A stretch of DNA of 62,643 nt, the filler included, from Globobulimina sp. (lineage: Eukaryota), in NCBI GenBank assembly GCA_003354225.1. It is 23 parts of 23 records of this genome, joined end to end, with 100 filler letters (N's around TTAATTAATTAA, not from the genome) between each part and the next. Parts side by side here need not be neighbours in the genome. Positions count along the whole stretch, not along the records: positions 38,200 to 40,827 come from PIVH01005637.1; 22 more parts are not named here. One strand, 5' to 3'. Shown here piece after piece: positions 1 through 62,643 of the stretch. Every line of letters starts with the position of its first letter. Position 1 is the first letter of the stretch. A model generated the notes under the pieces. The model was not told the origin of the DNA. It worked only from the letters and a program-made list of their open reading frames with translations, and did not search any database. A program made the position numbers and the translations under genes.

Positions 1-268
1 CCATGCATCTTAATGATAGTGATGGGGTAGCCTTGTCTGGATACTATATATCGGTGTTAAATAATTTCATCCCATTTAAAGAAATGATACCTATTTGGTG
101 CTTACAATGCACATTATCCGTCTTGTTTATTTATAGCTATCTCAAAGCATCATCTCTCTCACACAGTGAAGTGCCTTGATGTATATTTCCGTTCTTGTAA
201 TATTTTAATTCACTGCTCACATTTTTGTTAGTTGTCAGAAACATACTCTTTTTCTGGAATTTTCTCAG

Positions 269-1723
269 ATGATTAATAGTTTAAGAAGTATATTGCAGCG
301 CGCAACAAAGACAACAGCAAGAATTATCAAACCACGCCGCGTTCATCAAATTCAAATAACGCATCCTCGTCGGTTCAATGCCTATAAAGTGGCGGGTTAT
401 TCATTTGGTGCGTTAACTGCACTTATTTTAGGACCCATTGTATTATGGCCGATTGCCGATGTTTGGTTATTACCTACAATCATATCACAAACCTTATCAC
501 AAACTCCATCCACTCAATGTAGCAATATATGGGGGAGAGATTTTGAAATCTCTCAACTTGAATATATGATGCAATCACAACCAAATAATATCTGGATATT
601 GAATGGCAATACAAACTGTGGCAAAACTGCATTTGTTAAAAAATTATTATCATTAAATAGCGGAATAATATATGTTGATTTGCGGCATTTCTTTGATGGA
701 AACGCTTTTGTGTTTGAAATGATTGATTGTTTGTATAATTCTGCAGAAAACAACAAATCAATAATAAACAAATTAGTTGGTTGCTATGTAAAATTGTTTT
801 GTTTTGTAACTACAATAATTGCACAATCTGACCAGCACATAACTGCCATGTTATATTTTCATGCATTATTAAATCATTTAAAAGCCGGCTGCACGAAATA
901 TAATAAAAAAAATAAACAATTCCCTTTGATTGTATTTGATCATTTTGAAGCATTACAATCTGCCGCAAATTACACAAAAGAAACGCAAAATCGCGAAATG
1001 TTGTCATTTATAATATATTCCATCTCGCAATTTGCCACATCAATATGTCACGATTTGGGTTTGTCGCATGTTTTATTTGCAGGTCATGACTTATCACATG
1101 ATTTGGATGCATCACTAGCGGCAGCACCTCGTAGTTCCATAACAAAACATTGCGAATATTGGCATATTGCTGGAATAAATAAAGAAATTGCAATAAAATA
1201 TATTATTAAAGAGTTTGAGAAGAAACTAAATGATGACAATAGTAAACATAGACAAGAATTGAATGGAATGGTATTGAAATTAATTAATTGTATCGGAACA
1301 AAAGCATTTGATATCTCTGTTGCATTGAAAGCAGTGACATCAAATATTATTGACAATAATAATGAGAGTACGAATGGAATAAAAGAATTGGATAAAAATA
1401 TCATACATTATATTAAACATTATAATGAATTACAAACACTGAAACTAAATAAAATGATTAAAAATAAAGATAATATTAAAAAATTGCAAACATTTATTAC
1501 AAATAATAATGACAGTCTAATGGAATGGAATCAGGCATTAAACCATTTTGACAATGATCGAGATTTAATGGTGAACTTAATAAATAATAATATTTTATCA
1601 CGGAAACACGGTAAAAAACTATCAAGCAATTTAATAGAATTAATGGAAATGAAGTTATTAGGAAAAGATGATAATGTTTATGTTGGCATTGTGGAATGTT
1701 GTGATTCTTTAATACGGAACTAA
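269..1723 (+). CDS. P-loop NTPase-domain protein with basic N-terminus (possible mitochondrial presequence) and one TM segment
   Basis: 484-aa ORF; Walker A-like LNGNTNCGKT, IIYVDLR strand, Walker B-like LIVFDHFE; Arg/Thr/Ser-rich N-terminus, then hydrophobic GYSFGALTALILGPIVLWP. Confidence 0.65.
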   Translation: MINSLRSILQRATKTTARIIKPRRVHQIQITHPRRFNAYKVAGYSFGALTALILGPIVLWPIADVWLLPTIISQTLSQTPSTQCSNIWGRDFEISQLEYMMQSQPNNIWILNGNTNCGKTAFVKKLLSLNSGIIYVDLRHFFDGNAFVFEMIDCLYNSAENNKSIINKLVGCYVKLFCFVTTIIAQSDQHITAMLYFHALLNHLKAGCTKYNKKNKQFPLIVFDHFEALQSAANYTKETQNREMLSFIIYSISQFATSICHDLGLSHVLFAGHDLSHDLDASLAAAPRSSITKHCEYWHIAGINKEIAIKYIIKEFEKKLNDDNSKHRQELNGMVLKLINCIGTKAFDISVALKAVTSNIIDNNNESTNGIKELDKNIIHYIKHYNELQTLKLNKMIKNKDNIKKLQTFITNNNDSLMEWNQALNHFDNDRDLMVNLINNNILSRKHGKKLSSNLIELMEMKLLGKDDNVYVGIVECCDSLIRN

Positions 1724-1914
1724 CTGCAATGTGTAATTTATTTGGTGATCAATAAAACCGGATGCTCTTTTCAGTCGTTTGCAAAGTGAATGCATTTACA
1801 ATTGTAACTTCAAATTTTGTTACTGAAAAAAAACTTAGTTAGATATATAGTCTAATCGTTTAAAATGTTCTCGTCGTGATCAGAACAGAAAGTCATTTGA
1901 TAGACACCCATACG

Positions 1915-2629
1915 ATGTCTGTGCAATTTATGGATATGATGTCATTGTTACAACACAGCTTGGACGATTTCATCAACACCTTAATCGACATAAAAAACGA
2001 AGGACACACTTTTACGTTAGTTGTGATTTGCGGAATTATTTTCGTATTAAGCATTCAGTTCATTCGCTACGTTTGGAAGTTGCTCTTTGAATCCCAACCA
2101 ATCGAAGATTTGTTACATTTCAAGGCCGCCCCTGCCGGGTTTAGTACATTCATTAATTTGCATTTCTAATTTATGCACACATCACATTTCAACACCAAAC
2201 ATATAATATCCTCGCACATCAACCCACAGCGATCGCGCCGCTGTCATATCCATCCAAGGACAGCGCAAATATATGGAAGACACTTACCAAGCCATCCCAC
2301 ACTTAACTGGCCATTCCAATTGGTCCTATTACGGCGTCTACGACGGCCACGGCGGTGCCCGCTGCTCCGTCTATGTCGCTCATTATTTACACAAACATGT
2401 CTTAGCGTGGATCGATGCGTATATCGCGCACTATTCCTCCAACTCACAGCGTTTAATCAATGAATTAAACAAACTCAACACACAAAAAACGAACAATGAC
2501 AATGACGCTAAGAGCAACCACGAAAATGAAACGCCAAAATTGACTGAAACTGAGCCAGACAGCGGCAAAAAGCAAGAAATCCCGGCTTCGATTCTAAAAA
2601 TAATGAACGAGATACTGTTGAAAAGTCAC
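1915..2629 (+). CDS. PP2C/PPM Ser/Thr phosphatase with N-terminal TM segment, 3'-truncated; intron 2139-2229
   Basis: Spliced reading gives QGQRKYMED and YYGVYDGHGG (PP2C motifs); a GT..AG intron joins ORFs 1876 and 2273 in frame. Confidence 0.88.
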
Positions 2630-2729
2630 NNNNNNNNNNNNNNNNNNNNNNNNNNNNNNNNNNNNNNNNNNNNTTAATTAATTAANNNNNNNNNNNNNNN
2701 NNNNNNNNNNNNNNNNNNNNNNNNNNNNN
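2630..2729. other. Artificial contig spacer (N-run, TTAATTAATTAA, N-run); recurs 22 times about every 2.73 kb
   Basis: Identical 100-bp linker with stops in all six frames; contig lengths fall from about 2629 to 2627 bp, as expected for size-sorted concatenation. Confidence 0.99.
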
Positions 2730-2762
2730 TAACGATGGATAAAGATATAAATGTAATATATT

Positions 2763-5323
2763 TTATTGATATATATTCTTCGATACTCTTCGTAAATATG
2801 CAAATAAAAACGAGCGAATATCACCAACAACAACATTACCAAATGAAGCCATACACAGAGTAATACCTTTTATATCATTTAATAACATATTAATTTGCTG
2901 TTTGCTAAATTGATGGCTTCGCGTCGGTTTTGTTAAATATATATAATATAATTGCATAGACGAGGCATGTCCGCATATCTTATAAATCAAATCCCGATAC
3001 GGCTGATTGTCAAACACCTTCACACGAGATTTATCCTTAAATTTGTTTAACAATTTCGCTGCGCCCTTTTCCCTCGCTTTCTGCTGTGATTTATTGATAA
3101 AATCCGTCAAAATGGACTGTGCGTCGCGTAATTTCTTTTCACATTTTATCAATTTCTGATGAAACTTGACACTGTTTATTTTAAAATTAGATTTGAGCCA
3201 ATCAATACTAATGCCATTGGCAAATAACTCGTCCAACGACAACAAAATAATATTGAATGTCTCCAACTTCTTCTCATAATTCACCACCATCACTTTGTTC
3301 TGCTCCCAAACGGCTTTATGTAAATACAACTTATTATTCAAAAACGAACCGGATATCATCGACTTTCCCAACACATCCAACAATTCGTACGTGTTCGACG
3401 GCTGCTTCTCTTTCTGTTTCCTATTATAATTATTCTGTATATCTTGAATCTCAATAAAGTCGATATCCGACGCTCTTTTCTTGGCCAATCGATCCAATGC
3501 TTTATGCAAACCAGCACCATACATTCGAGGCGTATTGTTCAGCGCCTCCAAATATTGCTCGTTTTTGCGACTATTCTTCTTCAGATTGTTCATACTCGTT
3601 TGTGGAGGACCGCGTAAGGTCATAGTCATCGATTTGAGAGCTAAATGGTTGGGGTTGGTGTCGTCATAATGGTCGTATAACTCACTCTTTTCGTCATAGA
3701 CGTCACTGTCTGAGCCGCTGTCTTCCTCTCTCTCTGCCAACCACGGCTGGTAACTCTCCTCCATCCCACTCTTGTTGCTCTTCGACGGCGACTGTACTTT
3801 CTGAGATTGCAACGCGGCGCCAAGTGTCTGGGCACATAGATTCAGAAAGTCGTCCCGTTCCACCTCAGACGTCAATTTTATAGCTAATAAGGTCTCGCTG
3901 TCTTTTGCGTTGCTTTTTGCTCCGATTTTGGATGAAAATTTAATCTCTTTCTTGTCGCGACTTAGATCGCAGTCCAATAAATTGAGACATTGCGAGGGCT
4001 CTTCGCCATTGGTATAATTTATGTGTGTTTTATATAATTTAATGTCTAATTTAATTAAACACAGAAACTTCTGTGAATAGAAACGCATTCGTTTGCCTTT
4101 TTTTTCTATATACGAGGCCCATACTAATTGATTCCCGCTCACTATGTCCGTGGACAAGGCACTGTTATTCACGATGATGTTCACCAAACTCAACACCGTA
4201 TTTGCTTCAGTTTCGGAGGCGAAAGAAATTAAAAAGTATCCGCGTGTGTTCTTAAACCATACTTTCAACACATTATCTTTGGCGGATTCGAACTCTGCGC
4301 CATTTAAACTGGAAAATGAGCGGATCTGCCGGTACTGTTTACCGCTGTGACTATCCGAATTGGACTGCTTCTTTTTGGCCTTCGTATGCACGGTAAAGGT
4401 CGAAGCGACGCTATCTAACCCAACAAAAAACTCTTGAGAGCCGAAATGCCGCTTCATTTCTTTGAATTTGTCAAAGTATCCGCTCGAGATATTCTCCTGC
4501 GGCGATATCATGGCCGTGCCTTTGAGTGGAAAGGTGATCTTTTTCTGGGTAGTCAATAAAGACAATGCTTGCTGTTGCTGCATGTTTAAGTGTTGTAAAT
4601 GGTACATGGACGAGGACGAAGCAGCGGGATACGGATTGGACACTTCCTTCTTTACTCTGCTCGCTTTCCCCGAGGCATGCAATTGCGTGTCACTGTCACT
4701 TTTATTTTGACTGTGTAGTATATTTTATTTGCGAATTTGCGCATTTTTATATGCATATTATACATAAAAATGTACCTCTGTGCCTGCAGTATCTGTTGCT
4801 TGAGAATGGAGGATAGCGACTCAATGGCAGCTAGTTTGTCGCGTAACTCGGTGAGATGCGAATGTCTGTTATTGGCAGTGATGTAATCCAAGAGAGCGGA
4901 TTCGCGATTACAATGCGGACAGACGCCCGTATACTTATTTGTGTTATACCCGTTGATATTTTGGGAATGGGAGGACATGGGGGAGCGACTACGCGAGGGA
5001 GTGGTTTTTGTTCGTAGTAATACCTGTGACCGTGATTTGTGATGGCGGGAAGGGGGATTTGGTGCTTCTTTGCGTGCATTGCGACGATAATGGTCGTCCA
5101 TGGCAACGGGAGGTTCGTGGTCCACGATATAGGGCTGTGAGGGTTGTTTGTTGTAATGGGTTGAATGTGTGATTTTGTATGGATTGGTGTCGTTATTTCT
5201 ATATAGGATGTGGTTGTGATTGTGATTTTTCGCTTTAATTTTGCTGGTTGCGTTGTGGAAGGAGTTGCTGCGTTGTTGAGCTTCGAACTCTTCCCTTAAT
5301 TGGCTCACATTAATATTGGACAT
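2763..5323 (-). CDS. Large protein with probable PH domain(s); intron 4711-4775
   Basis: GTAC..CACAG intron joins the two ORFs in frame; PH-like pattern WASYIEKKGKRMRFYSQKFLCL...LTSEVERDDFLNLC. Confidence 0.65.
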
Positions 5324-5691
5324 GGTTGTTGTGTATGGGTTTGTGTTTGTATTTGGGTNNNNNNNNNNNNNNNNNNNNNNNNNNNNNNNNNNNNNNNNNN
5401 NNTTAATTAATTAANNNNNNNNNNNNNNNNNNNNNNNNNNNNNNNNNNNNNNNNNNNNAACCTTTATGGCCCACAGATAGATGTTTTAGACGGTGGATAA
5501 CCTTCATGGCCCACAGAGAGAATGAGTGTGTATAATATGTGCGTGTCGCTACTATGTTTGATAGGGTTATCATGAATATGTGGCGGGCATGGCACTTTTG
5601 AATAAAATAATGATATAAATTTGATACTTTGCATAAATCCGATACAAATCCACCAAACCCAACCAACTAAAACCAACTATTTGTATCAGAT

Positions 5692-6075
5692 ATGACATCG
5701 ACAAAGAAACGAACGACGCGTAACAGCAACCGACATAATACAAACAATAATAACGAATCCGATGATGGCATTCATATACAAACCTTCCCCGAATTGATAT
5801 TCTTACAATCCACGTTGAGGAAATTTACCAAACCATGGATAAGGTCTGGATTAGATACGTTTCGCTGGATTTTAGATGTGCGAAATTATCGAGATGGCCA
5901 TCCAGATCATCCTCATACGATGTTGGCCAAAGAAATATTAAATTCCATACCTACGGGAAGCCGCCAGCTATATTTTGATCGCTGCAATCTTACGGATTCA
6001 GATCGCTTCGACTTCCGAACATCCCAACCTCTGAACGCCCAAACTTCTGAACCTCTCAACCTCTCAAACCTCTGA
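5692..6075 (+). CDS. Hypothetical protein (possibly degraded or element-derived)
   Basis: 127-aa ATG ORF with Asn-rich N-terminus; no recognisable motif. Confidence 0.3.
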   Translation: MTSTKKRTTRNSNRHNTNNNNESDDGIHIQTFPELIFLQSTLRKFTKPWIRSGLDTFRWILDVRNYRDGHPDHPHTMLAKEILNSIPTGSRQLYFDRCNLTDSDRFDFRTSQPLNAQTSEPLNLSNL

Positions 6076-6241
6076 CTTAAATGCATTCCTTCCATTCGTA
6101 TGTAAAAAAGAAAAAAAATCTGTTTTCTTATTTTTGTATGTTATTGGACCGGTGCGGTTTATTTATTTGTCTGACCTGAAATAATATTCAGATTAAAGTA
6201 TCACACTCGATTACACATGGGTGAATATCCTTACAAAGTAT

Positions 6242-6362
6242 GCGAATCAGTCATTTTCAAACTGAAAATTGTCACAAAATGTCAAAATGTAAAACGACTG
6301 AGGATTCACACGCGAATCAGTTAGTTTCAAACTGAAAATGTAAAATGATTGGGGATTCACAT
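6242..6362 (+). repeat. Partial array of the hairpin-rich 50-70 bp repeat also at 7735-8087
   Basis: GGATTCACACGCGAATCAGT and TTTCAAACTGAAAAT motifs, same orientation as the downstream array. Confidence 0.9.
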
Positions 6363-7235
6363 GCAATTAATCCATCCGATGAGACCATGGCAACCTTATT
6401 TTCTTTGATGACTTGAAAAAGTGCATCACCATCTGATGATATGTTTGTGCTATTTAGATGTTGATCATTACAAATCTGAAAGAGCGGAGATCATATCTGC
6501 TTTTAAAGTTGACGTAGATTTTCAAGCAAACGACCGAGTCAAGCAAATCTCAAGTTTTTTATTTTGTACTCTGATCAACTTGCAATGCCATTATTCACCA
6601 TTACTTCCACAAGAGTCCTGATCCATTGTTTTGACTTTGCTGTAAACACTGATTACAATCATGTTTACAACTATGTTTAAGCAGTGACAACTTCAATTAC
6701 GACCCGTTTGACAGGTTCGATTGGTCATTGACCGAGTTCAGTCCGTTGACCAGTGCCCGGTACGAGCGTCATCCAACCTTTGAGCGACAAGTTCCTGGAC
6801 GAGTATGGCAAGTTTTTGTAGCCTATCATTGTAATGAGATGCTCAGATAAAGAGTTGGTCGCTTTATATAATAGAATGCTGAGAATAGCGATTTGGATAA
6901 CATTCTCGTATCTCAGCAAATATAGCTTATTGTGTGTGTTCTAGCATTACTACTTATACCGCGCCTGTGTTGCCACACAGGATATGATAACGTTTGCGCT
7001 ATCTATTATTACCTTGACACTCGGTAGCTGTGAAACAGTTCTAAATCTAGAACATTTAATCATAATTCAGAGCATTAATCATCCGACAAGTCAAACTCTA
7101 AAACAAATAAAACCAAAACCAAAGACTAACTCGATCAACACAATTACAATCAGGTTAGTTTTTTGTGCATTAGTTTTAAAACATCTACTTTTATAAATTG
7201 CTCAATAGAACCGTTTGGATCTCAAACAGCAAACA

Positions 7236-7676
7236 ATGGCAAGATATTTATTGTCCAGATTAGGTGGAGCAGAATCAATGAAAGCAGTTACCGAAAGATG
7301 GCTCGACAAGTTAGTGAAAGATGATCGCATCAAAAATTTGTTAAGTGCAAATATTGACGAAGAAAAATTGACAGAACAGAAAGTTAGATTGGCAACATAC
7401 TGTACTGCATTATTTAGTGGGGAACATCCTGACAAATCACCACACAATGCTTCATTTGTCAGTGAAAAAAACATGCCAGAAAGAAACAGCGAAAAATTTC
7501 GACAAACAATTCAAGTATTTGGTGAATTATTCATTGCAGCAATGAATGAAAATGGAATACAAGATGAGCAACTTATTGCTCAGTGTCTTGATATCTTTAA
7601 TGTGGAGCTCGAAATACGCATGGGGCAGTTCATGGGAGATAGCATTAATTCAAGGTGCAGTTGTTTAATTTCATAA
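7236..7676 (+). CDS. Divergent group I truncated (2/2) globin-like protein with C-terminal CaaX (CSCLIS)
   Basis: LLSRLGGAESMKAVTERWLDKLVKDDRIKNLL matches the trHbN pattern LYERLGGxxAIxAVVxxFYxRVLADxRIxxFF; the C-terminal FIAAMNENGI..LIAQCL matches G/H helices. Confidence 0.65.
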   Translation: MARYLLSRLGGAESMKAVTERWLDKLVKDDRIKNLLSANIDEEKLTEQKVRLATYCTALFSGEHPDKSPHNASFVSEKNMPERNSEKFRQTIQVFGELFIAAMNENGIQDEQLIAQCLDIFNVELEIRMGQFMGDSINSRCSCLIS

Positions 7677-7734
7677 GTACAAATTGTTTATTTGAAATTT
7701 CTTTGTTTATGTTTATGTTTTAATTTTCCACGAA

Positions 7735-8087
7735 TGGGGATTCACACGCGAATCAGTCAGTTTCAAACTGAAAATGTAAAATGAGTGGGGATTCACACGC
7801 GAATCAGTCAGTTTCAAACCGAAAATTGTCAATGTCAAAAACGTAAAACAACTGGTGATTCACAAAAAAACCAGTCAGTTTCAAACTGAAAATTGTCACA
7901 AAATGTCAAAAATGTAAAACGACTGGGGATTCACACGCGAATCAGTCAGTTTCAAACCGAAAATTGTCAATGTCAAAAATGTAAAACAACTGGGGATTCA
8001 CAAAAAAACCAGTCAGTTTCAAACTGAAAATTGTCACAAAATGTCAAAAATGTAAAACGACTGAGGATTTACACGCGAATCAGTCAG
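7735..8087 (+). repeat. Tandem minisatellite, about 6 monomers of 50-70 bp with a ~138-bp higher-order dimer; runs off the contig end
   Basis: Alternating GGATTCACACGCGAATCAGTCAG and GATTCACAAAAAAACCAGTCAG monomers, each followed by TTTCAAAC(T/C)GAAAAT. Confidence 0.95.
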
Positions 8088-8358
8088 NNNNNNNNNNNNN
8101 NNNNNNNNNNNNNNNNNNNNNNNNNNNNNNNTTAATTAATTAANNNNNNNNNNNNNNNNNNNNNNNNNNNNNNNNNNNNNNNNNNNNCGAGGCTTCATAC
8201 CGTTGATTCATATTTCGAGTGATTTTATGAAATTGACAATTAAATTTCATGCCAGATATCATGCTGTTGATTGTCACAAATAAAACAGATTTAAAACATT
8301 TTCATTTTATTCAAAGTTTTTTTCATTTTCATTTTCTTCAAAGCTCGCCATCAAAATA

Positions 8359-9694
8359 ATGGTGAATATTTTCAAAGGAATGCGATTGTTTCTCCCCATC
8401 ATATACGGTTTCTTTGGGCAGTGTTTATTTTATTTGCTAAATCCAAGAAAATATCAACGAATAAGTCCGATGCGGGGAAAGAATCACAATCTTGTTGTAA
8501 ATGCAGTAAATGTGATACCATTTGTCATTGCATTAAAAGCAGAAAAGAGGATGGATTGACAAGAGAGGAATATTTGACTTCATTGGAAATTATGGTTAGT
8601 AAAATAATGTTATATTATTTTCAAGCCATTTCTTATATTTTAACAACAAGTTTAGTTTAATAATAGTTCTATTTCAGTTTGCAACAAAATGTCTTGATGA
8701 TATAAAGGAGAAATACAATATAATTTATATGGATTTGTTGAGTTATGCAATTTGAATATTCTTCGTTTTTTATCGGTTGGTGATGGCGATGGTTACTGTT
8801 TGTTTAAAGAAATGAATGCTGCGCAAAAGATATCTGTGCAATTAGTAACAACTGCATCCATTCTATTTTTTATATTTACAGCTTATGCCTGTTCCTTATG
8901 TTGCAAACAATGCACCAAAAATATGAAGAGAAGAGGCAATTTCCCACAATGTTTTGTATCGGCAATGCTGATATGCGTTGGACAGATTCTTTCGGTCTTA
9001 TTCCAATTATTTGCATGTCGAAAAATTACAGATAATGTGGTTGTCCATTTTTTCTTTGGTTCGCGTGATTGTTACGGATTTATATGGATAGCATCATTTA
9101 TGGCTTTATGTATTGTATTTGGATCGTTTTTTGCTTTATTTTTTTCAATTTTTATTCGCAGAAAAACCCAGTTGCAAAAAGATACTAAAAACTGTTATTA
9201 TTATCCAGCTATTTGGTGCTACAGAGGTTCATATTGGTATTGGGAGTTAATATTATTTGTAAGACGATCGGTATTTGCGTTTGTATTTATTGTGTTTGAT
9301 ATCAATATTTTAAAAATGACCATGGGGATATTATTAATAATTTATTTGTCTTCCATTCAAAGTGAAAGATGCAAATGTATTCGAAGCATATTTAATTGGA
9401 GCCACTGCATTGATTATTTTCATTGATGCTGGCAGTTCAGACACACAATTTAAAAATGTTACAATTTCCATATTAATCACATTTCCATTGTTTTGGTACA
9501 TTTATTTTGCAATTTCACGCTGTAAATCATTGATGAAAACGGATAATTATAAGAATGGCAATGACATTAGGAATCAAAATGAAATGGGTGATATTGAGCT
9601 GTATCATAATAATACAGAGGTTCAGTTGGTATCGACTGCCGATGAAGATGAAGAAGATCAACCCACCGGAACAAATTTCCGTGATCAATTATAA
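8359..9694 (+). pseudogene. Disrupted multi-pass membrane protein (C-terminal TM module of a Cys-rich receptor-like family)
   Basis: Hydrophobic segments over several frames (KIMLYYFQ; LFQLFACR; YRGSYWYWELILFVRR; ANVFEAYLI) with stops and frameshifts I could not explain by introns. Confidence 0.6.
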
Positions 9695-9863
9695 CGATTT
9701 TACGTTCTTCCATTTAAAGTAACTTTTATTCCGAAAAAGTAAAAATATCGACACTTTAAATTGATTGACAATTAGTACCTTATTAAATATTTATTCATAC
9801 AATATTGCTTTTTTTTTATGTAAATTTGTTTCTTTTTTATATTTTTTTATATTCATACTCGAG

Positions 9864-10083
9864 TTATTACATTTTCAGTTTTTATAACAACATGGTTGAA
9901 ATCTCAAAATAACTTTTTGTTTGAGAAAAGTTATTTTTTATCTATATGACAAAAAAAATCATCAACGCATTCTTTTTTGATATCATCACGGCCTTTTATG
10001 TATATCTCAAAATAACTTGAGATTCCATATACAAAATATGAGGTACCACTGGCATGTTGTTATAAAAACTGAAAATGTAATAA
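9864..10083. mobile_element. MITE-like element, 220 bp, perfect 31-bp terminal inverted repeat
   Basis: TTATTACATTTTCAGTTTTTATAACAACATG (9864-9894) is the exact reverse complement of 10053-10083; non-coding interior. Confidence 0.8.
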
Positions 10084-11258
10084 TATAGAAATAGCCAACA
10101 ATATAACTATACCAATTGTAAGTATGCAAGGTAAGATCACAATAGATTCGCATTAATTAGAGATTTCCAATTGTGACTGCTTTGTAGTTATCAGATCGAC
10201 TGCTTTGCAGTTAATGTTTTTCTATTCGACATCCATATAAACCACCACTAACTGCACGAAAAAATGAGGCGCAGTTAGCATTCAGTGAAGTAGAACTGCA
10301 AAACAGTTAAATGTAGAATCGACTGTACATAATTAATGCCAATCGACGTGCATTATGACAGTAAATATTTGAATAGATTATAAATCAATAGTAAAGCTAT
10401 AAAATCTATACACCATAACTAGTTTGGATAAGTTGTGGATCAAATGTCAGTTTATCTTTGTCGTAAATACTTTGAATCGATTCGAATTCATCAAGTTGCT
10501 CTTCTAAATAACGCAGCAATGTCTACTAAAAAAAACATGGATTTACGTGGAACCAGAAGAAGCCACATGTATATCATCTACGCACTATTCTTTCTATTGG
10601 TGCTAGTGACATATTGTTATTTGGTTACAATCATGGACATAACTCCAAGGGACTGGGATACATAGGTGTTTGTTGATGGTAATGGTAAATAATAATATGT
10701 TTGATCTTGATCTTCAATGATTTAAACTTGCGACGAGCAACGTTTCTGGATTTAATCTCACCTCAATAAATTAGCTCAATAGTTGTGACCGCAGTGATCT
10801 AATGTGGGGACTCCTTNNNNNNNNNNNNNNNNNNNNNNNNNNNNNNNNNNNNNNNNNNNNTTAATTAATTAANNNNNNNNNNNNNNNNNNNNNNNNNNNN
10901 NNNNNNNNNNNNNNNNCCGATCTAATAAAATATTAATAGTTTTTGTACTGCCATAGAGATATTGATTGAGAATATTTTTTAATGTTAATTGTTTATTTGC
11001 AAATAATGAATATAATTTGTCAGGGGAACCAATTTTAGTTTTTTTCTTATATAATAAACGTAATTTGATGAATAGTAATTGATCCTTGCTCCATTTTATT
11101 AATATTTCATATTCATCATCAGCTACATTTATATTTATATTTTTATCAATTGATTTAGGATTATTAAAATTGGATATTTTGCAATTTGTGTTATGATCAA
11201 TATGATCAAACGAAGCATGTACATTCTGCGTAGCATTTATATGTGATCGGTGTAAGGA

Positions 11259-11603
11259 TTAAAAAGATACAAAATATACACAAACGCTTTTGCCATTATT
11301 TAGTTTTTGTCTCTTTTGTGGAGGTTCGTCCTCATATTTTTTGATTATTTCTTCCCCATCGTCATCACCAGATTCTTTGTTGATTTCTTTCTTTATAAAT
11401 TTGAATATTTTATGTTGTTCCCACATTAATGATATACCAAGACTTTCTTTGATAAATTGACGAATACTGTCATCACCATCCTCAAAACATGATAAATCCT
11501 CCAGCTCAAAACCTGATTCCACAAACTTATCAACATATATATGTAGTCGACCACTGTGTAACCATTGCTTCAATTTGCAATCATTACTTTGTTTCTTTGC
11601 CAT
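11259..11603 (-). CDS. SAM-domain protein, probable 5' exon
   Basis: MAKKQSNDCKLKQWLHSGRLHIYVDKFVESGFELEDL...LGISLMWEQHKIFKFIK fits the SAM consensus; NLS-like PPQKRQK. Confidence 0.55.
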   Translation of the reverse strand: MAKKQSNDCKLKQWLHSGRLHIYVDKFVESGFELEDLSCFEDGDDSIRQFIKESLGISLMWEQHKIFKFIKKEINKESGDDDGEEIIKKYEDEPPQKRQKLNNGKSVCVYFVSF

Positions 11604-11729
11604 GGTCGATGCAGCTTTGATCGATCCGCAGAGCACTGCTTTTATGCCACTATTAAACAAGGGAAAATACAGGGGGCAAAATAATTTAATATATAGAATA
11701 TATATACAAATATTATTATTCAAATTGAA

Positions 11730-13545
11730 TCAGTAATCATATACGTCAGGGTTTGTTAAACACATTGAACAGTCAATCTGTTCAATCTGACGGTCGGTTG
11801 TCTCAATGCCAAGAACATCAATCCACATAAACATAAATTCATGCATCCCAATGTGTTGATTTTGATTTCTATCAAATGGATATTTTGAAGTGTTCATGAT
11901 GTCATGACAATTGGTCAAATCCGGGAAATAAGTCAATATGAGTGGATAATATGGCGTTGTACACCACTTATTGTCATCCACCAACTCCTCCTCCGAAGCA
12001 ACCAAACGAAACAAACTATAAATATATAGACATCCGCTATTTTCTCCAGTACAAACCGTGCAGTCCAAAATCTCTTCATCATCTCCACAAAACTCTGAAT
12101 ATAAACAAAATTTATCACATAACCCGTTATTAAACATATCAATATCACACAAGACAGAATCATAAACAGTTTCCATTTCAGAGTCATTTGCAAATTTATA
12201 AAAATCCATAGAATCAATATATGATTGTTCCGTATAACCGCAATCTTCAACGCAATCCCCGACGTCAAATGAACATTCATCATTATTGCATTCTGCGTTG
12301 CATTCACCATCTCGCCATAATGATATATCGCATATTTCAAAATCACACATCTGATTACAATCACCACCATCATAACGACAAAATATTGAATTACATTCAG
12401 TATCACATACACCATCGCCTTGTAAATATGCTGGGCATGAAAGCCGATAAACGTCATTATTGCAAAAAGTGTCACAAACTCTGAATTTTAAATGTCCAAT
12501 ATGGAATATTTGACGAATGCAACGAAATGGTTTTCAATTTTTCTAATTGTAAAATGTCCCAATTGATATATTTAATGCCATCAAAGTTTAAAAATAGATA
12601 TTGCAAATTGTCAAATGATAGAAAACAATCATTGAGTGCTGAAAATAAAGAAACTTCAATACGTAAAAATTGTAATGTTTTTTGTAAGTCACATAAATAT
12701 GAAATATCCGTATCATTGATATCCATAATTTTTTTTAAATCTAATACTTTCAAATCAGATAACTGTCCAACACCTTGCCACGAAAAAGAAGTTGAATATA
12801 AAACAGTAACTGGCAATGCGAGATATAAAACAGTTGAATATAAAACAGTTTACATACTTGATCATATAAAATTAATTCTGGTTTATCGCTATCATAATTA
12901 TCCAAACTGTATGAACTGCACAATGATTCTGCATAATTATCACAAAAAAAAGCCATTTAGCATAATTATCACAAAAAAGCCGTTTCGGATAATATGAGGA
13001 CATCGTTGTTACCAAATAAAATGTGTTGTATATTATTGCCGCCATAATTAAATAACACTGTAACTTGTATAAATATTTCAAAACATTCAGAACATATTTT
13101 CTTCAAAACCCAGGCTGTGGTATCCATTGACAACGATGCATTGTAAAAATCTTTTAAACACTTGAACCTATTTATTATTTTTTGTTTTTTTGATACATAA
13201 TTTTCGTCGCTAAGTTCACTTGTTTGTACATTTTGTGTTTGTGAGTGTTGTTTGTCACTTTTCTTTTTTTTTGACTCTTTTGTAAAACATCGAATCGCAT
13301 CAAATAATACAACAGCAATATAAATCAATGAAACTAATAAATAAAAAACACAAAATATTAAATTAATGGCATTGGTCTCCAACGAAGAGGAATATGAGGA
13401 AGTTGTGTCGACACTAAATATTTTATAAAAATCAATGATTGCATGGGTCTGATAACAAGACAACTCATCACCAAATTCATCGTTATTTTCCATATTATAC
13501 GCTCGTATTTCGCCTAAACTGTAACTTGTGTTGCACCACAAATCA
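11730..13545 (-). pseudogene. Disrupted TM + leucine-rich repeat + LNR (Lin12/Notch) repeat + EF-hand-like receptor gene
   Basis: TM segments in ORF 12969; LRRs in ORF 12472 (LSDLKVLDL, LQYLFL, LEKLKTISL); LNR DGECNAECNNDECSFDVGDC; EF-like DRNQNQHIGMHEF; frames broken by duplications near 12790-12850 and 12930-12985. Confidence 0.7.
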
Positions 13546-13645
13546 NNNNNNNNNNNNNNNNNNNNNNNNNNNNNNNNNNNNNNNNNNNNTTAATTAATTA
13601 ANNNNNNNNNNNNNNNNNNNNNNNNNNNNNNNNNNNNNNNNNNNN

Positions 13646-13709
13646 TAGCTCAAGTAGAGCACTGGATAGATATATCCAGAAGATTCAGGTTCAAAGCCTG
13701 AGGCAGCCC
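13646..13709 (+). tRNA. tRNA-like element or pseudo-tRNA, 5' acceptor strand cut off by the contig edge
   Basis: D arm GCTC-AAGTA-GAGC; anticodon stem CTGGA/TCCAG with 8-nt loop TAGATATA; T arm TCAGG-TTCAAAG-CCTGA; 3' acceptor strand GGCAGCC. Confidence 0.6.
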
Positions 13710-13715
13710 CAACAA

Positions 13716-13840
13716 ATTATTTGGTATTTATTATGGTATTTATTGGATTATTTATTATGGTATTTATTGGGTTATTTATTATGGTATTATTATATGTATA
13801 TTATGGTATTTATTATGGTATTTATTATGGTATTTATTGG
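13716..13840 (+). repeat. Degenerate 12-bp tandem repeat (TATTATGGTATT)n, probably intronic
   Basis: Directly visible; produces the spurious hydrophobic N-terminus of ORF 13743. Confidence 0.9.
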
Positions 13841-13849
13841 GGATAAATA

Positions 13850-16274
13850 TGACCACAGCGAGGCGACTATCCGCAAGAAGGCGATAATGGTAATCCAGAG
13901 ATTCAATGAGTTGGACAGGGACAGCAGCAACGTCGTGGAAGAGGTCTCAGACAAAGCCAAGGGAATGCTGTGCGACAAAGACCCGTCGGTAATGGGCGCC
14001 TCTTTGCATTTGCTGTTGGATTTGGTGAGCAACAACAGCGAGAATGCGAGCAACGACAAGTTCGACGACTTGGTGTCTTCCTTCGTCTCCATTTTGAAGC
14101 AGATCATCGAGCACCGCCTACCCAAAGACTATGATTACCATCGCATGCCGGCGCCGTGGACTCAGATCAAATTATTGCAAATCTTGGCCATTTTGGGCAC
14201 GGCGAACCGCGCCGCCTCGGAGGGAATGTACGAGGTCTTGCACGAAGTGATGCGGCGCGCCGATATTGGCATTAACGTCGGCTATGCCATCATTTATGAA
14301 TGCGTCCGGACGGTGACCACCATTTATCCCAACACGCAGTTATTGGCAGAAGCGGCCAAATGTACTTCGCGTTTCATAACGTCGGAGAACCACAACCTCA
14401 AATATCTGGGCATCAACGCCTTGGCCAGCATCGTGCAGATCAATCCGTCGGCGGCCAACGAGCACCAAATGATTGTCATCGACTGCTTGCAAGACAAGGA
14501 CGAGACGCTTCGCCGCAAAACCTTGGATTTGTTGTACAAAATGACCAACGAAAACAATGTGAACGTGATCTGCAACAAATTGATCATCTCACTGCGCGAC
14601 TCTATGGACGTCTATTTACGCACGCAATTAATCGAAAAAATCACTTTTTTGGCCGAGAAGTTCGCGCCGGACACCATCTGGTTCATCGATACCATGTCTC
14701 AGGTCTTCGAGTTGGGCGCCGATTTGGTGAAAACGCAAATTGCCCACAATTTCGTCAAGATTTTGGCCGAAGGCATTGTGGAGAATCAGGAGGACGAAGA
14801 GAGTGAGGAAGATATTGGCAACTATGCGGCCGACTTTTTTTACGAGATTCTGAGCCAGAATTTGAAGAAGAAAAGGAAGAAAATCCCAAATGTGCTGATG
14901 CGGATTGTCTGTTATGTGTTGGGTGAATATGGCCAGTTTTGTACGGGCAAATCGGTGGACGTCAACGAGGAGGACGACGAGGACGAGGACGACGACGAAC
15001 TGACCGCGCTGTCACCGATGCAAATCATCAGCACTCTGTGGAGTGTCATCGAGAAACAGGGCCAGGACTTATCGACGCGGCAATGGGCAATGAGCGCCAC
15101 TCAGAAATTGGTGCGCCATTTGCACCAAATCCCGCTCGACATTCAGTACATTGTCGCAAAATACAAAACCTCGACACATTCGGATTTGGTGCAGCTAAGC
15201 CACGAATTGACCGAATTGTGCCAAGAACGCGAATTAATGAATTATGTATTTACAGAGTCGTCCATCGTGGACGAAATCAAAGTTGACTCCGAGCTGAAAT
15301 TTCTGGATAATTTCGTATCTCTGCAAATCAAACAAGGCAAACGAAGCTATTCTCCGCCGGACGACTACGACGATTCCGATGACGACGTCCACGGCAAACA
15401 TCAGCAACAATCTTCCCTCATATTTGAGACTCGAACGCGAATCGAAGATCTTCAGTCCACTTTGCAGGTATTTTTTATTTTCCATTTGACCACTTTCTAC
15501 TATATAATACTGTATATTTTGCCAGGTAAAACAAGTGGACAATGCCGTGGCAAATGATGCCTATTCGGGCGGCGGTGGAGGCGGTGATAATTATGGCAAT
15601 GATGTGGAGGCAGAGCAGGAAGAAGCCGCTGATTATGGCATTCGTGTGAATCGAGCCGGCGGCGGTGGGCCCAAACCAGTGTGGGGTGACCATGTCGGCC
15701 GAGATGAAGAAGTGGAGGACGATGATATTGATGGCGGCGATGAGATAATGTCGCGGCGACAATCCAAATACGACGAACAAGTGATCACTGTCATCGATCC
15801 ATTGGCAAATCGAGGCAATGCCAGCAAGCCAGATATTTCTGTCCCGGTCAAAGCATCCAAACGGAAGCCACAGCGGCCAGAGGATAATTTCCTTATTGCT
15901 TTGTCGCGGTCGGCTGGAAAAAGCAAAGTGCCCACAAGAAAAGTTCGCAAAAAAAAGGGATTTAAAAGTGCAAAATCTGCAAAAACGTACAAACCGGCGA
16001 TAAAAAAGAAGGTAAAAGTGGCGAAAGAATCTGATATGTTTATGGCTGAGGAAAAGGAGGAAATGACACAAACACCGATCAAAAAACAGGTTGCACCGCA
16101 GGATGATTTATTAAATTTTATGAACGATGCACCGCCGGGTATGTACACAGTGCATATTTCGCTGATTTTAATGTTTCCAGATAACATTTTCCCGGTTTTC
16201 ATGCATATACAGTTCAACCAAAGAAAGCCGCTCCGCCTCAGGAAGATTTGCTGGATGATTTATTATTTGGTGGA
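13850..16274 (+). CDS. AP4E1: AP-4 complex subunit epsilon (internal fragment); introns 15468-15525 and 16139-16212
   Basis: LVSSFVSILKQIIEHRLPKDYDYHRMPAPWTQIKLL, NVGYAIIYECVRT, NHNLKYLGI, LRRKTLDLLYKMT; introns restore frame into a hinge with DLL motifs. Confidence 0.93.
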
Positions 16275-16374
16275 NNNNNNNNNNNNNNNNNNNNNNNNNN
16301 NNNNNNNNNNNNNNNNNNTTAATTAATTAANNNNNNNNNNNNNNNNNNNNNNNNNNNNNNNNNNNNNNNNNNNN

Positions 16375-16795
16375 ACATAAAAAATTGAAAGAGGCGGAAA
16401 GACGGAGAATTGAAACAGAACAAAAATTAGAAACAGAAGAAAGAGAACGAAGGAAAATAGAAACAGAGAAAGAAGCAATGCAACAAAAATTAAATCAATT
16501 TGAGAGAGAAGAAAAAGAAGAGGAGAAAACTGAGATTATTTTGGAGAATTTACTGAAAAGTTGGAAATTAGGACAATATATAAATATCTTAATAAGAGAA
16601 CAAGGCTATGATGATATTGATGATTGGAATGATTTGACTCTTTTAGAATTACAAAGTATGGGCTTTAAACCTGGCCATTCCAAGAAATTTAAACGAAAAA
16701 CTAATGAATATTTTATGCAAAAAAGAAATCGTAATATTCCCTCTTCGAATGATGATGAAAGTGTTGAAGGCCATGATGCTACTTTGTATATATAA
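16375..16795 (+). CDS. 3' fragment: coiled coil followed by C-terminal SAM domain
   Basis: E/R/K-rich repeats, then LLKSWKLGQYINILIREQGYDDIDDWNDLTLLELQSMGFKPGHSKKF. Confidence 0.8.
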
Positions 16796-17085
16796 TATTA
16801 ATGTAATACATTTTTTTAAATTACAATCACAACGTACAGCCTTTTAATTGTCGGATTTATTCACTGGCATTGGACAAAAAAGCAATCTAGCTACAAATCT
16901 TCTTGCTCGTACGTCGCGTTGGAACGAAACCAAACGAAGTTTAATAAGCCAAAAAAGTCAAATTAAGTTAAATACAATTCTCTGACATTTGTAATATTTA
17001 ACATTTTGATGATTGCAAATATGTTTCCATTTAAAAATTGCCCAACATATATATATAAATTATATCGACTTTAAAACTTTTACAA

Positions 17086-19003
17086 TTATTCAAAATCCTG
17101 CGTAACAGCAGCAAATTTTGCTTGTTTCTTCCTTTTTTCGTCTCGTTGATTTTTTTGTTTCTCTCTCTCATCTTCAATTTTCTGATGTTGCATTTGCTTA
17201 ATATTCTGATTATATTTCCTTTTGGCAGATATCGAATGCTGTTTAAATTTACTTTTCGTAGACACGACATTAACATTATTCTCCTCATCAATCATCCCAT
17301 AATTCGCAGTATAATCCGCATACTCCTCTTCATCCTCATCCTCATTCTCATAACTCTGCAAATGCTGCAATGTCACAGCTTTTATCTTATCCGCAGCTTC
17401 CACGTCTTTCTTCTGGTTCAATTTCATAGTCGCAATGATTTGTTTTGGTATTTTTATAACTCCAATCTTCAACTTACTCGAAGTCGCGCCTTTTTTAGAC
17501 AACAACGTATACGAAACATCGCCATATTCATCCTCCTCTGACCCCGTACTATCACTCAATTTGCTCCCTTTGCCGCTTTTATTCAAATCCAAATCGCCAA
17601 CTAACACACTCGCATGCTTCAAATTGGATATATTGCTTTTCTTCGCATTGCCGCTCCGATATTGTTCCATCATCGCATCATATTCATCAATGAATAATTT
17701 ATCATGTTTCGTTATCTTTATCCATGCAAACCACACAAATAAAGGCAAAAACAACACAAACAAACAGCAAATACCTTTTTTTTGCGATGGTAACTATTCA
17801 CATCAGCCGTATCGTCCTCACTCGACGACACAAACTCTTCCTCCTCCTCCAGCTCCGCCTCTTCCTCATACTCCTCCTCATATTCATCCTCATCCTCGTC
17901 CAGCACCAACAGCGCGTCCTTATGCTTCATAGTCACCGCATTCGTCTCCAACTTCTTGATTTTCTCCAATATCTTCTCCAAACTAAAATATCTCTCCATA
18001 TTCGGCGCTATGAACGTAAAAACGTCATTGACCCACCACTCGATATCGAATGGGATCACGCCCTCTCGGTTCAATATAAACCGCTGAAAGTACAATAAAA
18101 AGCGGTCGCAGCGTGCCTTCAGTTTGCCTTTTCGCAGATATTTGCCGCAGACTTCCAATAACATGCAACTTAATGAAATACGAAAGTTGCACACTCCGTC
18201 ATCGTTGCCTGCTTCGTTCATATTGCATTCGTACGTTATGAACAGATACAAAGTGTCAAATATCACCTGCGAATTGACTGCTTTGTACGTGTACAATTCG
18301 CCTAAGAATTTGACATAAGACAAGCGGCGCTGTTCTTGCGTGAAATCCTCCTCTTCCAAACCAATGCGGATCTCTTCGCAGACATTGTCCACAATGGAAG
18401 TGCTGATCGAATGATAGCAGTTTAAGCCGGCAATAATGGCCGCGATGCAATCGATTTTATCAAAGTTGACGATGGAGATATTGAACAATTTACTGACTAT
18501 GAACTCGGCATATTCCTTCCACGGCAATTTGCGCAATTTTTTGAGGATTTTTTGTTTGTTGTGGTGGTTCAATTTGAAGTATAATAAATGTTCCATATAT
18601 TTCTGTAAATCGTTTAAGTTTTCAAACTGTAAACACGCGGACTTTTCGGGCGGTTTACACGCGAATATTGCATTATTAATGTGTTGGTTGAGGAACTTAT
18701 CTAAATTGGTCCGAGCTTGCCGTTGTTTTAAATATTTCAAGATTTTATTCAATCGGATGTGAGTCAATGGGTTTTTGTACAAAAAACGGCCACATTGAAA
18801 CATGAAAAATGACAATAATTCAATGCATTCATTGTTAAATTTCTTGCTCAGCTTTTCCAAGATATTGAAGACCGAACGGAATGGGAAGATTGAAAATTTA
18901 GCCAATTCTGCAATGTAGGATAAATTGGCCATTTTCGCGTCCATTAAATACGATTTTTTGCTCAAAAATAAGCGATAAAACTCCTTTTCAATACTTAGAC
19001 AGA
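17086..19003 (-). CDS. UPF2: Nonsense-mediated decay factor UPF2, C-terminal part (MIF4G-2/3, acidic region); intron 17716-17774
   Basis: YIAELAKFSIF, CGRFLYKNP, LKKLRKLPW, EEIRIGLE..QEQRRLSYVKFLGELYTY, FLLYFQRFI; phase-0 intron joins ORFs 17718 and 17086. Confidence 0.92.
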
Positions 19004-19622
19004 NNNNNNNNNNNNNNNNNNNNNNNNNNNNNNNNNNNNNNNNNNNNTTAATTAATTAANNNNNNNNNNNNNNNNNNNNNNNNNNNNNNNNNNNNNNNNN
19101 NNNAATTTTTTTTGTTCCTTTCGCTTTTTTCGCGTTGATTTGGTGGCCGAAATCTGCAGGCGACACGAACACTGTCCTGTTGGCGTTATAATTGTGTCTG
19201 AGAATGGCAAATTGTATATACAATACAACTTACATAGCCTGCCATGTTTCTAACTTGACTCAAGTTAAGTAAGCTATATTTATATTTGATTTTCGAAATT
19301 AAAATTAATACAAAAAATGTTATTAAAATTAATGGATGTTATTATATAAAATTAATACAAACTTGACACGCTATTAAAAACATAAAAAAAACAATGAGTC
19401 TTTCTATCATAATAAATGTAATGCTAAAAAGACATTGTTGACAAATGACACAAATATTTATTGTAAAATAGACACAAATATTGATTAACAATGTATAATA
19501 CTCACAAATACGGGAATCCGTCCACCATTTCAAAAAAAAGTAATATGTCCGATACTTAAAATAAATATGTCCGGAGATAGTGAATTCATGTGAACAATTC
19601 CCATATTTAAGGTGGATTTAAT

Positions 19623-21731
19623 CTACATAATAGAGGAAGTTTCAACAGTATTCGGTGGATCTTTTTTCACCACCACTATATCCACGCCCTTTTTAACTTC
19701 AATAATTTGCTTTGCAGCATCTTCTTCATTTCCATCATGATCCGGACGAAGGCAAATATAACCAGCTGCAATACACATTACTCCTAAAACAGTAATTAAA
19801 ACGCCAAGCAATGCATATTTGACATATGGATCCAAATCACGAAAGGTTTTAAACGCACCATTTGCTGCATATGCATTCTCTGACGATGATGCTGAATCTA
19901 ACGCATATGGTTTAAGCGCACTCTTGTCATTAAATAACGCATTCTCTGCTGATGAATCTAAAGTGGTTGCAATCAAATCACACAATGCACCATCACCGGA
20001 CGTCCATGAACTCACAATTAAATCTGGACATTTTGGTACTATTTGGCCAATTACATCAGCATCACATCTTTTAATTACACCAATGCACAATGTATTACCC
20101 GCTGTATCCTGCACCAAAACCCCTGTTTTCTTTCGAAATGTGCCATATTCTCCAGCTGCAAGTTCTGCTGTCACTGTTATAGTATCTCCACTCGACGCCG
20201 CAAATGCATTGCCATTGTTGTATGTGGCACCTCCCAGTTTGCCTTTTTTCTTATAATTTCTACGAAATGTAACCGACGCATCTTGAGTTCCAGTGTACTG
20301 CACAGCAATTTGCACCATACCATCCTCGCAATCACAACTTCTATAAATAGTATCCTCAACTATGTTATTTGGACAATCAGCATCAAAAAAGAAGTTAAAA
20401 CATGGCAATCCATCCACACTGCACCTTTGTTCACCAGATGATGTGTTATAAATTACCACACCATCTGCGGTATCAATGGTGGTAATATTAAATGTATCGA
20501 TATTCTCCGCACTCACACTAACATTTCCGAAACAAATCTCAAACCCATTTGCGTAGTTACTATAATTGTGTGACACTATCAGTATACAAATATGCTAAAA
20601 AGTATACAAATATAATATACCTCAATTCAACACAAACTCCCAATTCATTGTCCACCTCACAGCCTTCCGCTCGCAACACATTGGTCCCCTCTTCGAAGGT
20701 AGCGTCGGTTATTACGCCCGAAATGTCCGAAACATTGAGATTCGAAGTATTAAAATCTGTGAAACTGTTCTCACATAAAGGCAAAAATATAATTACTTTA
20801 CTTTCGATGCAATCTTCGTCTCTTTCGAGGCTCGTTATTTCGTACCCGACACATGTCTCAATTAAAAAATCATTGTAAGCGTCAGCATTGCTCAATGTAT
20901 AATATTTCCGGCCATATTCAATACCACTGTCTGATGACGCAGCGGCAGAATCTGACTGTGTCTCATACCATAGATCTTGTTTCGAGTCAAGAGAGAGTCC
21001 GCATCGATCTTTAAACCATTCGGAGTATGAATAATATCCATCGCCAGAATCATCAGAGGCAAAACATCTGTCACTCCCCAATAATGATCGACGTCTATCA
21101 CCTGAATCTGAGCCACATTCTAAAGAAATACATTGGTCGCCACAGCAACATACGCCAGTTCCGCAATAACCAAAAGTGTTTCCTTCATAACACGCTTGAT
21201 TTGATGCGTCTGCACACGATTCATAACAACCACATTGTAAACCACGTTGTAAGCCCCATTGATAACAATTTGGTACACATTTCTTATTTGTATACCATGA
21301 CTGAGGTACAACATCACCATCCCACGAATCTGAACCTGAACCAGATGTTAAATATCTTCTCCTTCTGCTACCTGAACTACCTGAACTATCTTCACTTGCT
21401 GCACTGGCCTCATTTGCTTCATTTGCCTCACTGGCTTCACTGCCTTCACTGCCTCCACTTGCTTCATTTGCTTCACTTTCTTCAACTGGGCACGGAGCAA
21501 TAGAGATGTTGCCAATACTCTCTAACGTAATATTAAATGAACATTCATCACAATCATCAGTTGTGGGTGTTGCAGTCGTTGGAGTTCCAGTCGTTGGTGA
21601 TGCAGTGGTTGGAGTTCCTGTCGTTGGTGCTGCAGTCGTTGGTGATGCAGTGGTTGGAGTTCCAGTCGTTGGTGATGCAGTGGTTGGAGTTCCAGTCGTT
21701 GGTGATGCAGTGGTTGGAGTTCCTGTCGTTG
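19623..21731 (-). CDS. Type I surface protein with Pro/Thr repeats, Cys-rich domains and C-terminal TM; 5'-truncated; intron 20560-20620
   Basis: Minus frame open from the contig end through (PTTASPTTGT)n, an EAS-rich linker and Cys-rich blocks into ORF 20560; intron joins ORF 19623; TM YALLGVLITVLGVMCIAAGYICL. Confidence 0.8.
21557..21731 (-). repeat. Coding 15/30-bp tandem repeat (PTTAS/PTTGT)
   Basis: Repeated GTTGGTGATGCAGTGGTTGGAGTTCCAGTC. Confidence 0.95.
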
Positions 21732-21912
21732 NNNNNNNNNNNNNNNNNNNNNNNNNNNNNNNNNNNNNNNNNNNNTTAATTAATTAANNNNNNNNNNNNN
21801 NNNNNNNNNNNNNNNNNNNNNNNNNNNNNNNTAATGGCGGATAAATGCGAGAGATTGAACATGAATGATGTGACAAAAAATAGCAGCGCAGAGCGGGAGC
21901 TCCGGATATTTA

Positions 21913-23217
21913 ATGATATCGATGATAATAAACACGCCGCACTCAGTGGATACGGCTACGCCGGAAAGCTCCGTATCGGTGGTGTCTGTAAACAGCCCCT
22001 CTCCGGATATCAATAATTATGCGAGCGAGGTGCAAAAAACGATCATCATTGACAATGGTTCGGAGACTATTAAAATTGGCTATGGTTCGAGCGAGATGTC
22101 AGAGTCACACAAACCGTCCAAGAAATTCCATTCGATCATCGGCAGTCCCAAACATAGCTCGTTCAGTACGTACGCCATGAACGAGAAGGATATCTTTATC
22201 GGCGATGAAGCGTACAACAAATCGAGCATATTGAACATAAAAAATGTAATCTCCAGAGGGCAGGTAACGGACTGGGACGCGATGGAAAAACTGTGGGACT
22301 ATACATTCTTTAACAAATTGGGTATCAACAGGAATATGTCCAATATTAACATATTATTGACCGAAGGCGTAGGCGAACACGAAAAGAGTGAGCGGGAGAA
22401 AGCGGTGCAAACAATGTTTGAGAATTATTCGATAAATTCAATGTTTTTGCTGAATGAAGGAGTGTTGTCGTTGTACGGCGTGGGGAAAATCACAGGAACG
22501 GTGTTGGGCATTGGCTATGGCGTAACTTATACATCGTCGATATTCGAAGGAATGTGTTTGCCCGGTTCTGTAATACGGATAAATTCCTCTGGCTATGACA
22601 TAACAAAGTATTTACAGCAGATACTGTCAGATAAATATTCGCAAATATTGAGGAACAGCAAACACTCGATTTTTAAAGATATGAAGCAGAAATATTGCTT
22701 TGTGGCGGATAATTTTCACGAATCGTTGAAATTGAATGCAAATTCGTATAAAAAATATAAGTTACCCGATGGGCAAAGTATACGTATTGGAAATGAAAGG
22801 TTTCGAGCCACGGAGCAGTTATTTGGCGGCTTTATTAATTTGAATAATGAAGAAATGTCGAGAGGGACGAAAAAGTTGTTTAATAAACATGCAGCGTTTG
22901 ATAAATCGGGCGTGCATCATATGGTTAATACGTGTATTAATTTGGTGTCTGATAAGGATTTGAGACGAGAGTTATATTCAAATATTGTGTTAAGCGGTGG
23001 TTCGACGCTGTTTAAAGGATTAACGAATAGATTACAAAATGAAATGGTTAAATTAACAAATGTTCCGATTAATATTATTGCCAATGAGAAACGAAAATAT
23101 TTGGCGTGGATTGGTGGTTCAATTGTTAGTTCGTTGTCAAATTATATGGATAATTTTATTCAAAAAAGTGAATATGAAGAGCAAGGACCGAGAATTGTTC
23201 ATATAAAATGTCCTTAA
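21913..23217 (+). CDS. Divergent actin / actin-related protein with Ser-rich N-terminal extension
   Basis: IIIDNGSETIKIG, FIGDEA, VTDWDAMEKLW, YKLPDGQSIRIGNERFRATE, LYSNIVLSGGSTLF, WIGGSIVSSL, EYEEQGPRIVHIKCP. Confidence 0.93.
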   Translation: MISMIINTPHSVDTATPESSVSVVSVNSPSPDINNYASEVQKTIIIDNGSETIKIGYGSSEMSESHKPSKKFHSIIGSPKHSSFSTYAMNEKDIFIGDEAYNKSSILNIKNVISRGQVTDWDAMEKLWDYTFFNKLGINRNMSNINILLTEGVGEHEKSEREKAVQTMFENYSINSMFLLNEGVLSLYGVGKITGTVLGIGYGVTYTSSIFEGMCLPGSVIRINSSGYDITKYLQQILSDKYSQILRNSKHSIFKDMKQKYCFVADNFHESLKLNANSYKKYKLPDGQSIRIGNERFRATEQLFGGFINLNNEEMSRGTKKLFNKHAAFDKSGVHHMVNTCINLVSDKDLRRELYSNIVLSGGSTLFKGLTNRLQNEMVKLTNVPINIIANEKRKYLAWIGGSIVSSLSNYMDNFIQKSEYEEQGPRIVHIKCP

Positions 23218-23475
23218 ATTATTATATTTGTTCATCCTTTTTTTTATTTTAGTATTTTTTCTTTTTTATGTTCTGTATAATTTTAATTATTGTTGTACGT
23301 ATTTTGTGGATTTGGTGTGCGTTGATAAATAAATCGACCCAACAAAACTCAAAAAAGTGAATATTGTTATTTGAGTTTAATATTTCACCCTTTTTTCGAA
23401 AAACTGTTTTGTACATTAAAATTGAAAGTGAAATCAACTTTGCGTCATCTTATATATATGACATACAAAAGCAAT

Positions 23476-24459
23476 TTACATAGATTGTGCTTGCCAATAT
23501 TGTGTAACTTGTCTCACGAACTTCTTTGCCTGTCCTTCCTTGAAACCCATACTCTGCAAATCATGCAATGTCAAGTCCTGCCAAACTGCAACATCCTCAT
23601 AGCCCAATTCCTGTATCAATTTCCCCGAATACTGATCCAACTCCCATTCTTTTAACAACTTTACCGCCTCAGCCAAACCGCCTCCACTCTGAACCTCATT
23701 CACATCCTTTATCTCATACACTTTCTTTCCAACATGTTTCCGATTGTGTTTATCCGCATAATTATACGCCAAATTCACGCCATCCTGTTCAAACAACCTC
23801 GCTTTTTTATACACCATATGTGATATTGTCTTATATTGATAAAATAGTTTATGATGCAATTGTATCTCACACACAACCTTCGTGCCGGGACAGTATATAT
23901 TCACCAACAAATCTCTATACCCAAACGGCATTTCCTTCGCATTAAATCGATCCTTACAGCGCAATATGCCCACACTGCCTCGCCGCCGCGCTAAGCGTTC
24001 AATCATTGCCCAGCATTTGTACAAATCATTGCAGCTCTCAAACAGCAGCGAGCAACGCAACACATCTGTGAATTGTTTGAAGCCATCGTTACTTTTCATG
24101 CCATAGACATAGAATGCTTTGTAAAAAGCGCGCTCAATGTTTTTGCCCTTAGCCCCACCGCATTGGTTCAAGAAACCAAACGCTTTGCTACAATGCGCTG
24201 ACAACATTTGTAGCCAACCCCTAAACTCTCCAATGTGTAAGTTCGTGCCGGCAAATATTAGCTCTATAAATGAGTCCATCTCAGACACCGGTTTTGGTTT
24301 GTTTTCATATTCGACGATATTGCGCGCAAACATTCGCCGCGCATTCTGCTGTTCCTGTCTTTGCTGTTCACCATATTGAGAATTAAACAAGTTCTCCACC
24401 AAAATAATATTATTCAAAAAGGTATTGATTTCATGCAAATTAATGATTTGTTCAAGTAA
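23476..24459 (-). CDS. RelA/SpoT-like nucleotidyltransferase (alarmone-synthetase fold) with C-terminal SAM domain; 5'-truncated
   Basis: Ordered motifs KGKNIERAFYK / FTDVLRCSLL / KDRF..PFGYRDLLVNI / CEIQL parallel the Rel synthetase motifs; SAM LLKEWELDQY..LQSMGFKEGQAKKF. Confidence 0.8.
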   Translation of the reverse strand, partial: LLEQIINLHEINTFLNNIILVENLFNSQYGEQQRQEQQNARRMFARNIVEYENKPKPVSEMDSFIELIFAGTNLHIGEFRGWLQMLSAHCSKAFGFLNQCGGAKGKNIERAFYKAFYVYGMKSNDGFKQFTDVLRCSLLFESCNDLYKCWAMIERLARRRGSVGILRCKDRFNAKEMPFGYRDLLVNIYCPGTKVVCEIQLHHKLFYQYKTISHMVYKKARLFEQDGVNLAYNYADKHNRKHVGKKVYEIKDVNEVQSGGGLAEAVKLLKEWELDQYSGKLIQELGYEDVAVWQDLTLHDLQSMGFKEGQAKKFVRQVTQYWQAQSM

Positions 24460-24559
24460 NNNNNNNNNNNNNNNNNNNNNNNNNNNNNNNNNNNNNNNNN
24501 NNNTTAATTAATTAANNNNNNNNNNNNNNNNNNNNNNNNNNNNNNNNNNNNNNNNNNNN

Positions 24560-26323
24560 TTTCGCTCTTATTTTTGATAAATTTCTTGCTTTTATTAATA
24601 ATGACATATGTTTTTCTTTCTTTTTTGACAATATATTGATTCTTCTTTCTTCCTTTTCTTTGATATAAAATGTTTTTAACTCTTCGATTTTTGATAATAA
24701 CTCATTTACCGACATTTCACACAAAAAACCAATATTTGCGGAGGTTGATGGATCAAATATTTCTTGTTTATTTTCTTTCATTTTTAGACTTATTTCCATT
24801 TCATATGCACGTATCTTAGATATTAATTCCTTTTTTCTTTTTAATTCTTTCTCTTGATTTTGAGTTTTTATTTTTTGATTAATTTCACTTTGTTTTAACA
24901 CCTTATCTCTTATTTCCTTATTCTTTTCTTCATGTTTTTGAATTGACTTAACAGCGTTTTCCTTATTTTCCCGTTTTATTCTTTGTGCGATTTCATGTTT
25001 TTTATTGAATAATTTGCGATCATTTTCTTTTTTTTCATCCATTTTTAGCTTCGATTCAATATTCATTGTTTGCGCAATAATATATTTTTCAGTCATTGTC
25101 GCTTTCACTGCTTTTTTAGCCAAAATTGCACTTTGTTGCATTTCATATTTTCTATTTTGAATCATTTCTATTTTATTAATTTCATCATTTAATAATTCTT
25201 TTTCTTTCCACTCATCGAATTCCATCGAATCTCGCAATCCGCATTCATATTCTTTTAACAATTTCGCTTCTTTTTGCTGCTCCCTTTGAAATAATGCATC
25301 TTCTCTTAAAATAGCTGCTGTATTCAATCGAACTGTGCAATCTTTGTCAAAATTTGGTATTTTATGCGGCTTTTTCGTACATTGCATCGAATCCTCAATT
25401 TGCTTATTCACGAAGCAACGAATCGTTTCTATGTTTAATGGTCGTTTTGCTGTTTCCGATTGGAATGATTTAATTGTTTCATATTTTTTGGTGGTTTGTC
25501 GTGTTACTTTTTCTTTTCGTTTTTGCTTTTTATCCTCAATTTTGTCAACAGAAATGTTATACGTCGCTTTGGGAACATTCTGCGATTTAAATTGTGGATA
25601 TTGCACCGGTTTCGCTTTTTGTTTTGGCAAAGTTTTAGATAATTTAAATGGTTTTGGTTGAGTTGATTTTAATTTGTTGGTTGCTCCAAAATCTATTTTT
25701 AACTCATTAGATAATGATGTCGAACGTAATAGATTTTTCGCAGATATTTGGATTAATAATTTTTTAATTTTGGGTTGAAGTGATAACATTGGCTCAATTA
25801 TATGCAATTTGACAAATGTGTGGTCAAAGGATGATAACAATGTTGTTTCTATAAATTTATTGCGGAGAGATTCTTCAAATATATATGTTAAAAAATTAAC
25901 CATCTTCGTCGCATCGGAGACTATGATCAATTGTTTAAATATTTTGAATTCAAATTGTTGTGAATGAGATTTATCAATATCGTTATTATAAAATATAAGC
26001 AAATATAGGTATATGCAGTATAAAATGTAATCTTTTTTTAATGTTTCGCGACGATGTTTTTCGTAGTAGTTTTCGCATAAAATATTTATATTTTCGTTAC
26101 GCCGCTCAATTCCATACAATATATTCTTCAAAAAGTTGATTGTGTTTTCATCAGTTATTTTCTTAGTTTTTATCCATTCGTTTGCATGCGTTGATGGTGT
26201 AACACGTTGTGGATTGTAGCTAGATAGTAATTCAACAGCAAACGATATCTGTTCGCGGTACGACGGAGGTTTTTCATTTACTGTTTTCGACTGAGATGTT
26301 GAAATTTCGCTTCCTGTCATCAT
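24560..26323 (-). CDS. CFAP99: Cilia- and flagella-associated protein 99-like, 3'-truncated
   Basis: TQPKPFKLS, VRLNTAAILREDALFQ, GLRDSMEFDEWK, FDPSTSANIGFLCEMSVNEL. Confidence 0.8.
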
Positions 26324-26437
26324 CAAAGCAACAAATAATTTAGCAATTGCAAGTTATTATGGTTTATAATGAGAAGCTTTGACGTTATCACCATTTACAA
26401 AAAGGTCATAATACAATCCTTGCACAATATGTGTTTA

Positions 26438-27096
26438 TTATTTGGTAGAATATAATTTATGGAATTGAGCATGTAAGTTCTTAGTATATTCATCCAGTTT
26501 CCTGACCACAGAGTCCAATTTATTCACTTCCTCGACAAGATCGTCAATTTTCGTTAATTCAGACATTAACTCATTTTCTTGCTGATTCATAATATCCATC
26601 GATTGTACCAACAATTTTGCTCTTTGCGTCATATCAATATATTCAATGGCGGATTTATTATTTAATTCCCTTAATAAGCTGTAATCAATCCGTGATGACT
26701 GGATTTCATTTATTAAACAGGCTGCTAAACTATGCATTACTTTACTTGTGGCAGTGGCAGCGGATTGCGATGATGATACCTTTTGTTTACTTTGTGACTG
26801 CTTTTCGTCTGACTCTGTGCTTGCGTTTGTGATTGGTTTTGTTGGTAATTGCACTGTCACGGAAGACATTGGCTCACTGTCTGATTGGAGAGGTAGTTGT
26901 TGTTTAGACTCATTTGATGCGTCTTGTTTAGATTCAGGTTGTGATTGAAGATCTGTTTGGATGTCGTCTGTTGGGTTTGTTTCTGGTTCGGACTGTTTCT
27001 CTTCAATCAGGTTTATTTGCTGTTCCTTCCATTGAATAAAACATATTTTATAAGTTCAAATGGACATCACAAAACTTGTTTGATCGTCTCTGACAT
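26438..27096 (-). CDS. BLOC1S2: BLOC-1 subunit 2 with acidic N-terminal extension; intron 27020-27075
   Basis: DYSLLRELN...IDDLVEEVNKLDSVVRKLDEYTKNLHAQFHKL matches the BLOS2 pattern; upstream ATG exon MSETIKQ splices in frame. Confidence 0.8.
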
Positions 27097-27405
27097 GTTC
27101 CAAATGATTTCGTCAGACTAGAGCTTTTCTGCTGTAGATAGACAAGAAAACACATGGGTTGTGTTAATGAGACTTTTGCAGAAAATGNNNNNNNNNNNNN
27201 NNNNNNNNNNNNNNNNNNNNNNNNNNNNNNNTTAATTAATTAANNNNNNNNNNNNNNNNNNNNNNNNNNNNNNNNNNNNNNNNNNNNTATTTTTTGGTGA
27301 AATTAATCATTGCGTACGTTTCCTAAAAGTATGATTCAAAAAGAGACTATCCTTGCACTGACAGCACCGTTTTAATTTCAGAGTTTTGACCGATTGATCA
27401 CAATT

Positions 27406-28761
27406 TTATTTGACGAAAAACAAAAGACTTGATTTTTGTTGCTTTTTTTTCACATCATTTATCATCGTTTTCATGGCATAATATTTAATATAATCCTCCC
27501 TTAATACATTAAGCATAGCTCGCGTCGTATTGGTCATTGGATGTATTTTAGGCGTACCCGTATATTGCTCAATATTAATTATATTTTGCTTAACTAATTC
27601 CTGTTGAACGAGTTTAGCAATCTCTCTGCCCAACGTCGGATTGGATGAAACTAACAATTCCTCCTCACTTAAACTGCGATTATTGTTGCCGTTATTATGA
27701 TTATTGCTGTTATTATGGTTATTTTTCTTTTTCTTGCCATCAAATTTATTGTGGTCAATGTATGGAAATGGCACAATTACAGCATTTATGCCATCTAATT
27801 TTAATTCATATTTATATTTTGTATATTCATCGTCAATCATTTGAATATACCTTTTTATTTTGCTTATTTTTTTAGGAATACAATGCGGGGCTAAATCCAA
27901 TACATTTCTGTGTCTATTATTATTATTATTGGTGTCCTCAACACAGACACCATATCCTTGATACCCCTGCATATCACACGACATATCGTTATTATTCCTG
28001 CTATTTCTGTTATTTTCCTGTCGCAGCGTAAGGAAATGACTTTGTTTTTTTAATTGCATTTGTTTCCCCTCGATTTGATTTATTTTTGCTTTCAATAATT
28101 TATTATGTTTCCGATAACATTGTAACGTGTGCGATATCTCCATGTTATTATCGTATGTGCGTAGTAACAGTTTATTTAATTCCTGTCTTCGTTTCGCTTC
28201 TCGCATGCCATCATACTTAAATTGTGCATTATTTATTTTATTTTTGCATTCGTAATATCTCTGTTTGATTTCTATCATATTTCTTGTTGGCCGCTTGCTT
28301 GGTTTGCACGCATTGTATCGATCAATAATTACACTCCATCGATTGCCAAAATTATTGCAAAGTGTTAGTAATAAATCCGTTTCATAGCGAGTCCATTCCA
28401 TGGACGACAAACCAATGCGATGATAACTCTCATTTGCATTCTTTCCATTTGCGCCGTACGATATTATTTCTTTCTTATGTTTGGATAAAAAGGATAAGTT
28501 TCGTGAACGTATTTGTTTGTTGTCGGACTGGTCACGCGTCCATAATGACATTTTTATTGATTGCGATTTTGGAGCATTCACACTTTGTAATTTCCATTGG
28601 TTTTTCAATTTTCTTTTTTTGCACTGTTTCCGTAACGTTTGGCATTTGGCCAACTTGTACACTATTTTTTGCTGTGAACACACTTTAATTTCGGGCACTG
28701 GACGTCCTTCAATTATATCCTGCGCAGATAATTTTTGAACTCCTTGTCCTGATGCAAACAT
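27406..28761 (-). CDS. DMAP1: DMAP1/Swc4-like SANT-domain subunit (NuA4/SWR1)
   Basis: WTRYETDLLLTLCNNFGNRWSVIIDRY, EIKQRYY, YDGMREAKRRQELNKLLLRT. Confidence 0.75.
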   Translation of the reverse strand: MFASGQGVQKLSAQDIIEGRPVPEIKVCSQQKIVYKLAKCQTLRKQCKKRKLKNQWKLQSVNAPKSQSIKMSLWTRDQSDNKQIRSRNLSFLSKHKKEIISYGANGKNANESYHRIGLSSMEWTRYETDLLLTLCNNFGNRWSVIIDRYNACKPSKRPTRNMIEIKQRYYECKNKINNAQFKYDGMREAKRRQELNKLLLRTYDNNMEISHTLQCYRKHNKLLKAKINQIEGKQMQLKKQSHFLTLRQENNRNSRNNNDMSCDMQGYQGYGVCVEDTNNNNNRHRNVLDLAPHCIPKKISKIKRYIQMIDDEYTKYKYELKLDGINAVIVPFPYIDHNKFDGKKKKNNHNNSNNHNNGNNNRSLSEEELLVSSNPTLGREIAKLVQQELVKQNIINIEQYTGTPKIHPMTNTTRAMLNVLREDYIKYYAMKTMINDVKKKQQKSSLLFFVK

Positions 28762-28802
28762 GGTTCGACTTAACAAAAGTTTTTAGCTCAGACTAGTACA
28801 TA

Positions 28803-29723
28803 ATGTTGAAGCAAAGCGTGCGTAGATTTAGCGATTCGGTGCGAAGCAACATCAGAAGCATAGGGGTGGTGGGTGGAGGTCAAATGGGTATCGGTATAGC
28901 GATAACGGGTGCATTGTACGCGAAAAAGAATATCATTGTAATGGATAGTGATAAGTATGCATTGGAGAAATCGTTATCATTTGCACGCTCATGGTTTAAT
29001 GATCGAGTCAGTAAATCCAAATTAAGCCAAGATGACGCAAACCGTGCGATGTCTCATATTGATGGATGTACAGATTTGGATACATTTAAAACAGTGGATT
29101 TTGTGATTGAGGCCGTAACGGAAAATGAGAGAATAAAAAAAGATATATTTGAAGCACTGGATAATGTTTGTAAACCCGATGTTATTTTAACATCAAATAC
29201 CTCGTCCATACCAATTGCACGTATTGCTTCGTGGACAAATCGTGGCGCACAAGTTTGCGGCATGCATTTTATGAATCCAGTGCCCATTATGCAATTGGTT
29301 GAGATTATACCATCCATTGTGACAAATGAAGAGACCTTACAAACTGTCACTAATTTAGCCATTGGAATGGGGAAAGAAACGAGTTTAAGCAGTGATGTTG
29401 CCGGATTTATTGCAAATAGAATATTGATGCCGTATATCAATGAGGCGGTGTTTTGTTTGGCGGATGGCATTGCAACAAAGGAAGATATTGATAAGACGAT
29501 GAAATTGGGGACGGCAGTACCAATGGGACCATTGACTTTGGCTGATTTTATTGGAATTGATACATGTTTGTTTATTCAGGAAACGTTATATAAATCATTT
29601 GGTGATAGTAAATATAGGCCATGTCCGCTGTTATATAGAATGGTCGAAGTTGGATGGTTGGGGAAAAAATCTGGTAAAGGATTTTATGATTATGACGCAC
29701 CAAAAAAATCCGAAACAAAATAG
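28803..29723 (+). CDS. 3-hydroxybutyryl/3-hydroxyacyl-CoA dehydrogenase with mitochondrial-type presequence
   Basis: GVVGGGQMGIGIA, VIEAVTE, SNTSSI, GMHFMNPVP, GFIANRIL, PMGPLTLAD; N-terminus MLKQSVRRFS. Confidence 0.95.
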   Translation: MLKQSVRRFSDSVRSNIRSIGVVGGGQMGIGIAITGALYAKKNIIVMDSDKYALEKSLSFARSWFNDRVSKSKLSQDDANRAMSHIDGCTDLDTFKTVDFVIEAVTENERIKKDIFEALDNVCKPDVILTSNTSSIPIARIASWTNRGAQVCGMHFMNPVPIMQLVEIIPSIVTNEETLQTVTNLAIGMGKETSLSSDVAGFIANRILMPYINEAVFCLADGIATKEDIDKTMKLGTAVPMGPLTLADFIGIDTCLFIQETLYKSFGDSKYRPCPLLYRMVEVGWLGKKSGKGFYDYDAPKKSETK

Positions 29724-30015
29724 TGTGCAGTGTTCATTTTTCATACAAAATACTTATTCTCAAAAACATTGCTAATCGTTTTGGACGCATATTTATAATG
29801 TTTTTATACAAAAACCCGTTTGTGCCATCAATTTGTGATTTTGTACCATGTATACATTTATAATATTAAACTCATACAATTATCTAAATATACAACGAAG
29901 AGAAATTCTTCATCANNNNNNNNNNNNNNNNNNNNNNNNNNNNNNNNNNNNNNNNNNNNTTAATTAATTAANNNNNNNNNNNNNNNNNNNNNNNNNNNNN
30001 NNNNNNNNNNNNNNN

Positions 30016-32515
30016 TTAATTCATTGTAACACGAAGCCATATGTTGTTGGAATTGTTTGTATTGACTCGAATTATATCCACCCATCGCATCTATCATTTG
30101 CTTACAAATCTTCATCGGAGGCGGCCAGGGCTTGGGGTCATCGCCATAAATAAAACCAAAATCAATGTGAAACAAATGTCCATTATTTGTAATCAACAAA
30201 TTATCCAAATGTCTGTCGCCGACACCCAACAAAAACGTGATGACACAGTACCCACTGCAGGATCGCACAAACGTATCCACGTTTTTTTGATATTGCTTTG
30301 CTTTCACATTTGTTGCAATCGAATGAGTCAAAAATGAGGATATATTATCATCGAATTTCTTTAATATGCCTGCGATGGCTGTACTATTTGGTACATACTC
30401 CAACATTCCATGATCGATTCCTGTGGCCAACACCGGGTACGCTGTCAAACATAAATCCAAATTGACCTCTCTTAGAAGCACATCCATCAAATGTATCATT
30501 TGGATGATTAGCTGATCCTGACGCAAATCGTCGCCATTCTTCCATATTATTTTGTAAAACTCGTCATTTTCCAAATCAATGTAAGACTCTTCTTTTTCCT
30601 CCGTATTATCCCTTTTTCCTTCATTCTGCTCATTACCATCATCATTGTCGCCGTCTCGATATATCCGAAAGGTCAACAAAAAAGGACACAGTGCGGATTT
30701 AAACACAGTACATTTGTCCGCCTCGATGCCGCTGACTCTTATTTCGGGCCGTAACGGCATTACCGGCGGTTTCTCGAAACATTGCAAATGCGCAAACTTC
30801 CCCTTCTTACTCAGCGCAAACCGCAATGCTTTCTTCTTATCCTCGGCTCTGCCTTTTACACTGCCATAGATTTCCAACGATAACTCGCATAATTGATCGA
30901 TTAATAGCTTTTGTCTTTGTATTTCCTCATAATACGCAGGTGCTAACTCTCGTGTTTCTGTCTCTATTTTAGTTAAAAAGAATGAATATCTCCGATCGTC
31001 ATTATACAGATTAATGTCATCCGTCTTCTCTGCTTTGGCCGCAACCACAACACTCCAATATAGAAAATTCAGCAAACGGAAGGTTTTGCTTTGCAAGGAC
31101 CGGTCCAACAGAAACTGTCCGAGAATGAGATTATTAGTGTCCGGCTCGAAACGTATGGCCTGCACTAACTGCATGACACAAAATTCTAAGTCTTTGTCAG
31201 AAGCTCGATCCCGTAGTACATTAATGCCATGGCCTCGGAACAAGGGATGGACGAAATGGCCGCTGAGCAATTCCAAGGCATCCGAAACGTCGATGGCTTG
31301 CCATTTATCGATCAAATCCAACGCAATGTTCACCTCTTCAACGCAGCTTTGATTGACAGTGTATAAAAATTTGGTCAATGCGTGCTTATCATCGATTAAA
31401 TAGTTCCTGAATTTCCATAATAAGTCTCGGTCCTCCTCATTATGGAAATTTATAGAGGATCGCAACAGATTTTGTATTTTCTGTGTTTCCATCGTTGTGG
31501 GACGCACATCGTTGTTGTTATGGGTCATTGTGAAATGTTTGCCCAATTTCTTGTTCTTTTCCAATACGGGGTTTCTTTGTTTATTATTCATTTCTGGGTC
31601 GTACAAGAAATGCATATTTAAATTATTTATGTTATGCAATTTATACTTTTTACCTTTGGCCTTTTCTTGATATACGACGTGATGTCCAAGGTTTGGCAAA
31701 TCAACGTATAAATATATAGCAGCTCCATCGCCGCTTGTTTTGCTTTTGCCTCTTTTCTTATTTTTGCTGGCAATGCTGCTGATTTTCAACAAACGGCGGT
31801 TTGTCAATGCATCCAACCACGGAACCTGCGGTATTTTGCGCATTAATTTCATGGTTAAAACTGCCTCCAACTGATCCTCGACAGTTAACTGACGGTTTAA
31901 TTTACAAAACAATGTTTGCGAATCGATACAGCCGTCGCCAGCGCAATGTTTTTTTAATCGTAATTTGTGTCTGCCATATCTCAGAATGCGTTGTTCGAAC
32001 AATGGCAATGTTACACCGCCTAAAATGCGTCGATTTAATCGTACACAGTCTTCGCGCCACTCGTTATATAATGAGACACTTTCATTCATTGACGAGATCG
32101 TTGAATTATATACTTTCAAAACTGGCGATACCGCATACAAAGTAAATGTAATTTGTGTATCACGAGAAATATCACAAAAACGAACTGGAAATTTGATCCA
32201 TTCATTCCATTCACAATATGATGAACTAAATTGTTTGCATTCACAACAAACTGGCAATCCCAAACGCATTCCTTTTTGATACAGCTCCGCTTCAATGTAA
32301 CATTCATACGATGAGCAACATGTTGTTGCTGAACAATATAAATCGGATTCTTGTTCCAATACATTTACTGCTCCTTTTGTTGTTAATTTGTTTTGTTTTC
32401 AAGTATACTGAAACACCGAACAGCAAAATAAATAAATACCTAATCCTGTTATACAATGTATTTTGACCATCACATTGTACTGAACGTCTGATGACAGGTA
32501 AAAATATACTTCCAT
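30016..32515 (-). CDS. VPS34: Class III PI3-kinase Vps34, 3'-truncated; intron 32368-32439
   Basis: N-exon MEVYFYLSSDV, C2 WNEWIKFPV, helical DALELLS, kinase KNGDDLRQDQL, GVGDRHLDNLL, HIDFGFI, PKPWPPPMK. Confidence 0.96.
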
Positions 32516-33196
32516 GTTCTGTCTACTCTCAACTTAAAAAAAACAAAACTCCGACATACATATCCAGATATATCTCATTTATATTTTTCTCTGTGGAGAC
32601 TGTCCTCGCAACTACATATTTGCTCTTTTTGTGCAACCGTGTTNNNNNNNNNNNNNNNNNNNNNNNNNNNNNNNNNNNNNNNNNNNNTTAATTAATTAAN
32701 NNNNNNNNNNNNNNNNNNNNNNNNNNNNNNNNNNNNNNNNNNNAATTATAAGATTGCATATTTCAATGCGAATTTGCGTTGAGTTCTATAAGCGATATCA
32801 TTGTATTTTTGTTGTTTTGTTTTGTGTTTTGATTTGTTTTGTGTTTGTTTATTGTGTTTGTTTCTTGTTCTTGCTGTCATAATTTAACCTTAATTTATCA
32901 TGAGATGCTACGGATTTCGTAACCTTAAATTAATATATCATGAGATATAAAACGTTTGCACTTTGCAGCTGAGATAAAAAAATGAACAAAGTTAGCAAAC
33001 AAGTACTTAAGTGAAGCTGTGACACATTAACTTATAATCCAATATTTGAGACACAAAAACCAGTGCAAATCCATCCAATATTTGAGACACAAAAATAAAT
33101 TTATAATTGAATGGAATGTATGCAATGGAATATATTGTTAAAAGTCAAGGGAAATATTTATGTAGTTTTGCAATGAAAACAAGATTAAACAAATAA

Positions 33197-34444
33197 TTAA
33201 ATTTCTTCTTTATCGTTAACCTTTCTCTTTGCGTTATTTTTCAACAAAAACATTCTTTTTTGCTTTGTTAATTGTGTCAACGCACAATGTGATATTCGTC
33301 TTTTTTGTTTTTCTCTTAAGATCATATGATATGGATCTTTATTATTGTCTTTTCTTTTAAATTGTGCATCGATTGATTTTGATATAATATCTGCAGAAAT
33401 TTGAAAAAAATCATCTTCATTTGTAAGTTTAATATTTTCTAAGGTTAACACGCTAAGACAATCCACCACGGGTTTCCTAAATTTATTCCTCAACGATTTT
33501 GCTCTACATTTTAACTCAGCAATGCATTTCTCACTACCACTCACAGAAAACATATTATTTCCAAATAATAAATCTGTAATTGTTTCCATCAATTTATTGT
33601 ATGTTTTAGCAGCACATTTTGTCGATATCCAATCACATTTATAACTTGGTTCACCCAAAATTAACATAAAAGCATCATTTGTCACCAGCTTCAAAGTTGT
33701 TGGTGCCAATAATGACAAAGCTACCTCTAAACTATACGCAATGGGTAATTGTCTTTGTGTTTCTTCGGAAATATTTGAATTTTTTAATAATTTATAAAAT
33801 GCATTGAAATCTTTCTCTGCTGTACCTCCCTTAAAATAAAATTCGCAAATTCCACACAAATGATCAAAAGTGTATTAGTTAACTTTGTTTTTAATATTTT
33901 CTATATGAAAAAATATATTTTTTAAACCAAAATTGCTTAGCCATAATATTTCTGACTGTTTACAACCAGTCTCTTGCACTTTTATTGTAAATGGTGCGGC
34001 TGCTTTAACAAACTCTTTGTCCTTTTTTTTTTCAGTAATTGTTAAATTTTCCATGATTGTTTCAATTTGTTGTTGCTGCAATTCAACTTCTTTAGCAATA
34101 TCATTCATGCGCTTTGCCATATTTTCCTGTTTTTGTTTTGCTTGTAATTGTTTTTTATGTTCTTTTTTATTCCTTAATTCTTTTTTTCTATTTTCAATTC
34201 GTTGTTTTTTTGTTTTATGACTTTGTAACAATGCTACTTCTTCGTTATCAAAATTATTATTATTGTTATTTGATTCATAATTATTTCTTCCTCGTTTGGT
34301 ACGATTTGATTTATTTGTGTTTTCTGTATTTTCATCACATGACATACATACATCACCACATAATGCACACAGTGGTTTCTTACAATTGCCTGCACATAGC
34401 TGATGGGTTTCACTTTGCTGACAGTCAATGCATAACAATGCCAT
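33197..34444 (-). pseudogene. Zn-finger + coiled-coil protein split by one in-frame TAA (33875-33877)
   Basis: ORFs 33875..34444 and 33197..33859 are in the same frame (KNKVN*YTFDHLCGIC); N-terminal Cys/His cluster CIDC..HQLCAGNC..CALC..CMSC. Confidence 0.55.
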
Positions 34445-35019
34445 TTATATTCGTTTCCCAATAAAAAAACATCTGCAAAACAACACTAGAAAATCTGTGT
34501 GAATCTTAAAAATGACATTCATTTTTTATGTGATCTATATATGTGATCTCTGTGATTTATAAAGTATTTTTATTTAGCAGTGATCGAATATGAAAGTATT
34601 TTGTGATTATGCAGTATTTATTCAGCGGAATGTTTGGTGTTTGCAGGACAATCAATGGATGGACAATGGTGATTATGCAGGACAATCAATGGATGGAATG
34701 TTTGGTGTTACGAAACAATGGATGGACATTGAAAAGGAATTTTCAACACACAAAAAATGATTCTTGTCATGTAAATATAGTCTTGTCATTTTCATCATGG
34801 CTCCCAACAATTGTTTTTGTGTGTTTTAATTTATACTGTGTTTGCTAACCACCATCGCATATTGAATATTTTCCTTGCATTCTTGAATTTGCACTACATT
34901 CAGAGATATAACACACCACATAACTATATGATAACAATGAAGCTGACAGATTTACAAAATCCTTCATAGTTATGCAAAAATCCTTCATAGTTATGCAAAA
35001 AAGCAGCTGATTCAAACAT

Positions 35020-35371
35020 TCCGGGATATTTCCGTTTATTTTGGAACATTCCGTGATTATCACCGCCATTTCCCGTAAATTCCCCACAATATTCCCGGAC
35101 ATTTCCCCGCCATTTCCCGGAAATTTCCCCGCAATATTCCCGGAAATTTTCGGTATTTTTTACTATTTTTCAGAATTATGCATAGAAAAAAAAGTTGTAT
35201 GCATGAAATGAAATGAAAAAAAAAGTTGTATGCACGATTTTTTTCCCCGCCGTTTCCCGTAAATTTCCCCGCAATATTCCCGGAAATTTCCCCGCCAATT
35301 CCCGGAAATTTCCCCGCAATTTCCCGCAATATTCCCGGAAATTCCCCCGCAGTATTCCCGGAAATATCCCC
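35020..35371. repeat. GC-rich degenerate short-unit repeat (CCGCAATATTCCCGGAAATTTCC variants) in two blocks, running off the contig end
   Basis: Many copies of ATTCCCGGAAATTTCCCCGC. Confidence 0.9.
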
Positions 35372-35471
35372 NNNNNNNNNNNNNNNNNNNNNNNNNNNNN
35401 NNNNNNNNNNNNNNNTTAATTAATTAANNNNNNNNNNNNNNNNNNNNNNNNNNNNNNNNNNNNNNNNNNNN

Positions 35472-35928
35472 CATCGTCACATTGTTCATCGGAGTTATCA
35501 TTTTGCGAATTTGTGTCATCAAATTGTTGATATTCTTCATTTTTAATTAATATGTGATGCACTCCTTCGCTAAATGGCTCTAAACATGCAATGACAGCAT
35601 CGTTCATCGTGAATTCAAATATTCGTGGATCAACAACATGTTCTTCAGTTTGTAATACATCCAACAATGGAGATTTTTTCCATCCTTCATTTTGTGTCCA
35701 TGCTACCATAGATATAATGTCTAATCTTGATGCCACATATTCATATTTTAATGTTTCTGTATTAAATACTGGCAATGCTTCATAGTTATCAGTACTTAAA
35801 CTGATTAATGTTTCTTGCAATGTTGAATTAATATCAATAGATTTCATTCGTTTTTCATTATTTACAACCAGAGCCAAAGGAATATTCTGCAAAAATGCTT
35901 CATGGATTGAAGATCTTTTTCGAGACAT
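35472..35928 (-). CDS. CBS-domain protein, 5' part
   Basis: STLQETLISLSTDNYEALPVFN..ASRLDII and CLEPFSEGVHHILI resemble tandem CBS motifs. Confidence 0.7.
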
Positions 35929-36106
35929 ACAGTTTCTTATAATTTTTATGTTGTGTAAAATGATCAATTCTATTGTTAGAAGCACCGCAACTCATAATCA
36001 TAAGTAAAGACATTAGATCAATGTAGCTGCAGCAATAATAAATGCAGCTGCTGCATGCATGATGTTAATAAATAACATTTTTGACCTTACCGATCAACTC
36101 CGTACC

Positions 36107-38099
36107 ATGTCAACGTGTGAACAAACTGAAAGTGAAAGCAAACAAACTGAAACCAAACAAACCGAAAGCAAACAAGAAACCCAACCAACAGAAGAACCCA
36201 AACCAACAGTCGCGGCAACAGATATAAACACAAATACAGAGAATGAAGAAGAAAAGAAAGAAGCTAACCCGGTGATGTCGACACCATTACTTTACCACCA
36301 ATCCTCTGGCGGCTCAAACATTTTAGGATCGCCTGTCTTAGAACCACATAAATATAACATATTCCACCCAGACAATTACACGGATGCCAATAAACTGTAT
36401 AAGTATGATTATAATGATTTGCATTTAGATTTAGAGAATCAAATATATTGCGGGGTCTATGGGTGGGATAATGCGTGTTATTGGGGCATCGCAGAGACCA
36501 AAGCCAAAACCGATTTAACCAAACATTACACCAAAAAGCATGCGGATGAAATCTATTTGGCGGAATGGACCGAGATTTTAAATGATGTCGCAACGCGTAG
36601 ATGGTGGCCACGCATCGTAACCTTTGATCCGTTGGGTATGACCGCCACAAATCCCACCATTGCTGCCACCACCGCCATATTAAATATTCCTGAATTGAGT
36701 GATTTAAAACGGGACGGAAATATTGTGGATGAAGATGGCGGCATTCATACTCAGAAAGCAGCGGTTTATAACGTATGGAATATCCCTGGCTTGGCCGAGC
36801 GATTAGAATTAAGCGAGGATGAGTTTAGGCAAACACTATATAAATATACCGGCAATCCAACTGTATTGGATACAAAAAATAGAGCGTTTCTACCCAATAT
36901 TGGTGGCTGTACGGTGTATACCTTTGGTGATATCACCACCATTCGGGACAATAAAACTGAAATTGCGGTCAGAGTGCACGATGAATGCAATGGTTTGTTA
37001 TATTTATTTAATTGCTAACAGTTCAGGCACGCTCTGAGAAACACTTTGATTCTCATATTGATATGTTATATTTATACAGGTTCTGATGTATTTGGTACAG
37101 ATATTTGTACCTGTCGTCCATATTTGATATTTGCACTGAAAGCATGCATCGAATGTGCACAACGCGGAGGGGTCGGCATCGTGGCCTATTTCCGCAAAGA
37201 AGGTCGCTCATTGGGAGAGATAACAAAATATCGAGTATACAATGCTCGTAAACATCAAATAGGTGGAGATAGAGCAGAGACATATTTCCAACAAACCGAG
37301 AAAATCGCAGGTATAAAAGATGCGCGCTTTCAAACCATGATGCCGGATATTTTGAGTTGGTTAGGCATTGATCGTATCGATTGGTTATTATCTATGTCGT
37401 TGCAAAAATATGATGCAATTATCGAATCGGGCATTACTGTCAATCAACGAGTGCCATTGCCAGATTCTTATGTGCCAAAACATGCGAAAGTAGAGGTTTT
37501 AGCAAAAATAGCAGCTGGATATCATAGTGAACAGCGCCAATTTGATAAGAATTCGACCTTAAATGCATTGCGTGATTTACGTACAATTCGAAAACAATGT
37601 GGTAGAATATTTCAATTAGCAAAATTAAATCAGTTGACATACTTTGAATTGAATATAAATAAATTTGATTTAGCAGTAAAAACAGTATTAACTTGTATCA
37701 ATCAGCATTATCCCGACCATAATATCCCTTTACATTCCAGGTTTCGACATTTTAATCAGGCCCAATTGACAAATTTAATTAGTAAATGGACGTCTTTTGG
37801 TGAGTTTGTGGATAAAAAAGAACGGGTTCGGCGATTGGTCGATTTAGTGACAATATCTGTGTTATTGGATGCCGGGGCTGGGCCCGATTGGAAGTATATT
37901 GATGAGAATGGTGCTGTTTATACACGTTCAGAAGGTTTAGGTTCAGCATCATTTGATATGTTTTTGTCTGGCTTATTTTCCTCTGATTTAGCAGTAAAAG
38001 AGCGTGTAAATTCAATGGGTTTATTGCAGAATTTAACATTGCAAAAAATGCAAATTGGTTTTCAAGTCTCGTCCACCAATTCCATGGTTGGCTTGAATG
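36107..38099 (+). CDS. URC1 (GTP cyclohydrolase II-like) fused to URC4 (DUF1688); intron 36993-37079; 3'-truncated
   Basis: Spliced VRVHDECNGSDVFGTDICTCRPY, YFRKEGRSLGEITK, DARFQTMMPD (URC1); then IPLHSRFRHF, SVLLDAGAGPDWKY, YTRSEGLG (URC4) in the same frame. Confidence 0.88.
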
Positions 38100-38199
38100 N
38101 NNNNNNNNNNNNNNNNNNNNNNNNNNNNNNNNNNNNNNNNNNNTTAATTAATTAANNNNNNNNNNNNNNNNNNNNNNNNNNNNNNNNNNNNNNNNNNNN

Positions 38200-40827
38200 T
38201 TTATGTTGAATTAATAAATAATAAATCAATGCATATAAATCTTTAATATTAATATTTTCCACATTGTTAAATGAATAAAATGAACATTTTTGTAATAATA
38301 ATTTGTATTCATTTAATATTTTATTATTATTAAAATTATCAAAAGTATGAATTCTGGATGCGACAAATGGCAGAAATTCAACATATCTCTGTTTAGAAAC
38401 GCTTGTAAATTTAAAAAATGGTGCCATAAAATGTGGTGATACCATATTATTGAACATGAGTGGCATTTTGGAGTTGATTAAAAATTGGCAAATAATTTTG
38501 GGAATATTATGATACAAAGAATATGAATAAATTACATTGTCATAAATACAATTTGTTGATAATAATTCAATTAATGAGTTATAAAAATGTTTATCTTTTA
38601 ATTTCCAATAAATTCTACGCAATCCATTCAATTTAACAATGATTTGGATATTATTTTTTGATAAATAATTTAATATATTTGCGTTTGTTCCAATCACTGA
38701 TATTTCCCGCCATAACACCATATTTTGCTTATTTTCTGTTTGTCGGTGTTTTTTGGTCACAGTTAATTTTTGTGGTTGGCTAAATGTCACAGTTTGTTTT
38801 TTTATGGACTTACAAATTAACACAGAATGACTGTTAAATATTCCATTTTGGGGGAAATAAAAGTAATAAACAATTGATTTTGTTTGATATGAAGAAATAT
38901 TCATAAAATATGATTTATTGTACATGGCATTTTTAACAGGAATTGAACCATTTGGAATACTGATAAAGACCTGTAAATTTTGATGAATTGAAGAAATATT
39001 TGTTAGTATTATTCGAACTCCATAAATTTTATGACATTGAAAATTATCTTGATTTGGATCTATAAATTTATCATATTTTTCATTATTTTCATAATCAATT
39101 ATACGTAAATCGTATGGATCGAAATATGATATGTTTATATTTATTGATGACTGCTTATTGTTGCTATTAATATCAATTTTACTCAATTTTTTAATAAATA
39201 TTAATGATTTATTATCTTTGTAGCATTTCAATTTTAAATCGTTATCAAAGTATTTATAAATGGGACCGTCATTATTATTTAATGACAAATCTAACACAGA
39301 TAAAGCAAATAAAATTTCTGTGATAGTATGCGTTGCAAATAATAAATTTGTAGATACAAATTTCGCATTTTCTTTTTTATGCCTATCATTTAATGCAAAT
39401 AAACCAAAATCACACCAGAATTTATTTATTTTTACTAAATCCTTTGTATTGTGTTCAAATTTAGCATTAAAATAATATGTTTCTTGATATTCTTTTGTTT
39501 TGTCAATTTGTTGAAACAACATAGGCACAAATTCATTAACATTTCTTCTTACAAATAAATCAAAATTATGCTGTGTTTCATCAAATGCATTCACTATAAT
39601 CGGTCGAAAAACGTTATTAAATTCATTTTGTTTTGCTTCATATTCATCTCTATCCGCATTTGGATTGTTGTCAAGCCATTTAATTGCATTCTTTATAATA
39701 CCTTTTAATTTATTCGCATCATCATCACTTATATTAACATTATTTTTTAAATTATCATTTAAATAATTCCTTACTTCATACACCATATTTTCTAATTCAT
39801 TCTTCGATTCAACAGTTCGTCTTTTATCTTCGTCCGCGGCTTTATATTTTTCTGCATCCGCCACAATTCGATTAATTTCTTCTTCGCTCAACCTACCTTT
39901 ATTTTGATCAATTGTAATTTTATTACAATTCTGCAATGGATTACTCATATCCTTTACTGATACCATCAAAATCCCATTGGCATCCAAACCAAATGCAACC
40001 TCAATTCTTTGTGTATCCATATTATTTATTTGCAATTGCAATCTGCCCAATAAATTATTATCAGACACTCGTTGTCTTTCACCTTCATAAACATTTATAA
40101 TCAATACTCCGTCGACAGCTGTGTCCCCATCAAATTCATTCATATTAAATATTGCCACAGCTTTACAAGGGATTGTTTTATTGCGTTCAATCACTTTTGT
40201 CATAACACCGCCGGCTGTTTCAATGCCTAACGATAAGGCCGTAACATCCAATAACAACAAATCCGCGGCATCGCCCATAGCATGGCCCGATAATATCGCC
40301 GCCTGTACACTGGCACCATATGCCACCGCTTCATCCGCATTAATGGATTTACACAATTCTTTACCATTGAAATAGGTTTGCACCATTTGCTGGATTTTGG
40401 GTATTCGAGTACTGCCACCAACTAATAATATGTCATCAATATCCGATTTCGCCATTCGTGCATCATTCAGTGCCGCATCAATCATATTCACTGCTTGCCT
40501 GAAATGTGGCATACATAAATCTTCGAATCTTGCTCTGGTTATACTCGATGCAAAATCAATTCCATTAAATAACGAATCCACTTCAATATCTGCTCGAATC
40601 GCAGCTGATAATGTCCTCTTTGCGCGTTCGCAGCAGTTTTTCAACCGCCTCATTGCACGCAAATTTGAAGTCAAATCTATCTTGTTTTTGCCTTTAAATT
40701 CTTTAACAAAATGAGCAACCAATATATCATCAAAATCATTACCACCCAAACGAGGACAACCTGCAGTTGCTTTCACTTCAAATACGCCGTCGTCAATACT
40801 CAACACTGCGATATCCAATGTGCCGCC
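38200..40827 (-). CDS. Chimeric ORF: divergent Hsp70 (NBD C-half, SBD, lid) fused to an unrelated ~460-aa region; both ends truncated
   Basis: FEVKATAG..LGGNDFD, CERAKRTLS, ITRARFEDLC, VGGSTRIPKIQ, DEAVAYGA; no EEVD; open frame continues into LFQQIDKTKEYQETYY..INKFWCDF..EILFALSVLDL. Confidence 0.88.
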
Positions 40828-40927
40828 NNNNNNNNNNNNNNNNNNNNNNNNNNNNNNNNNNNNNNNNNNNNTTAATTAATTAANNNNNNNNNNNNNNNNN
40901 NNNNNNNNNNNNNNNNNNNNNNNNNNN

Positions 40928-42140
40928 GTCAACTTGCCACAGATGTCCGATCTATTTATTGACACCAAATATGACCAAAAAGCAAATGCAATTTGAATCA
41001 TTACAATATCCCACCATTCATAGACTTTGCTAAACCTAATCGGCCCAAACTTTTTATGAAATGCATTGATACACATTTTACAAACTTCCGGTGTTAAATA
41101 TAAGCCATATTGAACTCTACGAGCACTTGTTTCAAATAACTGGCAGGCACTCGTTCCAACCATGATACACAAAATTGTATTCAATTTGGGGTCACTTTGA
41201 AATACATAATACCTCATCCAGCACATTAATAATTTGCTCAAACTTTGAAAACCGGAAAAAAAAAGACATGATCTTGCAATGGCCACACATTTCTTCACTA
41301 TCAATCTGCATAAATCCGTTCTTGCCTTTTTATCATTTTTATCAATAAATGATGCAAGAAATCTAAACAGCAATTTATAAGTCGGCAATTGCAAAAATAA
41401 AGGAAGAATATGAATAATTGCATATATTCTCCATGATTTGTTGAAAAGGTCAGAAAGAAACAGTGCAGTATAATGTTTGCGGCAGGATGCGTTTTTATGC
41501 CATGTTGGACTGCATGCTGTAAAGGTATGCGGTGTCTGGAACATAATGCTAAGCTGTTCCGGTGTATTATGTCCCCATTTTATTAACCATTTATAATAAC
41601 CGCCTGATATCACCGCCGGATAATGACACAAAAAATAGCCAATGGCGGCAAAGAGCGATGATACAAATAATATTTCATCATATTTGAAATTTGGAATAAT
41701 TTTATAGTTTTCATCGGATTTACATAGTTTTATCACATCATAACAGCTTCGAACAAATAAATGTAAAACAGCAAAGTGTCGAAATTGTGTTGGTAATCGT
41801 TTAAACCATAAACAGGCTATGATTGAAAATAGTACATTTGAGCGTGTTTTGTTTCGTTTTTTCTGTCGTATATATTGGTCACTTGTTTTTAGATCCATAC
41901 GTATTTTTAGCTCTTTTCGTGTTATATATGAATTGTTGATGCTACATTAAAAAATGTGAGCGCAAATCTATAATGATCCATTGTCCAAAATATTGGTTTC
42001 AGCTTTGACAAAAATGTGGAAACAGACGATGTTGACGCTTTAAAATGTCCACTTTTCACCGCTGCAAAAGCACCATACACAAAACAGATAGAATATCCAA
42101 GTACCACTGCTTTCCGTGGCTTGCTAAACTTATCTGACAT
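40928..42140 (-). CDS. TMEM135-like membrane protein with an apparent frameshift near 41930; 3'-truncated
   Basis: CSPTWHKNASC, RIYAIIHILP, ARSCLFFS, FETSARRVQYGLYLTP fit the TMEM135 family; I found no GT-AG intron at the frame change. Confidence 0.7.
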
Positions 42141-42206
42141 TGTTTTGAATAGCTGTGGCTAGTGTAGTGTTTGCGTAGTCATCGAAAAACTGGTTTCCAT
42201 AAGAAA

Positions 42207-43554
42207 ATGGGAAACGATACTTCGTCAAGTAATAATAAACAAAATGATGGAGGACTTGTTTCACAAATATCATTCCATAATGTTGATGTAAGTACATTGT
42301 TGACAGCAGATAATGATCATGAAGATAAAAAGAAAAATGAAGACACAAAAAATGAAGATTCCCTTGAAATACAAACTTTATTAATACCACAAACATCAAC
42401 ATGGACTACAAAAAAACAGAAATCTCGTCGACAAAAATGGAAAAATGATTTAGAAAAAGCAACAAATGCTACATCAAAAAGAAATATAATTGGTGATATT
42501 TCAAATGTATTTCATTATCGCAAACGTCTTGGTATGTTTTGGAGTGTTCTCAAACAAACACAAGTTTTGAAACGTTTTTGTGATTTAAGCCGAAAATTAA
42601 ACAATTTTTTGCATTGTTCTATTCAATATATCCAGCAAAAGGAAGTTCATGTTCTGTTTTACTGTGTCAGTATAAAACGACAAAGAAATTGTGTGTATTA
42701 AAAGAAATGAACAAAAATTCCAACTGGAATCCATCGCTATATATCACCGAAAAAACAATACTAAACACTCTAAAATCACACGTGAATATTATGACATATT
42801 TCGATGCGTATATAGATAAAAAATGTTTGTATATTGTGTCTGAAGTTAAGTGTATTTGTTGTTATCTACTTAATTACTTAATTACTTATATGTTGTTATC
42901 TACTTAAATTTAAGTATTGTGGCGGAGGAACATTATTAGATAAAATTATTAATATGAAAATATTCACAGAAAAAATAGCAGCAAAATACATAACAACAAT
43001 ACTGAATGTCGTGGATTTTATCCATAAACATAACTTTTCTCACAGAGACCTGAAGCCAAACAATATTATGTTTGACAAACCCGGAGACGATGGCATATTG
43101 AAGTTAATAGACTTTGGAGACGCAATTATGATTTCTGACCATGAGGAAGACAGTACCTTTGTAGGGACATTACATTATTTTACTCCTGAAATGATACAGA
43201 ATCCAAAGCGGAAAGGCTGGCAAATCAGAAAAGCAGACACATACTGTATCGGCGTGATTGCATATATTTTATTGACGGGATGTTTTCCATTTCACTCGAA
43301 ACATAGGAAAGGAATTAAAAAAGAAATATTAAAAGGAAATGTAGTTTGGCAGAATCATGTCAAACTAAGTGTCGATTGTAAAGATTTTCTATTATCACTG
43401 TTGAATAAAAATGTAGAAAAAAGATTAAATGCAAAACAAGCATTGGCGCATAACTGGTTAATGGGTCATGCATCCAATGATGATTTGGGTGATAATTTAA
43501 AGAAATATCAAACAAATTTCCACCATTCCAACATGTTGCAACGGTTATTGATCG
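42207..43554 (+). CDS. CAMK/CDPK-like Ser/Thr kinase with predicted N-myristoylation (MGNDTS); introns 42532-42635 and 42845-42914; 3'-truncated
   Basis: Spliced LAKGSSCSV, VLKEM, SEYCGGG, HRDLKPNN, LIDFG, GTLHYFTPE, RLNAKQALAHNW, then a junction-like segment. Confidence 0.9.
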
Positions 43555-43654
43555 NNNNNNNNNNNNNNNNNNNNNNNNNNNNNNNNNNNNNNNNNNNNTT
43601 AATTAATTAANNNNNNNNNNNNNNNNNNNNNNNNNNNNNNNNNNNNNNNNNNNN

Positions 43655-44865
43655 TCCATTTCAATGGCTCATAGGGGTATTTTTCTATATATCCTCGGAA
43701 GTTTTCATGCAAATATACGCTGAAATTAATACCCATTGGCTTTAATATATAGTCATAACTCGAGATTCTAAGTTGACGCGATGGGATAAACTCAAATTTT
43801 GCCCGCAATTCGTCATCACTCAATACATCCTCTCGCCATATTATGTCCTTATTTTGCTTCCCTGCATCTTTATTCTGCATAATATCATTATAAATACTCA
43901 TGGATTCCATCACAATCTCTTTTGTTATCACTTTTTTATCCAATTCCGCATCAAATCCATCATTTGTGTCTGTTTTTTGTTGCTTTCCATCACTGTCATT
44001 GTCACTTTGCTCTTCAACATCGTTGGAACTTTGATCCAATACACCATCATCCAAAACATTGTCTGCATTCTCCACAACATCGTCATCATCGTCGCTGGAG
44101 GAAAAATCCAGTCTTTCCATCAAATAGTTGTCTAAGAAGTTGCTGGCTTTCCTGTTCATATAATTGTCAGTGTCATCATCAATGTCCTCATTTTTTTGTT
44201 CAGTGTCTGGTATTTTATCTTCTTTGTTTTTGACCCAAATCTTTTTTATTGTTATGCCAAAAATGAATGAATTATCAGGGATGGTCGTAATGTCTTGATA
44301 TCGAATGTGAACATCAGATATATCTAATTTAATATTGGTAGCTAAATGCTTACCGAGTCCACGCACAAAGGCCTCGCCGTAAGACATGGATTTGCTGAGG
44401 AATTTCCATTCAGTTTCGAGCATTCGCTGTTCGGCGCGATCTAATGATGCTTTTTTAATGGCATTTTTCTGGCGATGACTTGATTTGGTATCAAAATGTT
44501 GACGTGAATGCTGTGGATAAATTAATAAAAACAAGCCATTGACATTGACTTGAATATGGAACGTATACGTGATGGTAATATGTAATAATTTGAGGAATCC
44601 TTTTTTAACAGAGATTGGTAATCCTAATTGATCCAAAGCACCTGCTTTTAATGAGACATTTTCGGATTTAAATTCAATTCCCCATCGATGAAATAATAAA
44701 CATGATGCTATGTCTCCTTCAATGTAGCGACCTCTTTTTTTTTTTGTGGATCATTTAAATCTGTTGGGTACGTACGTAGATGGAAAACGTATTAGAAACA
44801 TACAGAATGGCAGTTAATAATGGTTCAATGAACGAAAGCACCTTTGTCATTACACGTTGCTGCAT
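43655..44865 (-). CDS. VPS13/Chorein-N family lipid-transfer protein, 5' part; intron 44734-44803
   Basis: Spliced LTAILGRYIEG..ENVSLKAGALDQLGLPISVKKGFL; NIKLDISDVHIRYQD..FIFGITIKKI; YDYILKP. Confidence 0.8.
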
Positions 44866-44892
44866 GTTTGATCTCTTGTTTGCTGTTTTTAA

Positions 44893-44959
44893 GTTGCAGT
44901 TTTTAGTTTGCAGTTTTTAGTTTGCAGTTTTTAGTTTGCAGTTTTTAGTTTGCAGTTTT
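44893..44959 (+). repeat. 14-bp tandem repeat (TTGCAGTTTTTAGT), about 5 copies
   Basis: Directly visible, just upstream of the VPS13-like start. Confidence 0.9.
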
Positions 44960-45164
44960 GTTTCGATATATACAGTATACACAACAGCAAAACAACACAA
45001 AAATGAAAGATTAATTATTAAAACAATTAAAATTATTAAAACAATGTAATTTATTCTTTGATAAATTCAATCAATTAAACATGCAAATATATAATATGCA
45101 ATTAGTATTAATATCGTAATCTATTGTGCATGTCTTTGCGTTGCAGTTTTTCAATTGCACAATA

Positions 45165-45986
45165 TTAAAAGAATTCAATTAACATTTTTGTTAAGGCCAC
45201 AATATGTGCGTAGATCTGTGTCACTGCATCTTTCCCATTATATTTATTACCACACAGACAAATAAATGCTTTTGGTCCTAGTTTTTGTACCAATATGGAA
45301 ACATAATACGGTTTTTTTGATGTTTTCACTTTTTGTTTTCCTTTTTTTTTATCATTCTCATCATGATCTGCCTTGATCATCACTTTACATTCAGTCAATT
45401 TCGTTTTTAAATCAGCCCTTTCATGCTCAGTTAAACCTAATTTGGCGTGGATTATCTTATTATGTTCTTTATTGTTGTTATTATATCTGTTATGATATTT
45501 TATTCGTTTTCTTGGTGGTCTCTGGTTATTTTTTTGTGTTTGATCACTTTGATGACCATTTACTTGTTTGGCTGAGTGATTCATTGCAAATGATTGTATA
45601 CGTACATCACTAATATCACAGTGTTTTCGTTTCAATGTTTTTTTATCATTGGTATTTACAATCGTATTTATTCCTGAATCCATTTGATTTATATTTTGTA
45701 ACTGCTGTATCATTGATTTGTTTGTTGGTGTTCTTGTATCAAATAAATTTGGTAATGGAGGTATTGTGGGTATTGCAGGTATTGCATGTATTGCTGGTAA
45801 TGGAGGTATTGTGAGTCTGGTCGGTATTGTTAGTGGCAATGCCGATACTGGAAAATAATAATAATTATTTATTATATTGGTGCTACAGTTGTTTTTATTA
45901 TTTGAATTGTTATTGGAGTTATTATTTGAATTGGTTTGATTGGAGTTATTATTGGAGTTGTTATGTCCATTAACTTCAAATGCCAT
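45165..45986 (-). CDS. Asn-rich hypothetical protein with a possible C-terminal Zn-binding motif
   Basis: 273-aa ORF; NLS-like PPRKRIK; FICLCGNKY..IYAHI. Confidence 0.5.
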   Translation of the reverse strand: MAFEVNGHNNSNNNSNQTNSNNNSNNNSNNKNNCSTNIINNYYYFPVSALPLTIPTRLTIPPLPAIHAIPAIPTIPPLPNLFDTRTPTNKSMIQQLQNINQMDSGINTIVNTNDKKTLKRKHCDISDVRIQSFAMNHSAKQVNGHQSDQTQKNNQRPPRKRIKYHNRYNNNNKEHNKIIHAKLGLTEHERADLKTKLTECKVMIKADHDENDKKKGKQKVKTSKKPYYVSILVQKLGPKAFICLCGNKYNGKDAVTQIYAHIVALTKMLIEFF

Positions 45987-46049
45987 GTTTTTTGCCAGTA
46001 CTAGTTACAACAATTTCGCCAAATTATTATCATAAATTTAACGATATAT

Positions 46050-46281
46050 TCCAAAAGATAACCCCCCTGGTCGATAAGTTGTATACATTTGATTCAATTA
46101 TCTGAGAACGCTTTGCAAATCCAGAAACGGTTTTCTATAGGTTTGTCTTGGGTTTGTTCTGTGTTTGTTATAACTTTGTCTTGGGTTGGCAAATCCAGAA
46201 CAAAGTCAGAACAAATTTATAATTGAATTTTCGGTATACAAAGGGGGGGGGTTATCCAAGCAGGGGGGGTTATCTAATGGA
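46050..46281. mobile_element. MITE-like element with imperfect inverted ends, cut by the contig end
   Basis: TCCAAAAGATAACCCCCCTG near 46050 versus CAGGGGGGGTTATCTAATGGA at 46261-46281; extra GGGGGTTATC copy at about 46243-46257. Confidence 0.6.
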
Positions 46282-46619
46282 NNNNNNNNNNNNNNNNNNN
46301 NNNNNNNNNNNNNNNNNNNNNNNNNTTAATTAATTAANNNNNNNNNNNNNNNNNNNNNNNNNNNNNNNNNNNNNNNNNNNNGATTTTGTTTCCTGTTTGT
46401 TTGTTTTTTGGATACGGGAAATGAAAGAGTAAGATTATCCCATGAGCCCACTATGCCCACTCGGTGACTTCCTCATCAACAATGAAAATTAGCTCAATAG
46501 TTGTGCCTGCAGTGTTTATTGTGGTGATCGTATTTTAAATCATGAATTAAATCAAGAAATGTTGTCTAAACCTAGGAAGTGGCGGGCACTTAAAAACCGT
46601 AGGAATACACTTCAAGTAC

Positions 46620-46742
46620 TTAGAATAGGCGTGTTAGAAACACTTCGTTTTGGTAAAATGACCATTTGGTGATGATCTCATACCAAGCATTCAATATGTG
46701 CGAATTTTAAAAACGAAGTGTTTCTAACAAGTCCCATTCTAA
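46620..46742. mobile_element. Small MITE-like inverted-repeat element (about 120 bp)
   Basis: TGTTAGAAACACTTCGTTTT (46632-46651) is the exact reverse complement of 46710-46729, with imperfect extension outward. Confidence 0.7.
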
Positions 46743-46916
46743 AGTGTTAGCATTTTGTAGTATCAATTAAAAACTTGCATTAAACGATTTTTATAACGAT
46801 CACAAAACAAATAAAGATCACAAAAAAAATTAACTGATCACAAAAAAAATAATATATACGATCCCCAAAATAGGGCTTTAGAAATGAACATTAGTATAAT
46901 TAAGAATTTATTTTCA

Positions 46917-48904
46917 TTAAACATCACCGGCCGATGAGACAATTTGATCGATATTTAATGCCTCAACATGTTCCATTTTATCCCCACTCGTTTCTGATTT
47001 TCTATCAGTTTGTTCATCACTAGTTTTTTTCTCTACATTCCCATACAAATCCTCACAACTACTCTCATCATCATCTTCCTTATTCTCATCAGCTTCTGTA
47101 CCGTCAACAACGTTAACTGATATTTTCGCTTTCCCATTTCCCTTCGTATTAATATTATAATCATTTTGAGGCGTTCGAGGCGCACTGTCATGGTTTAACA
47201 TTTCAATTTGATTTACATCCAACTTAAATTTCCTGCCAATACAACAAATCAAAGTACAGCAACATATCAGCAACACTGAAACAACCAAGATATAAACTAT
47301 TAAAACATCATTATTACTCTCCGGATACAACAAATCATTTTCAGTCACCTCGACGTCAATAGTTTTATCATATTTGTCTTGCAGTCCATCCTCGATTTTA
47401 CTTTCAATTATATCTGTATCAATATCTCCATTATCTGTGATACGTAGCTCGATTACAACACTTCCTTCATTAATTGAGGTGGACACAATAGCAATATCTG
47501 TATATGCAGTCAATGACTGTTCAATTATATCATTAATATCCGCCTCGGTGACTTCCTCATCAATTTCAAATGATACGGTGTAATTTGTGACTGTAGTATG
47601 CATTGTCGGTTCCATGGTTGTTGGCGTGTTTGTGGTTGGATTGGATGTTGGAACAGATCTGTTTGATTAAAACAGATTGGTTGGCTGTACATTGTGCATT
47701 TGACTGAATGGAAAGCAGAGTCAATTTGATTAGTTACTTTGCTTTCAATTCAGAGTCCATTTGTGTTAGATATCATACGTTGTCGGGCTAACAGTGGTCG
47801 GTTCGGACCTGTGTTGATATTAAAACGAAACCAAACAAATCAAGTTGTCACAGAAAACGAAAATATATTATTTAAATACGTTGTGGGTATTGCTGTTGTT
47901 GGTGTTGATGTTGTGGGCATTGCTGTTGTTGGCATTGCCGTAGTCGGTTGAGATGTGATTGGTGACACTGTTGGAAATTATATTAATGCATTTTGCACAG
48001 TATTCAAAAACAAAAATTGTTTGTTACGTATAAGTCGGTATACACTATGTGCAAAAACATACCTGTTGGGTTATTACTATCTGGATTGTCACAAATCTGT
48101 GATCCAGAAGTGACGCATGCCATTTGTGAGGATGCAGATGCTGGGTCGGCATCAATTTGACACGATGCTGAATAATCATCCAAACAATACATCCATCCAA
48201 TCGATGCAGTCAAAAGTCCATCGTATACCAGCATAGTCCTAAAACCGTGTTGTGAATAAATTTGCATTCCAGTCACAGAACCTGTACTAATTTGTCCATC
48301 TAACGTGCATGACTCAGCTACGTTGTTTCTGGGACACCATACATCCACATTGACACAGGCTTCGTTAGTATCATCACACGATAACCACAAAGTGGCCGAC
48401 AGTGCAGCATCGACGGACATTTCCCTACAATTTTGATAGCCACCTCCGTCACAATGGACATGACAATGAGCTCCCGCAGAATTTGGACATGTAATATTGG
48501 CTTCCTCTAATTGTTTTTGTCCAGATGCTCCCGTGAAAACATAGAGTTGCGTAGCCGCGTTCCCGTTTATTTTAGCGAGTCGCGCTGAATTATCACCACC
48601 AGTTTGGACTTGACAGAAATGGCCATCCAAACAATTTATGGTAGTTCCTAGACAACCTGCAGCAGAACAGACTATGTTGCATGTTGCGTCATCGTTTGGA
48701 CAGTTTACAATTTCATTTTGACATTCGCCAACCTCTGAACATGTGATACTTCCTCCATTGCCTTGTTTTGACATTGTGTCGGCATTTGGTGAAAAAGTAT
48801 ATAAGTAATATAAATATATATTATTAACTGAATGTAATAAACAGAGAAACTGAAAGTAACCATTGTAACAGAGTTTGGTTCATTTTAAAAACGTTTGCTT
48901 CATC
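46917..48904 (-). CDS. Multi-exon type I surface protein: Cys-rich repeats, Pro/Thr stalk, acidic juxtamembrane domain, TM
   Basis: Signal-like hydrophobic region at about 48800-48870; Cys-rich ORF 48004; PTT repeats 47880-47970; TM VLIVYILVVSVLLICCCTLICCI; exon boundaries and start approximate. Confidence 0.7.
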
Positions 48905-49108
48905 ATTTTGTCTGCATTCACTCGTTGCATCAATATGGATTTACCATTGTCGTTGAAGATTGAATATTTATTACAATACGTTCAATCATTACCTAAACCA
49001 CAAAGCAANNNNNNNNNNNNNNNNNNNNNNNNNNNNNNNNNNNNNNNNNNNNTTAATTAATTAANNNNNNNNNNNNNNNNNNNNNNNNNNNNNNNNNNNN
49101 NNNNNNNN

Positions 49109-51735
49109 CCACTATACCCCCCACTATGACCCCAACTATGTCCCCATAACACAGCCAATAATGGATGAACTATATGAACTGGAGAACAGTGACCAAACCT
49201 ATGACAGTGACGATGATGTAATCATAGTCATACCCCCGCAAACGCCGCACACTCCACCGGCCCGCACCTACATTGCTGAGGAAGACGAAAAAAGAGCTGT
49301 TGATAATACATCACCGCGGTGCAATACATTGAACACCAATAAAAAAGCCAAATACCACTCCGTGGAGCTTGCCATTTCCTATGCAAACCAAAACAGTGCC
49401 CCTGGATATGATGGCATCAAATCTGTGCACCTCAAAACCAACGGCACCTCCATAAATGAACTACTATGCATAATGTTTAACGTCTGGAATAAGTCATACT
49501 TCATCCCATATTATTGGAGGCTGGGCACTGTAATACCGATACTAAAAACAAAAAATGGCGACACGCCAAACCAGTACCGACCCATCACTCTGTTACCTAT
49601 TATATTTAAAACATATGAAAGATTAATCCTTTGGGAGATGAGCATAAAACACAAATTCAGAAAAAATCTACATACATTACAAGGCGGCAATAGATCGAGA
49701 AGAGGCGTCCCAGAGCAGATTGGTTGCATCAATTTGATTGCTGAAACTGCCAAAATGAGAGAGATCTCCCTTTACTGTGCCCTCCTTGATATCAGAAAAG
49801 CCTTTGATACTGTTTGGAGAAAGGGGCTCCTCTATAAACTAAATAATCAATTCAAAATACCACTGCATCTCTGTAAAATAATAACTGCCATTTATGATAA
49901 TTCTCAGTCTGCCATCCGAGACCTACCCTTCATAACAAATAAATTCTTGCTCCATAATGGTGTGCTACAAGGGTCTGTTTTGTCCCCTGTCCTCTATGCA
50001 GCTTTCTTAAATGATTTAATTGAGGAATTGCAAAATTCAAATTGTGGCGCTGCCTCGCCTGACCCCGATGAGCCGATTGCTTGTACTTTTTACGCGGATG
50101 ATATCATACTGACTGCGAATAAAATCTCCCATTTGAATAAACTATTAAAAATCTGCCAAAACCACAGCAACCATTGGCGCTACCAATTTAACCACAAAAA
50201 ATCAAAAACAATAATATATAATGACAATACCCTCAATAACAACAACATAAATACATATAATATAAACGATATAATGCTAATAAATCACGAATACCATAAT
50301 TCAAATAAAATAGACAATAATAAACCTGCCCCAATGATAATAATTCAAAAACCTATAAATCACCAAGTGCTGGCGATAAATATCAATAATACATTGCTCA
50401 AATACGATATAGACGAAATCCCACAAAAACACTTGCAACGATTCATAGATCACGTCAAGTTCTACGGTGATATTAATAATAAGCCATATCCAATAATGTG
50501 GGACAACATAAGATATGACCGTGACTATACACCGTCTGTAATGCATTTAAAGCTACGCCTCAATGGAGAAAGTCTACACTGCACAACATTCATCAGATAT
50601 CTCGGTGCTATGTTGTGCAGCTATGACAACACCAACTTGGTGTCCACGAAGTATACGAATACGGCTTTCCTCAAAAAACTTGACTTAAAAGCTTACATTT
50701 TAGGAAAACTGGATTTTAATCATATATTTATCTCCCTCGCTGACAAAATACGCATACTAAAGACATTCTATTTAGTATATACGGAGATATTTGCTCAAAT
50801 TCTTGATTGTGATACAATCAAACTAAAGGAGGCTACAGACAAACAACTAAAAACTATCCGCACACAGACACAAATAAAAAACTTCGTCCCGGCGCAGCTC
50901 TATCTTTGGGCGGGTATTCCAACACCATATGAACGGTGGGTGTCACTCAAAATGTCCTTTTATTGGAAATTGTTGAAAGGAGGAAATATATCCATGATGC
51001 ACAAATGGGCAAAAATGACCCACATCCACCACCATAAACTCTTCAAACAATATATTGATATAAAAAATAAATGGCTCCCAGCAACACCACAAACCATAAA
51101 CAACAAAACAGTCTGGACAGACCCCTTTGATATTGTTTCACATTCACACGAACTAAAACCATTAATTGTGAAGAACCAACATATACAAATCATTAATGCA
51201 TTAAATTATTATCATCCAATCAAAATCCTAAATCATATCACCGATAACTATAAACCAATGAATTGCTATGAAATCAATGAATTGGCTGATTATGTAAGAA
51301 TTGAAATGATCTCAGTTTATAGAGAGTTATTCTACAATTTCAACACAAAAAATAATTACTGCCATCTTTGTCATTCTGCAACCAATGTCCCCATTGAATA
51401 TCATCTGACTGTGCTCTGCCCAAATCTAAACATACTGAGACATGAATACTGGAATCATGCCTCTGCAACATTTGCAATAAGCGGTGCTGCAATAAATAAA
51501 ATACACCATCACCTATATATGCAACGACTAATTGAAATGTGTCAAAATGTCAATCTACAAAAAGCCCAATTTTGGAAGATCCTCTGTGGTGCAAACATCT
51601 ATAATACTACCACCAATAAGTTTGCCTATGCACACCAACAAATAAATATTAATACAAACAAACATACTTTATACAAAGAAGTAATATCCCAAACTCATCG
51701 TTGGCTCACTCACACACTCGATATAAATAATGGGA
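49109..51735 (+). mobile_element. Non-LTR retrotransposon ORF2 fragment (RT + C-terminal CCHC), both ends truncated
   Basis: SAPGYDGI, YRPITLL, LDIRKAFDTV, GVLQGSVLSP, FYADD, RYLG, CHLC..EYHLTVLC; uninterrupted frame. Confidence 0.93.
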
Positions 51736-52379
51736 NNNNNNNNNNNNNNNNNNNNNNNNNNNNNNNNNNNNNNNNNNNNTTAATTAATTAANNNNNNNNN
51801 NNNNNNNNNNNNNNNNNNNNNNNNNNNNNNNNNNNACTGCAAAAATACCATTAATTTGCAAATATAATATGGACAAATAGAAACAATAATAAGATATTTG
51901 CTGGACATTTGTGACAAGTTTATAGCAACTTTGCATCATTCAGTCCATAATTACATACATTTCAGGTTTGCGGGATGACTCCGAAATTTTATGTCAGTCA
52001 GTATTATTCCATCCCGCCTCTTACCATGCAAATGCACACCACCATCACCACCCTTTCTTATGACCATCAGTAGTCCGTAATTCATTTTTCATCATTAGTC
52101 CGTAACATCTTCTCATTCATACATCCCCTCACATCCTCATCCATCACACAATGCATTCATCATTGTCACTAATCGACACAATCGGACGTAATTAGTGAGC
52201 CGTGCATTTAGATTTATGCTGTTGAATAGCTTTTGGAAAACTGTACTGTACAGCTTTTGGAAAACTGTACTCGACCATTTTTTAGTTTGCGAAGTCTTGG
52301 AGTTTAGTTTAATAATTAGTGAGACATATAGAACCAGTATTACAATCACGTACACATTACAATCACGTATACAAACAGC

Positions 52380-53955
52380 ATGTCCACACTTATTAATAAA
52401 TCAAATAACCACGTTACCCAACCTGGCAACGATATCGAACCCATAAAAATCTCCTATGACGACAACACGACCATTGAATGGCACGGTATAACAGACGCTC
52501 TCCCGACAGCCAAACGACATATAAGCCACAGAAGTCAAAGCATCATGATGGACACATCTCCCATGGAAGAAAAGCAAATTGAAAACGAGCACAAACATTA
52601 TCAATCTTGGTCGGAAACGGTGACGCGAGCAGTACGTAATCAAGTTGTTGTTCTCGGCGATTCCCGTTTAGTACAGTCGACAATCAGTGTGGCACAGTCC
52701 ACCATCAGTAACGCCATCACCTTAATGCAAAAAGAAGCTCTGGGCTATGCAGCTGCGACCACCGCCTTCGCCACGTTCACCATTGGCGTGAGCATGTTGG
52801 CCGAGCACAGTTACACCAAATTGCTGCAATGGGACGCCGATGATACGTTTGCCAAAAAAGCAAATTATAACAGCAAAGTGGAATTATTCAACAGCAAAAT
52901 CGATGCGGTCGCAGCTTTGACCAAGAAAATTTCGGAAAAAAAGAGAGAATTAATACGGCATGAAGCCAAACTGCAGAATACAGAATTTGTGGTGGAGCGC
53001 TCCTTCGTGAATGCAAAAGTAATGGTCGCCATTGGTCCCACCGGTTATGGCAAATCGCTGTTTTGTAACCGGATGATTGGAAATCAGAAAGACATTGAAA
53101 CGCTCTCTGAGTCTGACTATGAAGAATATGCAGTGGCGGAAGAAGGTATATTACATTTTCTACAACTTTTATTTTCTACAATTGCATGTATACAAAAATT
53201 GAGGCGACACTGAAGCCCAAACCATTGAAATTCAGAAATCCATTCGCCAGGTTAAGATTATTGAGAAACAAATAACTGATTTGTTTGACGATGACTTAAA
53301 ATGTGAAGGTACCGGCGGTGGCAATGGCATCGAGGACACCAAAGTTATTAAGTTGTCTGTGGTGGACACACAGGGCGCGTTTGATACGAATAACAATGAC
53401 AAACATTTCCAGAATCAAATTGCAGAATATTTTCGAGCTTGCGGTGGGGTGAATATGTTTTGCATTTTCTTCAAATTTAAAAATAAGATTGATTCAAATT
53501 ATCAGCGGTTGTTGCAGGAATATGAGACCTTTTGGGGCAAATATTTTTGGAAACATTGTGTGATTATTATAACAAATTGCGACTTGGACAGCGATCCAGT
53601 GCTTTCAGAAAAGTGTAGAAAAAAATTGAATAAAAAGTTGACGAAATTCACCAAGCCGCAAATTACACAGTTTTTGTACGATGTGTCGGATGGCGAATGT
53701 GTGGATGTTCCGATTTTTTGTTTTGGCGAAGAAAATTATCATTGTTCGACCAGGAGTATTTTGCAGGCACTTGGCAATGAAGGCAGTGTGTTTTCGAAAA
53801 AGTATAAATGTGAAAATATTGTATGTCCCATGGATGCGCTGTGGGAAGAGTTGAATGTTATTTTTGAAGAATATAAGAAAGTGTTGATGGATATAAATGT
53901 TTTGGGAAAGGAAATTGAAGCACTTAAAAAGGATAAGAAAGTTCAAGAAAAATAG
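52380..53955 (+). CDS. AIG1/GIMAP-like P-loop GTPase with N-terminal TM segment and coiled coils; intron 53146-53203
   Basis: G1 IGPTGYGKSLFCN, G3 VVDTQG, FWKHCVIIITNCD; intron restores frame between ORFs 52380 and 53281. Confidence 0.85.
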
Positions 53956-54562
53956 CAAATTTGTAAGGTATTCGACCATTATCTTTTGTTAATCAGAAGT
54001 CAGAACATTGAATGGTCGGATATGATTTGTATTTTTTCGCTGTTAGAAAGGCTTTATATATTATCGTATTTTTTTATATATGTACGAAAGTGGTTCATTT
54101 TTTTTTTCATAAATTAATGATTAGTAAGTAAGTAACGTATTAAACAGATAAACACATAAACAACTTAAACATAAACACATAAATCCATTGAAACTCCGTT
54201 TGACATTATTCTTAGAAAAAATCCACTAAGGTTTTTTAGCAAATCCAATGAAAAAATCACTTGTCATCTGACTGACATCCCCTCAAAGCTGGTTTCACAA
54301 ATCATAGCCAAATTTCCACAACGCTGATCCGCAAAAAATACGCCGTTGTTTTCATAAACACGTTTCTTGTCTCGAAAAAACAATTTGAATAATATACTAC
54401 TATCATAATTCATTTAATTCATCCCTCATTCAATTTAATTCATCCCTCAATTCATTTAATTCNNNNNNNNNNNNNNNNNNNNNNNNNNNNNNNNNNNNNN
54501 NNNNNNTTAATTAATTAANNNNNNNNNNNNNNNNNNNNNNNNNNNNNNNNNNNNNNNNNNNN

Positions 54563-55118
54563 CTCCTCGGATAGTTTGAACAATCTATTAATTAATTTGA
54601 AAAAGGAGAAGAAGGATAAAAATACTGTGCCGAAACTAGTAACGGCCGCGTCGACGTCGACCACTACGATGACACATTACAACCACACACCGATCACGCC
54701 CTACACCACCACCACGACACAGACGTCGTTTGACAAATATCCGGCGTTGATTGACATTAATGACATTCCCGCGTCATACCACCATCGGATACAGTCTCTG
54801 CAGTCGAAATTGATGAAGAAAGGGTCGAGTTTGAACGCGTTGGTGGATTATGACGATAAGTCGTCGGATACGCACACGCAGAATACGCACAAATCGCCGT
54901 CGAGTCTGGAGATTGAGGAGAAGGACGTTGTCAGTAAGGAACAGCCGGAGTTCATGACGAATGATTCCAGTGTGGAGATAGAAATTGTATCGCCTGACTC
55001 GCGTCAGATGAAGCGGAAAAAAAGGGAGACGAAACGACAACATTCGGTGTCGCGACAGCCGTCGTTGCCGACATTGCCGGAGGAACATATGGATTCTATT
55101 AATAATACAGTTAAGTAA
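54563..55118 (+). CDS. 3' fragment of a low-complexity hypothetical protein
   Basis: Open frame from the contig edge; higher GC than its surroundings; Thr/Ser-rich. Confidence 0.55.
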
Positions 55119-57189
55119 AAAGGTTCAAGTCTTGCACAGAGGGCCAGTTTTCAGCTGTGTTGTTTGGTGCGTTTTCGATATCGATGTGTTTTGAGGGTTC
55201 GTTATGTTGTAATAATACTTGCGAGGTGAGATTATGCGGACTGATGCTGGAAATGACGTGTTTTGTGTGTTGGAATAATGAATTTTGTCGAGTTTGCGTC
55301 TTTGTCAATCGGTATTGCATTAATTTTGTATTTTCATTGGTTAAGTCGTTGATTGTATCGCTTAATTGATGTACTTGATGTATTAATGCATGATTTGAGC
55401 TTTGTAATTGTTGTTCGCGTCTAGTAAATGATAGTTTATCTGACTCGCTATGTTGTTTTAAACAGTGATATCTGAATTGATGCAGGACATAGAATGATAT
55501 TTTGACACTTTGCGTTTGTATGATTGCGGATAATTTCTGTTTGCGTTGTTGTACTGTATTATAACGACACAACCAAATCCGAAATAGTTTGTGTTTCTTA
55601 TTGTTAGCGATATGCTGTAATAAACTGGAAACATATGTTTCTTTGGCTTTATATCGATAATCTTTCACTTTTTGTTTAACTGCTTTAAATTTGGCACCTT
55701 GTCTTTTAAAATCCGTTTGCATTGCTTCAGTTTCACATAATTCCATTGAAAAGTGTTTGTTTTGAGTCACTAACTGCAGATTTTCATGTGTTAAGTTGTG
55801 TATTTCTTGCTTTTGTTGCTTTGTTTCTGCAGACCATTGGTGTCGCAATGCGTTATTTTTTAGTTTATAAATTGCATCGTATTTATGTTTATAAGCTTGT
55901 TTGGATAAAGAAAATTGTATATAGCTTTTCCGTGCAATATCTACAATTTGACGGTTTTTCCATTGATACAGTGATCGCAATAAAATCCGATCTTGTTTCA
56001 TATGCAATGCTCTCTGTAGTTGACCTGTTTTGTATTGTGAATGGATATCGTGTATTTGCTTATTTTTTGCATGTAATTGCATATATAATGAACGAATTCG
56101 CCATTTACATAGAAAAACATGTGTATGCAGTGCATTTGCTTTGTTTTTTGCAATGGATTGTGAGATAATCAATAAACCGTTGTATTTATAATTGGTTTGT
56201 TTAATTATATTATCATAGTGTTTGCTAACTGTAATTAATTTTTCCTTGACTTTGCCGTATGATATTTGGTGTTTCCATGTCGTTAATACCTCCTTTTTTG
56301 TATCTATATTCTTTTTGACATAATGTGATAAAATCAATCGTGCGAATTTTAAATTTCTCTCTTGTCGATTTTGCCAAAATTTAAATATCTTTGCAACTCG
56401 TTTCTCGTTATATTTTCTGTATAAATTACCGCTTTGATATTGAGTTTTTTTACACAAACATATTTTCCATTTATTAATGGACATTTTGTATGTTTTGTGT
56501 CGGTAATATTTACACAATTTATGTAATGTATCTTTTCGCAAACCGGATATATATATTTTTGTACATTGTTTTTGCCATTTAATCATTGCGGATTTTAACA
56601 CTGTCCGTTGTGATATATCCACAGACTTTGCCATACTCCGAAAACGTAATTCTTTGAAATGATTTGTATTCATTTTTGACATTTTGAATGTTGTACAATG
56701 GGCTCTCCATAAATGCAATGCATTTCGTTGTGTTGTATGCTTTGGAATTTCAAGCACTTGTCTTAGTAAACATTTTTTATGATATTCCTTCATCCATATT
56801 CTAAATACATTTTGTAACTGATTTTGTGTAACTTTTTTTTGTATTGCGGTTGTTCGTATATTCAGTGATTTATTTGCTTCACATTTCAATTTCCAGACGA
56901 ATATATACTTTAATTTATCAATACTGGCATTACGCTGTTTGTGTTGTTGTTTGATACCCATTAAATTCCATTCATTCAATGCATTTCTTATTAATTTTGT
57001 ATTTTGATCGGTAATGAACCGCATTAATAAAATATTTCTGTGTTTTATCATTTTGCAAATAATATTCCATTGCTTGAAATGCGCAGTCATTGACATATTT
57101 GAGTTTGCTTTCATGTTTTGTATTACTTCACGTTTTTGTGACAATTTTTGCAAAGATTTTACGCTTTTGAGACAATCCATCTTTTGTTT
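55111..57189 (-). CDS. Sfi1-like repeat / coiled-coil protein, 3' part
   Basis: Periodic Trp motifs (LIRNALNEW, LQNVFRIW, LKSAMIKW, VAKIFKFW, LLRSLYQW) resemble centrin-binding Sfi1 repeats. Confidence 0.6.
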   Translation of the reverse strand, partial: KQKMDCLKSVKSLQKLSQKREVIQNMKANSNMSMTAHFKQWNIICKMIKHRNILLMRFITDQNTKLIRNALNEWNLMGIKQQHKQRNASIDKLKYIFVWKLKCEANKSLNIRTTAIQKKVTQNQLQNVFRIWMKEYHKKCLLRQVLEIPKHTTQRNALHLWRAHCTTFKMSKMNTNHFKELRFRSMAKSVDISQRTVLKSAMIKWQKQCTKIYISGLRKDTLHKLCKYYRHKTYKMSINKWKICLCKKTQYQSGNLYRKYNEKRVAKIFKFWQNRQERNLKFARLILSHYVKKNIDTKKEVLTTWKHQISYGKVKEKLITVSKHYDNIIKQTNYKYNGLLIISQSIAKNKANALHTHVFLCKWRIRSLYMQLHAKNKQIHDIHSQYKTGQLQRALHMKQDRILLRSLYQWKNRQIVDIARKSYIQFSLSKQAYKHKYDAIYKLKNNALRHQWSAETKQQKQEIHNLTHENLQLVTQNKHFSMELCETEAMQTDFKRQGAKFKAVKQKVKDYRYKAKETYVSSLLQHIANNKKHKLFRIWLCRYNTVQQRKQKLSAIIQTQSVKISFYVLHQFRYHCLKQHSESDKLSFTRREQQLQSSNHALIHQVHQLSDTINDLTNENTKLMQYRLTKTQTRQNSLFQHTKHVISSISPHNLTSQVLLQHNEPSKHIDIENAPNNTAENWPSVQDLNLFT

Positions 57190-57289
57190 NNNNNNNNNNN
57201 NNNNNNNNNNNNNNNNNNNNNNNNNNNNNNNNNTTAATTAATTAANNNNNNNNNNNNNNNNNNNNNNNNNNNNNNNNNNNNNNNNNNNN

Positions 57290-57941
57290 CAATGTGTTTC
57301 TGTTTGTTTGCATAAACATTGTCATCGCCATCTTCGACCGGCGGCAGCCCTCTGTCCATCGGAGTGTCTCTCATAAATATCAGTGTCGGTGCAATAGCAA
57401 CAGCAGTCATTATGGCCGATGCATAAAATACTGCACGCCACGAATCATGAAACCATTTATAAATCCATCCCAAACTCGCCCTCGCCACGGAATCGCCAAA
57501 CAGCCCCGACATGTTACAAAAGGCCATGACGCGGCCACGATGTGAGGGTCTGATCCAATTGCAATTTGCGGCCACGATGACCAAACCAATTAATCCATGC
57601 CGTCGCAATAAAGAAACGCAGACTAAACCATAATATATATGCTACAGCAACCCGTACACTCTCATTTGCAACATTCAGCACAGCAAATGCAACACTTACC
57701 ATTGGTGCCAATACCAATGTGATTAACATTGCTTTCAGTCCAGATTTCAAATATGAACTGAATCAATAAAAATGCCTAAGATGATTTTGCCCGATGCGTA
57801 GGCGGCGTAACCCAAAGATAGCATAATTCCAACATATGTTTTGCCTTTGTCTTGGTCATTGGGAGAAGGATAATCTGCAGAAATAATGGAGTGAGTATCG
57901 CCGATCGGGAATGAAACCTTCGTCAACATTCTGTTTTGCAC
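57290..57941 (-). pseudogene. MFS transporter (GlpT/OPA-like) with frameshifts
   Basis: LSLGYAAYASGKIILGIFID; NWIRPSHRGRVMA; SWRAVFY; MRDTPMDRGLP spread across three frames. Confidence 0.75.
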
Positions 57942-57999
57942 TAAAAAACTTTAGCTAGCAATGCAATGCTTGTATCAGTGCTTGGTGCTTTGTGCCACT

Positions 58000-58740
58000 T
58001 TTATCATATACACAGCAACCATACCACCAGCACCTACGTCGCCGGCATGGATCGACACCGTCCATTTGGTAATAAGTAACCATTTTGATTGTGGTTTTGC
58101 AGGCATTTGCAGTCAATGTCGTGAATAAATATTTCAATGTTTACTTCCCGATGGCAGTATCAAATGGTGACGAATTGGCAAAGGATAATCTATCATTTAC
58201 GTGGCTGACGCAGTCGTGGTTAATCTCAATGTTCTTCGATTGTCCTTCAAATCTGGGAATAAAATGTCCCACTCAAACAGCAAAAGAATATGTCCAATAT
58301 TTATTGGCATGCATTTCCATTCAACTCTCAGATGGAAGTTTATGATGCATTCATGTTACAGTTTGGCTTGAAATTATCGCAGGATCTATCCATCCGACAT
58401 CGAGCTCCAATCAGTTGTATAATTTCACAACGCGATGTTCCTGGAAATGGCTGGAATGGCGAGGTATGGCTCATTAATATTTAAAAAAATAACACCATTA
58501 ATTGCAATTGCAACAGATCAATGATTCCCATATTGATTAATAACAACATCACTGCGATCTCCATCGGTGTCAATGCAGGAAGCTCTCCGCCCGCCGTACC
58601 ACAGATATTTAAATGGAAAGATATGAACAGCAATAAATCGATAATTGCTATGCTTAATCCTGGAGGATATGGAAATGTTATGTTAAATATATTAATTATT
58701 TTTGTTTTAATTTACTGCAGAAACTATTTCATAAAAACAG
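58000..58740 (+). pseudogene. Disrupted GH38-like / DUF5054-type glycoside hydrolase
   Basis: HLVISNHFDCGF, TWLTQSWLIS, IYWHAFPFNSQME, SQRDVPG, SIGVNAGSSPPAVPQIFKW in order but in different frames. Confidence 0.6.
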
Positions 58741-58942
58741 GTTAATTGTTTTCCCATCATATCACCGGTCTATTTACCAAATTATAACAACGGTATGTGC
58801 TGTACATGCGTACTCAGCAAAAATGGGAATACCAATTGTTATTATAATCAAAGCGTTTTTGTGTGTTGTTGTGTTTGTGCAAGGATAACATTTTCTAATT
58901 TTATAGGCAAATACGTACGCATTGTATTGTCAGAGTATTATA

Positions 58943-59896
58943 TTATAATTTTGATGAAACAGTGGCATTTTCCGACTTTTCCAACTTAAAGACTCTCCGT
59001 GCATTATCACTCAAAAATAGCTGCAATGAATCTTTTTTGATCGCCAATTTCCTGCACTCATCGACACATCTTTTAAATGTCAACTGTGGATAATTTGTGC
59101 CAAACATCACCTTTTTTTTGCCATAGCTATTGATAAAATGCAACAGATTCTTTGGATAATACTCCGGTGCATGCGCTGAAGTGTCGATATATACATTTTT
59201 ATGCTTCCACGCCACGGCAATCATCTCCTGAGTCCACGGATAGCCAATGTGGCCGCACACAATTTTCAAGAGAGGGAAATCCAATGCCACTCTGTCAATG
59301 TAAGGGATTGGCCGCCCGACCTCCGATGGACATAATGGTCTGTTCATGATCCAAACATTACATATTATAAAAATGAACGGAATGGAATGGAATGGAAAAA
59401 ATACACTGCCTCACCCTGTATGGCCCACTTGTGTACAAAATGGAATGTCCAATTCAACGCATTTTGTGAATAAAGGATAATAATATCTCGATGTCGGCGG
59501 TTTATCCCATATCCAAGGAACAACGCGAACTCCTCCAAACTGATGCTTTTTAACATAATGATCGATATCTTGGCAGGCCTTGACCGGTGAGGTCAGATCG
59601 ACGGAGACAATGCCGGTGAATCTGTCCGGATATGCTTGCGTATATTCTAATATCTGTTCGTTTGATATCAGTACTTTGTTTGGCCGGTTCCAACCGCATA
59701 ACATTAACTTGTCGACGCCTGCTTCGTTCATTCCGTCCAATGTCAATGATATCGGTGGGTCCCGTCCAAGGTATTGCTTTTTCCATTCATAAACGGGAGA
59801 ATGTGAGGCTCTGAAAAGGTTCTCAACCTCCGGAAGACTGTCAAATAAGCTGCGGATTGGAGGTTGAGCCCAAACGTCTACGATGTCTCGCGACAT
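58943..59896 (-). CDS. Amidohydrolase_2 family metal-dependent hydrolase; intron 59340-59414
   Basis: Spliced PFCTQVGHTGPLCPSEVGRPIPYIDRVALDFP, GHIGYPW, NVYIDTSA, VMFGTNYP. Confidence 0.92.
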
Positions 59897-60016
59897 GTTT
59901 AGGGAAAGTTTTTTTTNNNNNNNNNNNNNNNNNNNNNNNNNNNNNNNNNNNNNNNNNNNNTTAATTAATTAANNNNNNNNNNNNNNNNNNNNNNNNNNNN
60001 NNNNNNNNNNNNNNNN

Positions 60017-60582
60017 AAGAAAACATAATGTTGATTTCATGTCTGTTGCAGTAAAACAATGTATTTTATCACTCATTGCTGTGTTGTCAACAATGTTTTC
60101 ATTATTAGTTGTTGCTATGTTCAATTTATATGTTATATTCATCAGTTTTGATTTCGTGGTTAGCACATTATGTATCATTTTAATGTATTCCTGGAATTCA
60201 TATATTATCGAAAGTATATTTTGTTGCTGTGTTCGGAGAAACAAAAGAAATAAAAATATTAATTTGGAAAATTTGGAATTAAGTTCAAAGACACAGTATG
60301 TTTAACTGTTTTTCCTTAATTGGCAAGATATTAATATGTTGAATGTTGATTATACAGACAAACAAATGATGGCAAGACCTCATTAACAGTGAAAAGAATG
60401 CCAAAAGAGATAGCAAATCAGGCAAAAGTTACATTGATTCCAGATGATATTAACAGTGCTGGCAATGATTTCGAGGTGATTTTTAAACTACATTTAGAAA
60501 ATCACAATTCACTGCCTATTGCAAACATGGATAGAAATAATCCAAATCCAATGCAATTAAAAGATTCAAAATCTATATAATA
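60017..60582 (+). CDS. C-terminal fragment of a multi-TM (GPCR-like) protein; probable intron near 60296-60357
   Basis: Two TM helices (KQCILSLIAVLSTMF; DFVVSTLCIILMY) followed by IFCCC and a soluble tail. Confidence 0.5.
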
Positions 60583-60894
60583 ATAATGATGTTTTTTTGT
60601 TCTCGTTAAATCCGTTTCTTTAATCGTTTTTTCTGTGTGCTTTGTATGTATCGTTGATATGAGCGTACGTTTGCGTTTCCCAACTTTATTATGTTTTCAA
60701 TTTTGCTTTAAATTAGACATTTTAATCTAAATTTAATTAAATATATTCCAAATCGAATCAACACTGTAAAAGGAAGCAATTGGAACAAAAACAGTTAAAT
60801 GCACAAGGTTTATTTTATATATGAAATATTGCATTTAAAACCAGACTTTACTTTTTTGATGAACAGTTTTTATTCTCCTTAAATCATAATAATA

Positions 60895-62344
60895 ATGCTT
60901 AGTTTGTTGCTATCAACACTATTCTGTGTTGGTTTGAGCAAATATAATGAATATTATCATAGATCAGTAACATCCGACGGTGTAGAAATCACAACCATTT
61001 TAGAAGCAAACGAGCCGACAATATGTGATCCAAACGTCAAACAATACAGTGGTTATTTAAGAGCAGGTGGTACAAATAATAATTATTTTTATTGGTTTTT
61101 CGAATCTCGTTCATCACCAAACAAAGACCCGTTTGTCATGTGGTTAACAGGTAATTAAAATATATTATTTTCTTGAAATTTCCTAACTATATACATCCAT
61201 ATATGTACCTAATATACGTAGGAGGCCCAGGTTGTTCATCGCAGTTAGCACTGTTATCAGAAAATGGTCCATGTACTGTGATCAGCACCGCTCGAGACAC
61301 CGCCATCAATGAATATTCCTGGAACACGCATGCCAACATTATGTGGGTGGACCAGCCGCCAGGCACTGGCTTTTCGACTGGAAAGGATGTCACCACAGAA
61401 ACAGAAATATCGCAGGATATGTGGCTTTTTTACAGAATTTCATCACAGTCTATCCGCAATATTTCCAGAACGGCTTTTATATCGTTGGCGAGTCGTACGC
61501 TGGCCACTATATTCCAAATGTAATGAATTACATTTATACGCAGAATCGAGCCCATTCCGGCACAAATATTCCATTATTCGGCTTTGGAATTGGCAATGGA
61601 TTAACTGACCCATTCATTCAATTTGAATATTACGCCAGAATGGCTTACAACTCCTCCACGGCGCTAAACAGTCCGTATTCTGGCATCCCAATCTCGGAGA
61701 CCTTGTTCAATACAATGAGCCGCAGGATACCGGTGTGCCAGTCAGCGATTCAAGTATGCAACGAAAAGGACGACAATGCGGACTGTAACTCGGCATACAA
61801 CACCTGTATGACCAGCGAGGTCGAACCAGTCACTGCGACCGGCGTCAATCCCTATAATTTGAACATCAAATGCGAAGTTCCCGGGTTGTGCTATGACTTC
61901 ACGGCAGAGACCAAATGGTTGAATAATGGCACTGTGCAGCAACAGATCGGCGTGTCAATGACATGGAAGTCGTGCAGTACTTTGGTGAATATTCGATTGG
62001 AGTCGGATTGGATGAGAGATTATGCGCAGTTAATCACGCAACCGATCCAGGATAATGTGCGCGGTTTGATCTATGCGGGGGATTTGGATTTCATTTGTAA
62101 TTGGCTGGGGAATGAAGCGTGGTCTTTGGCATTGCCATGGAACGGACAGCGCGAATTCAATACGACGCAGCCGGCGGATTGGAGTGTGAATGGAAAGGTG
62201 GCGGGGCAGATTCGACAGGGAAAATCAAACACAAATTTTACATTTTTGCGGGTTTATGAAGCCGGACATATGGTTCCTATGGATCAACCACAAGCTGCTT
62301 TGGCTATGTTGGATCAGTTCATTACCAATACTTTAAAACCATGA
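60895..62344 (+). CDS. Serine carboxypeptidase S10 with signal peptide; intron 61151-61221; 1-nt frameshift in a T-run near 61425-61431
   Basis: [64 protein letters not shown]. Confidence 0.95.
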
Positions 62345-62425
62345 CATTTGATTTCTTCTTTTGACCCAAAACCTTTTAAAGTGATCTAGTAACAAAATAA
62401 CTTTTAAATTAACCAGTATTACACA

Positions 62426-62643
62426 ATGCACACAGAAACAAGCTCTCTTGTTGCTACATCTAAAAAGTCATTGACACCAAATGGAACTGGAACACAGAGG
62501 TCATTTATCCTTGCAACATCCGTCCGTCATGAGATGATACTCCTTTTACAACGATGCATCTTGATATCGATACAAATGATAGCTTATTTTGGGACAGCCA
62601 CAGTGTCCATTGTTATGGTTGGCCAATTACCGGACAGCACTAA
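62426..62643 (+). CDS. Probable MATE-family transporter, 5' end
   Basis: ATG frame open to the window end: EMILLLQRCILISIQMIAYFGTATVSIVMVGQL resembles MATE TM1. Confidence 0.55.
   Translation, partial: MHTETSSLVATSKKSLTPNGTGTQRSFILATSVRHEMILLLQRCILISIQMIAYFGTATVSIVMVGQLPDST

Follow-up and report, generated by a model that had tools for sequence, protein, structure and literature searches.

The described proteins that most resemble the one reported here are Tas1/Apk1 (PDB 6ox6), a (p)ppApp synthetase that Pseudomonas aeruginosa delivers by type VI secretion, and the small alarmone synthetases RelP/SAS2 (YwaC, 6fgk; S. aureus, 6ewz) and RelQ/SAS1. SAM domains, which are typically eukaryotic modules, are joined to other enzymes in SARM1 (SAM and a TIR NADase) and tankyrase (a SAM-PARP filament). 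In eukaryotes, the main RSH proteins are Mesh1 and the plant RSHs, apart from a few unplaced 'divRel' proteins, which are divergent SASs from Dictyostelium, Aspergillus, Gibberella and diatoms (available part of PMC3153485). The same part of that source describes the gain of an EF-hand in the Ca2+-activated plant enzyme Rsh4/CRSH, and ppGpp has been reported in animals (PMC7666150, in excerpt). For the roles of active-site residues, we relied on the available sections of a study of FaRel2 (PMC11782079). In FaRel2, R64, K66, S70 and K74 of the basic helix bind the triphosphate of the donor ATP; R64 and R95 are the canonical arginines that stack on the donor adenine; E145 and Q147 touch that adenine; and D90 is stated to be catalytic, as is the equivalent D121 of SaEAS. 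In RSH enzymes, the tyrosine of the G-loop contacts the base of the acceptor (same sections).

The gene that we describe lies in a stretch of 62,643 nucleotides from Globobulimina sp. (the window), which consists of 23 contigs of ~2.63 kb with 22 spacers (N44-TTAATTAATTAA-N44) between them. Therefore, only 21832-24459 is physically linked to the gene. The reading frame has 327 codons and a TAA stop (Table 1); residues 1-327 correspond to 24459..23479 and the stop to 23476-23478. Because the contig boundary cuts the frame (its upstream end meets a spacer at 24460), the 5' end of the gene is missing. Against its homologues, the protein aligns without gaps across 96-99% of its length. The actin-family gene on the same contig is convergent with the Rel-like gene, and the 258 bp between them are 24% GC. 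Contigs from two studies, among them those of runs X1 and X2, carry the Rel-like gene and reach 1.0-1.1 kb beyond its truncated end (24459). None of the public contigs that we compared spans the region between the two genes (23388-23390), so their linkage is seen in this assembly only. None of the sequencing runs that contain the stretch is listed as RNA. In two of them (X6 and X8, which are RNA by guess only), both genes are present at 90-95% identity and coverage is absent from 23240 to 23490; this gap hints weakly, if at all, at separate actin and Rel-like transcripts.

Table 1. Features of the contig that encodes the Rel-like/SAM protein (positions in the window).
Feature	Position	Strand	Remark
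Coding sequence of the Rel-like/SAM protein, 5'-truncated	23476..24459	-	No visible intron in the stretch
End of the N-terminal helical extension (residues 1-61, FLNNIILVENLFN...)	24277..24459	-	Family-specific
RSH-type synthetase (SYNTH)-like nucleotidyltransferase core (residues 62-250)	23710..24276	-	
Motif 1, KGKNIERAFYK (K104...K106...R110...K114)	24118-24150	-	Basic helix; aligns to 'KAPIKSRERAMQK' of Tas1
Motif 2, TDVLRCS (D132, R135, S137)	24049-24069	-	Putative Mg2+-binding catalytic Asp and invariant Arg
Motif 3, KDRF..GYRDLLVN (K169-N187)	23899-23955	-	KD motif and G-loop-like Tyr; aligns to 'KDYIQTPKPNGYRSLH' of YwaC
Motif 4, EIQLHH (E198, Q200)	23851-23868	-	Aligns to 'EIQIRT' of YwaC
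Motif 5, HMVYKKAR (H214, Y217, R221)	23797-23820	-	Aligns to 'EHKIYYK' of YwaC and 'HKLYEEQR' of SaSAS
C-terminal SAM domain (residues 260-327)	23479..23682	-	After a low-confidence linker, residues 252-260
Actin-family gene, same contig	21874..23217	+	Pfam Actin, E 1.9e-90

An earlier, sequence-only reading of this DNA had called the protein a RelA/SpoT-like synthetase and proposed HMM and structure searches as a check. The structure and the broad profiles agree with that reading, but the Pfam model alone does not: with the single sequence, RelA_SpoT (PF04607) gave E = 0.015 and 16 bits, against a gathering score of 27. PF04607 was found in just 7 of the 27 family members (best E 1.9e-4), and its best score among remote relatives was 25.4 bits. 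A search of NCBIfam with the window protein gave no match. When we compared the single sequence to PDB sequences with phmmer, the matches were to SAM or coiled-coil proteins and none was an RSH; two profiles built from the close family (A1 and A2) also matched SAM and coiled-coil entries only, and no RSH entry. RSH proteins in PDB were matched only by the profiles that include remote relatives (A3 and A4). Profile A3 matched YwaC (4.6e-8) and Tas1 (9.6e-5), and RSH synthetases made up 10 of its 11 matches at E<=10. Profile A4 matched YwaC (1.4e-8), Tas1 (5.1e-7) and RelSeq (8.3e-3), and all 11 of its matches at E<=1 were RSH. The structure model of the window protein (pLDDT 86.5) has the predicted SYNTH fold, in which helices surround a mixed beta-sheet at the centre. 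Foldseek found 30 matches to this model at E<=1e-3, and among the matches listed, all were RSH. Identity to RelP/SAS2 and RelQ/SAS1 is 13-17%. Together, the fold, the order of the motifs and the conservation of their residues support the assignment of this domain to the synthetase type of the RelA/SpoT superfamily.

The four Rel motifs that the sequence-only reading had picked out are all present in order, and a fifth (HMVYKKAR) follows them. The residues proposed as the catalytic Asp (D132) and Glu (E198) also held up. Along with R135 and Q200, both are invariant in the broad alignment of 26 sequences (A3), which extends down to 21% identity; for K106, R110, K114, H214 and Y217, conservation in that alignment is 90% or higher. 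In the close family (27 sequences), Y147, G164, K169, D170, R171, G180, Y181, R182, D183, L185 and N187 are invariant, with K106, R110, K114, D132 and R135 conserved at 90% or more. In the profile alignments, D132 lies on the Asp of 'HDIAGVR' in YwaC and of 'KDLARNT' in Tas1, KDRF lies on KDYI, GYRD on GYRS, EIQL on EIQIRT, and H..YK on HKIYYK. Y181 (in GYRD) aligns with the Tyr of GYRS, which is the acceptor-base Tyr of the G-loop.

By analogy to FaRel2, the basic helix of motif 1 may hold the triphosphate of the donor ATP. The equivalents of R64 and R95 of FaRel2 are not conserved (residues vary two positions before K106, and Ser137 occupies D+5). Because these are the two arginines that stack on the adenine, donor binding would differ from that of canonical Rel. 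R135 is invariant at D+3, as in Tas1. Judging from these motifs, the layout of the N-terminal half of the active site (P-I-K...R...K and D-x-x-R) is of the Tas1/Apk1 type and not that of canonical Rel. In the portions of the literature available to us, Tas1, which shares the aligned layout, is described as an active enzyme. Overall, the synthetase domain is divergent and apparently catalytically intact.

Upstream of the core, residues 8-28 and 31-44 of the window protein are modelled as helices with pLDDT >90. Full-length homologues have 380-406 amino acids, and their extra part is N-terminal helices (~60-85 helical residues). The alignment of the window protein (P0001) starts at residue 59 of P0005 and at residue 84 of P0002; from these full-length homologues, ~58-83 residues are absent from its N-terminus. 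In the model of P0005, helices 2-36, 39-62, 66-86 and 89-102 precede the core and SAM follows it, and no hydrolase, TGS or ACT domain is present. Pfam found no match to HD, TGS or ACT in the window protein, and these families are absent from the 25 commonest Pfam families of the 27 relatives. The lack of these domains, which had been noticed in the truncated protein, is borne out by the full-length homologues, which add N-terminal helices only. Without HD and TGS/ACT, the window protein lies outside the long RSH class (Rel/RelA/SpoT and plant RSH1-3).

The SAM domain that had been proposed after the synthetase is a true SAM fold, with five helices and sequence-profile support. With the single sequence, Pfam's SAM_TNK gave E = 0.0081 and 16.6 bits (the cut-off is 25), and a homologue search with the SAM part alone (residues 255-327) gave 4 candidates, of which 0 were significant. 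A prediction of a two-copy complex of residues 255-327, computed without a family alignment, scored 0.00 and is evidence neither way. The suggestion that polymerisation of SAM could switch the enzyme on, as in SARM1, is by analogy only. A SAM domain of the same subtype (52% identity) ends P0028, a caspase-domain protein. Elsewhere in the window, 16376-16792 encodes a second SAM protein.

The window frame has 26 homologues with E from 6e-106 to 2e-33 and 36-66% identity. The named close relatives are all from Foraminifera (Nonionella stella, Bolivina argentea, Ammonia sp. and Elphidium margaritaceum); they are transcripts from four genera, at 50-55% identity to the window protein. A profile of the core recovers 1682 cluster representatives with E<=1e-3; the number falls to 202 at E<=1e-10 and to 79 at E<=1e-30. 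By these sequence searches, the family is large and is expanded in Foraminifera. In foraminiferal paralogues, the partner domains are WW, C1/ZZ/FYVE, TLDc, kinesin with EF-hand and SAM, or choline-transporter-like, and the synthetase is coupled to an EF-hand in two of them (P0043 and P0065). Judging from the domain content, most of these partners (WW, C1/ZZ/FYVE, TLDc and kinesin with EF-hand) would fit signalling or scaffolding better than classical immunity. Remote members carry LRR, TPR, ankyrin or helicase modules. In Guillardia theta, remote members have two copies of the domain (their UniRef name is "RelA/SpoT domain-containing protein"), and several remote eukaryotic members are also two-copy. 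In the ESM Atlas, the nearest clusters are labelled as diatom or Pseudomonadota, and in one Actinomycetota cluster, 34% of members have PF04607; we view these as leads only.

The sole named bacterial relative (P0165/P0176) is cyanobacterial and has DUF4157/eCIS_core (6.2e-11) followed by a Rel-like domain at the C-terminus. It belongs to a tandem array in which the DUF4157 proteins differ at their C-termini. Of 78 loci related to P0176, just 2 (L001 and L002) reach the Rel-like C-terminal part, and the others share the DUF4157 N-terminal part only. From the Tas1/Apk1-type layout of the active site, and from the toxin-type character of this DUF4157 (eCIS-core) relative, we conclude that the family probably arose by recruitment of a bacterial effector or toxin domain.

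In a literature search that reached few subscription papers or supplementary tables, we did not find this family described under RelA/SpoT with SAM domains, with protists or with immunity, or any paper that joins foraminifera and ppGpp. The available part of PMC3153485 does not mention Foraminifera or fusions to SAM, WW or kinesin. The sequence-only reading had inferred an uncharacterised alarmone-type system in a protist. A eukaryotic RSH synthetase is in itself not a new idea, because the non-plastid 'divRel' proteins were catalogued in 2011 (PMC3153485, available part).

The gene is probably nuclear and from a foraminifer-like protist, in agreement with the original view of it as eukaryotic. 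Its named close relatives are foraminiferal, there is an actin gene on its contig, and other contigs of the window encode adaptin, PI3K, Hsp70, MIF4G and VPS13. The part of the protein that is present has no plastid-type sign (the 5' end, and hence any targeting signal, lies outside it). A bacterial or organellar contaminant, or a chimera of the assembly, might be suspected in such a highly fragmented assembly, given that bacteria have remote relatives and that the compared public contigs leave the spacer between the actin and Rel-like genes unbridged. However, the closest relatives are transcripts from four foraminiferal genera, the fusion partner (SAM) is typically eukaryotic, and runs from two studies, under two organism labels, carry the stretch. 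Also, the gene's composition (41% GC) and codon use are like those of other ORFs in the window (the correlation of codon use is 0.66). We consider contamination or chimerism extremely unlikely.

Our best overall reading, which we hold with moderate confidence, is that the foraminiferal Rel-like/SAM protein is a cytosolic ATP-dependent pyrophosphokinase. The gene, of which the 3' four-fifths is here, would encode a cytosolic protein of ~385-410 residues in three parts (the N-terminal helical extension, the divergent SYNTH domain and the C-terminal SAM), without hydrolase, TGS or ACT. The enzyme would bind ATP-Mg2+ as the donor, whose beta,gamma-pyrophosphate would pass to a purine nucleotide at the 3'-OH, which would yield (p)ppApp and/or (p)ppGpp; the 3' end of RNA would be a less likely acceptor. 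SAM (or, in paralogues, WW, C1/ZZ/FYVE, TLDc or kinesin with EF-hand) would place or assemble the enzyme in eukaryotic signalling scaffolds. Alternatively, the protein might be a Tas1/Apk1-like (p)ppApp effector of death or defence, with SAM assembly leading to ATP drain or purine poisoning (compare SARM1). We think that this is unlikely. The N-terminal half of the active site is nearest to Tas1 (E of 9.6e-5 and 5.1e-7), but the C-terminal half scores best against RelP, which is not toxic. The bacterial relative, a DUF4157/eCIS-core protein of the cargo type, lies in a polymorphic array, and RelA/SpoT-like domains are known toxin modules of polymorphic toxins, with two in XopAD (PMC3482391, in the part available), as in the two-copy eukaryotic members. 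Yet no immunity or antitoxin partner could be identified beside our gene, whose sole linked neighbour is the actin-family gene. The LRR, TPR, ankyrin and helicase fusions of remote members and the shared SAM subtype of the caspase-domain protein would also suit an effector, while the partners in the close foraminiferal proteins are not typical immune sensors.

If RNA were the acceptor, then the long N-terminal helical extension would have a counterpart in FaRel2, whose extension anchors tRNA (PMC11782079, available sections). However, the rmsd of alignments to CapRel is high (4.0-5.5 Å), and the profiles do not match CapRel or FaRel2, so an RNA-directed pyrophosphokinase seems quite improbable. 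A dead scaffold, retained for nucleotide binding or protein assembly, would account for the departures from the canonical motifs (no Arg in RxK, DxxR for DxxGxR and GYRD for GYRS) and for scores below the Pfam threshold. But across paralogues and down to 21% identity, there is little or no variation in the putative Mg2+-binding Asp, the ExQ pair, the basic helix or the G-loop Tyr, and these are exactly the residues that pseudoenzymes usually lose. This makes a dead scaffold very unlikely.

Returning to the pyrophosphokinase reading, a broader proposal, which we offer tentatively and with considerable doubt, is that Foraminifera, together with more distant marine protists such as cryptophytes, might have a cytosolic, non-plastid alarmone system that makes (p)ppApp and/or (p)ppGpp, with ancestry in bacterial Tas1-like toxin domains and with wiring into eukaryotic scaffolds through SAM, WW, C1/FYVE, or EF-hand with kinesin. 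The SAM subtype in common with a caspase-domain protein suggests that SAM assemblies might link nucleotide signalling to regulated cell death, or to how the microtubule-based pseudopodial network is controlled locally. The family would then add to the bacterial toxin domains that eukaryotes have adapted as signalling or effector enzymes. Our claim extends to the fold, the motifs and membership in a family that is undescribed in the literature we found. A large family below the Pfam threshold, with an intact-looking SYNTH domain and eukaryotic signalling modules, would offer a concrete candidate, open to testing, for alarmone-type chemistry in the cytosol of protists.

Among known systems, SARM1 and tankyrase resemble the window protein in architecture only, and their enzymatic domains are unrelated to it. 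The plant RSHs are long and plastid-targeted, whereas the window protein carries SAM and not EF-hands; the likeness to Rsh4/CRSH is in the EF-hand-coupled synthetases of two foraminiferal paralogues. The 'divRel' proteins are likewise synthetase-only RSH relatives in non-plant eukaryotes, but they were found with RSH HMMs, are single-domain and come from other lineages (PMC3153485, available part; this comparison is by description only). RelP/SAS2 and RelQ/SAS1 include the best profile match (YwaC), have KD..GYRx..EIQ..H..YK in the same order and are synthetase-only like the window protein. The window protein differs from them by DxxR in place of DxxGxR, an unconserved first Arg of RxK, low identity, a score below the PF04607 cut-off, the extra helices and SAM, and a eukaryotic host. 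Tas1/Apk1 also lacks a hydrolase domain and matches the N-terminal half of the active site motif for motif, whereas the C-terminal half of the window protein gave no score against Tas1. Finally, Tas1 is a toxin that bacteria secrete and pair with an immunity protein, criteria that have no place for a eukaryotic gene, while the window protein is eukaryotic and intracellular-looking, with a helical extension and SAM.

The sequence-only reading had described a Rel-like synthetase followed by a SAM domain, and profiles, the predicted fold and residue conservation confirm this. Its motifs KGKNIERAFYK, TDVLRCS, KDRF...GYRDLLVN and EIQLHH appear in the translation of P0001 (the window protein) exactly as described. 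A fifth motif, HMVYKKAR, is present too, and the C-terminal domain begins after the motifs, at GGLAEAVKLLKEW. By itself, P0001 is unconvincing to curated libraries. The Pfam matches to RelA_SpoT (E = 0.015, 16 bits) and SAM_TNK (E = 0.0081, 16.6 bits) are below their cut-offs of 27 and 25, and NCBIfam gave no match. Among PDB sequences, phmmer found Caskin SAM domains only and no RSH (RelA/SpoT homologue), and profiles of the close family reached no RSH entry either. Twenty-six proteins match P0001 (E = 6e-106 to 2e-33, 36-66% identity), and the frame is a real and conserved gene. A 27th match, P0028, covers the SAM part only. In the 27-sequence alignment, Y147, G164, K169, D170, R171, G180, Y181, R182, D183, L185 and N187 are invariant, and conservation reaches 90% or more at K106, R110, K114, D132 and R135.

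When a profile of the core alone was compared with 1.84 billion cluster representatives, it found 1682 proteins with E ≤ 1e-3, including 202 with E ≤ 1e-10 and 79 with E ≤ 1e-30. We built two broader alignments, A3 and A4, by adding short remote members (21-32% identity to P0001). D132, R135, E198 and Q200 are invariant in A3, and at least 90% of its sequences agree at K106, R110, K114, S137, K169, R171, D183, N187, H214 and Y217. These profiles significantly matched RSH enzymes of known structure: B. subtilis YwaC/RelP (E = 4.6e-8 with A3 and 1.4e-8 with A4), Tas1 (9.6e-5 and 5.1e-7) and S. aureus RelP (0.02 and 2e-3); RelSeq is absent from the A3 matches listed and had E = 8.3e-3 with A4. 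Among PDB sequences, RSH synthetases account for 10 of the 11 A3 matches with E ≤ 10 (the exception is a prolyl hydroxylase, E = 0.058) and for all 11 A4 matches with E ≤ 1. In the profile alignments, D132 is opposite the Asp of HDIAGVR, KDRF is opposite KDYI, GYRD is opposite GYRS, EIQL is opposite EIQIRT, and H..YK is opposite HKIYYK. The N-terminal half (K..R..K ... D..R) pairs with KAPIKSRERAMQK...KDLARNT of Tas1.

The absence of a Rel synthetase fold had been named beforehand as a refutation, and the fold is present in the predicted structure (AlphaFold2; mean pLDDT 86.5, pTM 0.74). Foldseek gave 30 PDB matches with E ≤ 1e-3, and every match listed is an RSH synthetase, with RelP 6ex0 ranking first (2.8e-5, target-normalised TM-score 0.55). 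In a structural comparison, the scores were 13.5 for B. subtilis Rel (136 residues, rmsd 3.0 Å), 12.5 for RelQ, 12.5 for B. subtilis RelP (158 residues), 11.6 for SaEAS, 10.4-10.8 for CapRel and 10.4 for Tas1. Profiles, predicted fold and residue conservation support the assignment of a RelA/SpoT synthetase-type domain. P0001 is a synthetase-only protein: as had been noticed, HD, TGS and ACT domains are lacking, both in P0001 (Pfam) and in the list of the 25 Pfam families most frequent in 27 relatives.

The window is a pseudomolecule of 23 contigs (2627-2629 bp, about 2.63 kb each, apparently ordered by size). Its 44 runs of 44 N make 22 spacers (N44-TTAATTAATTAA-N44) with stops in all six frames. 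Gene neighbourhood across them means nothing. The frame lacks its 5' end because the contig stops, which is no sign of a broken gene. Alignment of P0001 to two homologues starts at residue 59 in P0005 and at residue 84 in P0002, so about 58-83 N-terminal residues are missing. In the P0005 model, this region forms long helices (2-36, 39-62, 66-86 and 89-102), after which come the core (122-302), a disordered linker and the SAM domain (320-379). The gene is also contained in contigs from sequencing runs of two studies, with two organism labels. Those from runs X1 and X2 continue about 996 and 1121 nt past 24459, so there is a 5' end that can be recovered.

Features of the window
Feature	Positions	Strand	Remarks
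Contig bearing the P0001 gene	21832-24459
P0001 frame	24459 (contig end) to TAA at 23476-23478	-	327 residues
Spacer (example)	24460-24559
Actin-family gene	21874-23217		Convergent with P0001 gene; Pfam Actin E = 1.9e-90
Second SAM-ended protein	16376-16792	+	Pfam SAM_1 E = 1.2e-5; separate contig
Long ORF	20560-21731	-	Tandem TTGTPTTASP-like Thr/Pro repeats, then a region that is Cys-rich and rich in acidic Ser/Glu stretches; resembles a mucin-like protein of secreted or wall type
ORF filling its contig	49110-51734	+	RVT_1 reverse-transcriptase domain, E = 3.5e-28; probably a retroelement
ORF	209-1720	+	Near-threshold ATPase_2 (PF01637), 32.9 bits vs 33.2; AAA/STAND-like ATPase, a type known mainly from archaea

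The only linked neighbour is the actin-family gene, across 258 bp of 24% GC; no contig from the sequencing runs compared spans this interval, and the linkage is seen in this assembly alone. At 21918-21927 of the actin-family gene, runs X6 and X8 (90-95% identical) have 40 different letters where the window has 8, and after 23058 they have a 21-nt insertion that is absent from the near-identical X1 and X2. Both are length differences that keep the reading frame, and they come from either a paralogue or a related strain. The P0001 gene has a GC content of 41% (GC3 47%), and its codon use correlates at 0.66 with that of three further ORFs in the window (the actin gene and two of these give 0.72). 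Other contigs encode adaptin, PI3K, Hsp70, MIF4G, VPS13-N, SANT/DAMP1 and reverse transcriptase.

Among the family members that we looked up, those with a named source are all from Foraminifera, so we call the host foraminifer-like; the others are metagenome or Logan proteins. The sources are Nonionella stella (P0002, P0003, P0005, P0009, P0030, P0034, P0036, P0043, P0046, P0065, P0167 and P0179), Bolivina argentea (P0016, P0031 and P0173), Ammonia sp. (P0029) and Elphidium margaritaceum (P0178). Partner domains include TLDc (P0030), WW (P0036 and P0167, to which precomputed Pfam adds P0008 and P0017), zinc fingers of the C1 or ZZ type (P0003), C1, ZZ and FYVE (P0173), a kinesin motor with EF-hands (two different proteins, P0043 and P0065), choline-transporter-like regions (P0058, P0061 and P0066) and a lectin-like region (P0037). 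Some combinations may be gene-model fusions. Remote members P0118 and P0132, from Guillardia theta, have two domain copies each, and UniRef names P0132 "RelA/SpoT domain-containing protein"; other remote members carry ankyrin, helicase, LRR or TPR modules. Because some remote members are auto-annotated and a 2011 catalogue already lists eukaryotic synthetase-only RSH relatives under the name "divRel" (PMC3153485, in the part consulted), the family is not a new kind. Our literature searches found no account of the foraminiferal family or the SAM fusion, though supplementary tables, outside their scope, may list members.

The fold of the SAM domain, noticed earlier after the synthetase part, is certain. 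The second SAM-ended protein in the window, a C-terminal end cut by its contig start, has a Glu/Lys-rich coiled coil and then a SAM that shares the subtype of P0001 (57% identical to its residues 268-321). P0028, from a metagenome contig, joins a caspase domain (Peptidase_C14, E = 1.8e-19) to this subtype (52% identity). These similarities suggest an interaction module in common, and P0028 hints that proteases and Rel-like enzymes share a SAM-linked module. That SAM switches the enzyme is hypothetical, as is a role in an alarmone or toxin system.

One rival explanation is that P0001 is a death or defence effector of the Tas1 type. In cyanobacterial MAGs, P0165/P0176 have DUF4157/eCIS_core (E = 6.2e-11) and then a Rel-like domain. 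At cyanobacterial locus L001, this protein lies within a tandem DUF4157 array with differing C-terminal domains, and the Rel-like C-terminus is kept in 2 of 78 loci related to P0176. Varied C-termini behind DUF4157 are the pattern of exchangeable toxin cassettes, and Zhang et al. 2012 (PMC3482391, in the portion seen) place RelA/SpoT-like domains among polymorphic-toxin/effector domains, with two copies in XopAD. At L001 6001-10766, one C-terminus is Rel-like, one is GHSLGG lipase-like, and the contig end truncates the third; a 161-aa ORF between array proteins may be an immunity gene.

The other rivals are that P0001 is a pseudoenzyme or that it pyrophosphorylates RNA 3' ends. In FaRel2, according to the sections seen of PMC11782079, the donor triphosphate is bound by R64, K66, S70, K74 and R77, and Mg2+ by D90. 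The donor adenine lies between R64 and R95 and also touches E145 and Q147, and the acceptor base is in contact with a conserved Tyr. The P0001 family conserves equivalents: the Asp (D132), the E-x-Q pair (E198/Q200), the basic helix (K106/R110/K114) and the Tyr (Y181). Our best estimate, ahead of all the rivals, is that P0001 would be an active ATP-dependent pyrophosphokinase on purine nucleotides in the cytosol, transferring pyrophosphoryl groups and positioned by its SAM domain. A single enzyme, SaEAS, makes both (p)ppApp and (p)ppGpp (PMC12691689, as far as seen). Unlike FaRel2, the family does not have the two stacking arginines at the canonical positions; instead, its D+3 position is an invariant Arg (R135) and its D+5 position a Ser. 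Tas1 has the same layout in the A3 and A4 profile alignments, so we infer that the active site is intact, with a Tas1-like donor half.

Follow-up and report, generated by a model that had tools for sequence, protein, structure and literature searches.

Does contig PIVH01005637.1 of the Globobulimina sp. assembly (GCA_003354225.1) encode a genuine fusion of Hsp70 with part of a very large, unrelated protein, and what could such a protein do? The entire contig (2628 bp) occupies positions 38200-40827 of the window, i.e. the whole stretch of 62,643 nucleotides that was analysed. The window consists of 23 contigs of 2627-2629 bp each with spacers of the type N44+TTAATTAATTAA+N44 between them. Since these are joined separate contigs, adjoining 'genes' in the window are uninformative on synteny. 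A tblastn search of the other 22 contigs revealed no further piece of the CAGE-like family described below.

Two homologies in one open frame

On the minus strand the contig contains a single frame of 876 codons (frame 1 of the reverse complement), which has no stop and is open at both contig ends (Table 1). This agrees with the sequence-only reading of the locus, in which one frame with an Hsp70 had been followed by about 460 residues of unrelated sequence. With an estimated ~9% of stops among random codons at the base composition of the second half (GC 0.20-0.27), 460 open codons cannot be due to chance. The downstream half is indeed more AT-rich, as had been stated, but the shift in composition is gradual along the frame. 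GC3 falls from 0.32-0.41 in the nucleotide-binding domain (NBD) through 0.30 in the substrate-binding domain (SBD) and 0.19 (lid) to 0.13-0.24 (following module), without a step at the junction.

Residues 1-411 match Pfam HSP70 (PF00012) at profile positions 195-594 of 599 with an E value of 2.3e-114 (383.2 bits, cut-off 20.6). Among solved structures, human HSPA1A (7kw7_C, residues 202-607) ranks first with an E value of 3.3e-128, ahead of BiP, Ssb, mortalin and DnaK. Judged from these alignments, the Hsp70 half is of the cytosolic (Hsc70) type and extends from the middle of the NBD to the end of the lid. With HSPA1A and HSPA8 it shares the NBD lobe II motifs, DLLLLDV, the SBD beta core and the helical lid. 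In contrast to these proteins it has neither a G/M/P tail nor the C-terminal EEVD, the motif for TPR co-chaperones: the frame passes from RPIIVNAF straight into the second module and continues there for at least 460 residues. The N-terminal half of the Hsp70 lies off the contig. Contigs of the sequencing runs continue past both ends of PIVH01005637.1: those of X3 (record 24) and X6 (record 31) extend beyond 40827, and record 1 of X1 measures 2695 nt, with 588 nt inside the contig.

In the HSPA1A alignment the canonical substrate-binding loops, named L3,4 and L5,6 in the DnaK literature, are not kept: L3,4 is lengthened and L5,6 is replaced. The reported loss of TYSDNQPGV, GIPPAPRGVPQ and the GGMP/EEVD tail is thereby confirmed. 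The term 'degenerate', however, was too strong, since LVGGSTRIPK, DEAVAYGA, DLLLLDV and GIETAGG are intact and the variants in the Hsp70 half comprise 13 synonymous and 9 non-synonymous changes (counted, with four runs pooled, at those 40 of 145 positions that have the best support). With its adenosine-binding and hinge motifs preserved, the Hsp70 looks like a working rather than a decayed protein; the remodelled loops and the lost EEVD would also fit an Hsp70 that does not act as a chaperone. Record 31 of X6, from another study, matches positions 39974-40827 at ~93% without a gap across both odd SBD loops. Hence, this unusual Hsp70 has an orthologue.

No Pfam family was matched by the last 463 residues of the frame. 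Residues ~431-876 nevertheless match residues ~1400-1820 of a family of ~2100-aa proteins. It comprises 1152 proteins at E<=1e-3 and 193 at E<=1e-30; typical members have 2030-2450 aa and are matched at ~1350-1900. Transcriptome assemblies, in which chimeras occur, are the source of most relatives. Named relatives come from Desulfobacterales, Riflebacteria, Planctomycetota, the dictyostelid Tieghemostelium (2275 aa) and Paramecium. In prokaryote genomes, relatives are encoded at 562 of 600 pattern matches, mostly in PVC phyla, Desulfobacterota and Myxococcota. The sequence-only reading was therefore right to connect the motifs with a family of very large proteins that occurs in Planctomycetes, myxobacteria and some protists.

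The canonical parts of the relatives match no Pfam family, three canonical bacterial members match no family in NCBIfam or PADLOC, and the ESM Atlas yielded only unnamed clusters from Planctomycetota and Eukaryota. The commonest neighbour cluster occurs in just 10 of 80 bacterial loci, with varying position and strand, and thus gives no operon clue. When metagenomes were scanned with a single-protein query, none of 61 pattern matches was a relative. The same scan with an alignment of the family (A2) found one locus, L001, a relative whose module is apparently split by introns; with this alignment, none of 124 pattern matches in prokaryote genome contigs and none of 181 in viral contigs was confirmed.

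It is very probable that this family is that of the CAGE proteins (bioRxiv 10.1101/2025.09.22.677704). As described there, CAGE proteins such as Tetrahymena CAGE1-3 (among them I7MLD7) and Dictyostelium AbpF form a hollow homotetramer of ~1 MDa with unknown function; structures of CAGE are available as 11KS/11KT. They comprise ~1900-2400 aa without a Pfam or SCOP domain and occur mostly in PVC and Thermodesulfobacteriota bacteria and in scattered unicellular eukaryotes (ciliates, dictyostelids). Signal peptides of ~21-22 aa are present in bacterial members and absent in eukaryotic ones. In CAGE1, helical domain 11 is split by ~100 unassigned residues at about 1415-1518 and followed by domains 12 (beta), 13 and 14 (both alpha) and 15 (beta). 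The beta-sandwiches match alpha-2-macroglobulin (A2M), to which the authors liken the cage, and a role in protein or RNA homeostasis is raised (bioRxiv 10.1101/2025.09.22.677704).

We made this assignment by matching descriptions. The relatives of our module share with CAGE proteins the size of 2030-2450 aa, the lack of Pfam domains, the taxa, the A2M-like beta-sandwiches and, as judged by eye, the N-terminal signal peptides of bacterial members (P0158, P0025, P0033), which are missing in eukaryotic ones (P0167, P0014). Their C-terminal order is likewise helical, unassigned loop, beta, alpha, alpha, beta. In the model of relative P0020 these parts are residues 120-277 (helical), 275-361 (disordered, pLDDT <50), 458-618 (sandwich), 629-880 (helical) and 913-1136 (beta); in the model of the contig's own protein, the sandwich and the first helical part are visible. 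Unlike CAGE proteins, the contig's protein has Hsp70 directly ahead of what is, on the contig, the C-terminal third only. By position it would cover CAGE1 domains 11b to 14. Domain 15 is expected beyond the contig end, and the relatives extend ~300 residues past the point where the helical region is cut.

Table 1. Features of the 876-codon frame of PIVH01005637.1, with positions in the window.
Feature	Residues	Position	Strand	Remarks
Hsp70 NBD, second half only	1-188	40264..40827	-	starts with GGTLD at ~Hsp70 residue 202; frame open at contig end
NBD motif LVGGSTRIPK		40396-40425	-	alignment
NBD motif DEAVAYGA		40312-40335	-	alignment
Hsp70 interdomain linker DLLLLDV		40243..40263	-	intact; alignment to HSPA1A
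Hsp70 substrate-binding beta domain	196-312	39892..40242	-	GIETAGG loop retained
NMNEFDGDTAVDGV, longer, in place of TYSDNQPGV		40105-40146	-	insertion of 4-5 residues; HSPA1A alignment
QINNMDTQR in place of GIPPAPRGVPQ		40006-40032	-	HSPA1A alignment
Hsp70 helical lid	313-413	39589..39891	-	ends RPIIVN(AF); without G/M/P tail and EEVD
Junction, AFDETQHNFDLFVRRNV	414-430	39538..39588	-	replaces Hsp70 tail and long disordered CAGE linker
Module start, helices LFQQIDK-TKEYQETYY, NKFWCDF and EILFALSVLDL	431-549	39181..39537	-	by position CAGE1 helical domain 11 (second piece) and domain 10 (in part)
Motif TKEYQETYY		39472-39498	-	present
Motif NKFWCDF		39406-39426	-	present
Motif EILFALSVLDL		39286-39318	-	present
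Ig/macroglobulin-like beta-sandwich, IPNGSIP and FYFP	550-693	38749..39180	-	model pLDDT >90; by position CAGE1 domain 12
Helical region	698-876	38200..38736	-	by position CAGE1 domain 13 and start of 14; cut by contig end

The junction in DNA contigs

Only ~15-30 residues join the Hsp70 to the CAGE-type module. In an assembly of very short contigs, and with two halves that differ in GC, it has to be considered that two genes of separate loci or organisms, one for Hsp70 and one CAGE-like, were joined artificially. The region near 39550-39600, where the sequence-only reading had placed the junction, is bridged by two contigs from a separate assembler: record 3 of run X1 (1231 nt) covers 38963-40193 and record 18 of run X3 covers 39394-39665. 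In X1 the depth is alike on both sides of the junction (6.9, 7.8 and 6.7). X1 and X3 represent one sample, which is probably the source of the window's assembly, and consequently these contigs are not independent of the assembly's reads. In the independent study X2 both halves are found at 95-99% identity, with a sole gap at 39547-39606 that ends in adapter sequence. A relative of the gene in X6 apparently lacks the eight codons NFDLFVRR (39544-39567), an in-frame deletion of 24 nt; its loose end at 39543 runs on into the DETQH codons that come after the lid. The preserved frame, the absence of a step in GC3 and similar fusions in relatives, including the genomic contig behind P0157, also argue against an artefact. 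The fusion of Hsp70 with the CAGE-type module is real in DNA contigs, and we consider an assembly chimera highly improbable.

A real junction in DNA could still give rise to two products, if an unrecognised intron, termination or proteolytic processing separated the Hsp70 from the module. The sequence GTAAGA at ~39546-39551 on the coding strand, the apparent introns in the module of L001 and the many database 'proteins' of the family whose first residue lies close to the start of the module point in this direction. Against such a split, no stop codon is present anywhere in the frame, and the 24 nt removed in X6 are not intron-sized. Moreover, only ~10 residues separate the lid from the conserved N-terminal helix of the module (VRRNVNEFVPMLFQQIDK; cf. 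RKKVQRLYQKLDK in P0158), too few to accommodate an intron and a second start. Separate products are thus very unlikely.

Foreign domains at or upstream of the loop in a foraminiferal clade

Canonical members of the family have a disordered linker of ~60-100 aa ahead of the conserved 'QLYQEI..TKEYQET' module, and the fusion point coincides with the disordered loop that splits helical CAGE domain 11. In a tree of 181 module segments the contig's protein belongs to a 10-member clade with foraminiferal sequences (SH-like support 96). Seven of the ten rows carry a foreign domain above the Pfam cut-off at or upstream of the loop: Hsp70 in the contig's protein, Ras/Rab in P0002 and P0147, Snf7 in P0003, ubiquitin in P0009, SAM in P0044 and MLLE+WW in P0157, the latter from a genomic contig. 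The SAM domain is accompanied by a SNARE-like motif. Two further rows show a sub-threshold synaptobrevin-like (SNARE-like) motif, and Pfam found no domain upstream of the module in the remaining row, P0023. The clade thus lends support to the proposal that Hsp70 occupies a variable slot in a scaffold, with other domains at the same position in paralogues.

P0009 and P0044 are 88% identical in the module and hence separate genes. A Pkinase_C motif in the same loop is common to Bolivina P0038 and Nonionella P0182. The Rab of P0002 is devoid of the C-terminal cysteines and the SNARE-like motif of a membrane span; the ubiquitin of P0009 retains LRGG. P0002, P0157 and P0044 begin at their own Met, without the ~1400 N-terminal residues of CAGE, and such forms may be unable to build a cage. 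P0009 and P0182 are loop insertions, with CAGE domains 1-11a ahead of the foreign part. A clade of foraminiferal CAGE paralogues has repeatedly taken up foreign domains, either in the loop or in the whole part N-terminal of it. These fusions are apparently new. No relevant publication emerged from literature searches for gene fusions in Foraminifera, and a term search of the main text of the CAGE paper (bioRxiv 10.1101/2025.09.22.677704) gave no mention of fused domains, Foraminifera or Rhizaria; its supplementary tables may list some.

The same diversity could be the product of rampant domain shuffling, and the gene a young or neutral chimera that has no specific joint function and is possibly decaying. 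At least nine family members in the Nonionella transcriptome alone would suit this explanation, as would the permuted pair of partial Rab pieces in P0147, the early departure of P0003 from the module, an X6 relative of the contig's gene that skips 21 codons within the conserved sandwich, and the strong AT drift of the module half. A young or neutral chimera is nevertheless distinctly unlikely in view of 876 open codons, of three indels in relatives that are all in frame, and of an orthologue from another study with the same odd SBD loops at ~93% identity. Among the best 40 of 145 variant positions, 10 changes in the module half are synonymous and 8 non-synonymous; over both halves the numbers are 23 and 17, with no stop. 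The contig represents part of a genuine chimeric gene from an AT-rich eukaryote, whose nearest kin in the module tree are foraminiferal.

Resemblance to macroglobulins and a possible role of the heads

The sequence-only reading had proposed to look for macroglobulin-like (MG) folds in a predicted structure. MG domains are the top structural matches of the beta-sandwich, with Z scores of 11.0-12.4, rmsd values of 2.1-3.5 and 104-183 aligned residues. The sandwich is a candidate MG-type domain; unrelated Ig-like sandwiches reach Z ~10, only ~1-2 Z units lower. With the P0020 model, bacterial A2M chains take the first four places (Z 12.4-11.4), and in the structure search C3, C4, C5 and TEP1 align over the sandwich and the helical domain in the same order. 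A kinship with A2M by sequence was rejected: the family profile matched no PDB sequence, and hhalign against E. coli A2M (YfhM) gave a probability of 0.2%. No A2M, MG or TED Pfam family was found in the contig's protein or in the relatives scanned. The helical part on the contig contains no thioester CxEQ; bacterial members have a conserved CG, but no EQ comes after it, and the contig's protein lacks this CG.

Members of the A2M/C3/TEP superfamily resemble the CAGE type in their layout, where an MG-like sandwich, a helical domain and terminal sandwiches come after a variable, disordered stretch, and like CAGE they form a large hollow homotetramer. They differ in that the CAGE type has no sequence or profile similarity to them, shows no thioester motif and has its loop flanked by helical domains. 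The integrated domains of plant NLR immune receptors (NLR-ID) and fusions of the TRIM5-CypA type likewise combine a constant part with a position that takes unrelated host domains across paralogues. No NB-ARC, NACHT, LRR, TRIM or other immune-receptor Pfam domain was detected in the contig's protein or in the relatives scanned.

The decoy or bait of the sequence-only reading can be recast so that the loop itself might act as the bait. The disordered CAGE loop would correspond to the bait of alpha-2-macroglobulin, and the inserted host domains (ubiquitin, Rab, the SNARE-like motif, Snf7, MLLE and Hsp70) would be lures whose cleavage or modification by an enzyme of pathogen or prey triggers or loads the cage. 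Several proteins of the head types are targets of microbial proteases. The disorder and varying length of the loop, the MG-like matches and the authors' own comparison with A2M are consistent with a bait. So are heads deprived of their anchors or handles (the Rab cysteines, the membrane span, the EEVD of Hsp70) and the LRGG retained in P0009. A bait, on the other hand, should change fast, whereas change in both halves is mostly synonymous. Taken together with the missing CxEQ, the absence of A2M families, the failed profile comparisons and the narrow lead over generic sandwiches, this makes a bait or decoy function rather unlikely.

We favour, at roughly even confidence, a CAGE paralogue with a tethered chaperone head, i.e. 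an Hsp70 fused in frame to the C-terminal third of a CAGE-family protein. The CAGE part would provide assembly into, or docking onto, a cage, and the foreign head would contribute an activity or serve as a handle for recruitment. In the present case the head would be an Hsp70 clamp driven by ATP, without the EEVD handle for co-chaperones and with a remodelled substrate arch. Kept at the cage in up to four copies per tetramer, such a protein could be a specialised chaperone that would hold clients, feed them or unfold them. In Rosetta-stone fusions, functional partners are fused in some genomes. The heads Hsp70, ubiquitin, Snf7/ESCRT-III, Rab, SNARE-like and WW all have a place in protein homeostasis or membrane traffic, as would be expected of systems with which CAGE cooperates. 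The fit is poorer for MLLE, SAM and the AGC-kinase tail, and the coherence of the head set is a matter of judgement.

A more general proposal, which we regard as rather unlikely, is that foraminiferal cages are modular. The loop in domain 11 would then be a docking port for exchangeable heads (Hsp70, ubiquitin, Rab, SNARE-like, ESCRT-III, MLLE), and the head set would reveal the function of CAGE. If this is true, four heads would be located on or inside a chamber of ~600 nm3. The Hsp70 version would be a new chaperone-in-a-cage or, should the heads serve as bait, a cytosolic macroglobulin-like trap with host-protein lures, and the head set would point to protein homeostasis or traffic as the function of CAGE. 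The CAGE complex, described only in 2025-26, is present in thousands of bacteria and protists. Few clues to its function can be had from sequence alone, and natural fusions are among them. The CAGE family is unusually expanded and domain-shuffled in Foraminifera; an Hsp70 on the C-terminal unit of CAGE would connect the cage with both protein homeostasis and membrane traffic, and the sister heads would mark the loop as a functional port.

A continuous frame and its junction

In the whole window there are 44 runs of N, each exactly 44 N long, which flank in pairs the six-frame stop spacer TTAATTAATTAA. The window consists of 23 contigs of 2627–2629 bp, ordered by length and separated by N44+TTAATTAATTAA+N44. 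Because it was joined from contigs, adjoining 'genes' are not genome neighbours and are uninformative on synteny. The feature, 38200–40827, is precisely one contig, hence its open frame is cut at both ends by the assembly. On the minus strand a single frame runs through 876 codons without a stop, with Hsp70 in front and unrelated sequence behind, as the sequence-only reading had described. The second half is AT-rich (GC 0.20–0.27); at this composition an estimated 9% or so of random codons are stops, and an open run of such length is therefore coding sequence. Individual contigs of the window have a GC between 0.30 and 0.46, and long open frames occur in several of them, the longest with 875 codons at 49109–51735. 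When eleven family members were searched against the window by tblastn, none of the other 22 contigs yielded any additional family sequence.

The junction between the Hsp70 lid and the following sequence (the module), which had been proposed for checking, holds at the DNA level. Contigs from a different assembly pipeline bridge it in the sequencing runs X1 (record 3, 1231 nt, 38963–40193) and X3 (record 18, 39394–39665), and the X1 depth is alike on either side (6.9, 7.8, 6.7). Both runs belong to a single sample, from which the window itself probably derives, and their reads are not independent of it; bridging by contigs of another pipeline excludes an assembler-specific error. Moreover, GC3 declines gradually along the frame (NBD 0.32–0.41, SBD 0.30, lid 0.19, module 0.13–0.24), without a step at the junction. 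With bridging, depth and GC3 against it, a chimera made by the assembly is very unlikely.

In X2, from an independent study, both halves are present at 95–99% identity. Its contigs end at 39546 and resume at 39607, but the gap 39547–39606 is uninformative, since the loose end is sequencing adapter. In X6, from a third study and 90–95% alike, a module contig runs up to 39543 and continues with letters matching 39568–39582, the codons of DETQH directly after the lid. Judged from these letters, the X6 relative seems to lack, in frame, the eight junction codons NFDLFVRR (39544–39567). It also has a 6-nt insertion behind 38792 and skips 21 codons, MYNKSYFMNISSYQTKSIVYY (38863–38925), in the conserved beta-sandwich, both in frame. 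The skip would take out core strands of the sandwich.

Of 145 variant positions, the 40 listed comprise 13 synonymous and 9 non-synonymous changes for the Hsp70 half and 10 and 8, respectively, for the module; a stop arises at none of them. On this crude tally of a selected subset, the synonymous share exceeds the approximately one in four of random changes, thus both halves look constrained.

The Hsp70 half

Among solved structures the first half is most similar to human HSPA1A (residues 202–607, E 3.3e-128). BiP, Ssb, mitochondrial Hsp70 and DnaK all rank below HSPA1A, which makes this a cytosolic-type Hsp70, visible from the middle of the ATPase domain to the end of the lid. The motifs LVGGSTRIPK and DEAVAYGA are intact, and so are DLLLLDV, the linker between the domains, and GIETAGG, the first of the substrate loops. 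Alignment to solved Hsp70 confirms the two changes in the substrate loops noticed earlier: TYSDNQPGV is extended to NMNEFDGDTAVDGV, and QINNMDTQR stands in place of GIPPAPRGVPQ. We take these loops to be L3,4 and L5,6 of DnaK/Hsc70, which form the arch above the bound peptide and its support. The GGMP/EEVD tail had rightly been called missing, as the frame continues past RPIIVNAF with neither a G/M/P-rich tail nor EEVD; no Pfam family matched the 461 further residues. X6 record 31 aligns to 39974–40827 at about 93% identity, ungapped through both odd SBD loops, hence the unusual Hsp70 has an orthologue.

In X2 the summed depth is 230–530 at 40312–40487, the most conserved Hsp70 part around LVGGSTRIPK, versus about 9 elsewhere. 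The excess most likely comes from abundant other organisms, whose Hsp70 genes pile up here.

The module family and CAGE proteins

The C-terminal part was also searched alone: with the last 463 residues as query, exhaustive HMMER searching gave 1152 proteins at E<=1e-3, 193 of them at E<=1e-30. The full-length matches in the top 150 of the 1152 are mostly 2030–2450 aa long and aligned at about residues 1350–1900. Named relatives belong to Desulfobacterales, Riflebacteria, Planctomycetota, the dictyostelid Tieghemostelium and Paramecium. Prokaryote genomes gave 600 pattern matches, of which 562 were confirmed to encode relatives. Most of the 80 loci retained belong to Planctomycetota and Verrucomicrobiota; Lentisphaerae, Kiritimatiellia, Desulfobacterota, Myxococcota and Riflebacteria are also represented. 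The family of very large proteins in Planctomycetes, myxobacteria and some protists, to which the sequence-only reading had likened the downstream motifs, was thereby recovered.

CAGE proteins form a large hollow complex. According to the preprint 'The CAGE complex' (bioRxiv 10.1101/2025.09.22.677704), they comprise 1890–2418 aa in Tetrahymena, include AbpF of Dictyostelium, and assemble as a homotetramer of ~1 MDa with a cavity of ~600 nm3. They are described there as free of Pfam or SCOP domains, with alpha-2-macroglobulin (A2M) as top match of some beta-sandwich domains. More than two thirds of the 3521 homologues are bacterial, concentrated in PVC phyla and Thermodesulfobacteria, and bacterial members have signal peptides of 21–22 aa. 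The module family fits these published descriptions in size, lack of Pfam domains, taxonomic spread, bacterial signal peptides, A2M-like sandwiches and the domain order given next, and is very probably the CAGE family. In the same preprint, helical domain 11 consists of residues 1244–1414 and 1519–1559, with ~100 unassigned residues between; after it come a beta domain (12), two alpha domains (13 and 14) and another beta domain (15). If the identity is true, the module of the feature would represent domains 11b–14 and the fusion point would lie in the unassigned loop within domain 11. Hsp70 is already known, as is CAGE since 2025. The main text of the preprint has no occurrence of Foraminifera or Rhizaria and uses 'fusion' only as an instrument name; neither there nor in literature searches was a CAGE paralogue with integrated Hsp70, or a CAGE clade with diverse domains at one loop, found, and the supplementary tables may list them.

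AlphaFold models were obtained for the module of the feature (pLDDT 77.7, sandwich confident) and for the relative P0020 (1141 residues, pLDDT 76.1, pTM 0.65). Top structural matches of the sandwich and the terminal beta pair are MG domains of bacterial alpha-2-macroglobulins and complement proteins (Z 11.0–12.4, rmsd 2.1–3.5, 104–183 residues), with unrelated Ig-like domains at Z ~10. Sequence and profile comparison of the family with A2M gave no link.

The 80 prokaryote loci show no conserved neighbour of the CAGE-type gene; the commonest neighbour protein cluster occurs in 10 of the 80, position and strand varying. A 2259-nt metagenome contig (L001) matches module residues 27–69 only, at 1861–1995, with short open frames only outside the match, which suggests a relative from a different eukaryote that is interrupted by introns.

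Domains and coordinates in the feature, its relatives and the structural models
Sequence	Element	Residues	Remark
Feature	Hsp70	1–411	Pfam HSP70, E 2.3e-114, profile positions 195–594 of 599
Bolivina P0002	complete Rab from own Met		Ras, E 1.9e-55
Bolivina P0147	Ras		E 1.9e-48
Bolivina P0003	Snf7, C-terminal part		E 1.8e-6
Nonionella P0009	ubiquitin	1534–1607	E 8e-27
Nonionella P0044	SAM		E 1.8e-5
P0157 (4256-nt genomic contig)	WW + MLLE		E 2.7e-6, 1.1e-25
Bolivina P0038	Pkinase_C	595–632	between N-terminal region and module
Nonionella P0182 (2260 aa, full-length)	Pkinase_C	1338–1375	cluster-mate of P0038
Canonical member	N-terminal region		~1340 residues
Canonical member	low-complexity acidic/basic linker		~60–100 residues
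Canonical member	conserved module		starts QLYQEI..TKEYQET
Canonical member	C-terminal remainder		~300 residues
Feature module, model	beta-sandwich	137–280	
Feature module, model	helical part	285–383	
P0020 model, before module	sandwich		
P0020 model, before module	helical domain	120–277	
P0020 model, before module	disordered	275–361	pLDDT <50
P0020 model, module	sandwich	458–618	
P0020 model, module	helical region	629–880	
P0020 model, module	two terminal beta domains	913–1136	

Exchangeable heads at one loop

In a FastTree phylogeny of 181 module segments the feature falls into a clade of 10 rows (SH-like support 96), nested within one of 26 rows (support 98) that includes sequences labelled Nonionella stella, Bolivina argentea and Reticulomyxa filosa. 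Solely by this placement does the source organism count as foraminifer-like. Seven of the ten carry a foreign domain (head) above the Pfam cut-off upstream of the module. The expectation that paralogues bear differing domains at the same position is supported, with Hsp70, Rab, Snf7, ubiquitin, SAM and WW+MLLE represented. A synaptobrevin-like motif in the linker of P0180, P0181 and P0044 remains below the cut-off (E ~1e-3), and the Pfam scan of P0023 gave no foreign domain. P0009 and P0044 share 88% identity across the module and are thus distinct genes, not isoforms. The other 16 rows of the larger clade were all scanned and have an above-cut-off domain in P0038 only. Its Pkinase_C, an AGC-kinase C-terminal tail motif, occupies the same loop in P0182 (E 1e-9 to 1e-10 for the two); these sequences of two species cluster at 90% identity, which indicates that the insert has been retained.

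Two arrangements occur. In P0009, P0182 and P0180/181 the CAGE protein is otherwise complete and the insertion sits in its loop; in P0009 (Nonionella stella, 2399 aa) the canonical N-terminal region extends to ~1516, followed by ubiquitin and by the module from 1706. In P0002, P0157 and P0044 the head replaces everything N-terminal to the loop. In the feature the usual long linker is absent, with ~10 residues from the lid to the first conserved helix of the module. A further X1 contig, from the sample that probably gave the window, agrees with the feature downstream of 39498, and its upstream part encodes ..KQLYQQIEA, the canonical pre-module helix of Bolivina P0003 and P0147. Judged from this loose end, the sample contains one or more additional CAGE-like paralogues that lack this Hsp70 junction.

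P0147 (Bolivina argentea, 520 aa) contains two partial Rab pieces upstream of the module in permuted order, a Rab without P-loop and then a piece with P-loop and switch I, which suggests breakage inside a tandem array or an assembly artefact. Relatives as messy as this one and the X6 relative with its 21-codon skip would suit a neutral or decaying chimera, but the frame is open and the indels are in frame, making such a chimera quite improbable. In the feature an Hsc70-type chaperone and the C-terminal third of a CAGE-type protein are joined in frame, under constraint, and it belongs to a series whose heads at a disordered loop are exchangeable.

With moderate confidence, we propose that the CAGE part would assemble with the cage or dock onto it, while the head would contribute an activity. 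The Hsp70 head may be a working nucleotide-driven clamp, because ATPase-side and hinge motifs are kept, and presumably a specialised one, no longer in the general co-chaperone network, because EEVD is lost and the arch rebuilt. The sequence-only reading had instead considered the Hsp70 a possible decoy or bait, in a variable slot like a macroglobulin bait region or an NLR integrated domain. The A2M-like features of the scaffold and the stripped-down heads, with ubiquitin still carrying LRGG, speak for a bait, but the family shows neither an A2M sequence signal nor a thioester, and the signs of purifying selection also argue against it; we consider it unlikely. In P0009 an acidic stretch follows the LRGG terminus of the ubiquitin, and a deubiquitinase cutting there could in principle split this protein in two. 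That the one frame of the feature yields split products is very unlikely.

For the proposed assembly or docking of the CAGE part with an active head, the heads as a set point to protein homeostasis and membrane traffic. This theme agrees with the roles suggested by the CAGE authors (bioRxiv 10.1101/2025.09.22.677704). The Hsp70–CAGE chimera offers a direct handle on the function of the CAGE complex.
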